Positions 1 through 64,000 of a stretch of 64,000 bases of DNA are shown in pieces. The DNA is from Stenotrophomonas sp. MMGLT7 (GTDB taxonomy: Bacteria > Pseudomonadota > Gammaproteobacteria > Xanthomonadales > Xanthomonadaceae): positions 276,061 through 340,060 of the forward strand of contig NZ_JAJOZS010000003.1 in assembly GCF_021168555.1 (NCBI RefSeq), read 5' to 3'. Every line of letters begins with the position of its first letter. Within the stretch, counting starts at the first letter, position 1. A model generated the notes under the pieces. That model was not told the DNA's origin. It worked only from the letters and a program-made list of their open reading frames with translations, and made no database searches. A program made the translations under genes and the position numbers.

Positions 1-338
1 GCCTGCCGGATCGCCTCGATCACGCTTTCCGTCGCCGACAAGACATCATGGCTCCAGAAACGGACAACCCTCCAACCTTGGATTTCGAGAAACCGCGTCC
101 GTGCGGCATCGACGGATTCACTGTGCCGGGAGCCGTCCAGTTCGATGATCAGTCTCGCCTCTTCGCAGCAGAAGTCCGCGACGTAGGGAGGAACAGGATG
201 CTGGCGGCGGAACTTGAATCCTTCGAGCTGCCTGCCCCGGAGACATTGCCAAAGCCTGCGTTCCGCATCGGTCATTTCATGCCGCAGGGTGCGTGCGTTC
301 TTGAGCGTGGTCGAGGGCAAGGGAGGTTTGATCTTCAT
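1..338 (-). CDS. DUF559/Vsr-like endonuclease-domain protein (5' part; 3' end runs off window start)
   Basis: Reverse-strand translation from ATG at 338: MKIKPPLPSTTLKNARTLRHEMTDAERRLWQCLRGRQLEGFKFRRQHPVPPYVADFCCEEARLIIELDGSRH...GWRVVRFWSHDV; typical DUF559 motif pattern (AE..LW..LR......F.RQ..I..Y..DF.......IE.DG..H). Not in ORF track because no stop inside window. Confidence 0.5.
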   Translation of the reverse strand, partial: MKIKPPLPSTTLKNARTLRHEMTDAERRLWQCLRGRQLEGFKFRRQHPVPPYVADFCCEEARLIIELDGSRHSESVDAARTRFLEIQGWRVVRFWSHDVLSATESVIEAIRQ

Positions 339-396
339 GATTCCACCGTACCCTCACCCCGCCCCCTCTCACGTAGGGAGAGGGGCTATAACGCCG

Positions 397-1527
397 TCAG
401 AGCACGCCGCGCTTGATCTGGTCGCGCTCGATGCTCTCGAACAGCGCCTGGAAGTTGCCTTCGCCGAAGCCCTCGTTGCCCTTGCGCTGGATGATCTCGA
501 AGAAGATCGGGCCGATGCAGTTCTCGGTGAAGATCTGCAGCAGCTTGCGCTTCTTCGTGTCCGGGTCGGCGTCGATCAGGATGCGGTTGCGGCGCAGCCG
601 CTCCACGTCCTCGCCATGGTCGGGGATGCGCTGGTCGATCACGTCGAAGTAGGCGTCCGGCGTGTCCAGGAACGCCACCCCGGCCGCGCGCATGCTCTCC
701 ACCGTGTCGTGGATGTTCTCGGTGAAGCAGGCGATGTGCTGGATGCCTTCGCCGTGGTAGGCGTCCAGGTACTCGTTGATCTGGCTCTTGGGGTCGGAGG
801 ACTCGTTGAGCGGGATGCGCACGATGCCGTCCGGCGCGGTCATCGCCTTGGACACCAGCCCGGTCCTGGCGCCCTTGATGTCGAAGTAGCGGATCTCGCG
901 GAAGTTGAACAGCCGCTCGTAGTAGTCCGACCACTGCTGCATGTGGCCGAAGTACAGGTTGTGCGTGAGGTGGTCGATGAACGTCAGGCCGAAGCCGCGC
1001 GGGTTCTGCTCGGCGCCGGGTACCGGCACGTAGTCGCCGTCGTAGATGCTGCCGGCCTGGCCGTAGCGGTCCACCAGGTACAGCATGCAGTCGCCGATGC
1101 CCTTGACCACCGGCGCGTCCACCGCGCGCGTGTCGGCGCGCTCGGCCACCGCCTCGCCGCCGTTGCCGAGCACCGTGGCGAAGACCTCGGCGGCCGGCTT
1201 GCGGAAGCGGATGGCGAAGCCGCAGGCGCACGGTCCGTGCGCGGCGGCGAATGCGGCGGCGAACGAGTCCGGGTCCTGGTTGACCAGGAAGTTCACCCCG
1301 CCCTGGCGGTACACCGTGATCGGGCGCGTGCGATGCCGCAGCACCGCGCTGAATCCCAGGCGCCGGAACAGCGTGTGCAGCGCCGCGCCCTCGCCGGGCG
1401 GCGCGGCGAACTCGACGAACTCGAAACCGTCGATCCCCATCGGGTTGTCGAACGTGGTCACCTGCATGCCCGGGTCGGGCCTGAAGGCGGTAGCTTGCGG
1501 CTGGGCACTCATCGGTTTTTCCTCCAC
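397..1527 (-). CDS. hppD: 4-hydroxyphenylpyruvate dioxygenase
   Basis: 376-aa ORF; C-terminal FFEIIQRKGNEGFGEGNFQALFESIERDQ and two VOC-fold modules characteristic of HPPD; good coding frame in high-GC context. Confidence 0.9.
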   Translation of the reverse strand: MEEKPMSAQPQATAFRPDPGMQVTTFDNPMGIDGFEFVEFAAPPGEGAALHTLFRRLGFSAVLRHRTRPITVYRQGGVNFLVNQDPDSFAAAFAAAHGPCACGFAIRFRKPAAEVFATVLGNGGEAVAERADTRAVDAPVVKGIGDCMLYLVDRYGQAGSIYDGDYVPVPGAEQNPRGFGLTFIDHLTHNLYFGHMQQWSDYYERLFNFREIRYFDIKGARTGLVSKAMTAPDGIVRIPLNESSDPKSQINEYLDAYHGEGIQHIACFTENIHDTVESMRAAGVAFLDTPDAYFDVIDQRIPDHGEDVERLRRNRILIDADPDTKKRKLLQIFTENCIGPIFFEIIQRKGNEGFGEGNFQALFESIERDQIKRGVL

Positions 1528-1645
1528 GCAAGGCCGCCCGGAAAAAAAGACTATGCGGGCCGGCGAAAGACCCGCGAGAATGGAGCGGGCCTAGACGAGC
1601 CTCCTTGTAGTTTCATATGAAACAGCCATCAAGACGCAGCGCAGC

Positions 1646-2134
1646 ATGAGCACATCCGATCCGACGCCTCCGCCGTCCCGCCACGAGGTCCTGCTGGACC
1701 TGGAGCGATTCCTGCCCTATCGCATCAGCGTGCTGTCCAACCGCGTCAGCGGCAACATCGCCCGCGTGTATGGCGAGCGCTACGGCATGGCGATCCCGGA
1801 ATGGCGGGTGATCACCATCCTGGCCCTGTATCCCGGCTCGTCGGCCAGCCAGGTCTCCGAGCGCACGGCGATGGACAAGGTGGCGGTGAGCCGGGCGGTG
1901 GCGCGGCTGCTGGAGCGCGGCTTCATCAGGCGCGAGACCCACGGCGACGACCGCCGCCGCTCGATGCTGGCGCTGTCGGCCGCCGGGCGCGAGGTCTACG
2001 AGACCGTGGCGCCGCTGGTCAACGAGATGGAGCGGCGGCTGATGTCGGTGCTGAGCGAGCAGGAACAGCAGACGCTGGAACACCTGATCGACCGGCTGGC
2101 GACCGCCGGGCTGCCGCGGATGGCCCAGGACTGA
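1646..2134 (+). CDS. MarR-family transcriptional regulator (divergent from hppD)
   Basis: 162-aa ORF with winged-HTH MarR pattern (…LALYPGSSASQVSERTAMDKVAVSRAVARLLERGFIRRE…DRR…LSAAG). Divergent arrangement with hppD typical of aromatic-catabolic regulators. Confidence 0.8.
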   Translation: MSTSDPTPPPSRHEVLLDLERFLPYRISVLSNRVSGNIARVYGERYGMAIPEWRVITILALYPGSSASQVSERTAMDKVAVSRAVARLLERGFIRRETHGDDRRRSMLALSAAGREVYETVAPLVNEMERRLMSVLSEQEQQTLEHLIDRLATAGLPRMAQD

Positions 2135-2457
2135 AGGCGGCCCCGCCGCATCGGCCGGCGACGCCGCCGGCCTGCCCGCGATCCGGGCGGTGTCCGCCCT
2201 CGTAGCGGGGATGCGGGCGCAAGCACCGGCGCAGGCAACGAAGGCGGTCGTCGTCGCCGCGGCTCCCACGACCGAAGCGCTTCTCCGCAGCCGGAGTGCT
2301 CGCAACGCCGGAACGCTTCATCGGGGCGGAAAGACGGGCCACGGCCGGTCGTGGCGGGTCAACCTGGAGAAGCCGCGATCGTCGCTCCCGCGAAGGCGGG
2401 AGCCCGGGGACGTTGCGGCGACCGGCGCGGACGCCCTCGCGACCTGTCCACGATCTC

Positions 2458-2531
2458 CCGTAGGAGCGACTTCAGTCGCGATGGGGCTTTACCGGTGGAG
2501 CCCCGTCGCGACTGAAGTCGCTCCTACGGGC
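2458..2531. repeat. REP-type palindromic element (GTAGGAGCGACTTCAGTCGCGA … TCGCGACTGAAGTCGCTCCTAC)
   Basis: Two ~24-bp inverted copies flanking a ~26-bp loop; same unit recurs at 13990, 35910, 38572 and (variant) 13151. Confidence 0.8.
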
Positions 2532-2829
2532 AGCCGGCTCTCCTGCTCGTCGTTCCTGAGCCACGGCGACCGCTCGGCACCTGCTGCGCCCATGCGGGGA
2601 TCGTGCACGGGCTCCTGGACGATCAGCCGCCAGCCTGCTCCCCGCCTGCGCGGGGATGGCCGGACGCAAGCTCCGGCGCGCAGGCCCCGATCCGGATTCC
2701 GATACCGCCGAGCACGCCGGCAGCCCCGTCCCGGCCGTTCGACGCTGCAGTCGCCTGGCCCGGCAAGCGCAGCGCAACCGGGACCGGCCGGGGGCAGCGA
2801 TCGCCGCACCCGGCCACCGCCCGCATCGA

Positions 2830-3435
2830 TCAGGGCGTGTCGCCCTGGTTCTCCGGCGGCGCCCACTGCTTGAGGAAGTCGAAGAACTTGCCGCGGTCGT
2901 AGCCCTTGCCCTTCTCCAGCTCGCCGGTGAACTGCGAATGCAGCAGCTTGCCGTCGTTGTCGAGCACGAACAGGTGCGGATAGCCCTTGATCTCGGGGAA
3001 CTGCGACAGGAACGCCTGGTTCTCGTTCTCCTCGCTGTAGTTCACCTTGACCCAGACGTAGTTGGCGTCGCGGAAGCGGCGGATCTCGCTGTCGCCGGCG
3101 ATGAAGTCGTCGAGGATGTGGCACCACGAGCACCACTCCCCGCCCACGTCCAGCAGGATGCGCTTGCCGCCGCGCTTGGCCTCGACCTTGGCGGTCTCCA
3201 GGTCGGCGACCGGGTCGCGCGCCGGGTCGAAGCTGGCGCTGAGCGCGGCGATGGCGGCGATGTCGGCGGCGGCCGGGGTGTTGCCCGAGGCCACCGGCTG
3301 GCTGGGATCGGCCACCGGCGGCTTCTGCTCGGTGGTGTCCAGCGCGCGCGCCGGTTCCGGTTCCGGCACCTTCTGGCAGGCCGCCACGGCCATGGCCAGC
3401 GCCAGCAGCAGGGACAACTTGGGCAGCATCGGCAT
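2830..3435 (-). CDS. thioredoxin-fold lipoprotein (CxxC motif WCSWC)
   Basis: 201-aa product from internal ATG of the 678-aa ORF: MPMLPKLSLLLALAMAVAAC lipoprotein signal; GGEWCSWCH thioredoxin-like active site. ATG overlaps the stop of the upstream POT gene (TGATG). Confidence 0.7.
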   Translation of the reverse strand: MPMLPKLSLLLALAMAVAACQKVPEPEPARALDTTEQKPPVADPSQPVASGNTPAAADIAAIAALSASFDPARDPVADLETAKVEAKRGGKRILLDVGGEWCSWCHILDDFIAGDSEIRRFRDANYVWVKVNYSEENENQAFLSQFPEIKGYPHLFVLDNDGKLLHSQFTGELEKGKGYDRGKFFDFLKQWAPPENQGDTP

Positions 3436-4967
3436 CACTTCACCCCGTGCATCAGTTTGTTGATCAGCGGCGCGAGCAGGAACAGCAGCACGCCCGCGCC
3501 GATCAGCGACCAGAAGCCGAAGGTATACCCGGTCAGCGCTGAATCCACGGTCATCCCGCTCTCGCCGCTGACGATGCCGGCGAAGATGCCCGACAGGTTG
3601 TTGCCGATCGCGGTGGCCAGGAACCAGCCGCCCATCGCCAGGCCGACCAGCCGCACCGGCGCCAGCTTGGTCACCATCGACAGGCCGATCGGCGACAGGC
3701 ACAGCTCGCCCACCGTCTGCACCAGGTACACCGCCACCAGCGTCCACAGCGGGATGCGGCCGCTGCCGTCCACCAGCGCCGATAGCGCGAACATCAGCAG
3801 CGCGAACGCCAGGCCGTTGAAGATCAGGCCCAGGCCGAACTTGCGCGGGATCGACGGCTCCAGCCGGCGCTTGTCCAGGAACGCCCACACCAGCGTGACC
3901 AGCGGCGCGAACAGGATGATGCCCACCGGGTTGACCGACTGGAACCAGCCGACCGGGAACTCCCAGCCGCCGATGCCGCGGTCGACGATGTTCTGCGCCA
4001 GGAAGTTGAACGAGCTGCCGGCCTGCTCGAAGAACATGAAGAACATCACGTTGAACAGGAAGATGATCAGCATCGCGATCACCCGGTGCGTCTGCACCAC
4101 GCCGGTGCGCACGGCCTCCATCAACAGCATCACCGCCAGGCCGATGAACAGCAGGCCCAGCAGCCACGCCAGCGGGGTGGCGCCGAGCTTGGCCAGCAGC
4201 AGGTACACCAGCGGGATGGCGAGGATGCAGCCGATCGCCACCCACAGCACCCGCAGCAGGCTCTCGCCGCCGGCCGGCGGCAGGCCGATGCCCTTGAGCT
4301 GGCGCTTGCCCAGCCAGAACCACACCAGGCTGATCAGCATGCCGAAGCCCGAGGCCACGAACACCGCCTTGTAGTTCTGCGTCATCGGCGTGCCGAACAC
4401 CTGCTCGGCCAGCCAGCCGGTCAGCAGCGGCGAGAAGAACGAGCCGGCGTTGATGCCCATGTAGAACAGGGTGAAGCCGCGGTCGCGGCGGGCATCGCCC
4501 GGCGCGTACAGCTGGCCGACCATGGAGGAGATGTTGGGCTTGAACAGGCCGTTGCCGACGATGATCGTGGACAGGCCGAACTCGAACAGCAGCTGGCTGG
4601 GCAGGGCGATCATGAACAGGCCCACCGCCATCACCACCGCGCCGAGCAGGATCGAGCGCTGGTAGCCGATGATACGGTCGGCGACGTAGCCGCCGAAGAT
4701 CGCGCTGGCGTACACCAGCGCCAGGTAGGCGCCGTAGGTGCGGTTGGCATCGCCTTCGCCGGTTGAACTTCCGCCTGCGAACTGCGCCACGATGTACAGC
4801 GTCAGCGCCCAGCGGATGCCGTAGAAGGCGAAGCGCTCCCAGAACTCGGCCATGAACAGCATCCACAGCGGCTTGGGATGGCCGAGCAGGGTGTCGAACT
4901 GCGGCGGTTGCGTTGGCGGCTGCGGCGGAATGGAGGCAGGTTTCGGCGCGAGGTCGTCAACGCTCAT
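3435..4967 (-). CDS. proton-dependent oligopeptide transporter (POT/PTR2 family, DtpT-like)
   Basis: 510-aa polytopic membrane protein; motifs ERFAFYGIRW, GNGLFKPNISS typical of POT family. Confidence 0.85.
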   Translation of the reverse strand: MSVDDLAPKPASIPPQPPTQPPQFDTLLGHPKPLWMLFMAEFWERFAFYGIRWALTLYIVAQFAGGSSTGEGDANRTYGAYLALVYASAIFGGYVADRIIGYQRSILLGAVVMAVGLFMIALPSQLLFEFGLSTIIVGNGLFKPNISSMVGQLYAPGDARRDRGFTLFYMGINAGSFFSPLLTGWLAEQVFGTPMTQNYKAVFVASGFGMLISLVWFWLGKRQLKGIGLPPAGGESLLRVLWVAIGCILAIPLVYLLLAKLGATPLAWLLGLLFIGLAVMLLMEAVRTGVVQTHRVIAMLIIFLFNVMFFMFFEQAGSSFNFLAQNIVDRGIGGWEFPVGWFQSVNPVGIILFAPLVTLVWAFLDKRRLEPSIPRKFGLGLIFNGLAFALLMFALSALVDGSGRIPLWTLVAVYLVQTVGELCLSPIGLSMVTKLAPVRLVGLAMGGWFLATAIGNNLSGIFAGIVSGESGMTVDSALTGYTFGFWSLIGAGVLLFLLAPLINKLMHGVK

Positions 4968-5107
4968 GCTGGGAGTCCCTTGCTGGTTCGATCGATGGCG
5001 GTGCCCGGCCGCGGCCGGGTGGACGCGGCAGGATCACCGACAGGCGCGGTTCACGTCAAATGAACGGGCGCGATGGGCAGCGGGCGCAGGCGCACCGGTA
5101 TGCGCTC

Positions 5108-5980
5108 CTACGGTGCCGGCGGCGCCGGCAGGCCCACCGAGGTGCGCACCTCGAACAGCTCCGGGAAGAAGGTCAGCTCCAGCGCCTGGCGCAGGAAGCC
5201 GACGCCGCTGGAACCGCCGGTGCCGCGCTTGAAGCCGATCACCCGCATCACCGTGCGCATGTGGCGGAAGCGCCACAGCTGGAACTGCGTCTCCAGGTCC
5301 ACCAGGTCCTCGGCCAGCGAGTACTCGCGCCAGTAGCGGTCGGTGTTCTCGTAGATGCGCTCGAACACCGGCCGCAGCGCCGGGTCGGACACGTGCGGGG
5401 CCGACCAGTCGCGCTGCAGGTGGGTTTCCGGCACGGCGTGGCCCCAGCGCGCCAGGTAGCGCAGGAATTCCGCGTACAGGCTCGGCGCCTGCAGCACGCG
5501 CTCCAGGTCGGCCTGGCCCCGGGGGTCGTAGGCGAACACCTTGAGCATCTGCGCGTTCTTGTTGCCGAGCAGGAACTCGATGTAGCGGTACTGCAGCGAC
5601 TGGAAGCCCGAGGCCGGGCCCAGGGTGTCGCGGAAGCCCATGTACTCCGAGGGGGTGAGCGTCTCCAGCACCGACCACTGCTCGGTGAGCTGGCGCAGCA
5701 CCTGCTTGCTGCGCGCCAGCACCTTGCGGCACTGCCAGACCTCGTCGCGCTGCAGGTGCGCCAGCGCGGCGTGCAGCTCGTGCGCCAGCAGCTTGAGCCA
5801 CAGCTCGGAGGTCTGGTGCTGGATGATGAACATCATCTCGTCGTGGTGCGGCGGGTCCGACAGCGGCTGCTGGGCCGACAGCAGCCGGTCCAGGCGCAGG
5901 TAGCCGCCATAGGTCAGCCGTCCTTCCAGGTCGGTATGGATGCCGGCTTCGAGCGGGCGCTGGTTCTTCTCGACGGGCAT
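5108..5980 (-). CDS. kynA: tryptophan 2,3-dioxygenase
   Basis: 290-aa ORF; conserved TDO blocks ([50 protein letters not shown]). Confidence 0.85.
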
Positions 5981-6025
5981 GGGCGGCGGCGTCCGGGGCG
6001 GGGGCCAAGCGTACCGCAGCGGCCG

Positions 6026-6043
6026 GCTGTCACATCGCCGTCA
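6026..6043 (+). promoter_or_regulatory. Pho-box-like site (CTGTCAC-ATCG-CCGTCAG) ~100 bp upstream of nuclease gene
   Basis: First half-site perfect match to PhoB consensus CTGTCAT/C, 4-nt spacer, second half-site 5/7. Confidence 0.35.
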
Positions 6044-6145
6044 GCACCGGGCCGCAGACTCGGGCAGAATCGACGGGCGCGGACCGTCTGCGACGGACGG
6101 CCGCAGGGGCGCTCACACCATGACTCTACGGACGGGGATCTTCCG

Positions 6146-9100
6146 ATGCGATCGATGCAGTTTCGTGCCGCACTGCTTGCCTGCGTGCTTTCACCCTGCG
6201 TGCTGGCCCTCGCCGGCCAGGCGCAGGCCCAGGTGGTCATCAGCCAGGTGTACGGCGGCGGCGGCAACAGCGGGGCCACCTACCGCAGCGACTTCGTCGA
6301 GCTGCACAACAACGGCACCCAGGCGGTGGACCTGTCGGGCTGGTCGCTGCAGTACGCCTCGGCCGCCGGCAGCAGCTGGCAGGTGACGCCGCTGGCCGGC
6401 AGCATCGCCGCCGGCGGCTACTACCTGGTCAAGCAGGCCGACGGCAGCGGCGGCAGCGCCGACCTGCCCGCCGCGGACGCCACCGGCACCATCGCCATGA
6501 GCGCCACCGCCGGCAAGGTGGCGCTGAGCAGTTCCGCCGCCGCGCTCAGCGGCACCTGCCCCACCGGCAACGTCGATTTCGTCGGCTTCGGCAGCACCGC
6601 CAGCTGCGCCGAGGGCAGCAGCCGCGCGCCGGCGCCGAGCAACGCCCTGGCGATCGCGCGCGGCGAAGGCGGCTGCAGCGACAGCGACGACAACGCCGCC
6701 GACTTCGCCACCGCCAGCCCCGAGCCGCGCAACGGCGCCGCCACGCCCAGGCTGTGCGCCGGCGGCGGCGCCATCATCGCCACCCTGGGCGACGTGCGCC
6801 GCGCCGAGGGCGATGCCGGCACCACCGATTTCGTGTTCACCCTGGCGCTGAGCGAGCCGGCCCCGGAAGGCGGCATCGGCTTCAACGTCGCCACCGCCGA
6901 CGGCAGCGCCAGCGCCGGCAGCGACTACGACGCGCTGGCCACCACCGCGATGACCATCGCTGCCGGCCAGAGCAGCGCCTCGATCGTGGTCAAGGTCCAC
7001 GGGGATACCGTGGCCGAGCCCGACGAGACCTTCGCGCTGCGGGTCAGCGACATCGCCGGCGCGCTGCCGGCCAGCCTGGAAGCCACCGCCACCATCGTCA
7101 ACGACGACTTCCAGCTGCTGCCGATCCACGCCATCCAGGGCAGCGGCGCACGCTCGCCGCTGGAAGGCCAGGTGGTCGCCGCCAGCGGCATCGTCACCGC
7201 GCGCCGCGGCAACGGCTTCTTCATGCAGGCGCCCGACGCCGAGGCCGACGCCGATCCGCTGACCTCCGAGGGCATCTTCGTCTACCTCGGCAGCGCGCCG
7301 CCGGAGGACGCGGCGGTCGGCAACCGGGTCAAGGTGCAGGGCACGGTGCTCGAATACGTGCCAAGCGCCGATCCGGCGCAGCCGCCGCTGACCGAGATCG
7401 GCGGCGCGCCGACGGTGATCCTGCAGTCCACCGGCCACGCCCTGCCCGCGCCGGTGGCGCTGACCGCGCAGTTCCCCGACGCGGACGGTGCCTACGACCA
7501 GCTCGAGCGCCTGGAAGGCATGCGCGTCACCGCCGCCAGCCTGACCGTCAACACGCCCACCGCCGGCAACGTCAGCGAGGCCACCGCCACGGCCACCAGC
7601 AACGGCGTGTTCCACGCCGTGGTCACCGGCGTGCCGCGCGCCTGGCGCGGCCCCGGCGTGCAGCAGCCCGACCCGCTGCCGGCCGGCTCGCCGGCCGGGG
7701 TGCCGCGCTGGAACACCAACCCGCAGGTGATCGCGGTGGCCAGCGCCGGCCTCGGCGGCGAGCGCCTGGACCTGGCCGCCGGCTGCGTGGTCACCGGCGT
7801 CACCGGCCCGCTGGACTACAGCTACCGCCGCTACACCCTGTACCCGGAGACCACCCCGGCGTTCAGCTGCGCCGAGGCCACCCGGCCGCGGCCGGCGCCG
7901 CAGCCGCAGGCCGACGACGTCAGCGTGGCCAGCTACAACCTGGAGCGCTTCTTCGACGACCAGAACGACCCGGCCATCGGCGAGCCGGTGCTGTCCCCGG
8001 CCGCCTACCAGGGCCGCCTCAACAAGGCCTCGCTGGCGGTGCGCGACTTCCTGCACCTGCCCGACATCCTCGGCGTGGCCGAGGTCGAGAACCTGCAGGT
8101 GCTGCAGACCCTGGCCGCGCGCATCGGCACCGACGCGGTGGCCGCCGGCCAGCCGGACCCGGGCTACGCCGCCTACCTGCTGGAAGGCAACGACGTCGGC
8201 GGCATCGATGTCGGCTTCCTGGTCAGGACCGCCGAGGTCGGCGCCGGGCTGGCGCGGGTGCAGGTGGAGGAGGTCGAGCAGATCGGCAAGGACACCACCT
8301 GGACCGAGCCGGCCGGCGGCGTCAGCCTGCTCAACGACCGCCCGCCGCTGCTGCTCAAGGCCAAGGTCAACTTCGCCGACGGCCGCCAGCTGCCGCTGAC
8401 CGTCGTCGCCGTGCACCAGCGCTCGCTCAACGGCGCCGAGACCGACGACGCCTCCGGCCAGCGCATCCGCGCCAAGCGCCAGGCCCAGGCCGAGTTCCTG
8501 GCCAACCTGCTGCAGGCGCGCCAGGCCGCCGACCCGGCCGAGCAGGTGCTGGTGCTGGGCGACTTCAACGCCTTCGAGTTCAACGACGGCTATGTCGACG
8601 CGATGGGCACGGTGACCGGGCGCCCCTCGCCCGACGCGCAGACCGTGGTCGCCGGCGACGGCGCCGACCTGGTCGATCCGGACTACACCGACCTGACCTG
8701 GATGCTGCCGCCGGACCAGAGCTACTCCTACGCCTACGACGGCAACGTGCAGTCGCTGGACCACATCGTCGCCAGCCAGGCGCTGCTGGAGTCGCCGCAG
8801 CTGGCGACGCTGGTCTACGGCCATGCGCGCATCAACGCCGACCAGCCGGAGATCGCGCGCAACGACGCCGGCTCGGCCGCGCGCCTGTCCGACCACGACC
8901 CGGCGCTGGTGCTGCTGCGGCTGAAGCTGCAGCGCTTCGCCGACCTCGGCCTGGCCGCCAACGCCGACCGCGCGCAGGTCGCCGCCGGCGGCACCATCGG
9001 CTACACCGTGGACGTGGACAACCACGGCCCGGATGCGGCCGAGCACGCCGCCGTGGCGTTCGTGTTCGACGCCGCGGTGCAGCCGCAGGTGGGGGCGCCG

Positions 9101-9736
9101 GAAGGCTGGAGCTGCAGCGAGCCGGGCGGTACCACCACCGTTACCTGCACCATCGCCCGGCTGGGCAGCGGCGCGGCGCAGCGCTTCGTGCTGCAGGTGC
9201 CCACCGACAGCGCGCTGGCCGGGCGCTCGCTGTCGATGGCGGCCTCGGTCAAGTCGCAGACGCCGGACCCGCAGGCCGGCAACGACAACGCCGCGGTCGG
9301 CGTCGAGGTCGAGGCCGACCGCGCGGGCAACCTGTCGCTGCGCATCGACGGGCCGCGGCAGCTGCCGTGGTACGCGCTGCGCGCCGACTACCGCCTGGTG
9401 CTGTCCAACCTCGGCGAGCGCGGCGCCGAGGGCGCGCAGCTGCGCATCGACGGCAGCACCCTGGCCGGGCTGGCCTCGGTGCAGGCGCCGGCCGGCTGGC
9501 GATGCGTCAAAACGTCACTATCTGCCTTGCGGCCGCTTGGCTATCTTTGCTCTGCCGCCGCCGCGCTGGCGCCAGGAAACACGACGACTTTCGGGGTGAG
9601 GGTCAACAGGTTTCCGGCGCTCGCCGGCGGCGCAATCAATTTGCAGGCAGCCGCGTCCTCGTCCACGGCGGACAGCGACGCCAGCGACAACGACGCCTCC
9701 GCCGAGACCCGGGTGTGCTCCTGGCGCGGATGCTGA
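6146..9736 (+). CDS. ExeM/NucH-family extracellular nuclease (signal peptide + lamin-tail domain + Calx-beta + endonuclease/exonuclease/phosphatase domain + C-terminal DUF11-like repeats)
   Basis: Internal ATG (MRSMQFRAALLACVL… signal peptide) inside a 1607-aa ORF whose N-terminal 410 aa are Ala/Arg-rich shadow. LTD block VVISQVYGGGGNSGATYRSDFVELHNNGTQAVDLSGWSLQ; EEP block VSVASYNLERFFDD…LGDFNAFEF…SDHDP. Confidence 0.8.
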   Translation: MRSMQFRAALLACVLSPCVLALAGQAQAQVVISQVYGGGGNSGATYRSDFVELHNNGTQAVDLSGWSLQYASAAGSSWQVTPLAGSIAAGGYYLVKQADGSGGSADLPAADATGTIAMSATAGKVALSSSAAALSGTCPTGNVDFVGFGSTASCAEGSSRAPAPSNALAIARGEGGCSDSDDNAADFATASPEPRNGAATPRLCAGGGAIIATLGDVRRAEGDAGTTDFVFTLALSEPAPEGGIGFNVATADGSASAGSDYDALATTAMTIAAGQSSASIVVKVHGDTVAEPDETFALRVSDIAGALPASLEATATIVNDDFQLLPIHAIQGSGARSPLEGQVVAASGIVTARRGNGFFMQAPDAEADADPLTSEGIFVYLGSAPPEDAAVGNRVKVQGTVLEYVPSADPAQPPLTEIGGAPTVILQSTGHALPAPVALTAQFPDADGAYDQLERLEGMRVTAASLTVNTPTAGNVSEATATATSNGVFHAVVTGVPRAWRGPGVQQPDPLPAGSPAGVPRWNTNPQVIAVASAGLGGERLDLAAGCVVTGVTGPLDYSYRRYTLYPETTPAFSCAEATRPRPAPQPQADDVSVASYNLERFFDDQNDPAIGEPVLSPAAYQGRLNKASLAVRDFLHLPDILGVAEVENLQVLQTLAARIGTDAVAAGQPDPGYAAYLLEGNDVGGIDVGFLVRTAEVGAGLARVQVEEVEQIGKDTTWTEPAGGVSLLNDRPPLLLKAKVNFADGRQLPLTVVAVHQRSLNGAETDDASGQRIRAKRQAQAEFLANLLQARQAADPAEQVLVLGDFNAFEFNDGYVDAMGTVTGRPSPDAQTVVAGDGADLVDPDYTDLTWMLPPDQSYSYAYDGNVQSLDHIVASQALLESPQLATLVYGHARINADQPEIARNDAGSAARLSDHDPALVLLRLKLQRFADLGLAANADRAQVAAGGTIGYTVDVDNHGPDAAEHAAVAFVFDAAVQPQVGAPEGWSCSEPGGTTTVTCTIARLGSGAAQRFVLQVPTDSALAGRSLSMAASVKSQTPDPQAGNDNAAVGVEVEADRAGNLSLRIDGPRQLPWYALRADYRLVLSNLGERGAEGAQLRIDGSTLAGLASVQAPAGWRCVKTSLSALRPLGYLCSAAAALAPGNTTTFGVRVNRFPALAGGAINLQAAASSSTADSDASDNDASAETRVCSWRGC

Positions 9737-9774
9737 ACAGGACTCGCGCGACCGCGATCGAAGTAGGAAACTAA

Positions 9775-9807
9775 GGAACGCGGCTCCGGCCGCGTTCCTT
9801 GTTTGTG
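9775..9807 (+). terminator. rho-independent terminator after nuclease gene
   Basis: ggaacgcgg-ctccgg-ccgcgttcc perfect 9-bp stem followed by TTGTTTGTG. Confidence 0.6.
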
Positions 9808-9913
9808 CATGGCAACAAGCCGACGGGCTGAAGAGGGTGTTGCGCCGCAGGAGGGCTTTGCCGTCGCGGTTCCTTACCATGCGCATTCCTATCATTTGAA
9901 ACTTCCTGCCAGG

Positions 9914-11017
9914 ATGCAGCCCGCAATGACCGTTGCCGCACAGTTCCAGATCGATTTCCTGCAGTACCTCGACGCAGACGGGCAGCGCGTCGGCCAGGCC
10001 GCGCCATCGGCCTTCGCCGACCCGCAGCTGCTGCTGCCCCTGTTCAAGCAGATGCTGGCCGCGCGCGTGTTCGACGCCAAGGCGGTGGCGCTGCAGCGCA
10101 CCGGCAAGCTGGGCACCTATCCTTCCGCGCTCGGCCACGAGGCCACCCACATCGGCATCGGCGCGGCCATGCGCCGGGGCGACGTGTTCGCGCCCAGCTA
10201 CCGCGAGATCGGCACGATGTTCGCGCGCGGCGTGCGCGGGCGCGACGTGCTGCTGTACTGGGGCGGCGACGAGCGCGGCAGCGACTTCCCGCGCGAATCC
10301 GACGCCGCGCGCGACTTCCCGTTCTGCGTGCCGATCTCCACCCAGTGCCTGCACGCGGCCGGCGCGGCGCTGGCGTTCAAGCTGCGCGGCGAGCCGCAGG
10401 TGGCGGTGACCTGCTGCGGCGACGGCGGCAGTTCCAAGACCGACTTCTACGCCGCGCTGAACTCGGCCGGCGCCTACACGCTGCCGCTGATCCTGTGCGT
10501 GATCAACAACGGCTGGGCGATCTCGGTGCCGCGCGCGGCCCAGACCGGTGCGCAGACGCTGGCGCAGAAGGGCATCGCCGGCGGCCTGCACTGCCTGCAG
10601 GTGGACGGCAACGACCTGATCGCGGTACTCGAGGCGATGCACCGGGCGCGCGAGCGCGCGCTGGCCGGCGACGGCGGCAGCGTGATCGAGTTCCTCACCT
10701 ACCGCCTGTCCGACCACACCACCGCCGACGACGCCCGCCGCTACCGCGACGAGGCCGAGGTCAAGGCGGCGTGGGCACGCGAGCCGATGATCCGCCTGCG
10801 CCGCTACCTGACCGCGCAGGGCGTGTGGGACGAGCAGGCCGAGGCCGCCTGGAAGGACGAATGCGCCGCCCGGGTGGACGAGGAGGTCGACGCCTACCTG
10901 GCCACGCCGGTGCAGCCGGTGGCGGCGATGTTCGACCACCTGTATGCCGACCCGCCGCCGGAACTGCTGGCCCAGCGCGCCGCGGCCATTGCCCTGGAGG
11001 AGCAGCGCCATGGATGA
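9914..11017 (+). CDS. 2-oxoacid dehydrogenase E1 component alpha subunit (TPP-dependent; branched-chain/acetoin type)
   Basis: TPP-binding motif …CCGDGGSSKTDFYAALNSAGAYTLPLILCVINNGWAISVP…; start chosen at MQPAM (9914) rather than ORF-track 9803. Confidence 0.85.
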   Translation: MQPAMTVAAQFQIDFLQYLDADGQRVGQAAPSAFADPQLLLPLFKQMLAARVFDAKAVALQRTGKLGTYPSALGHEATHIGIGAAMRRGDVFAPSYREIGTMFARGVRGRDVLLYWGGDERGSDFPRESDAARDFPFCVPISTQCLHAAGAALAFKLRGEPQVAVTCCGDGGSSKTDFYAALNSAGAYTLPLILCVINNGWAISVPRAAQTGAQTLAQKGIAGGLHCLQVDGNDLIAVLEAMHRARERALAGDGGSVIEFLTYRLSDHTTADDARRYRDEAEVKAAWAREPMIRLRRYLTAQGVWDEQAEAAWKDECAARVDEEVDAYLATPVQPVAAMFDHLYADPPPELLAQRAAAIALEEQRHG

Positions 11018-12095
11018 GATCCGCCACAAGAACGCCCCGCTCGACGCCGCCGACGCCGCCGCCCACCACGCCGCCAGCACGCCTGCGGAGGCCCCGATGA
11101 ACACTGCCGCCACGACCACGCCGATCACACTGATCGAGGCCGTCACCCAGGCGCTGGCCTGGGAACTGGAGCACGACCCGTCGGTGCTGGTGCTGGGCGA
11201 GGACGTGGGCGTGAACGGCGGCGTGTTCCGCGCCACCGCCGGGCTGCAGCGCCGGTTCGGCGCCGAGCGCGTGCTCGACACCCCGCTGGACGAGACCACC
11301 ATCGCCGGCCTGGCCGTGGGCCTGGCCGCGCAGGGCATGAAGCCGGTGGCCGAGTCGCAGTTCGACGGTTTCGTCTACCCGATGGTGGACCACCTGGTCA
11401 GCCACGCCGCGCGCCTGCGCAACCGCACCCGCGGCCGTCTGCACTGCCCGATGGTGCTGCGGGTGCCGTGGGGCGGCGGCATCCGCGCCCCGGAGCACCA
11501 CAGCGAGGCCAACGAGAGCCTGTTCACCAACGTGCCCGGCCTGCGCGTGGTGCTGCCGTCCAGCCCGCAGCGCGCCTACGGCCTGCTGCTGGCCGCCATC
11601 CGCGATCCCGACCCGGTGGTGTTCTACGAGCCCAAGCGCATCTACCGCCAGTACAAGGAAGTGGTGGCCGACGACGGCGAGGCGCTGCCGCTGGACGTGT
11701 GCTTCGTGCTGCGCGACGGCAGCGACGTGACCCTGGTGGCGTGGGGCGCGCAGGTCAAGGAGGCGCTGGAGGCGGCCGACAGGCTCGCCGGCGAGGGCAT
11801 CAGCGCCGAGGTCATCGACGTGGCCACGCTGCGGCCGCTGGACTTCGACACCATCGCCGAATCGGTGGCGCGCACCGGCCGCTGCGTGATCGTGCAGGAA
11901 GCCCCGCGTACCGCCGGCTTCGGCGCCGAGATCGCCGCGCGGCTGGCCGAGCAGTCGATGTACGACCTGCTGGCACCGGTGCAGCGCGTCACCGGCTACG
12001 ACACCCATATCCCGCTGTTCCGGCTGGAGATGAAGTACCTGCCGAGCGTCGAGCGCATCGTCGCCGCGGCCAGGCGCGCGCTGGAACATGCTTGA
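11011..12095 (+). CDS. 2-oxoacid dehydrogenase E1 component beta subunit
   Basis: Transketolase-like pyrimidine-binding and C-terminal domains (…VLGEDVGVNGGVFRATAGLQRRFG…ESQFDGFVYPMVDHLV…); ATG overlaps E1alpha stop (ATGGATGA). Alternative start MNTAATTT at 11098 possible. Confidence 0.85.
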
Positions 12096-12459
12096 CGGGA
12101 TGGCATACGCGCGTGTGGTGAGCGCGCATCGCGCACCGCAGCGCCCGCCCATCCGCATCGCCCCGGGCGATGCGGTGACACTGGGCGAGCGCGACACCGA
12201 CTGGCCGCAGTTCGTCTGGACCACGCGGGCCGATGGCCTCGGCGGCTGGGTCCCGGCGGCGCTGTTCGACGCCGCGCGCGGCCCGGCGACGGCGTTGCAG
12301 GTCTACGACACCCGCGAACTGGATGCCGACGCCGGCGAGCTGCTGGCCCTGCAGCACGAGCTGGCGGACTGGTGGTGGGCGCGCAACGCGCGCGGCGACA
12401 GCGGCTGGATCCCGGCGCGCGTGCTCGCCCCCGCCACGGACGCCGGCGCGGCACCATGA
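12088..12459 (+). CDS. small conserved-looking protein between E1beta and E2 (possible SH3-like fold)
   Basis: 123-aa ORF overlapping E1beta stop by 8 nt; GD.V.L…W……GW.P motif; could also be a chance ORF in high-GC DNA. Confidence 0.4.
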   Translation: MLDGMAYARVVSAHRAPQRPPIRIAPGDAVTLGERDTDWPQFVWTTRADGLGGWVPAALFDAARGPATALQVYDTRELDADAGELLALQHELADWWWARNARGDSGWIPARVLAPATDAGAAP

Positions 12460-12528
12460 CCTGACCCCTATCCTGGCCGCCGCGCCGACGCCGGCGGCCC
12501 ATCACCCCCTCCACTTGCCGAGACATCC

Positions 12529-13950
12529 ATGAGCCAGACCAAGAACTTCCGACTGCCCGACCTGGGCGAAGGCCTGCCCGACGCCACCATCGTCGAGTGG
12601 TTCGTCAAGCAGGGCGACAGCATCCGCCTGGACGAGCCGCTGGTCTCGATGGAGACCGCCAAGGCGGTGGTCGAGGTGCCCTCGCCGATCTCGGGCACGG
12701 TGCTCAAGCTGGCCGGCGCGCCGGGCGACGTGATCGTCACCGGCGCGGTGCTGGCGCAGTTCCAGCCCGACCCGAACCTGCCGCAGCGCGCCGAGGGCCA
12801 GGACACCGGCCACGGCCACGGCGCCGGCGAACCGGACCAGGACGCTCCGGCGCAGGCGGCGGCCAGCGACGACGGCGGCCGCCTGGACGAGCGCCCGGCG
12901 CCGTCGCAGGCGCGCGGCGGCATCGACGCGGACCAGGAGCGCGGCGCCGACGCCGGCACCGTGGTCGGCGCGATGCAGGCCTCCGACAGCGTGCACAGCG
13001 AGCGCAGCGTCGCCGTCGGTGGCGTGCGCGCGATGCCGGCGGTGCGCGCGCTGGCCAGGAAGCTGGGCGTGGACCTGGCCCGGGTGCAGCCCAGCGGCCC
13101 GGACGGCACCGCCACCCTGGCCGACGTCAAGCGCGCCGCCGCGGCGGCCCCTGCAGGAGCGACTTCGGTCGCGACCGACGCAGGGGGGAGTTCGGCGGCC
13201 CGCGAAGAGCTCGCGACCGAAGTCGCTCCTGCGGGGGAGAGCCGGCGTTCGCGTACGCCGCTCTCCGCCGCCGGGCGTCCCATGCGCACCCAGCCGCCGG
13301 GCGTGGCCGCCAGCGGCCAGCCCGAGCAGCTCAAGGGCGTGCGCCGCAACATGGCGCGGGTGATGGCCGAGGCGCATGCGCAGGTGGTGGCGACCACGGT
13401 CAGCGACGATGCCGACATCCACGCCTGGACGCCGGGCAACGACGTCACCGCGCGGCTGGTGCGGGCGATCGTGGCCGCCGCGCGCGCGGTGCCGGCGCTC
13501 AATGCCTGGTTCGACGGCGCCGCGCTCACCCGCACCCTGCACCCGCAGGTGGACGTCGGCATCGCCGTGGATACCGACGACGGCCTGTTCGTACCGGCGC
13601 TGCGCAATGCCGACATGCTCGACGCGCGCGGCGTGCGCGAAGGCGTCGACCGCCTGCGCCGGCAGGTGGCCGATCGCAGCATCGCCGCCTCCGAGCTGAC
13701 CGGCTACACCATCTCGCTGAGCAACTTCGGCATGTTCGCCGGCCGCTACGCCACCCCGATCGTGGTGCCGCCGTGCGTGGCCATCGTCGCCGCCGGCCGC
13801 GCCCGCCACCAGATGACCCCGGTGATGGGCGGGGTGGAGGCGCACCGGGTGATCCCGCTGTCGCTGACCTTCGACCACCGTGCCGCCACCGGCGGCGAGG
13901 CGGCGCGCTTCCTGCGCGCGATGCTCGACGACCTGGCGCTGCCGGGCTGA
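12529..13950 (+). CDS. dihydrolipoamide acyltransferase (E2) with single lipoyl domain, E3-binding domain and catalytic domain
   Basis: Lipoyl motif VSMETAKAV, E3-binding AMPAVRALARKLGVDL, catalytic …DHRAATGGEAARFL…; contains in-frame REP in linker (see next feature). Confidence 0.85.
   Translation: MSQTKNFRLPDLGEGLPDATIVEWFVKQGDSIRLDEPLVSMETAKAVVEVPSPISGTVLKLAGAPGDVIVTGAVLAQFQPDPNLPQRAEGQDTGHGHGAGEPDQDAPAQAAASDDGGRLDERPAPSQARGGIDADQERGADAGTVVGAMQASDSVHSERSVAVGGVRAMPAVRALARKLGVDLARVQPSGPDGTATLADVKRAAAAAPAGATSVATDAGGSSAAREELATEVAPAGESRRSRTPLSAAGRPMRTQPPGVAASGQPEQLKGVRRNMARVMAEAHAQVVATTVSDDADIHAWTPGNDVTARLVRAIVAAARAVPALNAWFDGAALTRTLHPQVDVGIAVDTDDGLFVPALRNADMLDARGVREGVDRLRRQVADRSIAASELTGYTISLSNFGMFAGRYATPIVVPPCVAIVAAGRARHQMTPVMGGVEAHRVIPLSLTFDHRAATGGEAARFLRAMLDDLALPG
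13151..13234. repeat. REP-type palindrome embedded in-frame inside E2 inter-domain linker
   Basis: ctgcaggagcgacttcggtcgcga…(36 bp)…tcgcgaccgaagtcgctcctgcgg; translated as …PAGATSVATDAGGSSAAREELATEVAPAG…. Confidence 0.7.
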
Positions 13951-13989
13951 GCACCCGCGCAGCCTCCCCGCAGGAGCGCCGTAGGGGCA

Positions 13990-14071
13990 CCGTAGGGGCA
14001 CCGTAGGAGCGACTTCAGTCGCGATGGGGCTCTACCGGTAGAGCCTCATCGCGACTGAAGTCGCTCCTACA
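13990..14071. repeat. REP-type palindromic element preceded by tandem CCGTAGGGGCAC x2
   Basis: ccgtaggagcgacttcagtcgcgatggggctctaccggtagagcctcatcgcgactgaagtcgctcctac; intergenic between E2 and VOC gene. Confidence 0.8.
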
Positions 14072-14146
14072 GGCGATCCCAGGCTCCGGGGCTGCCGCGG
14101 GGGTGCCGCCGCTACACTCGACATACACCTTCGACGGAGCAGCGCC

Positions 14147-14530
14147 ATGGCCCACCGCAGCCGCCTTGCCGGTTTCATCATCGATTGCCAGGGCGGCGAC
14201 CACGAGGTCGCCGCCGACTTCTGGAGCCAGGCGCTGGGCCTGCCGCGCGGGGCAACCTACGCCGACGGCGACGCCCGCTACACCGAACTGACCGGTGCGC
14301 CGGCGGCGCTGAACATCGAGGTGCAGCAGGTCGGGCATCCCTCGCGCGTGCACCTGGACATCGAGGCCGACGACATCGACGCCGAGGCCGCGCGGCTGGA
14401 GAAGCTCGGCGCGCGCCGCATCGGCTTCGTCAAGCGCTGGTGGGTGATGGAAGCGCCCAGCGGCCAGCGCTTCTGCGTGGTGCGGATGAAGCATCCCGAA
14501 CGCGGCGCCGAACCCAGCACCTGGGAATGA
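14147..14530 (+). CDS. VOC-family (glyoxalase/bleomycin-resistance fold) protein
   Basis: 127-aa ORF; glyoxalase-like pattern (GFIIDCQGGDHEVAADFW…VHLDIEADDIDAEAARLEKLGA). Confidence 0.7.
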   Translation: MAHRSRLAGFIIDCQGGDHEVAADFWSQALGLPRGATYADGDARYTELTGAPAALNIEVQQVGHPSRVHLDIEADDIDAEAARLEKLGARRIGFVKRWWVMEAPSGQRFCVVRMKHPERGAEPSTWE

Positions 14531-14614
14531 AGCGGCCCGGCCGCATGCGCTCGACGCGCGGGGCGCCGCGGTTCCACGGGCGACGACGACGTGGCGCCGC
14601 CCTCCCCCGGCGTT

Positions 14615-14943
14615 TCAGTCCTCGTTGCCGTGCTGCGCCTCGACCGCCGCGGCATCGGCACGCGGCCGGCGCTTTTCCGGCCGGCTGAGGATCTCGACGT
14701 AGAAGCGGTCGTGGCTGGCGGCCACCAGCGCATCGACCGCCGGGATCAGCCCGGCCACGTCCACCACGGCGGCACTGGTCGCGTCGGCGCCCACGCGCAC
14801 GTCGAAGTCCCAGAAATCGGCACCGGCGGGCAGGGCCTTGCGCCGCTCGCGCCGCAGGTACTTGCGGATGTCGTGCTTGCTGGCTTCGAGCAGGCGGTCG
14901 CGGTTCTTGCCCTCGATATCGAGCTGGTAGGTCTTTCTCACGG
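14615..14943 (-). CDS. small basic hypothetical protein (GTG start)
   Basis: VRKTYQLDIEGKNRDRLLEASKHDIRKYLRRERRKALPAGADFWDFDVRVG…; coding-like composition only in the last 109 codons of the 202-aa ORF; GTG at 14943. Confidence 0.45.
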
Positions 14944-15268
14944 AATCTTGTCCTGGCAGGGGTGGAATGCAGCCGGTCGGGCGGCGGACGGATCGTCCGC
15001 CCGGTTCGCGCACCGGCCATGACGGGGCCGGTGCCGCCGGTTCGCACTCCATTATCGGCCCGCCGCGGCATTGCCGCGCCGGCAGCGCAGGCCGGGAGGC
15101 AATCGAACGCCGTGGCGCGGCCGCCGCCGGGCATTGCTGGCAAGGCGCGTTGCGCGAGGACAAGCGGGCTTGGCAAGGCATGATGACTGCGGTTCCAGCG
15201 CAGCGCGCCGCCGCCGCTGGCATTCGGCGGCGGTCGCAGTAGCCGGGAGGCCTGCCCTCGGCCTCCCA

Positions 15269-15679
15269 TCAGTCCGGATTGCGCTGCAGCATCCGCGACG
15301 ACGTGGTGGCCAGGTCCGAGGGGCAGTACACGCGCAGGCGATGGCCGTCCGGGTCCAGCGCCACGCCGGTATGGCCGAAGTCCATCACCGTCGCCTGCTG
15401 GGCGATGCGTGCGCCGCAACGGCGCCAGTGCGCCAGCAGGCCATCGACCTGCACCGGTTCGGGCACGGCGAGCGCCAGTTCGCCGCCACCGCCGCCGCCC
15501 TCGGCGGCCGGCTCGGCTTCCTCGCGCGACCACAGTCCAAGCGCCGGACCGGCATCGAAGGCGAACAGCGCGAAGCCGGGATGCGACTGCACCGGCTCGC
15601 GCTGCAGTGCCGCGCGGTAGAAGGCGACGCTGGCGGGGATGTCGGCGACGTAGAACAGCACCAGGGTGGGCTGGATCAT
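15269..15679 (-). CDS. VOC-family (glyoxalase-like) protein
   Basis: 136-aa ORF, MIQPTLVLFYVADIPASVAFYRAAL… typical glyoxalase N-terminus; directly downstream of yafY-type regulator. Confidence 0.7.
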   Translation of the reverse strand: MIQPTLVLFYVADIPASVAFYRAALQREPVQSHPGFALFAFDAGPALGLWSREEAEPAAEGGGGGGELALAVPEPVQVDGLLAHWRRCGARIAQQATVMDFGHTGVALDPDGHRLRVYCPSDLATTSSRMLQRNPD

Positions 15680-15744
15680 TGCAGGGCTCCGATTGTGCAG
15701 GAGCCCCCATGCTGGCCGCCGCCGCTGTCAGCCGATGGCAGCAG

Positions 15745-16446
15745 TCAGTCCGGCAGGCCGGCATCGATGCCCTGCTCGCGCCGCCACTGCCGCAGCAGCT
15801 GCTGGCGCGGCAGCGGGTAGCGCTCGGCCAGCGCCTGGCAGTCCTCGATGCGGTCCACGCGGAAGTGCCGCAGCGCCTGCCGCCGCTCGCACCAGGCGAC
15901 CAGGATGCGCACCTGCTCGAAGTAGCCCAGCGCGAACGGCCAGACCCGGCGTTCGCTGGCCTGGCCGGCGGCATCGCGATAGTGCAGCCGCAGCACCGCG
16001 CCATCGCGGATCGACTTGCGCAGCAGCGGCAGCCACGGCCGCGCGGTTGCCGGCAGCTCCTCGCCCGGACCGACCAGAAGCGTCACGCTGTCCAGCTGGT
16101 GGCGCACGGCCGGCGGCAGCACCGCGGCGATCTTCGCCAGGCCATCGCGGGCGGCCCCGGCCAGCGCCGGGTCGGTGCGCCGCATCACCCAGCGCAGTCC
16201 CAGCGTCAGCGCCTCCAGTTCCTCGACGTCGAACATCAGCGGCGGCAACGCGAACCCGGGACGCAGCACGTAGCCCACGCCCGCCTCGCCGGCGATGTCC
16301 GCGCCCTGCTGCTGCAGCGTGGCGATGTCGCGGTACAGCGTGCGCAGGCTGACGCCCAGTTCCTCGGCCAGCCGCCGCCCGCTCACCGGCCGCCGGTGGC
16401 GGCGCAGGATCTGCAGCAGCTGCAGCAGGCGTTGAGCACGGGACAT
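15745..16446 (-). CDS. YafY-family transcriptional regulator (HTH + WYL domain)
   Basis: 233 aa; N-terminal HTH (RAQRLLQLLQILRRHRRPVSGRRLAEELGVSLRTLYRDIATLQQQG), central WYL-like block (LRLHYRDAAGQASERRVWPFAL). Confidence 0.8.
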   Translation of the reverse strand: MSRAQRLLQLLQILRRHRRPVSGRRLAEELGVSLRTLYRDIATLQQQGADIAGEAGVGYVLRPGFALPPLMFDVEELEALTLGLRWVMRRTDPALAGAARDGLAKIAAVLPPAVRHQLDSVTLLVGPGEELPATARPWLPLLRKSIRDGAVLRLHYRDAAGQASERRVWPFALGYFEQVRILVAWCERRQALRHFRVDRIEDCQALAERYPLPRQQLLRQWRREQGIDAGLPD

Positions 16447-16779
16447 GGCCGGTCATCATGCCAGAGCCCGGCGCGCGTCCCCGGGCCCGTGCCGCAGGCT
16501 GCTGACGGCGGCTGTCAGCAGGGCGGCGGCGGCCTCGGCGGGGTGCTGGACAACGCCTGCGGCCACGGCAGCGGCCATGACGACGCCAGCCGGCGCCCCG
16601 GGTTCGAGCTGGGCCCGATGGGCCGCGGTACGCCGCAACCGCGCGGCGCTTGCGAACCTGTGCCGCGGCTCCGATCCGGTGGCCATCTAAATCGGCTCGA
16701 CCAACGGCTCGCACGCTGCCCCGCGTGCTGAGGCCTGTTGCACGCCGGCACCGGCCGCTCCGCCAGCGCCCGATAGCCC

Positions 16780-18378
16780 TCAGGCTCGCTGCAGGCCCGG
16801 ATTGCCGTGTTCGATGGCAAACCGCGCAAAGCTCTCCAGCCTGCCGTCGGGCACCATCACCCGGTCGAGGATCTTCAGGTCGCCGGTCCAGACATCGCGG
16901 TCCACGTCGCACAGCACGTAGCCGCGCTTGTCGGTGGTGACCTTCAGGTACGGACTGTGCGCCAGCGTGTTCTCGGCCTGGGCATCGACGCCCAGGCCAT
17001 CGGAGCCGGAGGAGATCGACGTGGCGAGGAACTCGCTGGAGATCACCCCGGAATCGGCGTGGTCCTGCACCAGGTCGCTGGCGTAATGGCGGTGCGCATC
17101 GCCGCACACCGTCACCACGTTCTTGAAGCCCACCTGCCGGATGTGGTCGAGCAGGCGCCGGCGGCTGGAGAGGTAGCCCGACCACTGGTCGTCGGACGTC
17201 ACCGTCGCCCCGCCCTTCTCCCGTGCGTAGTTGCCCAGCGACACCTGGTGGGCGATCACGTGCCAGCGCGGGGCGGCATCGGACAGGCCATCGAACAGCC
17301 ATTTCTCCTGCGCCGCCCCGGTGATGCTGCGCCCGGGCGATTCCACCTCCGCGCGGTTGCCCATGTCGGCCTGCTTGCTGCGGTACTGGCGGGTGTCGAG
17401 CAGATGCAGGTCCAGCAGGTCGCCATAGCGCGCGCGCCGATAGATCTGCATCCGCCCGTCGCGCGGGAACGCCGTGCGCCGCAGCGGCATGTTCTCGTAG
17501 TAGGCCTGGAACGCCTGCGCGCGCCGCAGCAGGAACAGCGGGCCGGGCGTGCCGTCCTGGTCGTCGCCGCCGGCCCAGTTGTTGTCCACCTCGTGATCGT
17601 CGAAGGTGACGAACCACGGCAGCGCCGCATGCGCCGCCTGCAGGTCGGGATCGGTCTTGTACTGCGCGTAGCGGCGCCGGTAGTCGTCCAGCGTGTAGAG
17701 CTGTGGGCCGACATGGTTGCGCAGGTTGGTGAACGGACGGCCGTTCATCTTGCGGATCCGCGTGGGGCTGGTGGCGCCTTCGTAGATGTAGTCGCCGTAA
17801 TGGAACACGAAGTCCAGCGGTTCCTCGGCGATCTTCCGCCACGCGGTGTAGTAGCCCTCCTCGTAGTGCTGGCAACCGGCCACCGCGAAGCGCACGCGCT
17901 GCAACTGCGCACCCCGCGCCGGCAGCGTGCAGGTGCGCGCGGTTCCGGTGTCGTATCCGGCCACGTTGAACCGGTACCAGTACGGGCGCCCCGGCGCCAG
18001 GCCGTCGAGCTCGACGTGGACCGAGTGCCCCAGTTCCGGGTGCGCCAGTGCCGTGCCGCGGCGGATCACCCTGCGGAAGCCTTCGTCGTCGGCCAGTTCC
18101 CAGCCGACGACGATCGGCTGCGTCGGCATGCCGCCGCCGAATTCCAGCGGCTCGGTCGCCAGGCGCGTCCACAGCACCACGCCGTCGGGGGTGGGCTCCC
18201 CCGAGGCCACGCCCAGCGCGAACGGCGTCCTGCCGAACCAGGGCGACTTGAGCAGATTGCGCGGACTCAGGCTGCTGGCGTCCGTCTCGGCCGCCAGCAG
18301 CGATGCCATGCCCATCCATGCGCCCAGCCCGGAAAGGCCGGAAAGCGCGATGAACCGCCGGCGATTGATGCCATTCAC
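16780..18378 (-). CDS. phoD: alkaline phosphatase PhoD (Tat-secreted)
   Basis: GTG start giving (M)NGINRRRFIALSGLSGLGAWMG twin-arginine signal; PhoD metallophosphatase blocks (DFVFHYGDYIYE, FVTFDDHEVDNNW, TVCGDAHRHY). Confidence 0.85.
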   Translation of the reverse strand: MNGINRRRFIALSGLSGLGAWMGMASLLAAETDASSLSPRNLLKSPWFGRTPFALGVASGEPTPDGVVLWTRLATEPLEFGGGMPTQPIVVGWELADDEGFRRVIRRGTALAHPELGHSVHVELDGLAPGRPYWYRFNVAGYDTGTARTCTLPARGAQLQRVRFAVAGCQHYEEGYYTAWRKIAEEPLDFVFHYGDYIYEGATSPTRIRKMNGRPFTNLRNHVGPQLYTLDDYRRRYAQYKTDPDLQAAHAALPWFVTFDDHEVDNNWAGGDDQDGTPGPLFLLRRAQAFQAYYENMPLRRTAFPRDGRMQIYRRARYGDLLDLHLLDTRQYRSKQADMGNRAEVESPGRSITGAAQEKWLFDGLSDAAPRWHVIAHQVSLGNYAREKGGATVTSDDQWSGYLSSRRRLLDHIRQVGFKNVVTVCGDAHRHYASDLVQDHADSGVISSEFLATSISSGSDGLGVDAQAENTLAHSPYLKVTTDKRGYVLCDVDRDVWTGDLKILDRVMVPDGRLESFARFAIEHGNPGLQRA

Positions 18379-18389
18379 GTCGGCCGGCC

Positions 18390-21134
18390 TCAGTTGTAGA
18401 TGATGTGGAAGTAGAAGAAACGGCCGTAGTCGTCGATCTCGGTGCGGAACCTGCCGTTCGGCCCGGTGCTGTAGGTGGGCTGCTTGTTGAACAGGTTCTT
18501 CGCCTCGTACTTGAGCGTGACGTGCTTGGCGATCCTGTGGCTGAAAGCCAGGTTGAAGGTCATGTACGGGTCGTAGTACGAGTCGAGCCACTGCGTGTCG
18601 CCGAAGTCGACCAGCATCCTGCTGCGGTAGTTGCCCGACAGGCGCAGCTGCGCCTTCTGCCAGGGCATGCGCCAGATCAGCGAGCCGTTGAGCGACCAGT
18701 CCGGCTGGTAGAGCAGGCGGTCGAGCTCGCGGGTGCTGCCGTCGCCGATCAGGTAGTTGGTCCGGCCATCCAGGCGCGTGGCGTTGAAGAACATGTCCAA
18801 GCGCTGCCGGCCCCACTGCAGGTTGCGGTTGGAGACGGCCAGTTCGATGCCGCGCAGCCTGGACTTCTCGGCATTCATCGGCTGGGTCACCCTGTAGGTG
18901 ACGTCGTCGAGGTCGGCGTAGGTGGTCAGGGTGTAGATGTCGTCCTTGATCTGCTTGTCGAACAGCGCCACCGACACCATGGCGTTGTTGCCGTTGAAGT
19001 ACATGTCCCAGGCCAGGTCGAGGTTGGTCGACTTGCGCGGCTGCAGGTCCGGGTTGCCCTGCCTGATCGTGCAGTAGCCGAAACCGTCGTCGTCCTCGCC
19101 GCAGCTGGTGCTGGCTGCCTGGGCGATGTTGCTCGGCGTCGGCCGGCCGAGCGTGCGGCTGGCCGAGAAGCGCAGGCGCTGGTTGTCGCTGAGCTTGAAC
19201 AGGGCGTTCAACGACGGCAGGAAGTTGCTGTAGCCGCCGCTGGTCCTGCGGAAATCGGCCGTGTACGTGCTGCCGCCATCGCCGCTGTACGGGCTGAACG
19301 CATCGAACGTGGCGTGGTCGTAGCGCACGCCGCCGACCAGCAGCAGCCGCTCCCAGGCGTACTGGGCCGAGAAGTAGGCGTCGGTGATGTCCTCCACGTA
19401 CTTGTAGTCGCTGGTGTAGTCGGCATTGGGATAGGCGGCGTCGTTGTCCTGCAGCGTCGGCACCAGCTCGGACGTGAGCTTGGCGTTGTCGATCAACGGG
19501 AATCCGGAGAGGATCCCGAGCCTGGTCGAACCCGGGTAGAGGTAGTCGTTGACCGGCGCGCTGGTCTTGAAGTAGTCGAAATCGATGTCCTGCCAGATGT
19601 TCAGGTGCCGGTACTCGGCACCGGTGGCGAAACCGAAGCCTTCCGCGTCCGCGCCGACGTTGTAGCTGAAGTCGAGCCGCAGGTCGTCGATCTTCTCCTT
19701 GGCATCGCGCGCCGACACGTAGGCCTGCGCGGGATTGAGGTTGTAAGTGGATCCCTGCAGCAGGCTCGCGTCGGAAATGCCCACCGCGTTGGGGAAGCCG
19801 TGGCGGTCGTTGGCGTAGTCGGCGTACAGGTTGCTCGGGTAGGCGCGCACGCCCCAGTAGACCTGGGTGTTGTCGAAGGTCTCCTCGGTATGGCCGGCGC
19901 GGAACACCAGCTTCGCCAGCTCGCCCACGTCCCAGGTGAAGTTGGCGATCGCGCCGTAGTTACTGCGATCCCAGCGGTCGTGGCGGTTCTTGACGTAGAT
20001 GCTGTTGATCTGCGTGGTGCCGCTGTCCCCGGTCTGGTCCTGGATGTCGAACCTGGCGTTGCCGTACAGGTCGGTCTTGTTCATCGTCGAGTTTTCGTAG
20101 AACCGGTACGAGTACATCAGCAACGAGGCGTAGAACGGATCGTTCGCCGGCTTCCATTCCAGCTTCACCGAGCCGCCGAAGTTGGTGATGTAGTTGGTGT
20201 AGGTGCCGGTGCTGTGGTTGCCGGGCGCGCGCAGGCCGTTCCAGTCGGCGTAATCGGTCGGCGCCGGGTTGCCGGAGGTCAGGTAGTTGCCATCGTCGTC
20301 GTGGTAGTAGTTCGATTCCACCCAGCGCTTGACGCTGTTGCGCGAGCGCTGCTGGTAGCGCCCGACCGCGACCACGCCGAACTCCTTGTCCGCGCCGAAC
20401 TGGTCGGAGAACATCACCTTGGCGCTCTTGCCCCAGTGCCCCAGGGTCTTGTGGTCGCCGCCGGCACTCCGGGCGACATCGGTCTCGGCCGTGGAGTAGA
20501 TGCCTGCGGCGTCGGCGAAGACGTACCTGCCGCTGCGGTCGAACGCGCTGCGGCTGATGATGTCGATGACGCCGCCGATGGCATCGGGCGCCTGCTCGGC
20601 ACTGAAGGACTTGTAGATGTCGGTACGGGTGCCGATGTCGCTGGGGATCAGCTGCAGGTTGTTCATGCGCTCGCCGGAGCCGCTGCCGCCGACGCTGGCG
20701 ATCGCGATGCCGTCGATCGTGGTGTAGTTGAGGTTCGGCTGCACGCCGCGGATGGTGACGTAGCGTGGTTCGCCGGCGTCCTCCACCGCGCTGATGCCGG
20801 GTGCCGACATCAGGATCTCGGCCAGCGTCTCGTCGCCGTAGCTGTCCATTTCATCGTAGATCACCGAGTCCCTGACCACGACCGACTGCTTTTTCTGGTC
20901 GATGACCTCGTGCGGCGCGATCACCTTGACCGTATCCAGGGTATTGGCGCTGCCGGCCGGCGGCTCTCCGCCGTCTTCCTGCGCGGCGGCCGGCGCTCCG
21001 GCGGATCCGCCCGGGTGTTCCAGGGCAAGGGCGGCGACCGGGGCCGAGAGGCCCATGGAGAAAAGCGAAACCGACAGTGCCCGGCGGACGGCCGGACAGG
21101 GGATGCAGCGGGAAGGATCGATCATTGCCACCAC
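18390..21134 (-). CDS. TonB-dependent outer-membrane receptor (operonic with phoD, 12-bp gap)
   Basis: ~910 aa; signal peptide, plug domain (DTVKVIAPHE…TIRGVQPNLNYTTIDGI), long beta-barrel ending in aromatic-rich C-terminus. True start likely ATG at 21125 (MIDPS…). Confidence 0.85.
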   Translation of the reverse strand: MVAMIDPSRCIPCPAVRRALSVSLFSMGLSAPVAALALEHPGGSAGAPAAAQEDGGEPPAGSANTLDTVKVIAPHEVIDQKKQSVVVRDSVIYDEMDSYGDETLAEILMSAPGISAVEDAGEPRYVTIRGVQPNLNYTTIDGIAIASVGGSGSGERMNNLQLIPSDIGTRTDIYKSFSAEQAPDAIGGVIDIISRSAFDRSGRYVFADAAGIYSTAETDVARSAGGDHKTLGHWGKSAKVMFSDQFGADKEFGVVAVGRYQQRSRNSVKRWVESNYYHDDDGNYLTSGNPAPTDYADWNGLRAPGNHSTGTYTNYITNFGGSVKLEWKPANDPFYASLLMYSYRFYENSTMNKTDLYGNARFDIQDQTGDSGTTQINSIYVKNRHDRWDRSNYGAIANFTWDVGELAKLVFRAGHTEETFDNTQVYWGVRAYPSNLYADYANDRHGFPNAVGISDASLLQGSTYNLNPAQAYVSARDAKEKIDDLRLDFSYNVGADAEGFGFATGAEYRHLNIWQDIDFDYFKTSAPVNDYLYPGSTRLGILSGFPLIDNAKLTSELVPTLQDNDAAYPNADYTSDYKYVEDITDAYFSAQYAWERLLLVGGVRYDHATFDAFSPYSGDGGSTYTADFRRTSGGYSNFLPSLNALFKLSDNQRLRFSASRTLGRPTPSNIAQAASTSCGEDDDGFGYCTIRQGNPDLQPRKSTNLDLAWDMYFNGNNAMVSVALFDKQIKDDIYTLTTYADLDDVTYRVTQPMNAEKSRLRGIELAVSNRNLQWGRQRLDMFFNATRLDGRTNYLIGDGSTRELDRLLYQPDWSLNGSLIWRMPWQKAQLRLSGNYRSRMLVDFGDTQWLDSYYDPYMTFNLAFSHRIAKHVTLKYEAKNLFNKQPTYSTGPNGRFRTEIDDYGRFFYFHIIYN

Positions 21135-21256
21135 CCGGGAGGACAGCGCGCCATGATGGAAACGGTTTATTACCCGACCGTGACCAGATCCGGTGCGAGC
21201 GTCTGCAGGCCCGGCGGACCGCTACAATCGTGGCTTCCCGGCAGCCCACGCCTCCC

Positions 21257-22021
21257 ATGACCGGATCACGCGCCCCCCTCGCCGATCGCCGCATCCTCGT
21301 CGCCGGTGCCAGCCGCGGCATCGGCTACGCCATGGCGCAGGCCTTCGTCCGCGCCGGCGCCCGGGTATCGATCTGCTCGCGCGGCACCGCCCCGCTCGAA
21401 CTGGCCGCTGAGGCGCTGTCCGCACACGGGCAGCGCGTCCACCACATGGCCTGCGACGTGTCCGATCCGGCGCAGATCGAGGCCTACGTCGAGGCCGCCG
21501 CCAACGCCCTCGGCGGCCTCGACGTGGTGGTCAACAACGCCTCCGGCTATGGCAACGGCAACGACGACGCCAGCTGGCGCGCCGGCTTCGAGGTGGACCT
21601 GATGGCCGCGGTACGCTGCAACCGCGCCGCGCTGGCGCACCTGCGCCGCGGCACCGATCCGGCGATCATCAACATCAGCTCTATCAACGGCTCGCGCCCC
21701 ACCCCGCGCGCGGCGGCCTATTCCACCGCCAAGGCGGCGCTGAACTACTACACGGTGACCCTGGCCGCCGAGCTGGCGCGCGAGCGCATCCGCGTCAACG
21801 CCATCGCGCCCGGCTCGATCGAGTTCCCGGGCGGACTGTGGGAGCGCCGCCGCGAGCAGGAGCCGGCGCTGTACGCCAGCATCCGCGACAGCATCCCGTT
21901 CGGCTGCTTCGGCACGGTGGAGGACGTCGCCCACGCCGCGCTGTTCCTGGCCTCGCCGCAGGCGCGCTGGATCACCGGGCAGGTGCTGGCGGTGGACGGC
22001 GGCCAGTCGCTGGGCGCCTGA
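21257..22021 (+). CDS. SDR-family oxidoreductase
   Basis: Start at MTGSRAP (21257) inside 314-aa ORF; GASRGIGYAMA Rossmann motif, NISS, YSTAKAAL catalytic YxxxK. Confidence 0.8.
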   Translation: MTGSRAPLADRRILVAGASRGIGYAMAQAFVRAGARVSICSRGTAPLELAAEALSAHGQRVHHMACDVSDPAQIEAYVEAAANALGGLDVVVNNASGYGNGNDDASWRAGFEVDLMAAVRCNRAALAHLRRGTDPAIINISSINGSRPTPRAAAYSTAKAALNYYTVTLAAELARERIRVNAIAPGSIEFPGGLWERRREQEPALYASIRDSIPFGCFGTVEDVAHAALFLASPQARWITGQVLAVDGGQSLGA

Positions 22022-22024
22022 GCC

Positions 22025-22664
22025 TCAATCGGCCAATTGCGCCGAATCGACCACGTGCACGCCCGGGCGTGGCGCCAGCGCCGCCTCGACCAGCGCGGCG
22101 GCGATGTTCTGCGCCGGATCGATGCGCCAGCGGCGTGGCAGCAGCGGCCGCAATGCGCCCATCACCTGCAGCGCCAGGTGCTCGCCGGCACGGCGCTGCG
22201 CGCGCTCTCCGCCGATCAGGCCCGGGCGCACCAGCGTCAGCGACGGGTATCCCAGCGCCTGCAGGTCGCGCTCCAGCTCGCCCTTGACCCGGCTGTAGAA
22301 GATGCGCGATCGCGCATGCGCGCCCATCGCCGAGTTCAGCGCGAACGCCTCGGCACCGTGGCTGCGTGCGCGGGCGGCGATCTGCAGCGGGTAGTCGTGG
22401 TCGATGCGGCGGAAGGCCTCGCGCGATCCGGCCTGGCGCATCGTGCTGCCGAGCGCGCACACCACCGCATCGACCTGCCACGGCGCGGCCGCCTCGGGCA
22501 GGTGCTCGAAGTCGGCCACGACATTGCGCACGCGGGCGTCGCTGCCCGGCAACGGCCGCCGCGTCAGCGCCACCACCTGGCCGCAGCGCGGATCGGCCCG
22601 CAGCCGTTCCAGCACGTGGCCGCCGACCAGCCCGGTCGCGCCCACCAGCAGGACCTTCTTCATC
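22025..22664 (-). CDS. NAD(P)-binding (atypical SDR/NmrA-like) protein
   Basis: MKKVLLVGATGLVGGHVLERL… Rossmann N-terminus; ~212 aa from internal ATG of 679-aa shadow-extended ORF. Confidence 0.7.
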
Positions 22665-22713
22665 GCGATCTCCCGAGGCGGCAAGGCCCCAGCATAGACC
22701 GGCCGGCCCGGCC

Positions 22714-24603
22714 TCAGAAACTGGCGCCGACCGCCAGCACCAGGTTGTCGTGGTCGGCAAGCGGGTCGTACTTGTTGTCGCCCAGGTAGTGCGTGTACGC
22801 GGCGCTGGCGAAATAGTTGCCGGCGAACTTGGCCGCCACGCCGGCCACCAGCGTGCGGCGGCCGTCCACCAGCGCCGAGTCGACCGAGTAGCCGGACACG
22901 TCCTGGCCCCAGGTCAGGCTGGGCGACAGGGTGGCGCTGCCGAGCGCGTAGTCGAGCTGGCCGCGGATGCGGTAGCCCCAGGCCATGCGGGTGAAGAAGC
23001 CGTCGTTGACGCAGCCGTCCGGGTTCTGCACCGCGCCGCAGCTGCCGTCGAAGCCGACCGGCGAATAGCCCCAGTGGAAGCCGCGGCCATAGCGCGCCAC
23101 CGACATCGGCGGCAGGTTGACGTGCTGGTACGCCGCCTCGGCCGCCAGCGTGCCGCCGCGCGCGCCCAGCAGCGGCCCCAGCGCGCGGCTGGCGCCGAGC
23201 TGCAGCTGCATCTTCTGGAAGCGGTCGTAGCCGCGCAGCAGGAAGCCTTCCGGCTGGCCGGCGGTGCGGTCGCCGACCGGCCCGCCGTTGCGGGTGAGCG
23301 CGGCGAACATGTCGGCGGTGTTGAGCTGCACCGGCAGGTCGTCGCTGTAGCTCAGCTCGCCGCTGAAGCGCCACTGCCGCCACTTCGTCGCCGCCGAGAA
23401 CCCCATCAGGTGGATGCCGTCGGGGTATTCCCAGGACTCGGTGATGGTGGACAGCGTCTGCGACAGCTGCGCCTGCGCCAGCGGCACGCCGCCGGCGACC
23501 AGCTGCGCCACCAGGTCCGGCTGCAGCAGCGCGCTGTCCGGCGTGCTGGCGTTGAGGATCGGCGTGCGCGCGTTGTAGCGCATCCAGTACACGCCCAGGT
23601 CGGTGTTCCATTGCGGCACGGCGTAGCGCAGCGCGAAGCCGAACTGGCCGCCATCCTTGCCGTCGATGTCGGTGCCACGCGGCAGCACCGCGCCGGCGGC
23701 GTTCATGTAGCCGTCGCTGAGCCACTGCCCGGCGCCGGCGGAACTGGAGTTGAGCGGGTAGTAGGCATTGGACTGCAGGCCCGAGCAGCCCGGGTCGATG
23801 CCGATGTCGGTGCCGGAGAAGAACGTGCCGCACGGGTCCAGCTCGCTGGCGCGCCACTTCCACTGCCAGAAGCCCTCGATGCTGATGCCGTTGTCGAAGG
23901 CCAGCCGGCTCCACACCATCTCCACCGGCACCTGTACCTCGCTGGCGGCATCGGTGCCGGGCCGGCGCAGGGTGGTGACGTCGCTCGGGTTGACCTGGTT
24001 GAGGCCGCTGAAGAACAGCCCCTCGCCCCACTTCACCCGCTGCTTGCCGACGCGCGTGTCCCACTGCGCGTGGTCGCCCAGCTTCCAGCCGCCGTAGACG
24101 TAGGCATCGCGCAGCAGCACGCCGGAAAAGCGGTTCGAGCGCGAGAAGCCGCGGTCGCTGAGCGGGGTGTCGGCGGCGAAGCCGTTGCCGACGTTGCCCT
24201 GCGGCACGTCGTGGTCCTCCAGCACGGTGTCGTACCAGGCGCGGCCGCTGAGCGCGATGCCGACGTTGCGGTACTTCACGTCCACGCCGCTGGTGATCTT
24301 GAACAGGCCCGAGTACAGGTCGCCGGCGCCGTAGTTGAGGTTGCCGTCGTCGGAGGTGTCGCTGCCAAGCCCGGCCTGCGCGCCGCCCTTGGGCGCGCCG
24401 TCGGAGCGGAAGCCCTTGCCTACCAGTTCGCGCGCAGCACCCTCGGTGCGGATGCCCGCGCCGGCCACCACCCGGGTGTTCCAGGTCACCTTGCCCTCGC
24501 CCTCGGCGAAGTCGAACTCGGCCGCCGCCAGCGGTGCCGTGCAGGCCAACAGGAGCAGCGGGGCGGACAGGGACAGGGCGCGGCGGCTCGGCGGAATCGA
24601 CAT
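22714..24603 (-). CDS. secreted/outer-membrane beta-barrel-like protein, DUF1302-like
   Basis: 629 aa, signal peptide (RRALSLSAPLLLLACTAPLAAA), Gly/Tyr/Trp-rich, C-terminal …VLAVGASF (terminal Phe). Family assignment from memory, moderate. Confidence 0.55.
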   Translation of the reverse strand: MSIPPSRRALSLSAPLLLLACTAPLAAAEFDFAEGEGKVTWNTRVVAGAGIRTEGAARELVGKGFRSDGAPKGGAQAGLGSDTSDDGNLNYGAGDLYSGLFKITSGVDVKYRNVGIALSGRAWYDTVLEDHDVPQGNVGNGFAADTPLSDRGFSRSNRFSGVLLRDAYVYGGWKLGDHAQWDTRVGKQRVKWGEGLFFSGLNQVNPSDVTTLRRPGTDAASEVQVPVEMVWSRLAFDNGISIEGFWQWKWRASELDPCGTFFSGTDIGIDPGCSGLQSNAYYPLNSSSAGAGQWLSDGYMNAAGAVLPRGTDIDGKDGGQFGFALRYAVPQWNTDLGVYWMRYNARTPILNASTPDSALLQPDLVAQLVAGGVPLAQAQLSQTLSTITESWEYPDGIHLMGFSAATKWRQWRFSGELSYSDDLPVQLNTADMFAALTRNGGPVGDRTAGQPEGFLLRGYDRFQKMQLQLGASRALGPLLGARGGTLAAEAAYQHVNLPPMSVARYGRGFHWGYSPVGFDGSCGAVQNPDGCVNDGFFTRMAWGYRIRGQLDYALGSATLSPSLTWGQDVSGYSVDSALVDGRRTLVAGVAAKFAGNYFASAAYTHYLGDNKYDPLADHDNLVLAVGASF

Positions 24604-25087
24604 CGGCGGCGGTTCATCCGGTAGGGCTGGGCGTTATACCACCGCAACTTCCTTGCCGCTGCAACGAATGCGGCCACCGCGGTCCCGGCGGCGAGGCTCT
24701 CGAACATCGACGGCGTGGACGCTGACGGCGCAGCGCATCCGCCATGCCGTCCCGTCATTCGGGTACCCGGAACCATGCCCTTCAACGACTTCGCCGAAGG
24801 TTCCAGGTCGCGGCGCCCCCCTGAGCAGCCGCACAGGGCGGGCCTTGGCACGCCACCATTGATTCGGCCTGCGGCGGGCCTTGGCCCGCCCTGTGCCTGA
24901 GCGATGACGATCCCGCCGGACCCGCGCTTCCTGCTTGCTCGTTCCCCGATGACCCATCCCGTCTCTCGTGGAGGGCGCGCGGCTCGCAAGGCCGACTGTC
25001 CAGAGAGATGCCTCATCGGCGAAGCAGGAAAATCGACAGGCAACGGCAAGACCACGAACAACGCAAAGACCTTGAACGGCCCTGCCT

Positions 25088-27262
25088 TCAGAACCGGTAG
25101 GTGAAGGTCAGCGAGCCGTTGCGCGGCTCGCCCCAGGCGCCATAGCTGGAGATCTGCGAGTAGTACTTCTTGTCCAGCAGGTTGTTGAGGTTGACCTGCA
25201 CGGAGAACTGCTCGGACAGGTGGTAGCGGGCGAACGCACCGACCAGCGCATAGGCCTTCTGCTCGAACCGGCCATGAGTCTCGTCCACGTCGTAGATGCG
25301 GTTCTGCCAGTTCACGCCGCCGCCGAAGGTCAGCTCGGCGAGGCTGCGCGGGGTGTAGCTGGTGTAGAGCTTGACCGTGGTCTGCGGCAGCTTGCTGTTG
25401 ATGTCCGAACCGCCGGCATCCTTGGCCACGTAGCGCGATGCGCCGAAGGTGGCGTTCCAGCCCGGCGCCAGCTCGCCGTTCAGTTCGAACTCGAAGCCGC
25501 GGCTGACGGTGCCGCGCGCCGCCACGTAGGCGAACTCATCGGTCCCGGGGATCCTGTCGGTGGTGACCTGGGCCACGTTGTCCTGCTCGATGCGGAACAC
25601 GGACAGCGAGGCGTTCAGGCGATCGTCGAACCAGGCTGCCTTGACCCCGACCTCGTAGCTCTTGCCGGTCACCGGGTCCAGGTAGGAGCCGTTGATGTCG
25701 CGCGCGGTCTGCGGCTGGAAGATGTCGGTGTAGCTGGCATAGGCCGACCAGGTGTCGTCGAAGTCGTAGACCAGGCCGGCATACGGCGTGGTGACCTTGT
25801 GCTGGCGGTCGGCGTCTTCGCCCTCGCTCTTCCAGTCGGTGTAGCGCGCGCCGGCGATCAGCTTCAGCGGGTCGGCCAGCGACAGGCGCACGGCGGCATA
25901 GGCGGCCTTCTGGGTGACGGTGCCGCGGCCGTACTCGGCCAGCGGCTCCCAGTCGGGCTCTGCATACTCGCTCCCGGTCCAGCCCAGGTAGGTCGGCAAG
26001 GTGTAGTACCCCGTGCCGTCTTCATTGGCAGGAAAACTGTAGGTGCCGGTGTTGATGTACCTGCGGCGGTTGTAGCTGACGCCGGCCATCAACTCGTGCT
26101 CGCGCCCGAACAACCGGAACGGGCCATCGGCGTAGCCGTCCAGGCCATCGACCTTGCGCTGGGTGACGTAGTAGCCGGAGTACGGCACCACCCCGGCGCC
26201 GGTGTCCTTGTCGAAGCCGTAGATCGTGTAGTACGGGTAGAACAGCTTGTCGGTGACGTCGGTCTGGTCGTGCGTGGCGTTGGCCTTGACCTTCCAGCCA
26301 CCGGCGAAGTCGTGCTGCACGGTGGCGAAGGCGCGCTTGGTGGTGGTGTCCCAGAAGGTCCAGTCGGAGGCCGGATTGAACGACCTGGAGTAACGGGTGC
26401 GGCTGCCGTCGGAGTACCACAGCGGGAAGCCGCCCCAGGTGACGTCGTCGGACTGCTTCTTCTGGTAGTCGTAGCCCACGCTCAGCTGCGTGTTCTCGCC
26501 CAGGTCGGCATCGATCACCGCGTAGCCCAGGGTCTTCTGCTGGCTGTAGCGGTCCACGTACGAGTCGGTGTCCAGGTAGCTGCCGATCACGCGGGCGCGC
26601 ACGCTGCCGCTGGCGTTGAGCGGGGTGGTGACGTCGACCGTGGAGCGGGTCCGGCCCCAGCTGCCGGCGGTGACCGAGACGGTGCCGGTCAGCTCGTGGC
26701 TGTCGGCGTGCTTGCGGATCAGGTTGACCGAGGCCGACGGGTTGCCGGCGCCGGTCAGCAGGCCGGTGGCGCCGCGCACCACCTCGACGCGGTCGTACAG
26801 CGCCAGGTCCAGCGCCGAGTCGCCGTAGCTCCAGTTCTGCACCATCGTGGTCGGGATGCCGTCGAACTGGTAGTTGTCGATGTAGAAGCCGCGCGCGTAG
26901 AACTCGAAGCGCTCGCTGTCGGAGCGGGTGTTGGACACACCGGTGGTGTTGCTCAGCACGTCGATGATGTCGTCCAGGCCCTGGTCCTCGATGCGCTGGT
27001 GGCTGATGATGCTCACCGACTGCGGGATCTCGCGCGCGGACAGGTTGAAGCGGGTGCCTGCCGTGGTCTTGCGCACGCTGTAGCCCTCGGCGCGCTCGCC
27101 CTTGACGTACAGCCGGTCGAGCGTGGCCACGTCGCCGGCGGCGGCGGCCTCCTGCGCATGGCCCGGCATGGCCATCGCGAGCAACGCGGCGAACAGCGCG
27201 CCCGGCAGGGCACCGCGGGGCGGGGCGGCGGGACGGGAAGACACATCGGCAAAACGGATCAT
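25088..27262 (-). CDS. TonB-dependent siderophore receptor (FhuA/FhuE-like)
   Basis: 724 aa from MIRFADV…; TonB box/plug (ATLDRLYVKGERAEGYSVRKTTAGTRF…SVSIISHQRIEDQG), C-terminal …NGSLTFTYRF. Confidence 0.85.
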   Translation of the reverse strand: MIRFADVSSRPAAPPRGALPGALFAALLAMAMPGHAQEAAAAGDVATLDRLYVKGERAEGYSVRKTTAGTRFNLSAREIPQSVSIISHQRIEDQGLDDIIDVLSNTTGVSNTRSDSERFEFYARGFYIDNYQFDGIPTTMVQNWSYGDSALDLALYDRVEVVRGATGLLTGAGNPSASVNLIRKHADSHELTGTVSVTAGSWGRTRSTVDVTTPLNASGSVRARVIGSYLDTDSYVDRYSQQKTLGYAVIDADLGENTQLSVGYDYQKKQSDDVTWGGFPLWYSDGSRTRYSRSFNPASDWTFWDTTTKRAFATVQHDFAGGWKVKANATHDQTDVTDKLFYPYYTIYGFDKDTGAGVVPYSGYYVTQRKVDGLDGYADGPFRLFGREHELMAGVSYNRRRYINTGTYSFPANEDGTGYYTLPTYLGWTGSEYAEPDWEPLAEYGRGTVTQKAAYAAVRLSLADPLKLIAGARYTDWKSEGEDADRQHKVTTPYAGLVYDFDDTWSAYASYTDIFQPQTARDINGSYLDPVTGKSYEVGVKAAWFDDRLNASLSVFRIEQDNVAQVTTDRIPGTDEFAYVAARGTVSRGFEFELNGELAPGWNATFGASRYVAKDAGGSDINSKLPQTTVKLYTSYTPRSLAELTFGGGVNWQNRIYDVDETHGRFEQKAYALVGAFARYHLSEQFSVQVNLNNLLDKKYYSQISSYGAWGEPRNGSLTFTYRF

Positions 27263-27448
27263 GGGGTGACTCCAGGACAGCGATGGCAGCGCCGGGCGCC
27301 TGGCCGGCGACGGCAGCGGGAAAGAGGCAGGGATGGCTCGGCGGGCATGGGGCGCGGCTTGCAAACGACGCTCCCGGCTGGCGGTCATGACGACCCGGCC
27401 GGGTGCGCCCGGCCCCGCGAGGGAGAAGGACGGCGCCTGGCACGGCGC

Positions 27449-27470
27449 GCATTGTAAATGATTCGCATTG
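27449..27470. promoter_or_regulatory. Fur-box-like imperfect palindrome in divergent promoter region
   Basis: cattgtaaatgattcgcattg; AATGAT core, 12/19 to GATAATGATAATCATTATC. Confidence 0.25.
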
Positions 27471-27568
27471 CCCCACAGCAGCGCCCGCCGCTCAAGCCGG
27501 CCACGGCCGCGCCGATAACCGGGCGTCGGCATTTGCCGGCGAACGCCGTCCGAGGACTGCCCCGCCCC

Positions 27569-29161
27569 ATGTCGGAAGAACACGGTCAACCGCCCCGCGC
27601 GCCCGGAGGCCTGCGCCGGCTGCTGTCGCGCCGGCCCGGCCCGGCCGTGGCCGCCTCGGCCTCGGTAATCGAGGGCGACAGCCGCCGCCTGGCGCCCGCG
27701 GCCAGGCCCGCCGCGGCTGCCCCGGCCAGCGACGCCGCGGCGCTGCGGCGCCTGTTCGCCGAGGCGCACAAGCCCGAGGCGCTGCTGTGCGCCTTCGCCG
27801 ACGGCATGGCCGGCCTGCACGGCGAGCTGCGCGACATGGGCCTGCGGCTGCAGGCGGCCCACGCCGGCGGCGACTGGCCCGGCTACGGCCGCGCCCTGCG
27901 CCAGCTGATCGACAAGTACATCCGCACCATCGACCTGGACAGTGCCGACGACGGCGGCAGCGATGCCGAGCGTCTGCGCGACCTGCTGCGGCACACCCTC
28001 GGCGCGGCGCTGGCGACCCTGCTGCAGCAGGCGCCGCCGCTGGCGGCCGAGGCGCAGGCCATCGGCGGCGCGCTGCGGCACTGGCAGCCGCGCCAGCCGT
28101 TGCAGCCGCTGGAGGCGCGCGTGCGCGAGCTGTGCCACCAGGTCGGCCTGCGCGGCGAGGACGTGCAGGAACAGCAGACGCTGCTGCTGGGCCTGTTCGA
28201 CCTGCTGCTGGAGAACGTGGGCGAGCTGCTCGACGATCGCAGCTGGCTGCAGGGGCAGATCTCGGCGGTGCGCGACCTGATCGCCGGGCCGATCGAGCGC
28301 GGCGCCATCGAGCAGGCGCGCAACGGCCTGCGCGAGGTGATCTACAGGCAGGGCCTGCTCAAGCAGGGCATCGCCGAATCCAAGGCGGCGATGAAGGAGC
28401 TGATGGTCTCCTTCGTCGATCGCCTGGGCAGCATGGCCGCCAGCACCGGCGAGTTCCACGACCGCATCAGCGACCACTCCCAGGCCATCGCCGAGGCACG
28501 CAGCATCGCCGACCTCAACCGCCTGCTGCAGGAGCTGCTGGCCGATACCGGGCGCGTGCAGGAACAGGCGCTGCGCAGCCGCGACCATCTGCTGGCCGCG
28601 CGCGCGCAGGTGGACGAGGCCGAGCAGCGCATCGCCCGGCTGGAACAGGAACTGCGCGACGTCGCCGGACTGGTGCGCGAGGACCAGCTCACCGGCGCGC
28701 TCAACCGCCGCGGCCTCGACGAACTCTACCGGCGCGAGGCCGCGCGCACCGAGCGCAGCGGCCAGCCGCTGTGCCTGGCGATGCTGGACCTGGACGACTT
28801 CCGCCGCATCAACGAGCTGCACGGCCACGCCGGCGGCGACGCCGCGCTGCAGTACCTGGTGCAGGTGATGCACACCGCGCTGCGCAGCAGCGATGCGGTG
28901 GTGCGCCACGGCGGCGAGGAGTTCGTGCTGCTGCTGCCCGATTCCACCCTGTTCGAGGCCACGGCCGCGGTCACCCGCGTGCAGCGCGCGCTGGCGCAGC
29001 GCTCGCTGCTGTTCGAGGACGTGCGCATCTTCCTGACCTTCAGCGCCGGCGTGGCGCTGCGCGCGCCCGGCGAGACCCAGGAGGACCTGCTCAGGCGCGC
29101 CGACGCCGCCATGTACGAGGCCAAGAAGGCCGGCAAGAACCGTATCGTCAACGCCGATTGA
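27569..29161 (+). CDS. diguanylate cyclase (N-terminal helical sensor region + GGDEF domain, active-site GGEEF)
   Basis: …LTGALNRRGLDE…RHGGEEFVLLL…; start MSEEHGQ (27569) preferred over 27458. Confidence 0.8.
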   Translation: MSEEHGQPPRAPGGLRRLLSRRPGPAVAASASVIEGDSRRLAPAARPAAAAPASDAAALRRLFAEAHKPEALLCAFADGMAGLHGELRDMGLRLQAAHAGGDWPGYGRALRQLIDKYIRTIDLDSADDGGSDAERLRDLLRHTLGAALATLLQQAPPLAAEAQAIGGALRHWQPRQPLQPLEARVRELCHQVGLRGEDVQEQQTLLLGLFDLLLENVGELLDDRSWLQGQISAVRDLIAGPIERGAIEQARNGLREVIYRQGLLKQGIAESKAAMKELMVSFVDRLGSMAASTGEFHDRISDHSQAIAEARSIADLNRLLQELLADTGRVQEQALRSRDHLLAARAQVDEAEQRIARLEQELRDVAGLVREDQLTGALNRRGLDELYRREAARTERSGQPLCLAMLDLDDFRRINELHGHAGGDAALQYLVQVMHTALRSSDAVVRHGGEEFVLLLPDSTLFEATAAVTRVQRALAQRSLLFEDVRIFLTFSAGVALRAPGETQEDLLRRADAAMYEAKKAGKNRIVNAD

Positions 29162-29203
29162 CGGCCCCGCCAGCGGGTACTTCCGCCACGCCGGCATCCT
29201 CGC

Positions 29204-29758
29204 TCAGGAGGGCGTTGCAAGCATTCGCTGCAGCGTGCGCGGGTGCACGTTGTAGCGCCGAGCCACTTCCTTCAACGGACTGTGGTTGTCTATCGCACGC
29301 AGCGCCTCGCGGCGCTGCTCCTCGGTCAATGCGCACCTGCGCCCGACATGGATCCCCCTGGCGCGCGCGGCGGCCATGCCGGCCCGGGTCCTCTCGCTGA
29401 TCAAGGCACGCTCGAACTCGGCCAGCGCGGCCATCACGTGGAACAGCAGCATCCCCCCGGGCGAGGTGGTATCGATGTTTTCCGTCAGGGAAATGAAATG
29501 GACATCGCGTTTCCCCAGCTGGTCGACCAGTTCCACCAGCGAACGCAGCGAGCGCCCCAACCGGTCCAGCCGCCATACCGTCAGCGAGTCTCCGGGACGC
29601 AACCGCTCCATCGCCGCATGCAGTCCCGGTCGATCGAACTTTCCGCCGGAAAACCCGTGATCGGTGAGTATGCACCGGCAGCCTGCACGCTCCAGCGCGG
29701 CGACCTGCAGGTCCATGTTCTGATCTTCGGTAGAAACTCTCGCATATCCAACTTTCAT
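29204..29758 (-). CDS. serine recombinase (resolvase/invertase family, Hin/Gin/TnpR-like)
   Basis: MKVGYARVSTEDQNMDLQ… catalytic Ser-10 motif, C-terminal HTH (EVARRYNVHPRTLQRML). No transposase nearby. Confidence 0.85.
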   Translation of the reverse strand: MKVGYARVSTEDQNMDLQVAALERAGCRCILTDHGFSGGKFDRPGLHAAMERLRPGDSLTVWRLDRLGRSLRSLVELVDQLGKRDVHFISLTENIDTTSPGGMLLFHVMAALAEFERALISERTRAGMAAARARGIHVGRRCALTEEQRREALRAIDNHSPLKEVARRYNVHPRTLQRMLATPS

Positions 29759-30028
29759 TCGCCCGCCAAGTAACAGTAAACCCAAGAAGTGCCCGCGGAA
29801 CCAGCGGGGAACGCAAAGCTGGCCGATGCCGCGCAGGCCGGGAAAGAGCGGTTTTGTTCACCTTTTCCAGCGGATGCCGCCGGCCTGCCGGGCCATCGAG
29901 GATTGACAAAAGCGGTCCCTTTTTTCACTCAGGATCGGAAAGCTGCTGCTAGGCTTTTTTCAGGTTTTTCAGGCAATCGACTTGGCTTTCACAAGCCGGT
30001 ACCTATTTTGACGCAAGGGACCCCTTGC

Positions 30029-31312
30029 ATGAAGGACGGCGTCACGGAAACACACACGCGCCGGCGTGAGGTCGCCCGGGCAACAGGGGATTGCCGTTGT
30101 CCGGATACGGACGCCATATCCGCGAACGCCGCGCCGACGCATGCGCTCATCGTGCTGCTGAACCATCCGCACCTGCGGATGGCCTACGGCATCGCCGTGG
30201 CGGAGCGGGTCGCGCGGGAACTGCAGTGGCGGATGCATCTGCGAGGCAGTTCCATCGCCGTGGTCGGCGAGGACTGTTTCCTGGCGACCCTGCCGGAAGG
30301 CGAGCCACCGCTCGGCGTGATCGGATGCTGGCTCGTCGCCCTGTGCAGCCAGCCCATCGCCTCTGTCGAGGGCAGCGTACTGCCGCTGATCTCCATCGGC
30401 CTGGTCCACGTCCAGGGCGTCGGCAGGCACACGCCATCGACGATCGACCGGCTGGGACCGGGCAGTGTCCAGCCGCCGCTTCCACCGCAGTACAGCCTGC
30501 AATGGCGCATCGATTACGAACGCGACATGGCCACTGCCTTGGTGTTCTTCGAAAGGATGCGCGCAGGCGCCTGCTCGCTGACGCTGCAACCGGTGGTCAG
30601 CCGGCATTCCTGCGGAACACAGCTGTACAGCGAAGCGCTGCTGCGCATACGCGACACGTCCACCGATGCTGCGCCGCCGCTGATGGACGTGCTGGGCGCG
30701 CTGCGCAGGACCGGGCTGATCCGCCTGCTCGACCATTGCGTGGTCCATGCGGCCATCGAAGGGCTGGCGCAGGACCCCGCCTTGCAGCTGGGATGCAACA
30801 TTTCCGCCTGGAGCACGGTACTGGACAGCTGGTGGAGCGAGGCGATCGACCGTCTCTCGCGCCTGCCGGAAGTGGCCTCGCGCCTGACCATCGAACTGAC
30901 GGAAGACGTGCCGCTTCCCGACCCGCGTTCGGCGCTGGCGCTCGTCAACCGACTGCACCAGCTTGGCTGCCGCGTCGCCATCGACGACTTCGGCGCGGGA
31001 ACCGGTGCCGGCGGGCTGGAATTCAGCATCCGCGCGCGACCGGACGTGATCAAGATAGACCGCAAGTTCCTCCAGGCGGCCCACCGCAGCGGCCGCGAGC
31101 AGCGCGCCTTCGCCCACCTGGTAGGACTGTGCCGGACACTTGCCGACTACGTGGTCATGGAAGGAGTGGAACAGCCCGGCGATCTGGTGCATCTGGATGC
31201 GGCCGGTGTCGACTGGTTCCAGGGCTATCTGGTCGATGGATGGGAGAAGGCGCCGGTACCGGTGCCGATGCGGACGCCGGGGCGATGGGACGCGAACCCT
31301 CCGTCCATGTGA
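30029..31312 (+). CDS. EAL-domain c-di-GMP phosphodiesterase with ~190-aa N-terminal domain of unknown function
   Basis: EAL-type motifs ELTEDVP, IDDFGAGTGAGGL, VIKIDRKF, EGVEQP; upstream 270 bp is AT-rich relative to genome. Confidence 0.8.
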   Translation: MKDGVTETHTRRREVARATGDCRCPDTDAISANAAPTHALIVLLNHPHLRMAYGIAVAERVARELQWRMHLRGSSIAVVGEDCFLATLPEGEPPLGVIGCWLVALCSQPIASVEGSVLPLISIGLVHVQGVGRHTPSTIDRLGPGSVQPPLPPQYSLQWRIDYERDMATALVFFERMRAGACSLTLQPVVSRHSCGTQLYSEALLRIRDTSTDAAPPLMDVLGALRRTGLIRLLDHCVVHAAIEGLAQDPALQLGCNISAWSTVLDSWWSEAIDRLSRLPEVASRLTIELTEDVPLPDPRSALALVNRLHQLGCRVAIDDFGAGTGAGGLEFSIRARPDVIKIDRKFLQAAHRSGREQRAFAHLVGLCRTLADYVVMEGVEQPGDLVHLDAAGVDWFQGYLVDGWEKAPVPVPMRTPGRWDANPPSM

Positions 31313-31469
31313 TCCGACCGGCCTTGCCGGTGCCGGGCCAGCCGCCGCGCGCGGCGGACAGCGATGATGCGCGTGGCCGCAAACGGCGGCACGGGCGCCG
31401 GCCAGGGCCATGCCGCCACCGCCCGATCTCCCGTTTCCGGCGCAGGCCCGTCCACAGGAGCAGACCCGC

Positions 31470-32531
31470 ATGATCTTCTTCCCGAAAATCGTGATCGGCG
31501 ACGGCGAGCGCGGCCTGCTCTATCGCGACAGGCGCCTGCGCGGCGTGCTCGTCCCGGGCATCCACCGCTACTTCGATCCGTTCCGGCGCATCGAGGTGGA
31601 GGTGTACCCGGTCAACGCGCGCAGATACACCGGACCGGACGCCGGAACGCTGCTCGCCAGCCTCGGCGGCGAGGCCTACCGGCATTTTCTCGTGGCCGAC
31701 ATCGGCGAGGCCGAAGTCGGCCTGCTCAGCCGCGACGGCAGGCTGGAGGAGGTCCTGCCGCCCGGCTCGCGCCAGCTCTACTGGCGGGGCGAAGCCGACC
31801 TGCAGGTGCACACGCTTCCGCTGGAGCGGGTCCCGCGGGTTCCCCCGGACATCCGGCTGCGGCTGCGCCAGCTGGGCCTGTTGCCGCGCGTGGCGGTCAC
31901 GCTGGACGTGCCTTCCGGATGGGCCGGACTGGTGACCATCGATGGCCAGATGGCGCCGGTGCTGGCGTCAGGCAGCCATGCGTTCTGGAACTTCCAGAGC
32001 AATATCCTCGCCGAGACGGTCGACCTGCGGGTGCAATCGCTGGAAGTCGACCGGCAGGCGCTGCTGACCCTGGACAAGGTGAGCATCCACATGAACCTGA
32101 CGGCGAGCCTGCGCGTGCACGATCCGGCGAAGGCGCGCCAGATCGCACAGGTGGACGTCTTCGTCCGGCACCTCCTGCAGCACGCGTTGAGAAGCATCGC
32201 CGCGTCCCGCTCGCTCGACGAACTGGTCCAGGACAGGTCGGCGTTGGACGAGCAGATCCAGGCCCGCCTGTGTCCGGCGCTGCACGGCTTCGGCATCGAG
32301 ATCCTCGGCATCAGCGTCAGGAACATCCTGCTGCCGGACCCGCTGGCGGAGAACCTCAACCGCCAGGCGGAAGCCAACAACCTGGCGGCCGGCCCGCCGG
32401 CACTGTCACCGACGGAAACCGACGCTCTGCAGGCCATGCTCGGCATCGCGCAGATGATCGGCAGTTCGACACGGCCGCTGAGTCCGCTGCCTGCCGCCCG
32501 TCCGCCCCACTCCATGGCCGGCCCCGACTAG
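31470..32531 (+). CDS. SPFH/band-7 domain protein with duplicated N-terminal motif
   Basis: C-terminal SPFH-like block (…SGSHAFWNFQSNILAETVDLRVQSLEV…LTLDKVSIHMNLTASLRV…); N-terminus has internal repeat GERGLLYRDRRLRGVLVPG / AEVGLLSRDGRLEEVLPPG. Confidence 0.65.
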   Translation: MIFFPKIVIGDGERGLLYRDRRLRGVLVPGIHRYFDPFRRIEVEVYPVNARRYTGPDAGTLLASLGGEAYRHFLVADIGEAEVGLLSRDGRLEEVLPPGSRQLYWRGEADLQVHTLPLERVPRVPPDIRLRLRQLGLLPRVAVTLDVPSGWAGLVTIDGQMAPVLASGSHAFWNFQSNILAETVDLRVQSLEVDRQALLTLDKVSIHMNLTASLRVHDPAKARQIAQVDVFVRHLLQHALRSIAASRSLDELVQDRSALDEQIQARLCPALHGFGIEILGISVRNILLPDPLAENLNRQAEANNLAAGPPALSPTETDALQAMLGIAQMIGSSTRPLSPLPAARPPHSMAGPD

Positions 32532-32573
32532 CAGTGCCATCGGACAGGACGGTCCGTGCCCGGCCAGGGCGTG

Positions 32574-33473
<900 letters not shown>

Positions 33474-33770
33474 GGGGCGTTCCGTCGGATGGGGGGGGAG
33501 CGGGATTCTCCCCGATTCTCCACCGCTCCGGCATGAAATCCTGCTGCCGTCGGCGGCGGGCGCCCGGGCCGGCACGCTCCACCTGCACGCCGCCGACACA
33601 TTCCCCAACGTCGGGTGTGACCCAGTTCGCAACAAACATTTCAGTCAGCTTTGTGTTGGCATGCTCCGTGTCATACGGTTGTCATGGTGTCATGCACTGT
33701 GGCGACACCCATCCGGCAGGTGACGTGCGTGCGCACGCCTGCCCAACTCTTCACCGGATGAGCGTCGAAC

Positions 33771-35879
33771 ATGGCCTGGATCCTGCTGGTTTCGCTGTTG
33801 TTGCTGGTGGCGCTGACGCTCGCTTCGCGTCGCTGGGTATGGATGAAGGCCGCGGGGCTGTCGCTGCTGCTGGTGGCGCTGAGTTCGTGGTGGCTGATCG
33901 ACCGCCTCAGCGGCGACGGCATCAACGCCGCCACCCTCTACCACCTGAGCGCGGACATGGAAGGCGCCGGCGTCGGCGACTTCAAGGGCTACATCGCCGC
34001 CTACTTGGCCCTGCTGCTGGTCTCGCTGCTGCCGCTGGCGCTGCCGCGCATCCGCCGCTTCGCCCGCGACAGCCGCGGCCACGCCTCGCTGGCCGGCTTC
34101 GTGGCGCTGTTCGTGGTCGCCGTCGGCGCCAGCCCGCTGTATGCCGACGGCCGCCGCATCTACCACCAGCTGCAGCCGGTGGACTACACCCCGGTGGTCG
34201 CCGAGTACGTGCGCCCGGAGCAGCCGCTGGCCAAGCGCCGCAACATCGTCTGGATCTACGGCGAGAGCCTGGAACGCACCTACCTGGACCAGAAGGCCTT
34301 CCCCGGGCTGATGCCCAACCTGTCGCGGCTGGCGGCGCAGGGCCTGGACTTCCGCAGCCTGGACTCGGCCGAGGGCGGCGGCTGGACCATCGCCGGGCTG
34401 GTGTCGTCGATGTGCGGCGTGCCGCTGACCACCTCGCCGGGCGACGAGAACAGCATGGGCCGGATGGGCCGCTTCCTGCCCGAGGCGCAGTGCCTGGGCG
34501 ACTACCTCAAGGCCCAGGGCTACAGCAACCACTACGTCGGCGGCGCCACCGGCCTGTTCGCCGGCAAGGGCCACTTCCTGGAAAGCCACGGCTTCGACGA
34601 GGTGCGCGACCTGGAGTACTTCCAGCAGCGCAAGATCGGCCCGGAGCACTTCTCCACCTGGGGCGTGCACGACGACGTGATGCTCGACGACGCCTGGGAC
34701 AGCTTCCAGAAGCTCGCGCGCAAGGGCCAGCCGTTCATGCTGACCGCGCTGACCATGGACACCCACCATCCGGCCGGCCACCTGCCGGTGTCGTGCAAGG
34801 ACACCCGCTACGAAAGCCGCTACGGCAACATCGGCCTGCTCAACGCGCTCAAGTGCAGCGACCGGCTGATCTACGAGCTGGTGCAGAAGATCCGCAACAG
34901 CCCGCAGGGCGAGGACACCCTCATCGTCATCGCCTCCGACCACCTGGCCATGCCCAACGACCTCAGCCGCGTGCTGGCCAAGCTCGACCGCGAGAACCTG
35001 CTGCTGTTCCTGGGCAAGGACATCGTGCCGCAGCAGGTGGCCGCGAAGAACGGCACCACGCTCGATTCCGGCGCCACCCTGCTGAGCCTGCTGGACCCCA
35101 AGATCGACGCCATCGGCTTCGGCCGCTCGCTGCTGCTGCCGGCCAGTGCGCGCGCCAGCGCCAGCGCCGCCGCCTTCCGCGAGGACGGCAAGGACTACCC
35201 GCGCTACCTGGCCTACGCGCGCTCGCTGTGGACCGGTCCGCCCAACCGCACCCTGCGCATGGACGAGGACGAGCGCGTGGTCATCGGCGCCCAGCAGGTC
35301 AAGCCGCCGGTGCTGCTGGAGTACGACAGGCAGTGGAACATCAAGGCGGTGTACCTGGAGAACACCTCGCGCCAGTTCGAGCGCGCCAACCGCCGCAACA
35401 CGCTGGCCTACGTCGACCGCTGCACCGCCTTCGAGGACGGCTCGGTCGACGGCGACTGGTGCGCGCTGCTGGTGGACCGCCACAGCGGCAGCCGGCTGGT
35501 GCACGACGCCGATCTCAAGCGCGGCATCGAGGTCGGCGCCGGGATCGGCCAGGTCGCCGACGCCTCGGCGCGGGTGCGGCAGTCGTTCATGATCACGCGC
35601 AAGGCCGAGAAGGCCAATCCCGGCCGCTACATCCTGCAGGTATGGGCGCGGCAGCAGCCGACGCGGCCGTTCTGGATCGAGGCGATCTCGGCCAACGGCA
35701 AGGTGGTGATGGCCCAGCAGTGGGTGCAGCCCGACGCCTCCGGCAGGATCAGCGTGCCGCTGGGCCTGGACTACGAGGTCGACGACCTGGAGATCCGCGC
35801 CTGGCTGGACTACACCGAGCGGCTGGCGGTGGAGAGCTACGCGCTGGTGCCGTCGCTGGACGCGGACGAGAGTTCCTGA
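33771..35879 (+). CDS. phosphoglycerol-transferase / sulfatase-family membrane enzyme (OpgB/MdoB-like)
   Basis: 702 aa; N-terminal TM segments then alkaline-phosphatase-superfamily domain (NIVWIYGESLE…, DTHHPAGHL, VIASDHLAM). Confidence 0.75.
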   Translation: MAWILLVSLLLLVALTLASRRWVWMKAAGLSLLLVALSSWWLIDRLSGDGINAATLYHLSADMEGAGVGDFKGYIAAYLALLLVSLLPLALPRIRRFARDSRGHASLAGFVALFVVAVGASPLYADGRRIYHQLQPVDYTPVVAEYVRPEQPLAKRRNIVWIYGESLERTYLDQKAFPGLMPNLSRLAAQGLDFRSLDSAEGGGWTIAGLVSSMCGVPLTTSPGDENSMGRMGRFLPEAQCLGDYLKAQGYSNHYVGGATGLFAGKGHFLESHGFDEVRDLEYFQQRKIGPEHFSTWGVHDDVMLDDAWDSFQKLARKGQPFMLTALTMDTHHPAGHLPVSCKDTRYESRYGNIGLLNALKCSDRLIYELVQKIRNSPQGEDTLIVIASDHLAMPNDLSRVLAKLDRENLLLFLGKDIVPQQVAAKNGTTLDSGATLLSLLDPKIDAIGFGRSLLLPASARASASAAAFREDGKDYPRYLAYARSLWTGPPNRTLRMDEDERVVIGAQQVKPPVLLEYDRQWNIKAVYLENTSRQFERANRRNTLAYVDRCTAFEDGSVDGDWCALLVDRHSGSRLVHDADLKRGIEVGAGIGQVADASARVRQSFMITRKAEKANPGRYILQVWARQQPTRPFWIEAISANGKVVMAQQWVQPDASGRISVPLGLDYEVDDLEIRAWLDYTERLAVESYALVPSLDADESS

Positions 35880-35909
35880 GCCTGTCCCAAGGATCCGCAG
35901 CAGCGACCT

Positions 35910-35990
35910 GTGTAGGAGCGACTTCAGTCGCGATGGGGCTCTACCGGTAAGGCCTCATCACGACTGAAGTCGCTCCTACGTCGTTCCTAT
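35910..35990. repeat. REP-type palindromic element
   Basis: tgtaggagcgacttcagtcgcgatggggctctaccggtaaggcctcatcacgactgaagtcgctcctacg; between opgB-like and mscK-like genes. Confidence 0.8.
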
Positions 35991-36038
35991 GTCGTTCCTG
36001 CGCATGTGGCCGCCTGGCGGCGATCGCGCGCCCTGTCG

Positions 36039-38516
36039 CTATTCCCGGCCGCCGCCGTCCCTGTCCTGGTGCACCTCGCCGACGATGCGGATGTCCTGCG
36101 GCGTGGCCAGGGCGATGTGCTCCTCGGCCAGGGCCTCGAGCAGGCGGAAATACAGGTCGCTGCGCACCCCGTAGACGTTGCGCGGACTGGAAACATAGGC
36201 GAACGAGTTGATCGCCACCTGTCCGCCGGCGATCGAATCGATGAACACCGACGGCGCCGGCTCGTCCAGCACGCCCGGGTGCTCGGCATAGAGAGCCAGC
36301 AGCAGCTCGCGCACCCGTCCCACGTCGCTGCCCAGCGGCAGCGAGAACTGGATCTGCACGCGCCCCAGCGGGCTGGACATGGTCATGTTGCGGATGGTCT
36401 TGGTGATCAGCTCGGAGTTGGGCACGATCAGCGTCGACTTGTCGGCCACCTGGATCTCGGTGGAACGCACGCTGATGCGGCGGATGTCGCCCTCCTGGTC
36501 GCCGATCTTGATCCAGTCGCCGATCTTCACCGGCCGCTCGGCCATCAGGATCAGCCCGGAGACGAAGTTCTGGGTGATCGCCTGCAGGCCGAAGCCGATG
36601 CCCACCGACAGCGCGCTCACCATCAGCGCCAACTTCTCCAGCCCCAGCCCCAGCGCGGTCAGCGTCCACAGCGCCACCAGCGCGATGCCGAGGTAGCGCG
36701 CCACCGTGGCGATGGACGACTTGGAGGAGGCGTCCAGTTCGGTCTTGGGCAGGTAGGTGTCCACCAGCCAGCGCTGGATCACCTGCATCAGCCCCAGGCC
36801 CACCGCCAGCACGATCAACGCGCGCAGCAGGTCGCCCGGCATCAGCTTGAGCTTGCCGATCTCCAGGCCGTTGTTGGCGATGTCCATCCAGCCGAACAGC
36901 GTGGAGAAGTTGGAGCCGAACGGCTGCAGCACCGCACTCAGCCCGAACACCAGCAGCATGATGCGCAGCACCGCCGACAGCAGCACCCCCGCCTGCTCCA
37001 TGTGGCTGGGCCGCAGCCCCAGCGCGCTGTTGGCGGCGCGACCGAAGCGGCTGTCCGGGGCGAACAGCCAGCGCGAGAAGTCGTCGGCGAACATCGTCAG
37101 CACCGCCAGCGCGCCGAGCACCACCGCCACCCAGATCACCTGGCGGGTGGCGAACAGGGCGAAGTCGACATAGCCGGCCAGCACCGCCACCAGCGCCACG
37201 GCGACCACCAGGTTGACCACCAGCGCCACCAGCACCACGACCGAGCTGCGGCGCTGCGGCGCGGGCGCCGGTTCGCCCTCGGCGGCCGGCGCGTCCTGCG
37301 CCGGCGGGCGGTGCAGGCGCAGCAGGCTGGCGATCATCGCCATCACCAGCAGCGCGAACGCCAGCGCCACCGCACCCTCCACCACCAGCGTGGTGGAGGC
37401 ACTGGTGCGCCCGGCGCGGTTGATCAGCAGGACCAGCCCGCTGATCCAGGCCAGCAGCGCGGTGGCTCGCGCATAGCGGCGCAGCCGCACCGCGGTGGCG
37501 TCGTCGATCGGCAGCAGCCGCCACGACGGCTGGTTCGGCATCAGCAGGCTGGCGCTGACCGCGCTGATCAGCGCGGACAGCACGCTGATGAGGACGAAGT
37601 TGCCCGCCAGCAGTTCCAGCCGCGGCGGCAGCGCGCCGATCCCGAGCAGCGCCTGCACCACCAGCGCCGCCGCCAGGCCCGGCATCAGCGTGCGCACCAG
37701 CAGTTGCCACAGCGCCAGCCCCGACCGCCGCAGCCGGCTGCCCGGCGCATTGCGGCTGGCGGCGTAGCGCCGGCCCAGCCAGCGCAGCAGCTGGTTCAGC
37801 GGCCACAGCAGCAGCGCCGCCGCCACCAGCTCGGCCAGCGGCAGCATCCAGCCGTCCTTGGCCACGCCGCTGCGGATGCCGTCGGCGACCACGCCGTACA
37901 GCGCCCGCAGACGCTGCAGGTCGTCCGGGAACTGCTGCCCGACCTGCCGCCAGGTCGAGGCCGCCAGCGGCGAGGAATAGCGCCGCGACAACTGCGCGCC
38001 CAGGCGCTGGCCGAACTCGCGCTCGATGGTGGCGTTGAGCTGCTGTGCCTCAACCTTCAGCAGGCCGGCGCGCTTGATCTGCGCGTCGACCTCGCTGCGC
38101 TGCTTGTTCAGCTCGGCGCGGCGGGTGGTCAGTTCCCGCGCCTCGGTGGTGCCGTCCGCGGCCGCGCCCAGCTGCGCCAGCCGCGCATCGAGCTGGTCGC
38201 GCTCCGGCGTCAGCGAACGCTCCACCGACTCGGCGTCGCGCTGCGCCGCCAGCACCGTGTCGCCCAATCCGCGCAGCGCATCCTGGTCGTCGGTGTCGTC
38301 CAGCTGCTTCTGCACCGTGGCCAGCGCCTTCTCGGCCTGGTCGAGCAGCGCCACCGGATCGGTGTCGGCCGCATCGTCCTGCACCTGCGCCAACGCCGGC
38401 ATCGCCAGCAGCAGCCAGCCGCACAGCAGCAGCCACGCGTACAGGCGGCGACGGAGGGGAGATTCGGGGATCAGGCTCGGCACGGGCTTGGGCAGGCTCA
38501 CGGGAGGAGCCGGCAT
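36039..38516 (-). CDS. mechanosensitive channel MscK/KefA family (large MscS-type)
   Basis: 825 aa; signal + long periplasmic coiled-coil region, 11 TM, C-terminal MscS core (…GLQAITQNFVSGLILMAERPVKIGDWIKIGDQEGDIRRISVRSTEI…). Confidence 0.85.
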   Translation of the reverse strand: MPAPPVSLPKPVPSLIPESPLRRRLYAWLLLCGWLLLAMPALAQVQDDAADTDPVALLDQAEKALATVQKQLDDTDDQDALRGLGDTVLAAQRDAESVERSLTPERDQLDARLAQLGAAADGTTEARELTTRRAELNKQRSEVDAQIKRAGLLKVEAQQLNATIEREFGQRLGAQLSRRYSSPLAASTWRQVGQQFPDDLQRLRALYGVVADGIRSGVAKDGWMLPLAELVAAALLLWPLNQLLRWLGRRYAASRNAPGSRLRRSGLALWQLLVRTLMPGLAAALVVQALLGIGALPPRLELLAGNFVLISVLSALISAVSASLLMPNQPSWRLLPIDDATAVRLRRYARATALLAWISGLVLLINRAGRTSASTTLVVEGAVALAFALLVMAMIASLLRLHRPPAQDAPAAEGEPAPAPQRRSSVVVLVALVVNLVVAVALVAVLAGYVDFALFATRQVIWVAVVLGALAVLTMFADDFSRWLFAPDSRFGRAANSALGLRPSHMEQAGVLLSAVLRIMLLVFGLSAVLQPFGSNFSTLFGWMDIANNGLEIGKLKLMPGDLLRALIVLAVGLGLMQVIQRWLVDTYLPKTELDASSKSSIATVARYLGIALVALWTLTALGLGLEKLALMVSALSVGIGFGLQAITQNFVSGLILMAERPVKIGDWIKIGDQEGDIRRISVRSTEIQVADKSTLIVPNSELITKTIRNMTMSSPLGRVQIQFSLPLGSDVGRVRELLLALYAEHPGVLDEPAPSVFIDSIAGGQVAINSFAYVSSPRNVYGVRSDLYFRLLEALAEEHIALATPQDIRIVGEVHQDRDGGGRE

Positions 38517-38571
38517 ATTAAGCCAGCGAGGGTGCAGGCCTGGTGCCGGTAGCCAAGCAAGGTCGCGCGAC

Positions 38572-38643
38572 CTGTAGGAGCGACTTCAGTCGCGATCGGG
38601 CCTCACCGGTGAAGCCCGATCGCGACTGAAGTCGCTCCTACGG
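38572..38643. repeat. REP-type palindromic element
   Basis: tgtaggagcgacttcagtcgcgatcgggcctcaccggtgaagcccgatcgcgactgaagtcgctcctacgg. Confidence 0.8.
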
Positions 38644-38656
38644 CCGGGCTACACGC

Positions 38657-39511
38657 TCATCCGCACTTGCTGTATCCGCAGTTCAGGCAGGTCGCGCAGC
38701 CATCCATGATCACCAGCGCCTTGGTGCTGCACTTGTGGCACATGGTGGCCGTGGGCGGGAAGCTGGCGCCCTCGCCGGTGACGGCGATGTCCTCCTCGTG
38801 CTCGGCGGTGGTGTCGGCCGGCCGCGCCGAGTCCGCATCCAGGTCGAGTCCGCCGCCGGCTACGTCCTTCCCGGCGCCGGGGCCGGGCGCTCCCGGTTCT
38901 TCAGTGTTTTTTTTTGAACGGTCCTCGAACTGCCTGCGCTTCTCGGCGATCAGCGCGCGCTGGTGCTCGCTCATCTCCGGATCGTGCAGCAGGCCGATCG
39001 ACTTGAGGTGGTCCTCGACGATGTTGCCCAGCTCGGCCACCAGCGACGGCATGTACACGCCACCGGCCTTGAAGTAGCCGCCCTTGGGATCGAACACGGC
39101 CTTCATCTCCTCCACCAGGAAGGTGACGTCGCCGCCCTTGCGGAACACCGCCGACATGATGCGGGTCAGCGCGACGATCCACTGGAAGTGCTCCATCGAC
39201 TTGGAGTTGATGAAGATCTCGAACGGGCGGCGCAGCTCGTGCTCGGTGCCGGCGTTGAGCACGATGTCGTTGATGGTCACGTAGAAGGCGTGCTCCACCA
39301 GAGGCGACTTGATCTTGTAGGTGCTGCCGATCAGTACCTCGGGGCGCTCGATGCGCTCGTGCATCTGCACGATGTTGTCGGCCGGACTGGCGGCCTCGGC
39401 GGTGGCGCGGTCGATCGACGCGGCGGGTACGGGCGCGGCCGCTTCGCGCGCCTTGTCCTCGGCAGTGACGACGGCGTAGCCCTTGATTTTCTTGTCGATC
39501 TTGACGGCCAT
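38657..39511 (-). CDS. nrdJ: class II ribonucleotide reductase small C-terminal polypeptide (NrdJb-like, TSCPD + C-terminal Cys zinc-ribbon)
   Basis: 284 aa ending …CHKCSTKALVIMDGCATCLNCGYSKCG (RNR class II C-terminal Cys cluster); located 1 kb downstream of nrdJa on same strand. Confidence 0.7.
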   Translation of the reverse strand: MAVKIDKKIKGYAVVTAEDKAREAAAPVPAASIDRATAEAASPADNIVQMHERIERPEVLIGSTYKIKSPLVEHAFYVTINDIVLNAGTEHELRRPFEIFINSKSMEHFQWIVALTRIMSAVFRKGGDVTFLVEEMKAVFDPKGGYFKAGGVYMPSLVAELGNIVEDHLKSIGLLHDPEMSEHQRALIAEKRRQFEDRSKKNTEEPGAPGPGAGKDVAGGGLDLDADSARPADTTAEHEEDIAVTGEGASFPPTATMCHKCSTKALVIMDGCATCLNCGYSKCG

Positions 39512-39594
39512 GATGCGTGTCCTGGTTGCGTTGTTCGGTTCGGCCCGTTCCCGGCCCTCTCCCGCAACCGGGAGAGGGGGGACTGGAGCCTGTT

Positions 39595-40308
39595 TCAGCG
39601 GGTCTTGCTGGCAGCCTTGCCGGCGGCCCTGGGAGCGGTCTTCTTCGCGGCCTTGGCGACCTTGGCCACGGTCTTCCTGGCCGGTGCCTTCTTGACAGGT
39701 GCCTTCTTGGCCGGCGCTTTCTTCGCCGGCGCTTTCCTGGCCGCCGCCTTCTTGGGCGCGGGTTTCCTGGCCACGGCCTTCTTGACCGACTTCTTCGCCG
39801 CGGCGGTCTTGCCGGCGACGGCCTTCTTGGCCGTGGCGACGTCCTTCTTCACCGTCTTTCTGGCCGCGGCGGCCTTCTTGGCCACGCTCTTGCCGGCCTT
39901 GGCGACATCCTTCTTCGCCGTCTTCTTCGCAGGTGCCAGCCGGGTGGAGGCCTTCTTCCTGGCCGCGGTGGCCTTCTTCTTCAGCGTCGCCGCCTCGGAC
40001 TGCGCGCTGGCCTTGGCGGCCTCGAGCTTCTTCCTGGCGCTGGCGACGCCCTTCTTCACGCTCTTGGCGGCTTTCTTGACCACCGAATCCGCGCGCCTGG
40101 CGACGGTCTTCTCGACCTTCTTGACCGCCTTCCTGGCCTTGGCCACGCGCGTGTTCACTTCCTTGCGCGCCTTGACCGCGGTCTGCTTGACCGTGGCCAC
40201 CGCCTCGGTGGCGGTGGCTGCAACGGCATCGCCCAGTTGGCCCGCGCTTTCCTTAACGTTCTCGGCGGCCTGCGAAAGGGTCGCCGTCACACCATTACCG
40301 TTGCTCAT
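39595..40308 (-). CDS. histone-H1-like / AlgP-like Lys-Ala-rich basic protein
   Basis: 237 aa, >35% Ala+Lys, repeated (A)KKAPAKKAP / VKKDVAKA units; DNA shows imperfect 15-bp tandem repeats (GCCTTCTTGGCCGGC variants). Confidence 0.7.
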   Translation of the reverse strand: MSNGNGVTATLSQAAENVKESAGQLGDAVAATATEAVATVKQTAVKARKEVNTRVAKARKAVKKVEKTVARRADSVVKKAAKSVKKGVASARKKLEAAKASAQSEAATLKKKATAARKKASTRLAPAKKTAKKDVAKAGKSVAKKAAAARKTVKKDVATAKKAVAGKTAAAKKSVKKAVARKPAPKKAAARKAPAKKAPAKKAPVKKAPARKTVAKVAKAAKKTAPRAAGKAASKTR

Positions 40309-40465
40309 ATGGCCCTCCTCCGGGCGTCAGTGTCGTGTTGCGTGAGCGATGCTATACCGATGCCATGCGGCGTGGAACGGGGATGCAACGGGGTGCGGAA
40401 GCGCTGCCGGGAAGCTGCGGCCGGATCCGGCCGCGGCCGGCGCCGCGAGCGGGCGCCGGCCCTGC

Positions 40466-42613
40466 TCAGAACTTGCCGTAGTAGCCTTCCTTGAGGGCGT
40501 CGAACAGGTTGGCGGCGGTATGCATCTCGCCGTCGTACTCGATCTGCTCGTTGCCCTTGACCTCGACCACGCTGCCGTCCTCCAGCTCGAAGCGGTAGGT
40601 GGTGTTCTCCAGGTCCGCCTCCTTGACCAGCACGCCCTGGAAGGCGGCCGGGTTGAAGCGGAACGTGGTGCAGCCCTTGAGCCCCTGCCGGTAGGCGTAG
40701 CGGTAGATGTCCTTGAACTGCTCGTACGGGTAGTCGGTGGGGACGTTGGCGGTCTTGGAGATGGAGCTGTCCACCCACTTCTGCGCCGCGGCCTGCACGT
40801 CCACGTGCTCCTTCGGGCTGATGTCGTCGGCGGCGATGAAGTAGTCCGGCAGGCGCGCGGCCTCGTCGTCGGCGAACGGTATCGCCTTGGGATTGACCAG
40901 GTGGCGGTAGGCCAGCAGTTCGAAGGAGAACACGTCCACCTTCTCCTTGGACTTCTTGCCCTCGCGGATCACGTTGCGGCTGTAGTGGTGGGCGAACGAC
41001 GGCTCGATGCCGTTGGAGGCATTGTTGGCCAGCGACAGCGAGATGGTGCCGGTGGGCGCGATGGAACTGTGGTGGGTGAAGCGCGCGCCGCTCTCGGCCA
41101 GCTCGTCCACCAGTTCCGGGGCGACCTCGGCGATGCGCTGCATGTAGCGGCTGTAGCGCGCGTGCAGCACCTTGCCCTCGATCTGCTGGCCCACGCGCCA
41201 GCCGTCGCGCGCCATCTCCGGGCGCTTGCGCAGCATCTCGGCGGTGACCTCGAAGGTCTCGTCCATGATCGGCGCGGCGCCCTTCTCGCGCGCCAGCGCA
41301 AGCCCGGTCTCCCATCCGGCCAGCGCCATCTCGCGGGCGATGGCCTCGGTGAACCGGCACGACTCGGGCGAGCCGTACTTCATCTTCAGCATGGTCACGG
41401 TCGAGCCCAGACCGAGGAAGCCCATGCCGTGGCGGCGCTTGCGCTCGATCTCGGCGCGCTGCTGCGGCAGCGGCAGGCCGTTGACCTCGACCACGTTGTC
41501 GAGCATGCGGGTGAACACCCGCACGACCTCCTTGTATTCCTCCCAGTCGAAGCGCGCCTTGTCGGTGAACGGCTCGCGCACGAAGGTGGTCAGGTTGACC
41601 GAGCCGAGCAGGCAGGCGCCGTAGGGCGGCAGGGGCTGCTCGCCGCACGGGTTGGTCGCGCGGATGTTCTCGCACCACCAGTTGTTGTTCATCTCGTTGA
41701 CCTTGTCGATCAGGATGAAGCCCGGCTCGGCGTAGTCGTAGGTGGACACCATGATCATGTCCCACAGGTGGCGGGCGCGGATCTGCCCGTAGACCTTGCA
41801 GGCAACCAGGCCGTCGTCGCGGACGATGTAGTTCTCGTGCAGCGGCCACTCGCGCCACACCACCCGGGCCGGGTCGGCCAGGTCGATCTCGCCCTCTTCC
41901 TTGCGGTTGACCGGGAACACCAGCGGCCAGTCGCTGTCGTCCTCCACCGCCTGCATGAAGCCGTCGGTGATCAGCAGCGACAGGTTGAACTGGCGCAGGC
42001 GCCCGTCCTCGCGCTTGGCGCGGATGAAGTCCTTCACGTCCGGGTGCGACACGTCGAAGGTGCCCATCTGCGCGCCGCGGCGGCCGCCGGCCGAGGACAC
42101 GGTGAAGCACATCTTGTCGAAGATATCCATGAACGACATCGGCCCGGAGGTGTAGGCGCCGGCGCCGGCCACGAACGCGCCGCGCGGGCGCAGCGTGCTG
42201 AACTCGTAGCCGATGCCGCAGCCGGCCTTGAGCGTGAGCCCGGCCTCGTGGACCTTCTCCAGGATGCCGTCCATCGAGTCGGCGATGGTGCCCGAGACGG
42301 TGCAGTTGATGGTGCTGGTGGCCGGCTTGTGTTCCTGCGCGCCGGCGTTGGAAGTGATGCGGCCGGCCGGGATCGCGCCGTGGCGCAGCGCCCACAGGAA
42401 GCGCTCGTACCAGTGCTCGCGGGTCTGCGGGTCGGCCTCGGCGTCGGCCAGCGCGCGCGCCACGCGCCGGTAGGTGCCGTCGATGTCGGCGTCCAGCGCC
42501 TCGCCCTGCTTGGTCTTCAGCCGGTACTTCTTGTCCCAGATGTCCAGCGAGGCGGGCTGCATCGGAATGCCGTCCGGACGGGTCTTGACCACTTCAAGGC
42601 GCACCGTGCTCAT
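40466..42613 (-). CDS. nrdJ: adenosylcobalamin-dependent ribonucleotide reductase, class II, large polypeptide (NrdJa)
   Basis: 715 aa from MSTVRLEVVK…; RNR catalytic blocks (…NPCGEQPLPPYGACLLGSVNL…, …SSIAPTGTISL…); ORF-track N-terminal 35 aa extension judged spurious. Confidence 0.9.
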   Translation of the reverse strand: MSTVRLEVVKTRPDGIPMQPASLDIWDKKYRLKTKQGEALDADIDGTYRRVARALADAEADPQTREHWYERFLWALRHGAIPAGRITSNAGAQEHKPATSTINCTVSGTIADSMDGILEKVHEAGLTLKAGCGIGYEFSTLRPRGAFVAGAGAYTSGPMSFMDIFDKMCFTVSSAGGRRGAQMGTFDVSHPDVKDFIRAKREDGRLRQFNLSLLITDGFMQAVEDDSDWPLVFPVNRKEEGEIDLADPARVVWREWPLHENYIVRDDGLVACKVYGQIRARHLWDMIMVSTYDYAEPGFILIDKVNEMNNNWWCENIRATNPCGEQPLPPYGACLLGSVNLTTFVREPFTDKARFDWEEYKEVVRVFTRMLDNVVEVNGLPLPQQRAEIERKRRHGMGFLGLGSTVTMLKMKYGSPESCRFTEAIAREMALAGWETGLALAREKGAAPIMDETFEVTAEMLRKRPEMARDGWRVGQQIEGKVLHARYSRYMQRIAEVAPELVDELAESGARFTHHSSIAPTGTISLSLANNASNGIEPSFAHHYSRNVIREGKKSKEKVDVFSFELLAYRHLVNPKAIPFADDEAARLPDYFIAADDISPKEHVDVQAAAQKWVDSSISKTANVPTDYPYEQFKDIYRYAYRQGLKGCTTFRFNPAAFQGVLVKEADLENTTYRFELEDGSVVEVKGNEQIEYDGEMHTAANLFDALKEGYYGKF

Positions 42614-42835
42614 TGTTGCTCGTTCTCCTTCGACCTTCCCGATGGGAGGATGTCGCCATCCTGCTGGGCCCGGGACGAACAGCGAAGACGCCGGCGACCG
42701 ACGCGATGCGCAGGGCATCGATCGGAATTATGGTCGGTTGGATCACGCCGCCACGCCATGCGTCATCGCCCGCTTCCCGAGGCTCTGTTGATGTCCCAAG
42801 CCAAGACCCTACAACTTGGGTTTGTGCGCCGCTTT

Positions 42836-42851
42836 ACCGCTATATCTAGTG
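42836..42851. promoter_or_regulatory. candidate NrdR box (CCGCTATATCTAGTGG) ~225 bp upstream of nrdJa
   Basis: 12/16 match to NrdR consensus acaCwAtATaTwGtgt; single copy found, no clear tandem partner. Confidence 0.3.
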
Positions 42852-43063
42852 GCCGGCGAGGCGTTCCAAGCTACGCGCGGCGACCCCGCCTGTCAACGTC
42901 CGCACGGCCGCGGACCGCGGCCGCGGAACGGGCGCGGCCGCGCTTTCACTGGCGGTTAAATCGGGGCGCGGCACTCTCGTTCAGGTTGATCGACGGGCAC
43001 TCCGTACCCATCCTTTCGTTCCCTGACCCCTCCCTCCGTTTCCTCCACGGAATCGACACGCCC

Positions 43064-44491
43064 ATGCGACCGCTTCCCACCCTGCTCACCCTCGCCCTGG
43101 CCGCGGCCTTCGGCGGCTTCGCCGCCACCGCGATCAACGCCCACCTGGACAACCGCGCCCAGGCCGAACCCACCGCGCTCGCCGCCCCGGCCGCGGGCAG
43201 CCTTCCCGCCACGGTGGCCGGCCAGCCGCTGCCGACGCTGGCGCCGATGCTGCAGCAGGTGATGCCGGCCGTGGTCAGCATCAACACCAAGCAGGTGGTG
43301 CGGGTACGCAACCCGTTCTTCAACGACCCGTTCTTCCGCCGGCTGTTCCCGGACATCCCGCAGGAACGCATCAACGAGTCGCTCGGCTCGGGCGTGATCA
43401 TCGACGCCAAGCAGGGCCTGGTGCTCACCAACCACCACGTCATCGACAACGCCGACGACGTGCAGGTGACGCTGGCCGACGGCCGCAGCCTCAAGGCCGA
43501 GTTCCTGGGCTCCGACGCGGACACCGACATCGCGCTGATCCGCATCACCGCCGACAAGCTCACCGCCATCCAGCTCGCCGACAGCGGCCAGCTGCGGGTG
43601 GGCGATTTCGTGGTGGCCATCGGCAACCCGTTCGGCTTCACCCAGACGGTGACCTCGGGCATCGTCTCGGCGGTGGGCCGCAGCGGCATCCGCGGGCTGG
43701 GCTACCAGAACTTCATCCAGACCGACGCCTCGATCAACCCCGGCAACTCCGGCGGCGCGCTGGTGGACCTGCAGGGACGCCTGGTGGGCATCAACACCGC
43801 CAGCTTCAACCCGCAGGGCAGCATGGCCGGCAACATCGGCCTGGGCCTGGCGATCCCCTCCAACCTGGCGCGCAACGTGGTCGAGCAGTTGCTCAAGACG
43901 GGCGTGGTGGTGCGCGGCACGCTGGGCATGGAGACGCAGAACCTGACCGCGCAGATGGCCCAGGGCCTGGGGCTGGACAACATCCGCGGCGCACTGGTCA
44001 CGCGCGTGCTGGCGGGTTCGGGCGCGGCGGCGGCAGGCGTGCAGCCGGGCGACGTGGTGGTCGCCGCCAACGGCCAGCGCGTGGACAGCGCCGAGTCGCT
44101 GCACAACTACGAGGGCCTGCAGCCGGTGGGCAGCACGGTGGCGCTGGACGTGCGCCGCGACGGCAAGCCGCTGCAGCTCAAGGCGGTGCTCAAGGAGCAG
44201 GCGCGCGCGGTCAAGGGCGACAGCCTCGACCCGCGCCTGGGCGGTGCCACCTTCACCGACCTGCCCGAGTCGCTGCGCCAGTCCGGCCTGAACGGGGTGC
44301 TGGTGAGCGAGGTCGCGCGCGGCAGCCGCGCCGCCGCCAACGGCCTGGCCAAGGGCGACATCGTGGTCGCCAGCACGGTGGGCGAATTCGCCGACCTGGC
44401 CAGCTGGCGCGCCGGCTTCGAGCGCAAGCCGCAGCAGCTGGTGGTGCGCATCCTCCGCGGCAACCGGCAGTACGACGTACCGTTGCAGTGA
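43064..44491 (+). CDS. DegP/DegQ-family periplasmic serine endoprotease (trypsin domain + 2 PDZ)
   Basis: Catalytic triad context HHV…D…GNSGGAL; two PDZ-like segments; signal peptide MRPLPTLLTLALAAAFG. Confidence 0.85.
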   Translation: MRPLPTLLTLALAAAFGGFAATAINAHLDNRAQAEPTALAAPAAGSLPATVAGQPLPTLAPMLQQVMPAVVSINTKQVVRVRNPFFNDPFFRRLFPDIPQERINESLGSGVIIDAKQGLVLTNHHVIDNADDVQVTLADGRSLKAEFLGSDADTDIALIRITADKLTAIQLADSGQLRVGDFVVAIGNPFGFTQTVTSGIVSAVGRSGIRGLGYQNFIQTDASINPGNSGGALVDLQGRLVGINTASFNPQGSMAGNIGLGLAIPSNLARNVVEQLLKTGVVVRGTLGMETQNLTAQMAQGLGLDNIRGALVTRVLAGSGAAAAGVQPGDVVVAANGQRVDSAESLHNYEGLQPVGSTVALDVRRDGKPLQLKAVLKEQARAVKGDSLDPRLGGATFTDLPESLRQSGLNGVLVSEVARGSRAAANGLAKGDIVVASTVGEFADLASWRAGFERKPQQLVVRILRGNRQYDVPLQ

Positions 44492-44619
44492 TGGCGAGGG
44501 CGCCGGCCGTGCTGCGGCCGTCGCCCCGCCGTGACACCCCCTACACCGGGGCGATGCTATTTGTGCCCTTCCACGGTCATGCAACCATGGCCGTTCCCAT
44601 CAGTCCCCAGGAGATCGCG

Positions 44620-44985
44620 ATGAGCCCCACCAACACCGAACAGCTGAAGGAAAACCTGAGCGAAGCCGGCTCCCACCTCAAGTCGGCCGCCTCTGCCGCC
44701 AGCGAGGCGATCAAGGGTGCCGCCGGTGCCGCCGGCGACGAGCTCAAGCTGGGCAAGGCCAACGTCAAGTCGGAGCTGTCCGATACCGCGCTGTCGGGCC
44801 TGAACGCGGCCGAGTTCGGCGGTGCCGCCGCCAAGGAGCAGGTGGACGTGCTGCTGGACAAGGGCCGCGACCTGCTCGACAGCGCCACCGACCTGATCCG
44901 CGAGAAGCCGCTGGCCTCGTTCGGCGTCGCCTTCGCCGCCGGCTGGCTGATCGCCAAGCTGGCCCGCAGCAGCGGCGAGAAGTAA
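44620..44985 (+). CDS. DUF883 (YqjD/ElaB-like) membrane-anchored stress protein
   Basis: Start MSPTNTEQL with AGGAG RBS; C-terminal TM anchor …ASFGVAFAAGWLIAKLARS; upstream 44 codons of ORF-track call rejected. Confidence 0.7.
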   Translation: MSPTNTEQLKENLSEAGSHLKSAASAASEAIKGAAGAAGDELKLGKANVKSELSDTALSGLNAAEFGGAAAKEQVDVLLDKGRDLLDSATDLIREKPLASFGVAFAAGWLIAKLARSSGEK

Positions 44986-44994
44986 GCCGGTCGC

Positions 44995-45504
44995 GTGAGC
45001 GAGCACGACACACGACCCGGGGACGGCGCCGCCGACGCGGCGCCCGAGGACACGACGCCTTCGATCGAGGCGTCGCTGCGCCAGTTCGGCGCGGCCGGCC
45101 GCGAAGGACTGGACGCGACCCTGGACACCGGCCGCGCGCTGCGGCGCCTGCTGTTCGCCGACCTGGCACTGGCACGCGCGGCACTGGCGCGCGCGCTGGT
45201 GTGGCTGACGGTGGCGGTGGCGTTCGGCGGCTCGGCGTGGCTGCTGCTGATGGGCGTGGTGATCGCACTGCTGCAGGCGATGGGCTGGTCGTGGCTGGCC
45301 TCGATCTCGTTCGCGGCGCTGATCAGCCTGATGGTCACCGGCATCGGTGCCTGGCAGGCGCTGCGCTACTTCGAGATGAGCAGGCTCCAGGCCACCCGCC
45401 GGCAACTGGCGCGCCTGGGCATCGGCGGCGACGGCGATGCCGACACCGACGACGAAGACGAAGCCGTTCCGCCCGCTTCGTCGCAGGGAGCACCGACGCC
45501 ATGA
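44995..45504 (+). CDS. YqjE-like / phage-holin-family inner-membrane protein
   Basis: Two TM helices (LVWLTVAVAFGGSAWLLLMGVVIALL ; LASISFAALISLMVTGIGAW); position after DUF883 gene mirrors E. coli yqjD-yqjE-yqjK. Confidence 0.55.
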   Translation: MSEHDTRPGDGAADAAPEDTTPSIEASLRQFGAAGREGLDATLDTGRALRRLLFADLALARAALARALVWLTVAVAFGGSAWLLLMGVVIALLQAMGWSWLASISFAALISLMVTGIGAWQALRYFEMSRLQATRRQLARLGIGGDGDADTDDEDEAVPPASSQGAPTP

Positions 45505-45962
45505 AGTTCGAACAACTGCAACGACGCATCCAGCGCGCCGAGGAACTGCTGGAGGGCCGCGAGCAGCAGGTGGCGACGCAGTGGTGCGTGCTCAAGCGGG
45601 TCTGGCGCGAAGGCTGGACCCCGTTGCGCATCGTCGTCGCCGGGTTCGGCCTGGGCTTCCTCGGCGGCCGCACCGAGCCGGTGGCCGCCATCAACAGCGT
45701 GGCCGCCAAGCTCGGCGGCGCGCCCAAGCTACTGCAGATGATCTCCACGGTCTCCGGCCTGTTCGCCGCAATGCAGGCGCAGGACGCCTCCGACCAGGCC
45801 GAGCGCGCGGCCGACCAATCGCAGGACGCCGCCGCCGACGCCTCGCAACCGCCGCAGCCGGACCAGGCCCCGCGCCCGGCCCGGCGCGTCGACGCTGCCG
45901 CAGCGGAGCACGCCCCGCCGCGGCCGGCCGAGGCGGCCACGGAAATGTCCGAGCGCTATTGA
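45501..45962 (+). CDS. YqjK-like protein
   Basis: ATG overlaps previous stop (ATGA); MKFEQLQRRIQRAEELLEGREQQVATQW…; acidic Q/A/D-rich tail. Confidence 0.45.
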   Translation: MKFEQLQRRIQRAEELLEGREQQVATQWCVLKRVWREGWTPLRIVVAGFGLGFLGGRTEPVAAINSVAAKLGGAPKLLQMISTVSGLFAAMQAQDASDQAERAADQSQDAAADASQPPQPDQAPRPARRVDAAAAEHAPPRPAEAATEMSERY

Positions 45963-46233
45963 TCCGGCGACGTGGCGATGGCCGGGCCCGGGACGCCGCA
46001 GACGGGCTCTGCCGGCACCGGCCGTGCCGCCTTCGGCTGGCGTTCCCTGGCTGGCCCCGTAGCCCTGGCAAGCGAAGCGCACCAGCCACAACCATGCCCC
46101 GGAAGCGCTTCGCCTACCCGGACCACATCGCGGCGGCGCGTCGCCGCATCGCGCCCGCCGACGCTCACGTCCGCCGCACCTTGTCCGGGCCGATAATGCC
46201 CGCCCTTGTCCCGTGCCGGCTGCCGGCCTCGCC

Positions 46234-47334
46234 ATGAACCAACCCGCCGACGCTGCCCGACCCGCCCACGACGAGCGTGCCGCTCCCCCGCTGCCGCGTC
46301 CGCGCGCGCCGATGTCGCTGGTGGTGCTGGCGACGCTGGCGGTCGGCTTCACCCTGTGGGCGGCGCAGGAGGTGATCCTGCCGATCCTGCTGGCGGCGTT
46401 CTTCGCCCTGGTCGGCAACCCGATCCTGCGCCTGCTGGGGCGGCTGCATGTGCCGCGCTTCCTGGCCGCGCTGCTGGTCATCACCCTGGGCGTGGCCGGC
46501 ACGGTGGCGCTGACGATCCAGCTGGCCGGGCCGGCCACCGAGTGGGTGCAGCAGGCACCGCGGCAGATGCGCCAGATCGCCAACAAGGTGCGCGACCTCA
46601 CCAAGCCGGTGATGCAGGCCAACCAGGCGGCGGAGAACTTCGCGCGGGTGGCCGGCGGCGAGGGCAGCCGCCGCGTGCAGGTGGTGCGCACCCAGCTCGA
46701 CGATCCCTACCGCGCCCTGGTGCGCACGCCCAAGCTGGCCGCCTCGGTGCTGGCGGTGGTGCTGCTGACGTTCTTCTTCATGGTCTACGGGCAAAGCCTG
46801 CAGCGCCATGTCATCGCGCTGATGCCCGGCCGCCAGCAGCAGCGCTTCACCGCCGACATCCTGCGCTCGATCGAGCGCGAGGTCTCGCGCTACGTGCTGA
46901 CCATCAGCGTGATCAACACCCTGGTCGGCGCGGTGCTGGCCGGCATCCTGTACCTGCTCGGCATCCCGGTCCAGGAAGCGGCGCTGTGGGGCACGGTGGC
47001 GGCGCTGCTGAACTTCGCCCCCTACATCGGTCCGCTGATCGGCGTGGTGCTGATGCTGCTGATGGGTTTCGTCGAGTTCCGCGACCCGCTCGCCGCCGCC
47101 CTGCCGGCGCTGCTGTACCTGGCGCTGCACACGCTGGAAGGGCAGATCGTCACCCCGATCGTGCTCGGCCGGCGCATGGCGATCTCGCCGCTGATGCTGA
47201 TCCTGGCGCTGATGCTGTTCGGCTGGCTGTGGGGCATGATCGGCCTGCTGCTGGCGGTGCCGATGCTGGTGTGCATCAAGCTGGTGCTGGGCAAGCTCGA
47301 AGGCATGCAGCGCTGGGCCCGGCTGCTGGAGTGA
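46234..47334 (+). CDS. AI-2E family transporter (PerM/UPF0118)
   Basis: 8 TM permease, conserved …FAPYIGPLIGVVLM… and C-terminal …PMLVCIKLVL…. Confidence 0.8.
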   Translation: MNQPADAARPAHDERAAPPLPRPRAPMSLVVLATLAVGFTLWAAQEVILPILLAAFFALVGNPILRLLGRLHVPRFLAALLVITLGVAGTVALTIQLAGPATEWVQQAPRQMRQIANKVRDLTKPVMQANQAAENFARVAGGEGSRRVQVVRTQLDDPYRALVRTPKLAASVLAVVLLTFFFMVYGQSLQRHVIALMPGRQQQRFTADILRSIEREVSRYVLTISVINTLVGAVLAGILYLLGIPVQEAALWGTVAALLNFAPYIGPLIGVVLMLLMGFVEFRDPLAAALPALLYLALHTLEGQIVTPIVLGRRMAISPLMLILALMLFGWLWGMIGLLLAVPMLVCIKLVLGKLEGMQRWARLLE

Positions 47335-47372
47335 ACGGCCGTGACCGGCGCGCGTTGGCGTAAAATGGGCCG

Positions 47373-48095
47373 GTGAACTTTCCCGTCCGTGCAATCACCC
47401 TCGATCTCGACGATACCCTGTGGCCGTTCGCGCCGATCGGCGAGCGCATCGACAACGTGCTGCACGACTGGCTGCAGCAGCACAGCCCGCGCACCGCCGA
47501 GCTGTTCCCGATCGCGGCCATGCACCGCCTGCGCGCGCAGGTGTTCGAGCACAATCCGCACCTGGCCTACGACCTCGGCGCGATCCGGCGGCTGACGCTG
47601 CAGCAGGCGCTGGCCGCCAGCGGCGCCGACACCGCCCTGGTCGAGCCCGCCTACGAGGTGTTCTACGCCGAGCGCAACCGCGTGGAATGCTATCCCGACG
47701 CCCTCGGCGCGCTGGCGCGCATCGCCGCGCGGGTGCCGGTGGCCGCGCTCACCAACGGCAACGCCGACCTGCAGCGCATCGGCCTGGAGCGGCACTTCGT
47801 GTTCCAGCTCGGTGCGCGCGAGCACGGCGCGGCCAAGCCCGAGGCCAGCATCTTCCACGCCGCCTGCGCACGCCTGCAGCTGCCGCCGTCGCAGGTGCTG
47901 CACGTGGGCGACCACATCGAGATGGACGTGGTCGGCGCCATGCAGGCCGGGCTGCGCGGCTGCTGGATCAACCGCGAGCGGCAGCACTGGACGCATCCGC
48001 AACTGCAGCCGGACCTGCATTTCGACACCCTCGCCGGGCTGGCCGACTGGCTCGATGCCCAGGCCGGGGATACCCCTTCCACCGCCGGCGCCTGA
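47373..48095 (+). CDS. HAD-family hydrolase (YjjG-like nucleotidase/phosphatase)
   Basis: Motif I ITLDLDDTLW, motif III …K…, motif IV GDHIEMDVVGA. Confidence 0.75.
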   Translation: MNFPVRAITLDLDDTLWPFAPIGERIDNVLHDWLQQHSPRTAELFPIAAMHRLRAQVFEHNPHLAYDLGAIRRLTLQQALAASGADTALVEPAYEVFYAERNRVECYPDALGALARIAARVPVAALTNGNADLQRIGLERHFVFQLGAREHGAAKPEASIFHAACARLQLPPSQVLHVGDHIEMDVVGAMQAGLRGCWINRERQHWTHPQLQPDLHFDTLAGLADWLDAQAGDTPSTAGA

Positions 48096-48156
48096 TGCCG
48101 GCCGCGGGCGCCGGCCCGGCGCCTGCCTCGAATACGCCTCCAGGAGGACGTCCCCC

Positions 48157-49527
48157 ATGTCACTTCCCATCGGATTCACCGCCGACGCTGCCGACGCGCT
48201 GCCGCTGCACGTGCTCGACCGCGAAGGCCTGGCCGCCTGGCGGCAGGCGCAACCGGCCGCGATCGGCGGCTGGCTGGAGCAGCAGCGGTTCACCGCGGCC
48301 GCCGGCAGCTGCCTGCTGCTGCCGGGTGCGGCCGGCATCGCCGGCGCGGTGATCGGGGTGGGCGACCGCCTGGACGCGCATGCCTACGCGCACGCGCCGT
48401 TCGCGCTGCCGGCCGGAAGCCGCTGGCGCCTGGCCGGCGGGCTGGCCGAGGCCGAGCAGGCCGCGCTGCAGCTGGGCTGGGGCCTGGGCAGCTATCGCTT
48501 CGCCCGCTACAAGCGCCCGTTGCGCGAGCCGGCGCAGCTGCTGGCCACGCCGGCGCCGGAGGTGGCCACGCTGATCGACGCCTGCCTGCGCGTGCGCGAC
48601 TGGGTCAACACGCCGACCGAGGACATGGGCCCGGAGCAGCTCGAGCAGGCCGCACGCGAACTGGCGCAGGCGCACGGCGCGCAGGTCGCCGTCATCAGCG
48701 GCGACGAACTGCTGCAGAGGAACTTCCCCACCATCCACGCGGTCGGCCGCGCCTCCCACCGCGCGCCGCGGCTGATCGAGCTGAACTGGGGCGACAGCGC
48801 CCACCCGCACGTGGCGCTGGTCGGCAAGGGCGTGTGCTTCGACACCGGCGGGCTGGACCTGAAGAGCGCCGACGGCATGCGCAACATGAAGAAGGACATG
48901 GGCGGCGCCGCGCACGCGCTGGCGCTGGCCGGGCTGGTGATGGCCAACGCGCTGCCGGTACGGCTGACGCTGCTGGTCCCGGCGGTGGAGAACGCGGTCG
49001 GCCCGGACGCGATGCGCCCCGGCGAGATCGTCACCACCCGCACCGGGGCCACGGTGGAGATCGACAACACCGACGCCGAGGGCCGGCTGATCCTGTGCGA
49101 CGCGCTGGCCTACGCCGGCGAGCAGCGGCCCGAGCTGATCCTGGACTTCGCCACCCTCACCGGTGCCGCGCGCGTGGCGCTGGGCCCGGACCTGCCGGCA
49201 CTGTTCGCCAACGACGACGCGCTGGCGCAGGCCTGGCTCGACAGCGGCGCGCAGACCCGCGACCCGGTCTGGCGCATGCCGCTGTGGCGCCCGTACCTGC
49301 GCTACCTCACCAGCCACGTCGCCGACCTCGCCAACGCCGGCTCGCGCATGGCCGGCGCGGTCACCGCCGCGCTGTACCTGGAGCGCTTCGTGCCGGCCGG
49401 CATCAAGTGGGCGCACCTGGACGTGTACGCCTGGAACGACAGCGAACGTCCCGGCCGCCCGGCCGGCGGCGAGGCGCTGGCGCTGCGCTCGGCCTGGGCG
49501 ATGCTGAAGGCGCGCTACGGCCGCTGA
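48157..49527 (+). CDS. M17 leucyl aminopeptidase family protein (PepB-like)
   Basis: Hallmark NTDAEGRL motif, …VGKGVCFDTGGLDLK…; AGGAGG RBS before ATG 48157. Confidence 0.85.
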   Translation: MSLPIGFTADAADALPLHVLDREGLAAWRQAQPAAIGGWLEQQRFTAAAGSCLLLPGAAGIAGAVIGVGDRLDAHAYAHAPFALPAGSRWRLAGGLAEAEQAALQLGWGLGSYRFARYKRPLREPAQLLATPAPEVATLIDACLRVRDWVNTPTEDMGPEQLEQAARELAQAHGAQVAVISGDELLQRNFPTIHAVGRASHRAPRLIELNWGDSAHPHVALVGKGVCFDTGGLDLKSADGMRNMKKDMGGAAHALALAGLVMANALPVRLTLLVPAVENAVGPDAMRPGEIVTTRTGATVEIDNTDAEGRLILCDALAYAGEQRPELILDFATLTGAARVALGPDLPALFANDDALAQAWLDSGAQTRDPVWRMPLWRPYLRYLTSHVADLANAGSRMAGAVTAALYLERFVPAGIKWAHLDVYAWNDSERPGRPAGGEALALRSAWAMLKARYGR

Positions 49528-49926
49528 GCGTCCTGCGCCCGACGTTGCCTGCGATAACGACGCAACCACCCGTGGCCCGGGCAAGCGCCACCGACCGGGG
49601 CAACCGGACCCGGCTGCGAGGGTCGTCCCGGGTGAGGCCTTCGGCCTGGCCCGGGCTGCGCGGCTGCGGCCGCTGACCGGACCGTCCGGGTTTTCATGGG
49701 GAAGGCCCCGGCCGGCCGGCCTTGGCCCGCACCACCCCGGGACCCGGTGCGACCAGCCCCGGCCGCCGCAGCGGTGGGCCGAGGCCCACCCCATGGCGAC
49801 AGCAGAAACATGGCGACAGCAGAAACAATGCGTAGTCCGGGGCCACGCCCACGGTGCCCCACGGAATCCGGACACCCGGCGCCTGGCTGACCCGGGCACC
49901 CGGCACGCCGGCCGCGTGGGACCGGC

Positions 49927-51610
49927 CTACCTGCCGGCCAGCATCACCTGGTCGCGGCCGTTGCGCTTGGCCGCGTACAGCGCCTCGTCGGCGCGCTGCA
50001 GCAGCAGTTCGGGGGTGTTGCCGTGCGGCAGCAGCCCGGCCACGCCGATGGACACGGTGGCCGCCGGCAGTTCCGCGCCCAGGTGCTGGACCCGCAGCTC
50101 GGACACCGCCTTGCGGATCTCCTCAGCGCGCGCCAGCGCCGCCTCGGGCGCGGCCTCGGGCAGGATCAGGGTGAACTCCTCGCCGCCGTAGCGGCAGGCG
50201 ATGTCCTCCTGCCGCGACATCGCCTGCAGCAGCTTGCCCAGCCCGGCCAGTAGCGCGTCGCCGCCGGCGTGGCCGTGGGTGTCGTTGAAACGCTTGAAGT
50301 GGTCCAGGTCGAGCATCATCAGCGCCAGCGGCAGGTTGCGCCGCTGGCAGCGCGCCAGTTCGCGCCCCAGCGACTCCTCCAGATAGCGGCGGTTGAACAG
50401 CCCGGTGACCGGGTCGCGGATGGACTGGATGCGCAGGCGCTCCTGCAGCTGCAGGTTGGACAGCCCCATCGACAGCTGCTCGGCGGCGGTGTCGATGATG
50501 TGCGTGCGCGACATGAAGGCTTCGTCCGGCGCCGAGACATAGATGAAACCCAGCTGCACGCCCTGCGCCATCAGCGGGATGCAGGCGCTGGCGGCACCCT
50601 CCGGGCCAGGCCCGTGCACGTGCACGCAGAAGGCATCGCCGCTGCGGCTGCGCGCCAGGTAGGGCTGGCCGCGGCGCAGCGCCCAGCAGTCGCCGACCGG
50701 CAGCATGTCCTCGGACGGCAGTGCGTGCGTCCCCCAGTGCACCAGGGCCTCGGCGTAGTCGCGCGAGGCGCGGACGCGGTAGATGGTGCCGCCGGTGCCC
50801 GGCAGCAGCCGCAGCATGACGTGGGTGGTGAGCTGCAGCGCCTCCTCGGTATGGGTGCAGCTCTGCAGCATGCTGGCGAAGCGGCTCAGCTCGCCCAGGT
50901 CCGCGGCGGCGCCCTCCAGCTCCTGCACGCTCTGGCGCAGCTTGCGGTTGCCTTCCAGCGACTTGCGCTCGGCCAGCTGGCGGCGGCGGTTCTCGCGCAG
51001 CATCATCACGTAGACCATCACGATCACGCCGATGCCGAACGGGATGCCCGCCATCGCCAGCATCTTGAGCAGCATGGCGCTCTCGTGGCTGGACTGGTCG
51101 CGCGCGCGCAGCAGTTCGGTCTCGGTCTCGGTCATCTCGGCCAGCAGCGCACGCACGGCCTCGGCGGTGGGGCGCGCGTCCTTGTGGATGCCCCCCGGTA
51201 CTGCCGCCAGTCCCTGCCGCTCGTAGACGGCCAGCGTCGCGGCGATCTGCTCCTGGCGCATCTGCAGCAACCGGTCCAGGCGCTTGAAGCGCGCCACCTG
51301 CTGCGGGTTGTCCCGCACCGCCTCGCCCAGCCCCTTGAGCACGATCGGCATGCGTTCGCGGGCGGCGTAGTAGTCCGCCAGCGTGGACACGCGGCCGGCC
51401 AGCATGTAGCCGCGCTGCGCCGCCTCGATGTCGCGCAGGGTGGCATCGACCTGGTCGATGCGCGCGATCACGCTGTGGGTATGCGACACCCATTCGGCGT
51501 CGCTGATGAAGCGGTCCGCCCCTGCGGTCACGCCGAAGCCGATGCCGAGGAAGATCAGGCTGGCCAGCAGCGGGCCGAGATGGCGGGCTAGGAAATACTT
51601 ACGAGCCATG
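49927..51610 (-). CDS. diguanylate cyclase with CHASE3-like N-terminal sensor, GAF-like middle and GGDEF (GGEEF) domain
   Basis: 561 aa from MARKYFLARHLGPLLASLIFL; …LTGLFNRRYLEE…RYGGEEFTLIL…. Confidence 0.8.
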
Positions 51611-51688
51611 GAGGAAAGACGACGGCAGGCAGGGGGGAGGACGGAAGTGGCGCCGCCCCTGCCGGCACCTTCGTGGCCCGGCATGCTA

Positions 51689-52288
51689 CTACAGCCAGCC
51701 TTTCTGCCGGGCCAGGCGGTAGGCCTCGACGCGGTTGCCGACGCCGAGCTTGCCGATGCATCCGGACAGGTAGTTGCGCACGGTGCCGGGCGAAAGGCCC
51801 AGCCGCCCGGCGATCTGCGCCGCCGACAGCCCCTCGCCCGCCAGCCGCAGCACGCCGCGCTCGCGCTCGCTGAACGGATCAGCCTGCGACCAGGCGTCCA
51901 GCGCCAGCTGCGGATCGATGGCACGGCCGCCGCGGTGCACCTGGCGCAGCGCCGCGGCCAGCGTCTCGGCCGGCGCGTCCTTGAGCAGGTAGCCGCCGAC
52001 CCCGGCGTCGAGTGCGCGGCGCAGGAATCCCGGGCGCGCGAAGGTGGTCACGATCACCACCCGCACCGGCAGGGCATGGCGCTGGACCCGCTGCGCCAGT
52101 TCCAGGCCGCTCAGGCCCGGCATCTCGATGTCGGTGACCAGCACGTCCGGACGCAGCCGCTGCAGCTCGCGCCAGGCGTTCTCGCCGTCGCCGGCGCTGC
52201 CGACCACCTCGATGTCGTCCTCCAGCTCGAGCAGCGCCGCCAGCGCGCCGCGCAGCATCGCCTGGTCCTCGGCCAGCAGCACGCGCAT
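51689..52288 (-). CDS. LuxR/NarL-family response regulator
   Basis: MRVLLAEDQAMLR… receiver (D54-like VLVTDIEMPG), C-terminal LuxR HTH (…LSERERGVLRLAGEGLSAAQIAGRLGLSPGTVRNY…). Confidence 0.85.
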   Translation of the reverse strand: MRVLLAEDQAMLRGALAALLELEDDIEVVGSAGDGENAWRELQRLRPDVLVTDIEMPGLSGLELAQRVQRHALPVRVVIVTTFARPGFLRRALDAGVGGYLLKDAPAETLAAALRQVHRGGRAIDPQLALDAWSQADPFSERERGVLRLAGEGLSAAQIAGRLGLSPGTVRNYLSGCIGKLGVGNRVEAYRLARQKGWL

Positions 52289-52349
52289 CGCATCGTCTCC
52301 ACGCTTCACCTTGCCTGGCACATTAGCAGAGCGCGCCGCCCCGCCGCGC

Positions 52350-53492
52350 CTATCCCGCCGCCGCGCGCAGCGGCAGCGCCGCCTGCAGCCGCGTCCCCTG
52401 CCCGCGCAGCGAATCCACCCGCAGTTCCCCGCCCAGCGCCTGCAGCCGCTCGCGCATCCCGCGCAGCCCGTTGCCCGGGGCGATGTCGCCGCCGCGGCCG
52501 TCGTCGCTGACCTGCAACAGCGCGCGGTCGCCGGTGCAGGCCAGCTCGATGCGCACGCTGCGCGCGCGTGCATGCCGCTGGATGTTGGTGACGGCCTCGC
52601 GCACGGTCAGCGCGAACACGGTCTCCAGCTCCGGCGGCAGCGCGATGGCGGACAGGTCGTAGCTCAGGCCGATGCCGTCGGCCTCCAGCAGCAGGTGCGC
52701 CGAGGCCAGCTCGGCGGCCAGTTCGGCCGCGCGGATGCCGGTCACGGCATGGCGCACCTGCGCCAGCGCCTCGCGCGAGACCCGCGCCACCTCGTCGATC
52801 TCGTGCCGCGCGCGGCACGGATCGCGCTCGACCAGGCGCCCGGCCAGGTCAGCCTTGAGCGCCACCAGCGACAGCGTGTGCCCGAGCAGGTCGTGCAGGT
52901 CGCGGCCGATGCGCTCGCGCTCGGCGGTGGCGGCCAGCCGCCGCACTTCCTCGTGCGAGAGCTTCAGCGCGGCGCTGGTGCGCTGGTTGCGGCGTTCGAC
53001 ATGGACCAGGGTGCCGATGACCAGCGTGGTCACCGGCACCCAGACCAACGTCGTCCACGGATAGCCCAACCACCTGGCGAACGCCAGCAGCGCCACGTTG
53101 GCCAGCGCGATCTGCAGCAGGCGCAGCCACAGCGGACGCATGTCCCCGCCGCCGAACATGACGCAACCGAACACGAAATAGGTCAATGCCGGCGGATACC
53201 AGCGGAACAGCACCAGCGACAGTGCGATCATGCCCAGCGCGCACGCCCCGACCCGCCGCCGCGGCAGCATCAGCGTCGCCGCGTACAGCGCCAGGAACAG
53301 CGGATACGAGAGCAGCGTCAGCCCCAGCCAGCGCAGGTCGTAGCCGCGCGGGGTGAATATCGGCACCACGAACACCCAGGCCGTCCACAGCAGGTGCACG
53401 GCCTCGATCCAGGCCGGCTTGCCCTGTCGCAGCGTGTCCGCCAGCAGGGAATCGGGGGCCGGGTACATCCATGCGGGCAAGGGCCGGCTCAT
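52350..53492 (-). CDS. sensor histidine kinase, HisKA_3/DesK-LiaS type
   Basis: N-terminal 5-6 TM, H-box RERIGRDLHDLLGHTLS, HATPase_c (…SDDGRG…GNGLRGMRERL…). Confidence 0.8.
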   Translation of the reverse strand: MSRPLPAWMYPAPDSLLADTLRQGKPAWIEAVHLLWTAWVFVVPIFTPRGYDLRWLGLTLLSYPLFLALYAATLMLPRRRVGACALGMIALSLVLFRWYPPALTYFVFGCVMFGGGDMRPLWLRLLQIALANVALLAFARWLGYPWTTLVWVPVTTLVIGTLVHVERRNQRTSAALKLSHEEVRRLAATAERERIGRDLHDLLGHTLSLVALKADLAGRLVERDPCRARHEIDEVARVSREALAQVRHAVTGIRAAELAAELASAHLLLEADGIGLSYDLSAIALPPELETVFALTVREAVTNIQRHARARSVRIELACTGDRALLQVSDDGRGGDIAPGNGLRGMRERLQALGGELRVDSLRGQGTRLQAALPLRAAAG

Positions 53493-53529
53493 CTGCAGTC
53501 TCCATGTCGTCGGGCCCGCGGGCCGCGAC

Positions 53530-54297
53530 TCAGCCACGGCGCAGCCGCCGCAGCGCAAGCGCGAAGCATAGCGCCGCGACCGCCAGCGGCATCGCCACGT
53601 GCAGCAGCGGCGATCCCAGCGCGGACTGGCCGGCAACGTGCAGCGCCAGTTGCGCCAGGTGCCACGACGGCCACAGCGGGGCCAATGCCGCGAACACCGG
53701 CGGCAGCAGAGACAGCGGCAGCCACAGTCCCGACAGCAGCGCCAGCGGCAGGTACACCAGGTTGACGATGGCCGGTGCCGCCGAGGCCGAGGCGCAGCTG
53801 CCGATCAGCAAGCCGATGGCGCAGAACGGCAGCGCCGCCAGCACATCCACCGCCACCAGCGCCAGCCCCTGCGCCGGCGAGATCTTCACGCCGCCCAACG
53901 ACGTCCCGGCCGCCAGCAGCATCAGCGCGATGAGCAGCGCGAACAGCATCGCCATCAGCATCCGCGCCAGCAGCCATGCCGCCGGGGGCGCCGGCAAGGC
54001 GCGCTTGAGGGTGAGCAGCCCGCGCTCGCGGTCGATCGCCAGGGTGACGCCGAAGCCGAACAGGCCCGGCGCCATCGCCCCGAACACGCCGTAGGTGGCC
54101 AGCAGGTAGGCCGAGCCGTTGCCACGTGCCAGCAGCACGCCGAACAGCAGATAGAACAGCAGCGGGAACAACAGCGAGGGGATCGCGAAGGCCGGCGTGC
54201 GCAGTACCCGCAGCAGTTCGCAGCGGGCCTCGGCGAGATAGATCGGCCATTCGCGCACATGGCCGCTGGCGGGCCGGCGGTCGGTGGGTATGTTCAT
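53530..54297 (-). CDS. ABC-2 type transporter permease
   Basis: 255 aa, 6 TM, from MNIPTDRR; overlaps ATPase gene by 4 nt. Confidence 0.7.
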   Translation of the reverse strand: MNIPTDRRPASGHVREWPIYLAEARCELLRVLRTPAFAIPSLLFPLLFYLLFGVLLARGNGSAYLLATYGVFGAMAPGLFGFGVTLAIDRERGLLTLKRALPAPPAAWLLARMLMAMLFALLIALMLLAAGTSLGGVKISPAQGLALVAVDVLAALPFCAIGLLIGSCASASAAPAIVNLVYLPLALLSGLWLPLSLLPPVFAALAPLWPSWHLAQLALHVAGQSALGSPLLHVAMPLAVAALCFALALRRLRRG

Positions 54298-55199
54298 GCG
54301 GCCTCCGCGGTCCGGGCGATGTCGAGGAAGGCTTCGGCCAGGCCGGCGCGCTGCACTTCCAGTTCGGCCAGTTGCGGATCGGCGGCGAGCAGTCGCGCCA
54401 CCACGGCTTCGGCGCGCGCCACGACGATCTCCAGGCGCATGCCGTCGGCGCCCACCGCCTTCACCTCGTCCCACTGCGCCACCTGCGCGGCGGCCAGCGC
54501 GGTGCGGCAACGTATCCGCGACTGCCCCACCCGGGCGCGCACCTCGTCGATGCCGCCTGCGGCGACGACGCTGCCGCGCTGCAGCACCACCACGCGATCG
54601 GCCAGCGCCTCGGCTTCCTCCAGGTAGTGTGTGGTCAGCAGCACCCCGCAACCGGCGCCGACCATCTCGCGAATCGAGCGCCACAGCCGCTGCCGCGCCT
54701 CGACGTCCAGCCCGGTGGTGGGCTCGTCGAGGAACAGCAGGCGCGGCCGCCCGCAGATCGCCAGCGCGAACTGCACGCGCCGCTGCTGGCCGCCCGAGAG
54801 CTGGCCGTAGCGGCGCCCGAGCAGGTCCTCCAGTCCGGCCAGCGTGGCGCAGTCGGCGATGCTGCGCGGCGCCGGGTAGTAGCGCCGGGTCAGGTCGAGC
54901 AGTTCGCGCACGCGCAGCACATCGGGCAGTCCCGCGCTCTGCAGCATCACCCCGATGTCGCGGCGCGCGGCGCGCTCGCTGGCCGGCAGGCCGCCCAGCA
55001 GCGCCTGGCCGCGGTCCGGGCGGTGCAGGCCGAGCAGCAGGCCGATGCTGGTGCTCTTGCCGGCGCCGTTGCCGCCGAGCAATGCGAGCAGTTCGCCCGC
55101 GCGCACTTCCAGGTCCACCCCGCGCACGGCATGGGCCGCGGCGAAATGCTTGTGTGCGCCAACCAGGCAGGCCAGCGGCGGGAACGGAATGGGCGGCAT
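54294..55199 (-). CDS. ABC transporter ATP-binding protein
   Basis: Walker A GGNGAGKST, signature LSGGQQRR, Walker B LLFLDEPTTGLD. Confidence 0.85.
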   Translation of the reverse strand: MPPIPFPPLACLVGAHKHFAAAHAVRGVDLEVRAGELLALLGGNGAGKSTSIGLLLGLHRPDRGQALLGGLPASERAARRDIGVMLQSAGLPDVLRVRELLDLTRRYYPAPRSIADCATLAGLEDLLGRRYGQLSGGQQRRVQFALAICGRPRLLFLDEPTTGLDVEARQRLWRSIREMVGAGCGVLLTTHYLEEAEALADRVVVLQRGSVVAAGGIDEVRARVGQSRIRCRTALAAAQVAQWDEVKAVGADGMRLEIVVARAEAVVARLLAADPQLAELEVQRAGLAEAFLDIARTAEAA

Positions 55200-55427
55200 C
55201 GGAGTGCTCCGGCGGGACGTTGCGTGCAGCCTGCCGTGCCGCCGATCGCACCTGCAGTCACGGCCGTCAGCGAATCCGGGTGACAGCTGTCACTGGCCGC
55301 TGCGAAGGCGTGCGCGCATGCTGCAGGCCGCCGATCGGGGCGCGGCGAGGCAGCGGATGACTTCCGGCAGCTTGCGGCAGCCGCCCCGCGCGGTCACATT
55401 CGCTCCATCTTTCCGTCCCGTATCCAC

Positions 55428-56670
55428 GATGAACGCATCCGCCGACCTGCTGAAGGAACTCCGCATCGACCGCAAGGCGCCGCCGTCCGAGCCGCCGCCC
55501 GGACGCAGGCGCGGCTGGATCGTGGCGATCGTGATCGCCGTGCTGCTGGCGCTGGCCGGCCTGGCCTTCGCCCTGCTGGGCCGCGGCCGCGCGCCGGAGG
55601 TGCACACCGCGCCGGTGGTGGCGATCGCCCCGGGCGGTTCCTCGTCCTCGGTGCTCGACGCCAGCGGCTACGTGGTGGCCCGGCGCATGGCCACGGTCTC
55701 GGCCAAGATCACCGGCAAGGTGCGCGAGGTGATGATCGAGGAAGGCATGCGGGTGGAGGAAGGCCAGGTGATGGCCACGCTCGACCCGATCGACGCCGAC
55801 GCCCAGCGCCAGCTCGCGGCCTCGCAACTGGAAGCGGCGCGCTCGCAGGTGGACAACATGCGCGCGCAGCTCACCCAGGCCGAGGCCGAGGCGGGCCGCC
55901 TGCAGGCGCTGGTGGCGCAGCAGCTGGTGTCGCGCTCGCAGTACGACCAGGCGGTGGCGCAGCGCGACGCCCTGCGTGCACAGCTGCAGAGCGCGCAGCG
56001 CAACGTGCGCGTGGCCGGCGACCAGCTCGCCATCTCCGACCTCAACGTGGACAACAACATCGTGCGCGCCCCGTTCGCCGGCGTGGTCACCGCCAAGGCG
56101 GCGCAGCCGGGCGAGATCGTCTCGCCGCTGGCCACCGGCGGCTTCACCCGCACCGGCATCGGCACCGTGGTGGACATGGATTCGCTGGAGATCGAAGTGG
56201 AAGTCGGCGAGTCCTACATCGGCCGGGTGCAGCCGAAGATGCCGGCCGAGGTGGTGCTCAACGCCTATCCGGACTGGAAGATCCCGGCCGAGGTGATCGC
56301 GATCATCCCGGCCGCCGACCGCGGCAAGGCGACGGTGAAGGTGCGCGTGGCGATCCAGGTGAAGGATCCGCGCATCGTGCCGGACATGGGCGTGCGGGTG
56401 AGCTTCCTGGAGAAGCCGCAGCCGCAGCAGGACGGGCCGCAGGGCGTGCGCGTACCCGCCAATGCGCTGGTGCAGCGCGGCGGGCAGACGCTGGCTTTCG
56501 CGCTCAAGGGCGACGACCGCGTCGAGCAGCGCGCGGTGAAGGCCGGCATCGAGATGGGCCAGGACCGCCAGGTGCTGTCGGGCCTGGCGGCGGGCGAGAC
56601 GGTGGTGGTCGAGCCGCCGCAGGAACTGGAAGACGGCGCCAAGGTGAAGCTGTCGCCGGCACCGCAGTAG
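55428..56670 (+). CDS. efflux periplasmic adaptor subunit (HlyD/MacA-like)
   Basis: Start MNASADL (55428); TM anchor, coiled-coil (QLAASQLEAARSQVDNMRAQLTQAEAEAGRLQAL…), beta-barrel/lipoyl segments. Confidence 0.8.
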
Positions 56671-56725
56671 TCAGTGTCAACGCTGTCCGCACGGGAGCAA
56701 GCCCCCAAAGGACAGCGCGAACCCC

Positions 56726-57537
<812 letters not shown>

Positions 57538-57611
57538 GGAAATTTTCCCGATCTTCCCTGCCACCGCGCCAGCGTGCCGGCACGGACCAAACGCCACCCA
57601 GAGGAATCGCC

Positions 57612-58298
<687 letters not shown>

Positions 58299-58323
58299 GC
58301 GCAGCGACAGACGGAGCATCCCG

Positions 58324-59481
58324 ATGAAATACTTCTCGCTGATCTGGGCCCAGCTGTTCCGCAGCCGGACCCGCACCTCGCTCACGCTGCTGTCGGTGGT
58401 GGCCGCGTTCCTGCTGTTCGGCCTGCTCGACTCGGTGCGCGTGGCGTTCAATTCCGGCGGCAGCGTCGACGGCGCCAATCGCCTGATCGTGGCCTCGCGG
58501 CTGTCGATCACGCAGACGCTTCCGATCAGCCTGCAGCGGCAGATCGAGTCCGTGCCCGGGGTCGGGCAGACGACCTACGCCATGTGGTTCGGCGGCGTCT
58601 ACCGGGACATGAAGAACTTCTTCCCCAACTTCTCGGTGGCGCCCAACTTCTTCGACGTCTACCGCAACTACGAACTGCCGCCGGAGCAGAACAAGGCGTT
58701 CCAGGACACCCGCACCGGCGCCGTGGTCGGCGAGTCGCTGGCCAACAAGCACGGCTGGAAGATCGGCGACACCATCCCGCTGCAGGCCACCATCTTCCCG
58801 CGCAGCGGCAGCAACGACTGGCCGTTGCAGCTGGTGGGCATCTTCCGCGTCAAGGACCGCAACGCCGTGGGCGAGGAGAACCAGCTGGTGATGAACTGGA
58901 AGTACTTCGACGAGGCCAACGACTACATCAAGGGCAAGGTCAGCTACTACACCGTGGTGCTGGACAACCCCGACCACGCCTCGCGCGTGGCGCAGGCGAT
59001 CGACGCGCTGTCGGCCAACTCCGACCACGAGACCAAGTCGCAGACCGAGTCGGCCTTCCAGCAGGCCTTCGCCAAGCAGTTCGCCGACATCGGCCTGATC
59101 GTCACCGCGATCATGGGCGCGGTGTTCTTCACCCTGGTGCTGCTGACCGGCAACACCATGGCGCAGGCGGTGCGCGAGCGCATTCCCGAGCTGGCCACGC
59201 TGAAGACGCTGGGCTTCACCGACGCCACCGTGCTGACCCTGGTGATGGTCGAGTCGGTGCTGCTGATCGTGCTCGGCGGCTTGCTCGGCATGGGCCTGGC
59301 GGCACTGATCGTGCCGGCGCTGGCGAGCGCATCGCAGGGCATGCTGCCGATCCGCAGCATCCCGTGGCAATCGTGGGCGGTGGCGCTGGCGCTGATGCTG
59401 TGCATCGGCGCGGTGGTGGGGCTGCTGCCGGCGCTGCGCGCACGGCGGCTGAAGATCGTCGATGCATTGGCCGGCCGCTGA
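58324..59481 (+). CDS. ABC transporter permease, FtsX-like with periplasmic MacB_PCD-like domain
   Basis: N-terminal TM, ~230-aa periplasmic domain, C-terminal 3 TM (…TLKTLGFTDATVLTLVMVESVLL…). Confidence 0.8.
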   Translation: MKYFSLIWAQLFRSRTRTSLTLLSVVAAFLLFGLLDSVRVAFNSGGSVDGANRLIVASRLSITQTLPISLQRQIESVPGVGQTTYAMWFGGVYRDMKNFFPNFSVAPNFFDVYRNYELPPEQNKAFQDTRTGAVVGESLANKHGWKIGDTIPLQATIFPRSGSNDWPLQLVGIFRVKDRNAVGEENQLVMNWKYFDEANDYIKGKVSYYTVVLDNPDHASRVAQAIDALSANSDHETKSQTESAFQQAFAKQFADIGLIVTAIMGAVFFTLVLLTGNTMAQAVRERIPELATLKTLGFTDATVLTLVMVESVLLIVLGGLLGMGLAALIVPALASASQGMLPIRSIPWQSWAVALALMLCIGAVVGLLPALRARRLKIVDALAGR

Positions 59482-59496
59482 GCGGAGGAGGACATC

Positions 59497-60810
59497 ATGA
59501 AATCCAGGAATTGGCTGTGGAACCTGCTTTCGATCCTGCTGCTGGCGCTGCTGCTGGCGATCTGGATCGTGCTGCCGTGGTATGGCGTGCTCGCCGTCGC
59601 GGCGGCCGTCGCGCTGTGGCTGCTGCTCGCCCGCAGCGGCCGGCTGGCGCTGGCGGCCGCGCGCATCGGCATCGCCAGCCTGCCGCAGCGCTGGGGCGCC
59701 TCGTCGGTGATCGTGGTCGGCATCGCCGGCGTGGTCGGCGTTCTGGTGGCGATGCTGGCGATGGGCGAGGGCTTCAAGGCCACGCTCGCCAGTACCGGCG
59801 ACGACAGCAGCGCGATCGTGCTGCGCGGCGGCTCGCAGGCCGAGAGCAACTCGGTCATCACCCGCGACCAGGTACCGCTGGTGGCCAGCCTGCCCGGCAT
59901 CGTCCGCGGACAGGACAACCGCCCGCTGCTCTCGCCGGAGATGTCGCAGGTGGTGAACCTGGCCTCCAAGGCCGACGGCACCGATACCAACGTGCAGTTC
60001 CGCGGCATCGGCGAGCTGGGCTGGGCGGTGCACGACAAGGTCAGGATCGTGCAGGGCCGCAGGTTCGGCGCGGGACTGCGCGAGGTCGTGGTCGGCCAGG
60101 GCGCGCTGGGCCAGTTCCGCGGCCTGGAGGTCGGCAGCACGCTGGCCCTGGGCCGCGAGCAGTGGACCGTGGTGGGGGTGTTCGCCTCCGGCGACGCCCA
60201 CGACTCGGAGCTGTGGGGCGACGCGCAGACACTGGCCTCCACCTACAACCGCAGCGCCTACCAGTCGATCACCGTCAAGACCGGCGACAAGGCCGGCTTC
60301 GAGCAGTTCAAGGCGGCGATGGCCGCCGACCCGCGGCTCAAGCTGGACGTGGAGACCACCCGCACCTACTACGCCAAGCAGGGCGGCGGCATGAGCACCC
60401 TGATCACGGTCCTGGGCACGGTGATCGGCGCCATCATGGCGGTGGGCGCGGTGTTCGGCGCACTCAACACCATGTACGCGGCGGTGGCAACGCGTGCGCG
60501 CGAGATCGCCACCATGCGCGCCATCGGCTTCCGCGGCCTGCCGGTAGTGGCCGCGGTGATGCTGGAGACGATGCTGCTGGCGCTGGTCGGCGGCGTGCTC
60601 GGCGGACTGGTCGCCTGGCTGGTGTTCAACAACTACAGCGTGTCCACCCTGGGCAGCAACTTCAGCCAGGTGGTGTTCCAGTTCCGCGTCTCGCCGGAAC
60701 TGCTGTGGAGCGGGTTGAAGTGGGCGCTGGGCATCGGCCTGGTCGGCGGGCTGTTCCCGGCGCTGCGCGCCGCGCGGCTGCCGATCACCGCGGCCTTGCG
60801 CGAGGTGTAG
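59497..60810 (+). CDS. second FtsX-like ABC transporter permease
   Basis: Same architecture (…TMRAIGFRGLPVVAAVMLETMLLALVGG…). Confidence 0.8.
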   Translation: MKSRNWLWNLLSILLLALLLAIWIVLPWYGVLAVAAAVALWLLLARSGRLALAAARIGIASLPQRWGASSVIVVGIAGVVGVLVAMLAMGEGFKATLASTGDDSSAIVLRGGSQAESNSVITRDQVPLVASLPGIVRGQDNRPLLSPEMSQVVNLASKADGTDTNVQFRGIGELGWAVHDKVRIVQGRRFGAGLREVVVGQGALGQFRGLEVGSTLALGREQWTVVGVFASGDAHDSELWGDAQTLASTYNRSAYQSITVKTGDKAGFEQFKAAMAADPRLKLDVETTRTYYAKQGGGMSTLITVLGTVIGAIMAVGAVFGALNTMYAAVATRAREIATMRAIGFRGLPVVAAVMLETMLLALVGGVLGGLVAWLVFNNYSVSTLGSNFSQVVFQFRVSPELLWSGLKWALGIGLVGGLFPALRAARLPITAALREV

Positions 60811-60987
60811 GCCGCACGCGGAACCCGAGCGCGGGACAAGGCTCTCGGGTTCCCGGAACCGGATAGAGGCACGAGCGCCGAACCTCGTTCTCGTCATCCC
60901 CGCGTTCGCATTGCTGTCGGGAGAAAATTCAGGATCGGACAGTTGTCAGCCGAAGTGGCATGGCTCGCGTTCGGAAGAATTGAACGC

Positions 60988-61107
60988 GTCGTCCCCGCGC
61001 AGGCGGGGAACCGGCGACTTGCGCGGCGAGATCAATCGGCTCCGCAATCTCCCGGTAGTTCCGCCTTTCAAGGCACAGGCACTGGTTCCCCGCCTGCGCG
61101 GGGACGA
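60988..61107. repeat. pair of perfect 25-bp inverted repeats (GTCGTCCCCGCGCAGGCGGGGAACC / GGTTCCCCGCCTGCGCGGGGACGAC), 70 bp apart, resembling type I-E CRISPR repeat
   Basis: Second copy is the exact reverse complement of the first. Core CCCCGCGC-nnn-CGGGGA like the E. coli I-E repeat GAGTTCCCCGCGCCAGCGGGGATAAACCG. No cas genes; flanked by an AT-richer 60-bp segment upstream. Confidence 0.7.
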
Positions 61108-61238
61108 CGAGCAACGGATGGCGGCCCACGACCCGGCTTTCCCCGGACCGCGGAGCGAACCCGGCGCCCCGCATCGGCGCCCCGTCCGGACCGGCCGCGT
61201 CCTTCGTCGCGCCGGCCCGGCGCTGAACGCCGACCGCA

Positions 61239-61256
61239 CTGTCACCCAACTGTCAT
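61239..61256 (+). promoter_or_regulatory. Pho box (CTGTCAC-CCAA-CTGTCAT) 70 bp upstream of alpha/beta-hydrolase gene
   Basis: Two perfect 7-bp direct repeats matching PhoB half-site consensus with canonical 4-nt spacer; possible -10 (TGGTAGAT) ~10 bp downstream. Confidence 0.55.
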
Positions 61257-61325
61257 CCGGGCGTGGTAGATGGCGCGGGCACGGTGCCGTTAGCCTGCAC
61301 GACCCCCGACGCCGTGCCCGCCTCC

Positions 61326-62489
61326 ATGAAACGCCTGCTCGTGCTCGCCGGGCTGCCGGTCCTCTGCCTGGGCCTGTGGCTGACCGGCTGCTCGCTGTCC
61401 ACCTCGTTCTCGCTCAGCCGCCAGCTGGAGGCGCCGCAGGGCGCCTCGCCGCTGCTGGACGCCGGCCGTATCGCCCAGGCCATCGCGCGGGTGCCCCATC
61501 GCAGCGGCTTCACCACTTCGCGCGACGGCGTGGCGCTGTTCTGGCGGGTGATCGATCCGGGCGACTATCGCCTGAGCTATCGCTATTCCGGGCAGGGCCG
61601 CAGCCATGCATCCGGCCGGCCGCTGGACGTGGACTTCGACTTCGCGCCGCCGCCGGCCACCGCCGCGGCGCAGGTCCCGCGCGGCACGCTGGTGCTGCTG
61701 CACGGCTGGATGATGGACGGCGACTCGCTGCTGCCGTGGTCGCTGACCTTCGCCCGCGCCGGCTACCGCGTGCTCACCCTGGACCTGCGCAACCACGGCC
61801 ACTCCGGTCCCGGCCCGTCCGGCTACGGCACGCGCGAGTCCGACGACCTGGTCGACGTGCTCGCCGACCTGCGCAGGCGCGGCGAACTGGCCGGGCCGCT
61901 GCACCTGTTCGGCATCTCCTACGGCGCGGCCACCGCGCTGTTCGCCGCCGACAAGCTCGGCCCCGAGGTCGCGAGCGTGGTGGCGCTTGAGTCGTTCGAC
62001 AACGCCGGCCGCGGCATCCGCGACATGGTCCCGCACATGCTGGCCAGCGAACCTTCCAACTGGGAAGGCCGGGCGCTGCTGGGCTATGCACGCTGGCGCT
62101 ACGCCGACCGCGACCTGGGCGCGGTGATCGGCGAGGCCGACCGCGCGCTCGGACTGGACCTGGACCGCATCGACGTCGCCCCGGCCCTGCGGCGCGCCGC
62201 CGCCCATACCTGCACCCTGCTGCTGCACGGCGACCGCGACCAGCACATCCCGGTCGCGCACGGCCGCCGGCTGGCGACCGGGGCGCCGCAGGCACGCTAC
62301 GTGGAAGTGCGTGGCGAGGACCACATCAGCCTGCCGCTGCGGCTGGACCTGCTCGGCGACGTGGTCACCGACTGGATGGCGCGCTCGCCGTCGGCCGGGG
62401 GCGGCTGCGGCCAGCCGCACCTGCCGGACGCCGCCGGCAACGACCTGCTGGTGCAGGGAGTGGACGGCCGCCGCGACTCGCGCGGCTGA
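61326..62489 (+). CDS. alpha/beta-hydrolase-fold lipoprotein
   Basis: MKRLLVLAGLPVLCLGLWLTGC lipobox; nucleophile elbow GISYGA, HGW oxyanion region, C-terminal His (HGDRDQHIP). Confidence 0.75.
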   Translation: MKRLLVLAGLPVLCLGLWLTGCSLSTSFSLSRQLEAPQGASPLLDAGRIAQAIARVPHRSGFTTSRDGVALFWRVIDPGDYRLSYRYSGQGRSHASGRPLDVDFDFAPPPATAAAQVPRGTLVLLHGWMMDGDSLLPWSLTFARAGYRVLTLDLRNHGHSGPGPSGYGTRESDDLVDVLADLRRRGELAGPLHLFGISYGAATALFAADKLGPEVASVVALESFDNAGRGIRDMVPHMLASEPSNWEGRALLGYARWRYADRDLGAVIGEADRALGLDLDRIDVAPALRRAAAHTCTLLLHGDRDQHIPVAHGRRLATGAPQARYVEVRGEDHISLPLRLDLLGDVVTDWMARSPSAGGGCGQPHLPDAAGNDLLVQGVDGRRDSRG

Positions 62490-62508
62490 AGCCGCCGGCG
62501 GCGCTCCG

Positions 62509-62754
62509 CTATCGCGGCTTGTGCCGCCGCGCCATCCGGTGCGCGCGTATCACCCGCATCGCGGTCCAGGCGGCCGCCGCGAACACCAGTCCATTGGCCA
62601 CCACCACCGGCAGCGCGCCGATCGCCAGGCCGTAGCCGACCCACATCAGCGCACCGATCATCTGCAGCGAACGCAGCAGCACCGGGCGGTGGAAGAAGTA
62701 GGACGCCACGAACACCGCCGTGGCACCCCATCCCAGGTATTCGATCGCAGGCAA
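62509..62754 (-). CDS. small 2-3 TM membrane protein
   Basis: 81-aa hydrophobic ORF with basic C-terminus; family uncertain. Confidence 0.45.
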   Translation of the reverse strand: MPAIEYLGWGATAVFVASYFFHRPVLLRSLQMIGALMWVGYGLAIGALPVVVANGLVFAAAAWTAMRVIRAHRMARRHKPR

Positions 62755-62815
62755 GAAACGCCTCCGTGTGATGAATGCTGCGGGCAGCCTAGCAATTCAT
62801 GCGCAAGGCCGGCGT

Positions 62816-63706
62816 TCACGCCGGAGCGGACCGCCGCAGGCCGTCGCCGACGAACAACAGCAGGCCCGCCCAGATCACGGCGAAACCCGCCGCCCGCGCC
62901 GCGTCGAACGGCTCGTGGAAGAACCACACGCCCAGCAGCAGCTGCAGGCTCGGCGCGATGTACTGCAGGATGCCCACCAGCGACAGCGGGATGCGCTTGA
63001 CGCCGTAGGCGAAGCCGATCAGCGGCAAGGCCGTCACCACCCCGCCCAGCACCAGCAGCAGGTCGTCGCGCAGGCCCCAGCCATGCACGAAGCCGCCGCC
63101 GTGGCCGTTCTCGGCCCAGGCCACGAACGCCATCGCCGGCAGGAACAGGTACACGCTCTCCACGCCGAGCCCGGCCACCGGATCGACCGCGACGATCTTG
63201 CGCAGCAGCCCGTACAGCCCGAACGAGGCCGCCAGGCCCAGCGCGATCCACGGCGGCGTGCCGGCATCGAAGGTCAGCCAGGCCACGCCGGCGCCGGCCA
63301 GCGCCACCGCCAGCCACTGCAGCGCGCGCAGGCGCTCCTTGAGCACCAGCACCCCGAGCAGCACGTTGACCAATGGATTGATGAAGTAGCCCAGGCTGGT
63401 CTCGATCACGTGGCCGGCATTGACCGCCCAGATGTACAGGCCCCAGTTGAACGCGATGGCCAGGCTGGTGACCGCCAGCGTGGCCAGCGCGCGCGGCTGC
63501 CGGGCGATGTCGCGCCACCATCGCAGGCGCGAGGACAGCAGCAGCCAGCCCACCACCAGCAAGGCGCTCCAGACGATGCGGTGGGCGATGATCTGCGGCG
63601 CCGGCACCGCCTTGAGCAGGTGCCAGTACAGCGGCACCAGCCCCCACAGCACGAAGGTCAGCGCCGTGATCGCGAAGCCGCGGCGGCGGTCGCTGTCGGC
63701 GTTCAT
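62816..63706 (-). CDS. rarD: EamA/DMT-family transporter RarD
   Basis: 296 aa from MNADSDRRRGFAITALTFVLWGLVPLYW… (typical RarD N-terminus), 10 TM. Confidence 0.8.
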   Translation of the reverse strand: MNADSDRRRGFAITALTFVLWGLVPLYWHLLKAVPAPQIIAHRIVWSALLVVGWLLLSSRLRWWRDIARQPRALATLAVTSLAIAFNWGLYIWAVNAGHVIETSLGYFINPLVNVLLGVLVLKERLRALQWLAVALAGAGVAWLTFDAGTPPWIALGLAASFGLYGLLRKIVAVDPVAGLGVESVYLFLPAMAFVAWAENGHGGGFVHGWGLRDDLLLVLGGVVTALPLIGFAYGVKRIPLSLVGILQYIAPSLQLLLGVWFFHEPFDAARAAGFAVIWAGLLLFVGDGLRRSAPA

Positions 63707-64000
63707 CGTGCCCGCGCCAGCGTCAGCACCACCACGCCGGCCAGGATCACCGCCATCGCGGCGATGTCGTGCGCGCTGAAGCGTTCGTGGCCGATCCATG
63801 CGCCCAGCACCACCGCGATCACCGGGTTGACGTAGGCATAGCTGCCGGCCAGCGCCGGGCGCACGTTGTGCAGCAGCCAGACATAGGCGGTGAAGGCCAC
63901 GATCGAGCCGAACACGCACAGGTAGGCCAGCGCCCACATTCCCTGCGCGGTGGGCCAGCCCTGCACCCGCTCGCCGCTGGCCAGCCCGGCCACCACCAGC
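63703..64000 (-). CDS. EamA/DMT-family transporter, C-terminal part (5' end beyond window)
   Basis: …FGSIVAFTAYVWLLHNVRPALAGSYAYVNPVIAVVLGAWIGHERFSAHDIAAMAVILAGVVVL… EamA domain; stop overlaps rarD start. Confidence 0.6.
   Translation of the reverse strand, partial: LVVAGLASGERVQGWPTAQGMWALAYLCVFGSIVAFTAYVWLLHNVRPALAGSYAYVNPVIAVVLGAWIGHERFSAHDIAAMAVILAGVVVLTLARAR

Follow-up and report, generated by a model that had tools for sequence, protein, structure and literature searches.

An in-frame REP doublet makes up most of the E3-binding-to-core tether of a Stenotrophomonas E2 acyltransferase, in a linker recurrently colonised by REP sequences across Lysobacteraceae

REP sequences of the GTAG and CGTC types that lie inside genes have already been catalogued (Di Nocera, De Gregorio and Rocco 2013; PMC3733652). 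According to that catalogue, most intragenic inserts are dimers coding 20-30 amino acids, and the flexible nature of the linkers or loops that receive them is suggested as a reason why such inserts may be neutral. Its supplementary list includes two E2 genes of Opitutus terrae: Oter_4191, encoding the E2 of 2-oxoglutarate dehydrogenase, with a REP at residues 190-204 of 443, and Oter_4192, encoding a dihydrolipoamide acetyltransferase, with a REP at residues 127-142 of 481. An in-frame REP in an E2 gene is therefore an already known kind of event, on record since 2013 and from another phylum. The same source also summarises the Rickettsia palindromic elements (RPEs), which are in-frame inserts in protein genes. 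For Stenotrophomonas, REP classes SM1-SM13 of S. maltophilia have been described (Nunvar et al. 2013; PMC3686654).

The element considered here was found in a 64-kb stretch of the genome of Stenotrophomonas sp. MMGLT7 (the window), in the E2 gene that closes an operon in the order E1-alpha, E1-beta, SH3-like ORF, E2 (Table 1). The E2 chains of 2-oxoacid dehydrogenases possess Ala/Pro-rich flexible interdomain linkers, including the one from the peripheral-subunit-binding domain to the core. An initial annotation of the window had reported a palindrome inside this gene, a report that we confirm, but had assigned it to the linker between the lipoyl and E3-binding domains (linker 1). The residues coded by the repeat, 208-237, fall between the Pfam matches to the E3-binding and catalytic domains, and its location is thus the E3-binding-to-catalytic-core linker (linker 2). 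Alignment columns of E2 orthologues are highly variable at the repeat. An AlphaFold2 model built from a 27-sequence alignment reached a mean pLDDT of only 44, with even the lipoyl domain poorly modelled, and is therefore unusable as independent proof of linker disorder. The E2 protein is 100% identical to the one deposited at NCBI for Stenotrophomonas sp. MMGLT7.

Table 1. Positions in the window of the E2 operon, the domains of E2, the REP doublet inside its gene and the related intergenic doublets.
Feature	Position	Strand	Details
E1-alpha	9803-11017		above the NCBIfam TIGR03181 cut-off
E1-beta	end at 12095		
Small SH3-like ORF	12088-12459		
E2 (dihydrolipoamide acyltransferase) gene, intact ORF, 473 aa	12529-13950	+	ORF list; Pfam PF00364, PF02817, PF00198
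Lipoyl domain, aa 6-77	12544-12759	+	Pfam PF00364, E = 5e-15
E3-binding / peripheral-subunit-binding domain, aa 166-200	13024-13128	+	Pfam PF02817, E = 1.9e-11; directly 5' of the repeat
Left arm of genic doublet	13148-13174	+	REP unit GCAGGAGCGACTTCGGTCGCGA at 13153-13174; codes (P)AGATSVA
Spacer of genic doublet, 36 nt	13175-13210	+	codes (T)DAGGSSAAREE(L); GC3 low, 8/11 codons
Right arm of genic doublet	13211-13237	-	minus-strand copy of the left arm's REP unit, 13211-13232; codes (L)ATEVAPAG
Catalytic (2-oxoacid dehydrogenase acyltransferase) domain, aa 266-465	13324-13923	+	Pfam PF00198, E = 4e-48
Canonical intergenic REP doublet	2460-2527		between MarR gene and thioredoxin-like gene
Canonical intergenic REP doublet, 68 nt	14003-14070		53 nt past the E2 stop codon, upstream of glyoxalase-like gene
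Canonical intergenic REP doublet	35912-35979		between convergent sulfatase and MscS-type channel genes
Canonical intergenic REP doublet	38574-38641		between MscS-type channel gene and TSCPD-domain gene
Inverted pairs of the 19-nt REP core	2463/2524, 13156/13229, 14006/14067, 35915/35976, 38577/38638		

Two 27-nt arms, 96% complementary, face each other across the spacer, and the element measures 90 bp when the whole palindrome is counted and 80 bp when counted from one REP head to the other, rather than the approximately 84 bp first given. Each arm contains a 22-nt REP unit built of a head tetranucleotide, GAGCG, a 5-bp stem with a 4-nt loop (GCGAC-TTCG-GTCGC), and GA. The small hairpin is present in each unit, supplying the short imperfect palindrome, with a stem of 5-13 bp and a small loop, that follows the head in REPs of the GTAG class; two inverted units, a short spacer and one long predicted hairpin are the marks of a REPIN. 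For the RNA segment, the predicted folding energy is -79.2 kcal/mol (z = -7.4). Reading of the immediate flanks of 13148-13237 revealed no direct repeats of the kind that define a MITE by its target-site duplication. Between positions 12400 and 14300, a scan for intrinsic terminators and promoters returned 0 terminator-like sites and nothing above threshold, and a scan against Rfam gave no hit beyond generic hairpin models scoring below threshold (36.6 bits, where the gathering score is 79). The peptide originally quoted for the segment is its true in-frame translation; predicted tryptic peptides spanning residues 208-237 include AAAAAPAGATSVATDAGGSSAAR and EELATEVAPAGESR.

The core of the unit, GGAGCGACTTC[A/G]GTCGCGA, is 19 nt long and occurs in the window as five inverted pairs, four of them intergenic, a dispersal within 64 kb that is typical of the GTAG class with its mostly intergenic copies. 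Ten arms match this core with no more than three mismatches, where 0.05 matches were expected, and none of 100 shuffled sequences reached ten; both genic arms are exact (19/19) matches in inverted orientation. The intergenic doublets are canonical: they have GTAG heads (8/8 arms) and TTCA loops, a head-to-head length of 68 nt, and a conserved spacer of 24 nt which itself contains a small hairpin; the unit of this dispersed family reads GTAGGAGCGACTTCAGTCGCGA. The genic copy instead has GCAG heads and TTCG loops in both arms, and its 36-nt spacer shows no kinship to the conserved one, a departure from the shared spacer expected among REPIN copies. Nor did a short-query BLAST search with the genic spacer find any match beyond chance in the window or in all orthologous loci. 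The initial assignment of the genic copy to the same REP family as the four intergenic sites thus stands for the core, which is common to all, and not for the heads, loops, or spacer. Its heads are one base removed from the GT(A/G)G rule, which makes the genic copy a derived or degenerate member of the GTAG class. Loss of the GTAG head was also considered as a hallmark of genic copies in general and was rejected: GCAG heads were counted at 3/41 in E2 linkers and 7/116 outside them.

The two arm substitutions (GTAG to GCAG and TTCA to TTCG) are private to the genic copy, being absent from all eight intergenic arms. Since both genic arms bear them, a plain copy-and-paste of the canonical element is not sufficient; such symmetric changes require that the source was a variant, that one arm served as template for the other, or that selection favoured pairing. 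The GCAG/TTCG variant was also considered as a possible REP subfamily of its own; the exact unit of the window was absent from the other 1.6 Mb of related loci. Five metagenome contigs contain the exact GCAG/TTCG 22-mer, each as a lone arm and never as a symmetric pair, a pattern that fits either one-arm-from-other copying in place or an unsampled variant source.

Canonical copies are not equally readable in all frames. One frame starts with TAG, from the GTAG head, and another is closed by a TGA of the right arm; the remaining one, GTA-GGA-GCG, reads V-G-A-T-S-V-A ... A-T-E-V-A-P and is open through the arms, although the 24-nt spacer contributes a stop in seven of the eight copy and orientation readings. 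In the genic copy all six frames are open; translation of E2 follows the V/A-G-A frame and yields small, flexible, linker-like residues. The same frame is used by every GTAG/GTGG-type REP among the linker-2 peptides read in orthologues. Codon composition sets the segment apart from its host gene: GC3 is 20/30 (67%), compared with 426/443 (96%) for the rest of E2 (Fisher p = 9e-7) and 97% for native linker 1, and this difference marks the segment as non-native DNA. By their composition, arms and spacer alike look non-native, with a codon usage still unadapted to the gene.

The nearest orthologue (P0002, 85% identity) was the sole protein above 77% identity in a set of 5.8 billion sequences. From the DVK motif to the PMRT motif its linker, read from the DNA of locus L001, is 49 residues long, 7 codons shorter than the 56 residues of the window; the sequence differs, yet one REP unit on the minus strand, GTGGGAGCGGCGTCAGCCGCGA, is kept at the site of the window's right arm. 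In the window E2 the doublet codes 30 of about 36 tether residues. The repeat had been interpreted as extra linker length, to be verified by a clean indel of about 84 bp relative to close relatives. Given that the L001 linker is only 7 codons shorter and of different sequence, the element is the bulk of the linker and not an addition to it. No clean presence/absence indel relative to a close relative was found among the orthologues compared, such that the insertion event is inferred and not observed, and no orthologue carries the segment's peptide, whether or not it has REPs. Averaged over the genes sampled, linkers with intact palindromes measure 60.4 residues and those without a REP signature 53.5, a modest gain for elements that code 19-39 residues; REPs therefore act more as a substitute for linker sequence than as an extension of it.

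A neighbour-joining tree of 309 conserved residues, constructed without support values, placed the window and L001 as sister to a clade of six loci (L002, L003, L005, L008, L011 and L014). Every member of this sister clade has, at the same site as in the window, a doublet of a related REP family (family A, below) or its relic, with a common 16-nt spacer, and their right arms or relics align column for column with the right arm of the window. Across the sister clade and L001 the hairpin decays, with z values of -10.8 (L003), -9.4, -7.5 and -5.3, and then +0.2, -0.5 and -0.6 (L002, L014 and L001). The peptide motif VAAE(A/V)AP is kept in five of these loci (L002, L003, L008, L011 and L014) and appears as VTAEAAP in L005 and IAADAAP in L001. 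In these relatives, the DNA coding VAAEAAP consists of exact copies of a REP found dispersed through their own genomes. The linker of the common ancestor would thus have held an old family-A REP with a GCGGC stem, which the MMGLT7 lineage may later have overwritten, by re-insertion or gene conversion, with the family that is now dispersed in its genome.

The single element of the window is of less interest than the recurrent colonisation of the E2 linker that a broader sample revealed. Orthologues number at least 571; among the matches listed, 80 orthologous loci from Lysobacteraceae genomes were sampled, with 82 E2 genes counted. Strong palindromes (inverted repeats scoring at least 15) numbered 20 in linker 2, which totals 14.0 kb, and 4 in the other 101 kb; those four all lie at nucleotides 299-318, in linker 1, of genes that have REP doublets in both linkers (L040, L050, L064 and L081). 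None was found in the folded E2 domains of the 82 genes. An inverted repeat of this strength is present in linker 2 of 20/82 genes, and a REP signature is missing from 44/82 linkers. Linker-2 REPs belong to at least seven families: family A (GTAGGAGCGGCTTCAGCCGCGA; L003, L005, L011 and L008); A', with the GCGAC stem (the window, L071 and L035); B (GTAGGAGCGCCGGAAGGCGCGA; L040, L050 and L069); C (GTGGGAGCGGCGGGAGCCGCGA; L076); D (GTAGGAGCGGGCCCTGCCCGCGA; L016, L022, L026 and L039); E (L046 and L064); and the non-GTAG families F (CCCCTCTCCC...GGGAGAGGGG) and G. The insertion offsets past the DVK motif differ between families, which requires several independent events. Often the REP family of a linker recurs elsewhere in its own locus, and many orthologue linkers translate to REP-like peptides, in agreement with their DNA. 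Peptides of two families are adjacent in one linker in L069, L075 and L070, and heterodimers of family A and A' arms occur in metagenome contigs (L085). A stricter scan of 1.66 Mb of loci detected 162 strong palindromes, of which 8 lay in an open frame of high GC3, all 8 in E2, a count to be read with the sampling design, by which E2 was represented 82 times and its syntenic neighbours likewise.

We consider it probable that the element is a neutral, tolerated in-frame REP doublet of the REPIN type, drawn from a dispersed family, that arrived passively and overwrote an older REP. It is composed of two inverted 22-nt units of the GTAG class, and the tether is now mostly REP-coded. The order of events would be as follows: RAYT-type mobilisation, or recombination with other copies, would bring REP sequences in; selection would purge them wherever they land in coding DNA, unless the protein there accepts nearly any flexible sequence. 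The two E2 linkers would be such places, so REPs could accumulate in both and then decay to an ordinary-looking Ala/Pro/Thr linker. At this site, an older REP of the related family (GCGGC stem) would have come first, with the present copy having overwritten or converted it. The evidence fits passive tolerance, with the element serving as a flexible tether and nothing more. In this respect the initial reading, of a mobile palindrome tolerated in frame as linker, gains support from the family match, the GC3 contrast and the REPs in orthologue linkers.

Alternatively, the linker could be a preferred landing site, in which a resident REP or relic draws RAYT cleavage, strand transfer, or gene conversion, and which a currently active REP family keeps rewriting. 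We give such site-directed colonisation a low but not negligible probability; it overlaps with passive tolerance, and tolerance would still be needed. The window doublet does occupy the exact site of the older related REP of its relatives, with aligned right arms, and its nearest relative keeps one unit there; doublets in both linkers of four genes, abutting peptides of two families in three linkers, and A/A' arm heterodimers in metagenomes point the same way. However, families F and G share the linker without being of the GTAG type, so that the target preference of one transposase cannot explain all linker REPs; offsets past DVK vary by family, more than half of the linkers have no REP signature, and survivorship in a tolerant site predicts an identical distribution. 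A stronger form of the idea, which we judge quite improbable, is that E2 tethers may be actively rewritten by relics that recruit active REP/RAYT systems or gene conversion, and that a fresh hairpin might transiently tune E2 translation or mRNA cleavage. The symmetric private changes of the arms and the positional homology with the older REP are compatible with active rewriting; if it were true, the coding sequence of a housekeeping enzyme would be repeatedly regenerated from selfish DNA.

A lasting role for the hairpin itself, as mRNA or DNA, is slightly less credible again. A stem at a domain boundary could slow ribosomes and so aid the folding of the upstream domains, close to the translational pausing initially proposed, or could set E2 dosage through RNase III or mRNA decay; the predicted stem is 27 bp long and nearly perfect, the strong palindromes of the 82 genes are all at domain boundaries, and the private changes of the two arms are compensatory, preserving the pairing. 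Yet the hairpin of the sister clade decays to the shuffle background, with the peptide motif kept in several of those very genes, and a hairpin is missing from over half of the orthologues, two observations that speak against any conserved function of the RNA. A location at domain boundaries is expected from protein tolerance alone, the copying of one arm from the other would account for the shared arm changes equally well, and no Rfam family at gathering score, terminator, or promoter was found between 12400 and 14300. Pausing by an mRNA hairpin that is itself a prediction is accordingly disfavoured as a conserved role, with some small probability left for this fresh copy. The possibility that the segment is a native linker resembling a REP by coincidence, or an assembly artefact, has almost no likelihood. 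Ala-rich, GC-rich linkers are prone to chance similarity, and the VAAEAAP motif of the relatives could pass for native sequence; but the two exact inverted core matches far exceed expectation, GC3 is sharply unlike that of the rest of the gene, and VAAEAAP itself derives from exact copies of a dispersed REP. Against an artefact, neither the frame nor either flank is disrupted, and the identical protein has been deposited. On sequence grounds, the core matches, GC3 and the dispersed copies in relatives effectively refute this reading. Passive tolerance of a REP doublet in a permissive linker thus stays the probable explanation.

The wider value of the locus is that one orthologous gene in one bacterial family presents at least seven repeat families in two linkers, with every stage represented between a perfect palindrome and an Ala/Pro linker in which the repeat is no longer recognisable. 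It forms a natural series for the passage of selfish non-coding DNA into ordinary coding sequence, for the real sequence freedom of E2 tethers, and for the pace of hairpin decay in REPs whose peptide alone is under constraint. It also carries a warning for annotation, in that REP-like peptides (VGATSVAT...ATEVAPT, LLPSPxGRGxGGEG) in real proteins are not necessarily errors.

Among described systems, the closest is the catalogue of PMC3733652, which likewise contains GTAG-type dimers lying wholly inside ORFs and coding about 15-30 residues, with two E2 subunits among the hosts. The window element differs from the Opitutus terrae cases in belonging to another phylum and another REP family, and from the GTAG-class REPs of the catalogue in that both of its heads are mutated to GCAG. 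As accessible, the catalogue gives the positions of inserts only, without mapping onto domain boundaries such as Pfam provided here, and contains no report of many families colonising one orthologous linker or of the replacement of an older REP; a literature search, within the accessible portions of its sources, likewise found no account of repeated colonisation and turnover of REP families in this pair of E2 linkers across Lysobacteraceae. The element resembles the REPINs mobilised by RAYT transposases in its two inverted units, in each of which a tetranucleotide head at the 5' end precedes a short palindrome, and the REPs of Stenotrophomonas in having many dispersed copies, mostly intergenic and near gene 3' ends. 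The window REP nevertheless falls outside all 13 S. maltophilia classes (SM1-SM13; PMC3686654), and the genic copy stands apart from both groups in its GCAG rather than GT(A/G)G heads and its atypical spacer. With the RPEs, the classic analogue, it shares the survival of a selfish palindromic repeat in a functional ORF as a tolerated peptide segment; the likeness is taken as one of functional analogy only, with a different host lineage and sequences regarded as unrelated. RPEs are also longer and are described mainly as additions to protein surfaces, not as replacements of interdomain tethers. Finally, the segment behaves as E2 linkers generally do, as a flexible tether variable in length and sequence between orthologues; unlike the usual Ala/Pro linkers, the tether of the window is rich in Ala, Thr, Ser, Gly, Glu and Val, is mostly repeat-derived, and retains a non-native codon usage.

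In the four canonical REP doublets of the window, all intergenic and 68 nt long, nearly every one of the six frames is closed by a stop codon: the GTAG head supplies a TAG, the right arm a TGA, and the spacer a further stop. The genic copy, which lies in frame within linker 2 of the E2 gene (the tether between the E3-binding domain and the catalytic core), in contrast contains no stops and is open in all six frames. Its two symmetric substitutions are precisely the changes that abolish the arm-borne TAG and TGA; had these two codons been kept, both would have fallen out of the E2 frame.

In linker 2 of orthologous Lysobacteraceae E2 loci (L-numbers), doublets of families D and E (L016, L022, L026, L039, L046, and L064) have arms of two unlike REP subtypes: a left arm of GCGGGC...GCCCGC may, for instance, be paired with a right arm of GCGCGC...GCGCGC. 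Both arms retain their own small hairpin, and the mismatches fall in the long hairpin. The same left/right asymmetry was observed in Pseudoxanthomonas and in one Luteimonas MAG. In Xanthomonas sp. AmX2 (L008), the left REP unit of a family-A doublet is interrupted by an 18-nt insertion, CCGGGTGGCCCAGGGCCA, which folds as a small hairpin of its own and leaves the frame intact. At L003, a tandem tract rich in GCT/TCT, encoding (A/S) repeats VAASAAASASAS, adjoins a perfect family-A doublet on its upstream side and may represent a separate slippage expansion within the tether.

A palindromic family of non-GTAG type, CCCCTCTCCC-n-GGGAGAGGGG ..., was also located in linker 2, where it is translated as LLPSPxGRGxGGEG ... 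PSSALRAPSPEGRRE or as PSPQPLSxGERGS. Its hosts are Pseudoxanthomonas, Lysobacter, Luteimonas, and some Stenotrophomonas, and L023, L034, L044, and L063 carry apparent relics of it.

Features located in the window and at orthologous E2 loci
Feature	Locus	Coordinates	Strand
Canonical REP doublet	window	2460-2527	
Canonical REP doublet	window	14003-14070	
Canonical REP doublet	window	35912-35979	
Canonical REP doublet	window	38574-38641	
SH3_2 ORF	window	12088-12459	+
Equivalent gene, S. panacihumi	L002	3651-4004	
Channel gene with REP doublets on both sides	window	35912-38641	
MscS/MscK-type channel gene	window	36039-38516	minus
Linker-1 REP doublet	L040	10297-10366	
Linker-1 REP doublet	L050	1101-1180	
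Linker-1 REP doublet	L064	10298-10368	
Linker-1 REP doublet	L081	10316-10383	
Interrupted family-A doublet	L008	10427-10508	
GCT/TCT tract	L003	10598-10636	
Non-GTAG family, linker 2	L009, L028, L030, L032, L049, L052, L054, L055, L072, L073, L077, L081, L082		

Lysobacteraceae-type E2 operons were found in two records whose titles name other organisms, Nocardiopsis yanglingensis for L047 and a Chitinophaga pinensis MAG for L076. Genomes of the S. maltophilia group have exactly the linker peptide of L047. Contamination of the contigs or mislabelling of the bins probably accounts for both records.

Within the window, E1-beta is separated from E2 by an ORF of 123 aa in which an SH3_2 domain was recognised (E = 2.8e-9). 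S. panacihumi has a called gene equivalent to it, and the nearest relative, L001, has a 183-nt gap at this place. Elsewhere in the window, two REP doublets of one family flank an MscS/MscK-type channel gene.

In several species, in-frame GTAG/GTGG doublets occur also in linker 1, between the lipoyl and E3-binding domains, at about nt 300 of the E2 gene, and single REP units were found there in L022, L026, L062, and L068. At L040, L050, L064, and L081, REP-type palindromes occupy both linkers of one E2 gene.

What the first reader, a model, noticed from the sequence alone, without database searches (positions are those of the whole stretch)
60930..61110. Orphan pair of type-I-E-CRISPR-like repeats in inverted orientation
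GTCGTCCCCGCGCAGGCGGGGAACC (60988-61012) and its exact reverse complement (61083-61107) flank a 70-bp segment. The repeat core CCCCGCGC-nnn-CGGGGA closely resembles canonical I-E repeats. A short AT-richer, leader-like stretch precedes the first copy. There are no cas genes in the neighbourhood. Possible explanations are a decayed mini-array, a MITE built from CRISPR-repeat-like hairpins, or a bidirectional terminator between the FtsX operon and the hydrolase gene. If a I-E system exists elsewhere in the genome, this could be a distant orphan locus.
Basis: partly seen in the sequence, partly recalled or inferred. Interest (0 to 1): 0.55.

Follow-up and report, generated by a model that had tools for sequence, protein, structure and literature searches.

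The report
Inverted NTS-type hairpin repeat pair, not CRISPR
The two inverted 25-base repeats are a head-outward pair of "NTS/dRS3-type" hairpin repeats, a dispersed intergenic repeat family found across many bacteria and recently shown in Neisseria to be the target of a small single-strand-DNA nuclease (Ssn); they are not a CRISPR remnant, so the finding is real but of a known kind.

Summary
GTCGTCCCCGCGCAGGCGGGGAACC lies at 60988-61012. Its exact reverse complement lies at 61084-61108, one base off the stated position, with 71 nt between the copies.

The CRISPR reading fails. The copies are inverted, there are only two, the interval is 71 nt and matches no phage or plasmid, and the 64-kb window has no cas gene.

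The same 25-mer occurs in 43 species-level genomes, once per locus. It usually has an inverted, diverged partner 14-124 nt away. Family arms share four features:
- an invariant 5' GTC head
- a covarying 8-bp stem
- a G(C/A)AG loop
- a 3' CC tail

This is the Neisseria NTS/dRS3 motif (24 of 28 positions). Chenal et al. 2025 showed that motif is bound and cut, as single-stranded DNA only, by the GIY-YIG nuclease SsnA. In all 8 ssn loci I examined, family arms lie within about 250 nt of the gene.

Relatives of the source organism (Lysobacteraceae) lack the pair at the orthologous site or carry a single 28-bp palindrome there. The window holds no ssn gene, so activity in this genome is inferred, not shown.

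Verdict: a new member of a known kind (a GTCG subtype outside the published search pattern). Interest is low to moderate.

The parts
60987..61014 (+). Left arm in the 28-nt NTS frame: CGTCGTCCCCGCGCAGGCGGGGAACCGG. It has a GTC head, an 8-position stem (7 Watson-Crick pairs plus a G.A at the base), a GCAG loop and a CC tail.
   Evidence: 24 of 28 positions match the NTS consensus. Family stem covariation. Head and tail conservation.
61082..61109 (-). Right arm, sense on the minus strand: CGTCGTCCCCGCGCAGGCGGGGAACCAG. With the left arm it forms a head-outward doublet.
   Evidence: Head-outward is the dominant geometry of the family (33 of 45 neighbouring arm pairs).
61015..61081 (.). Interior of the doublet (71 nt when measured between the 25-mers, 61013-61083). 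It is 61% GC. Only the inner flanks resemble other Lysobacterales copies (GGCGAYTT and CACTGG).
   Evidence: No phage match. Plasmid hits fall only on the arms. The interior is not conserved among five Lysobacterales copies.
60893..60909 (+). Degenerate half arm GTCATCCCCGCGTTCGC. It keeps the head, the 5' half of the stem and the loop, but has lost the 3' half. It aligns with the left half of the single 28-bp palindrome at the orthologous site in relatives L045 and L046.
   Evidence: Local alignment of the L045 left flank plus half hairpin to window 60848-60904 scores 52, against 26 for the next best place.
60905..60986 (.). Its last 40 nt together with the left arm (60947-61024) recur at 81% identity at a non-orthologous locus of a related MAG (L003). 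It therefore belongs to a repeated module and is not a CRISPR leader.
60820..60853 (+). A separate 13-bp stem-loop (GGAACCCGAGCGC / GCTCTCGGGTTCC) 10 nt after the permease stop codon, with no T tract. It is not part of the repeat family. It is listed because it is the structure nearest the end of the operon.
   Evidence: I16. One search found no terminator-like site.
2380..2407 (+). Third family arm in the window: CGTCGCTCCCGCGAAGGCGGGAGCCCGG. Two stem pairs are changed in a compensatory way relative to the other arms.
   Evidence: The 52-nt module 2365-2416 is 90% identical to L003 4456-4507.
2636..2662 (-). Degenerate partner of the third arm. The core CCCCGCCTGCGCGGGG is intact, but the head reads GCCA instead of GTCA/GTCG and the tail GC instead of CC. 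About 230 nt separate the two arms, and a GTAG-type REP doublet is nested between them.
   Evidence: The module 2641-2702 is 81% identical to L003 4044-4104.

Best explanation
The feature is a head-outward doublet of NTS/SRM-type hairpin repeats. This is the family first seen as Neisseria dRS3/NIME repeats and later called REPINs.

Each arm has four parts:
- a 5' (C)GTC head
- an 8-bp stem with an invariant CCCGC/GCGGG core
- a G(C/A)AG tetraloop
- a 3' CC tail

What is shown here: the sequence and polarity of the arms, the covarying stem, the dispersal of the same arm across many genomes as doublets with variable interiors, the presence or absence of the doublet at the orthologous site in relatives, and the tight linkage of this arm type to small GIY-YIG (Ssn-family) genes in other genomes.

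What is taken from the literature (Chenal et al. 2025, PMC11893778): when the DNA is single-stranded, the arm folds and SsnA binds it. The C just after the stem is critical for binding. SsnA then cuts a few bases 5' of the head, and the GTC is critical for cutting. It does not act on double-stranded DNA, on RNA or on the reverse strand. In Neisseria this lowers integration of incoming transforming DNA that carries the repeat.

What is inferred for this window: each strand of the doublet presents one sense arm. An Ssn enzyme, if the genome encodes one outside the 64 kb, would nick single-stranded copies just outside the doublet, left of about 60987 on the + strand and right of about 61109 on the - strand. 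The doublet itself most likely arrived as a unit, as a non-autonomous relative of the [arm - ssn - arm] arrangement. Any effect on transcription of the neighbouring genes would be a side effect of the strong hairpin.

The confidence of 0.75 combines about 0.9 for the family assignment with roughly even odds that an Ssn enzyme acts on this copy in this genome.
For: 1. Sequence. Both arms match the published NTS consensus CGTCATTCCCGCGMAVGCGGGAATCYRG at 24 of 28 positions. Two of the four differences form a compensatory stem change (consensus).

2. Unbiased scan. I scanned the 47 related loci plus the window for the palindromic core only. Of 63 non-seed hairpins, 42 carry GTC at -6..-4 on one strand (40) or on both (2). 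In the 40 that could be oriented, the two bases after the stem are C (39/40) and C (38/40). These are the positions the paper found critical.

3. Covariation. Across 39 distinct arms the 8-bp stem is 97.8% paired, 5 of 8 pairs show double changes, and 0 of 500 shuffles reach the observed score. All slid controls are 56% paired or less.

4. Dispersal. The exact 25-mer occurs in 43 loci from alpha-, beta-, gamma- and deltaproteobacterial and other assemblies, always once per locus. Chance expectation is below 0.1 (my calculation). Most copies have an inverted, diverged partner.

5. Geometry. Among neighbouring arms, 33 are head-outward, 6 head-inward and 6 direct, with interiors of 14-124 nt.

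6. Linkage to ssn. Two of the 43 loci carry a 95-96-aa GIY-YIG ORF (PF01541, E about 1e-15) 18-45 nt from a GTCG-type arm. These ORFs are about 63% identical to the N. gonorrhoeae SsnA homologue. Arms lie next to ssn in N. gonorrhoeae, Photobacterium and Azospirillum, and in three further ssn loci chosen without looking at their DNA. That makes 8 of 8. In L019, L137, L138 and L139 the gene sits inside a head-outward arm pair.

7. Local dynamics. The orthologous permease-hydrolase spacer has no arm in Xanthomonas sp. AmX2 (L044). In Luteimonas (L135) the two genes overlap and there is no spacer. In L045 and L046 there is one 28-bp perfect palindrome, CGTCGTCCCCGCGAAAGCGGGGACGACG. Arm-plus-flank modules recur at a non-orthologous site in a related MAG.

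8. Expanded loops. Partner arms with expanded loops (L008, L011, L025, L027, L030, L041) fit the paper's finding that loop identity and loop extensions do not prevent cleavage.
Against: - No ssn (GIY-YIG) gene is present in the 64-kb window, by tblastn or Pfam. I could not reach the rest of the genome, and I found no Ssn homologue from Lysobacteraceae. The top 120 of at least 7995 homologues named none.
- The arms have 4 mismatches to the NTS, whereas the paper allowed 1. They also fail the published SRM search pattern, because the base after GTC is G and not A/T.
- The base pair at the foot of the stem is a G.A mismatch in both arms.
- The paper reports that changing the palindrome sequence while keeping the structure abolished Neisseria SsnA activity, so a cognate enzyme would be needed.
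- Arm density in the window is low: 3 good and 2 degenerate arms in 64 kb.
- How such repeats spread is unknown even in Neisseria.
Confidence: 0.75

Rival explanations
1. It is a REPIN: a doublet of REP sequences mobilised by a RAYT (IS200/IS605-like Y1) transposase, as Bertels and Rainey proposed for the same motif in Neisseria.
For: - The architecture fits: two inverted short palindromic repeats forming one long hairpin.
- Bertels and Rainey list ATTCCCGCGCAGGCGGGAATC as the Neisseria REPIN. They link it to a Group 2 RAYT, with REPIN decay where the RAYT is frameshifted.
- A dRS3 doublet lies 110-240 nt upstream of the N. gonorrhoeae RAYT.
Against: - The arms lack the GTAG head of RAYT-associated REPs (known from the RAYT literature); they start GTCG or GTCA.
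- None of 80 metagenomic RAYT loci, each with up to 1.5-kb flanks, holds a family arm or even the core. Many of the same loci carry GTAG hairpins in inverted orientation around the gene, which serves as a positive control.
- The N. gonorrhoeae RAYT is directly flanked by GTAGGTCGGAT-type hairpins, not by dRS3.
- No RAYT is present in the window or in the 47 related loci.
- The window has a separate GTAG-type REP doublet at 2460-2528. That doublet is the more natural RAYT substrate in this genome.
Confidence: 0.1
2. It is a decayed or orphan type I-E CRISPR mini-array: two repeats and one spacer.
For: - The first 21 nt of the arm are identical to a bona fide I-E repeat (P. acidipropionici, table in PMC4762764).
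- The stem CCCCGC/GCGGGG with a 4-nt loop is that of the E. coli I-E repeat (my own knowledge).
- A weak sub-threshold Rfam CRISPR-DR28 hit covers the stem only (17 bits against a gathering score of 35).
Against: - The copies are inverted, whereas CRISPR repeats are direct.
- There are only two copies.
- The interval is 71 nt and matches no phage or plasmid.
- The 3' part differs from the I-E handle.
- No cas domain occurs in 46 ORFs of the window.
- The same 25-mer in 43 other genomes is always single per locus with an inverted partner, never in a CRISPR-spaced array.
- The 'leader' is part of a repeated module.
Confidence: 0.01
3. It acts mainly as an RNA hairpin, either a terminator or a 3'-end stabiliser for the ABC-transporter operon, with no link to a nuclease or to mobility.
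For: - It lies 177 nt downstream of the permease stop codon, between two genes on the same strand.
- The hairpin is very stable.
- REP-type hairpins are known to stabilise upstream mRNA in enterobacteria (established knowledge).
Against: - No T tract follows either arm, and the consensus scan found no terminator-like site.
- Orthologous operons in AmX2 and Luteimonas lack the element altogether.
- An invariant GTC head and CC tail and a fixed polarity would not be needed for a plain hairpin.
- A separate stem-loop sits right after the stop codon at 60820-60853.

This effect could still coexist with the main explanation as a by-product.
Confidence: 0.07
4. It is a passive landing pad: a conserved palindrome kept or spread because site-specific IS110/IS1111-type recombinases or filamentous phages integrate into it, as Nf/MDA prophages do at Neisseria dRS3.
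For: - The literature states that MDA/Nf prophages insert in dRS3.
- The same arm is present on Coxiella QpH1-type plasmids.
- Relative to L045 and L046, the window carries about 190 extra bases between the two halves of what is a single palindrome there.
Against: - No recombinase, IS or phage gene is in or next to the element. The extra DNA is non-coding repeat modules.
- The 25-mer is absent from 2.9 million viral contigs.
- Being a target would not explain the strand-specific head and tail conservation. It also does not exclude the Ssn relation.
Confidence: 0.05

Closest known systems
NTS (Neisseria Transformation Sequence) / SRM (Ssn-related motif) repeats with their SsnA GIY-YIG ssDNA nuclease (Chenal et al., Nat Commun 2025, PMC11893778)
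   Same: - The layout is the same: CGTC head, 8-bp stem around CCCGC/GCGGG, G(M)AG loop, C(Y)RG tail. The match is 24 of 28 positions.
- The arms are oriented, intergenic, dispersed and often paired.
- The same arm type sits next to ssn homologues in 8 of 8 loci examined.
   Different: - The base after GTC is G, so the published SRM pattern does not match.
- The stem is GTCCCCGC rather than ATTCCCGC, with a G.A at its foot.
- No ssn gene lies within the 64 kb.
- The host is a Lysobacteraceae member, a group not named in the paper's main text.
- Nuclease activity on this variant is untested.
Neisseria dRS3 repeats / NIMEs (neisserial intergenic mosaic elements)
   Same: - A 20-bp palindrome of the form ATTCCC-N8-GGGAAT bounds variable 'RS' segments in intergenic mosaics.
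- The window shows the same mosaic style: half arm, 82-nt segment, arm, 67-nt segment, arm.
- At 2380-2662 another repeat is nested between two arms.
   Different: The stem sequence differs (GTCCCC/GGGGAA). Density is far lower: 3 to 5 arms per 64 kb, against 672 dRS3 copies in the genome of N. meningitidis Z2491.
REPINs / REP-RAYT systems
   Same: An inverted doublet of short palindromic repeats forms a long hairpin, with presence or absence differences between relatives.
   Different: There is no GTAG head, and no RAYT association in 80 RAYT loci. The window's GTAG-type REP doublet at 2460-2528 belongs to a different family.
Type I-E CRISPR repeats
   Same: The first 21 nt are identical to the P. 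acidipropionici I-E repeat. The 6-bp CCCCGC/GCGGGG stem and 4-nt loop are the same.
   Different: The orientation is inverted, there are two copies, the interval is 71 nt, the 3' part differs, and there are no cas genes, no leader and no array.

Membership tests
NTS/SRM (Ssn-related) hairpin repeats | A short hairpin with a CCCGC/GCGGG core, a stem of about 8 bp and a 4-nt loop | tested here: met
   Both arms. Family-wide covariation of the 8-bp stem.
NTS/SRM (Ssn-related) hairpin repeats | Oriented, non-palindromic flanks: the three bases 5' of the palindrome (GTC, needed for cutting) and the C just 3' of it (needed for binding) | tested here: met
   Both arms have CGTC at the 5' end and CC at the 3' end. 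In an unbiased core scan the tail is C in 39/40 and C in 38/40 oriented arms.
NTS/SRM (Ssn-related) hairpin repeats | A match to the published search patterns: NTS with at most 1 mismatch, or the SRM pattern HGTCWYN(0-2)YYVSBRHN(0-5)WNVSBRGN(0-2)RNCYNB | tested here: not met
   The arms have 4 mismatches to the NTS. The SRM pattern fails at W because the arm reads GTCG. The only SRM hit in the window is an unrelated site at 51962. GTCG-type arms nevertheless flank ssn in L019 and L029.
NTS/SRM (Ssn-related) hairpin repeats | Many dispersed, mostly intergenic copies in the genome | tested here: inconclusive
   The 64 kb holds 3 good and 2 degenerate arms, all intergenic. Related Lysobacterales loci each carry copies. 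The whole genome was not available.
NTS/SRM (Ssn-related) hairpin repeats | An ssn gene (small single-domain GIY-YIG, cd10448) in the same genome, usually flanked by the repeats | not testable with these tools
   None is in the window, and the rest of the genome could not be reached. In other genomes the linkage held in 8 of 8 loci.
NTS/SRM (Ssn-related) hairpin repeats | Strand-specific binding and cleavage as single-stranded DNA only | not testable with these tools
   This needs a biochemical assay. The single-stranded DNA fold of the element is stable.
REPIN / REP-RAYT | Two inverted REPs forming a hairpin | tested here: met
REPIN / REP-RAYT | A conserved GTAG at the foot of the REP hairpin | tested here: not met
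   The arms start GTCG. Family heads are GTCG or GTCA.
REPIN / REP-RAYT | A RAYT gene flanked by the same repeat | tested here: not met
   No RAYT is in the window or related loci. None of 80 RAYT loci holds a family arm, while GTAG hairpins are common there. The Neisseria RAYT is directly flanked by GTAG hairpins.
Type I-E CRISPR array | Direct repeats of 28-29 nt at regular spacing, with spacers of about 32 nt | tested here: not met
   There are two copies, inverted, 71 nt apart.
Type I-E CRISPR array | Adjacent cas genes or a leader | tested here: not met
   No Cas domain occurs in 46 ORFs across the window. The 'leader' is a repeated module. Cas genes elsewhere in the genome could not be tested.
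Type I-E CRISPR array | A spacer derived from a mobile element | tested here: not met
   There is no phage hit. Plasmid hits fall only on the arms.
Intrinsic (rho-independent) terminator | A GC-rich hairpin followed by a T/U tract | tested here: not met
   No terminator-like site occurs in 60500-61600 on either strand. The bases after the arms are GAGCAACGG on the + strand and GCGTTCAATTC on the - strand.
Classical MITE (TIR plus target-site duplication) | Terminal inverted repeats with a flanking direct duplication, and presence or absence differences between relatives | tested here: inconclusive
   TIR-like arms and presence/absence differences are seen. No direct duplication flanks the doublet: AACGC on the left, GAGCA on the right.

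The most novel reading that the evidence does not exclude
The short doublets may be ssn-less, non-autonomous copies of a mobile [arm - ssn - arm] unit. In that case Ssn-type GIY-YIG nucleases would be the mobilising enzymes of a hairpin-MITE family that spans many bacterial classes. They would act on single-stranded DNA in a way analogous to, but independent of, RAYT/IS200-IS605. The GTCG subtype seen here would be a lineage missed by the published search pattern. A more remote corollary is that the 21-nt identity with some type I-E CRISPR repeats reflects shared ancestry or cross-recognition rather than convergence on a stable GC hairpin.
Probability: 0.15. Interest if true: 0.6.

Novelty: new member of a known kind. 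Interest (0 to 1): 0.25.

Why it matters
Three practical points follow.

1. It removes a false CRISPR lead. NTS/SRM-type arms can be identical to genuine type I-E repeats over 21 nt, so relaxed CRISPR finders and human readers will mistake them for orphan repeats.

2. It extends the Ssn-related repeat family to a Lysobacteraceae genome and to a GTCG-headed subtype that the published SRM pattern does not capture. Surveys using that pattern will therefore undercount the family.

3. It gives a concrete substrate (60975-61020 on the + strand, 61120-61075 on the - strand) for testing Ssn specificity.

The biology itself, what these repeats do outside Neisseria and how they spread, remains open. This single locus does not resolve it.

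Tried and rejected
- **Rfam.** An E-value search of 60700-61400 gave only spurious long-hairpin matches to plant and viral miRNA/VA models and a 17-bit CRISPR-DR28 hit on the stem. A gathering-threshold search of the whole window gave nothing.
- **Spacer test.** The 71-nt interior has no phage match. A plasmid search of 60912-61120 hit only the arm, in Coxiella and Photobacterium. The 25-mer is absent from viral contigs.
- **RAYT hypothesis.**
  - E. coli RayT by tblastn against the window and loci gave nothing.
  - 80 metagenomic RAYT loci hold no family arms.
- **Source genome.**
  - An exact look-up of the permease failed.
  - A 2.4-kb Logan contig of the same organism ends inside the left arm, so it adds nothing beyond the arm.
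- **Ssn in Lysobacteraceae.** The profile search returned at least 7995 homologues, but the 120 listed include none from that family. The paper's supplementary tables are not held.
- **Terminator.** The scan found none.
- **Alignment at the orthologous site.** MAFFT placed the relative's palindrome under the right arm. A local alignment showed that the left flank and left half align better to 60848-60904. I therefore describe the window as carrying about 190 extra bases relative to L045/L046, and I do not claim a precise insertion point.
- **Correction.** An early note of mine placed the half arm at 60900-60911. The correct position is 60893-60904.
Full report
**1. The observation**

GTCGTCCCCGCGCAGGCGGGGAACC is at 60988-61012 on the + strand. 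No match with up to three mismatches appeared in 100 dinucleotide-preserving shuffles.

The complementarity extends to 33-nt arms, 60987-61019 and 61077-61109, at 91%. Each arm is itself a small hairpin. As single-stranded DNA the whole element folds into one long hairpin of -52.4 kcal/mol, z = -7.6.

The stretch before the first copy is indeed AT-richer: 52% GC at 60905-60986 against 70% overall.

The element lies in a 515-bp spacer. Upstream is a MacB/FtsX-type ABC transporter operon whose last permease ends at 60810. Downstream is an alpha/beta-hydrolase gene starting at 61326. Both are on the + strand.

**2. Is it CRISPR?**

The resemblance is real. The first 21 nt of the arm are identical to the type I-E repeat listed for Propionibacterium acidipropionici in PMC4762764. 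Everything else argues against a CRISPR locus:
- The copies are inverted, and there are only two.
- The interval is 71 nt. It matches nothing in 50,697 phage records. The plasmid search hit only the arms.
- The 25-mer is absent from the viral contig collection.
- Pfam scans of 46 ORFs covering the window found no Cas domain.
- Rfam gives nothing at gathering threshold anywhere in the window, and only a 17-bit match of the bare stem to a CRISPR-DR model.
- The 'leader-like' stretch is part of a repeated module. Positions 60947-61024 recur at 81% identity in a related MAG at a non-orthologous place.

**3. What the repeat is**

*Dispersal.* An exact-match scan of one genome per species found the 25-mer in 43 loci from alpha-, beta-, gamma- and deltaproteobacterial and a few other assemblies, always once per locus. 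For a 25-mer with 20 G/C, even if all 596 Gb were 70% GC, fewer than 0.1 matches are expected (my calculation).

*Partner arms.* In most loci a diverged inverted partner, typically GGATTCCCGCCTGCGCGGGAATGAC, follows 14-124 nt downstream.

*Polarity.* I scanned these loci for the palindromic core alone, which carries no strand information. Of 63 non-seed hairpins, 42 have GTC at positions -6 to -4 on one or both strands. After orienting the 40 with GTC on one strand only, the two bases after the stem are C in 39/40 and C in 38/40, and the loop is G(C/A)AG.

*Covariation.* Across 39 distinct arms the 8-bp stem is 97.8% paired. Five of eight pairs show changes on both sides (A-T/G-C, T-A/C-G and others). 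None of 500 shuffles reaches the observed score, and all slid controls are 56% paired or less.

*Geometry.* Neighbouring arms are head-outward in 33 cases, head-inward in 6 and direct in 6. The window's doublet, with its 71-nt interval, is a typical unit.

**4. Identification**

A text search for the core found two papers. Bertels and Rainey give ATTCCCGCGCAGGCGGGAATC as the Neisseria REPIN. The dRS3 literature led to Chenal et al. 2025 (PMC11893778).

That paper makes the following points:
- It defines the 28-nt NTS, CGTCATTCCCGCGMAVGCGGGAATCYRG, which encompasses dRS3.
- NTS-like 'SRM' repeats flank a small GIY-YIG gene (ssnA, cd10448) across bacteria.
- Purified SsnA binds the hairpin and cuts upstream of it.
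  - It does so only on single-stranded DNA and only on the sense strand.
  - The three bases 5' of the palindrome are critical for cutting.
  - The C just 3' of the palindrome is critical for binding.
  - Loop identity is dispensable.
- In N. meningitidis this lowers integration of NTS-bearing transforming DNA.

The window's arms, CGTCGTCCCCGCGCAGGCGGGGAACCGG and ...CCAG, match the NTS at 24 of 28 positions. Two of the four differences are a compensatory stem change, and the head and tail are intact. They do not satisfy the paper's own search patterns. There are four mismatches, and the base after GTC is G where the SRM pattern demands A or T.

**5. My own test of the ssn linkage**

Two of the 43 loci fetched only for the 25-mer carry a 95-96-aa GIY-YIG ORF (PF01541, E about 1e-15). 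It starts 18-45 nt from a GTCG-type arm (L019, L029). These proteins are about 63% identical to the N. gonorrhoeae homologue.

The N. gonorrhoeae gene sits among eight or more NTS arms. The Photobacterium and Azospirillum homologues are likewise next to doublets. Three more ssn loci, chosen from the homologue list without seeing their DNA, all have arms within about 60 nt of the ORF.

In L019, L137, L138 and L139 the gene lies inside a head-outward arm pair. This is the same geometry as the short doublets. It fits the paper's remark that NTS-ssnA-NTS looks like an insertion sequence.

**6. The RAYT alternative**

No RAYT is in the window or in the related loci. I fetched 80 metagenomic loci encoding RayT relatives, each with up to 1.5 kb on either side. 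None contains a family arm or even the core. Many have GTAG-headed hairpins in inverted orientation around the gene.

The N. gonorrhoeae RAYT is directly flanked by GTAGGTCGGAT-type hairpins, and a dRS3 doublet lies 110-240 nt further upstream. I therefore rank RAYT mobilisation as a minor rival. The population-level correlation reported by Bertels and Rainey still stands, and I did not test it.

**7. Local history**

The source organism is a Lysobacteraceae/Xanthomonadaceae member. Its permease is 86% identical to that of Xanthomonas sp. AmX2. Gene order around the site is conserved. The orthologous spacer varies:
- AmX2 (L044) has no arm.
- In Luteimonas notoginsengisoli (L135) the two genes overlap.
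- L045 and L046 (L046 from MAG OH_SBB_64) have a single perfect 28-bp palindrome, CGTCGTCCCCGCGAAAGCGGGGACGACG.

The relative's left flank and left half-hairpin align to window 60848-60904, where a half arm GTCATCCCCGCG survives at 60893-60904. The right half matches only the outer 12 nt of the right arm. The window therefore carries about 190 extra bases here: an AT-richer segment, the left arm, the interior and most of the right arm. The exact junctions and the direction of change, gain here or collapse there, are inferred and not shown.

A second locus in the window, 2365-2702, has an arm (2380-2407), a degenerate partner (2636-2662) and a GTAG-type REP doublet nested between them. Both end modules recur in L003 at a non-orthologous site with a different interior. 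Both lines of evidence indicate turnover or mobility of these units in this lineage.

**8. Mechanism**

*Shown:* the anatomy of the arms, the covariation, the dispersal, the linkage to ssn elsewhere, and the site polymorphism.

*From the literature:* hairpin formation in single-stranded DNA, Ssn binding, and upstream cleavage.

*Inferred for this genome:* an Ssn enzyme encoded outside the window would nick single-stranded copies just outside the doublet on either strand. Such single-stranded DNA arises in transforming DNA, conjugative DNA, the lagging strand or repair intermediates. This could influence uptake and recombination of this region, and the doublet could spread as an ssn-less unit.

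The window has no ssn gene, and I could not find a Lysobacteraceae homologue. The functional part therefore carries roughly even odds. The family assignment carries about 0.9.

A transcriptional side effect of the hairpin cannot be excluded, but it has no terminator signature.

**9. Verdict**

The finding is real and non-random, but the CRISPR interpretation is wrong. The element is a new member, a GTCG-headed subtype, of the known NTS/dRS3/SRM hairpin-repeat family, in its usual head-outward doublet form. Interest is low to moderate. Its main value is as a caution for CRISPR-like calls and as a pointer that the published SRM pattern misses a widespread subtype.

Noticed in passing
window 56727-57537: A long nested inverted repeat of about 810 bp fills the spacer between the HlyD-type membrane-fusion gene (ends about 56667) and the ABC ATPase gene (starts 57612) of the same operon.
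- (GCTGTT)n tracts sit at its outer ends.
- Its arms include 93 nt at 96% and 99 nt at 86% complementarity.
- As RNA it folds into one hairpin of -643 kcal/mol, z = -42.
- It is conserved, and still palindromic, at the orthologous site in Xanthomonas sp. AmX2 (L044 1282-1963, about 73% identity in both orientations).
- In L045 and L046 only the outer arms of about 100 nt remain.
- There is no Rfam match.

Its function is unknown. It may deserve its own follow-up.
   Followed up: partly
window 2460-2528: A classical GTAG-type REP doublet: GTAGGAGCGACTTCAGTCGCGA ... TCGCGACTGAAGTCGCTCCTAC. It is nested between the NTS-like arms at 2380-2407 and 2636-2662. The genome therefore carries at least two unrelated hairpin-repeat families. 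This one has the head expected of RAYT substrates.
   Followed up: partly
L049 (N. gonorrhoeae NZ_CP119142.1, RAYT at 1501-1973): The Neisseria RAYT gene is directly flanked by inverted GTAGGTCGGAT...ATCCGACCTAC hairpins. The dRS3/NTS doublet lies 110-240 nt further upstream. This bears on whether the dRS3 'REPIN' population is really the RAYT's substrate or the Ssn's.
   Followed up: partly
L008, L011, L025, L027, L030, L041 (partner arms): In several genomes the partner arm keeps the GGAT(T/C)CCCGC ... GCGGG(A/G)ATGAC foot but has a loop expanded to 15-35 nt, often with a secondary hairpin. Lysobacter cavernae (L027) is one example. This fits the published tolerance of Ssn for loop extensions.
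   Followed up: no
L139 1501-1800: An ssn homologue with its flanking arms is inserted between the hsdS and hsdR genes of a type I restriction-modification operon. In L134 (Azospirillum) another homologue sits between sufB and sufC. These operon-internal positions suggest that the arm-ssn-arm unit inserts as a cassette.
   Followed up: no
L019 7674-7779; L029 6856-6920; L030 7865-7934: Some genomes have short tandem runs of direct arms at a period of about 40-45 nt, with 15-20 nt between arms. Superficially these look array-like, but the spacing is far too tight for CRISPR.
   Followed up: no
window 60820-60853: A 13-bp stem-loop (GGAACCCGAGCGC / GCTCTCGGGTTCC) lies 10 nt after the permease stop codon, without a T tract. 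It is present in the same-species Logan contig L047 with one stem change, and absent from L045 and L046.
   Followed up: no
Plasmid collection hits H33, H35, H46, H47, H49 and others: Several records labelled as plasmids in PLSDB are whole chromosomes, for example N. gonorrhoeae at 2.17 Mb and Aeromonas caviae at 4.9 Mb. This was useful here, but it is a caveat for anyone reading 'plasmid' hits at face value.
   Followed up: no
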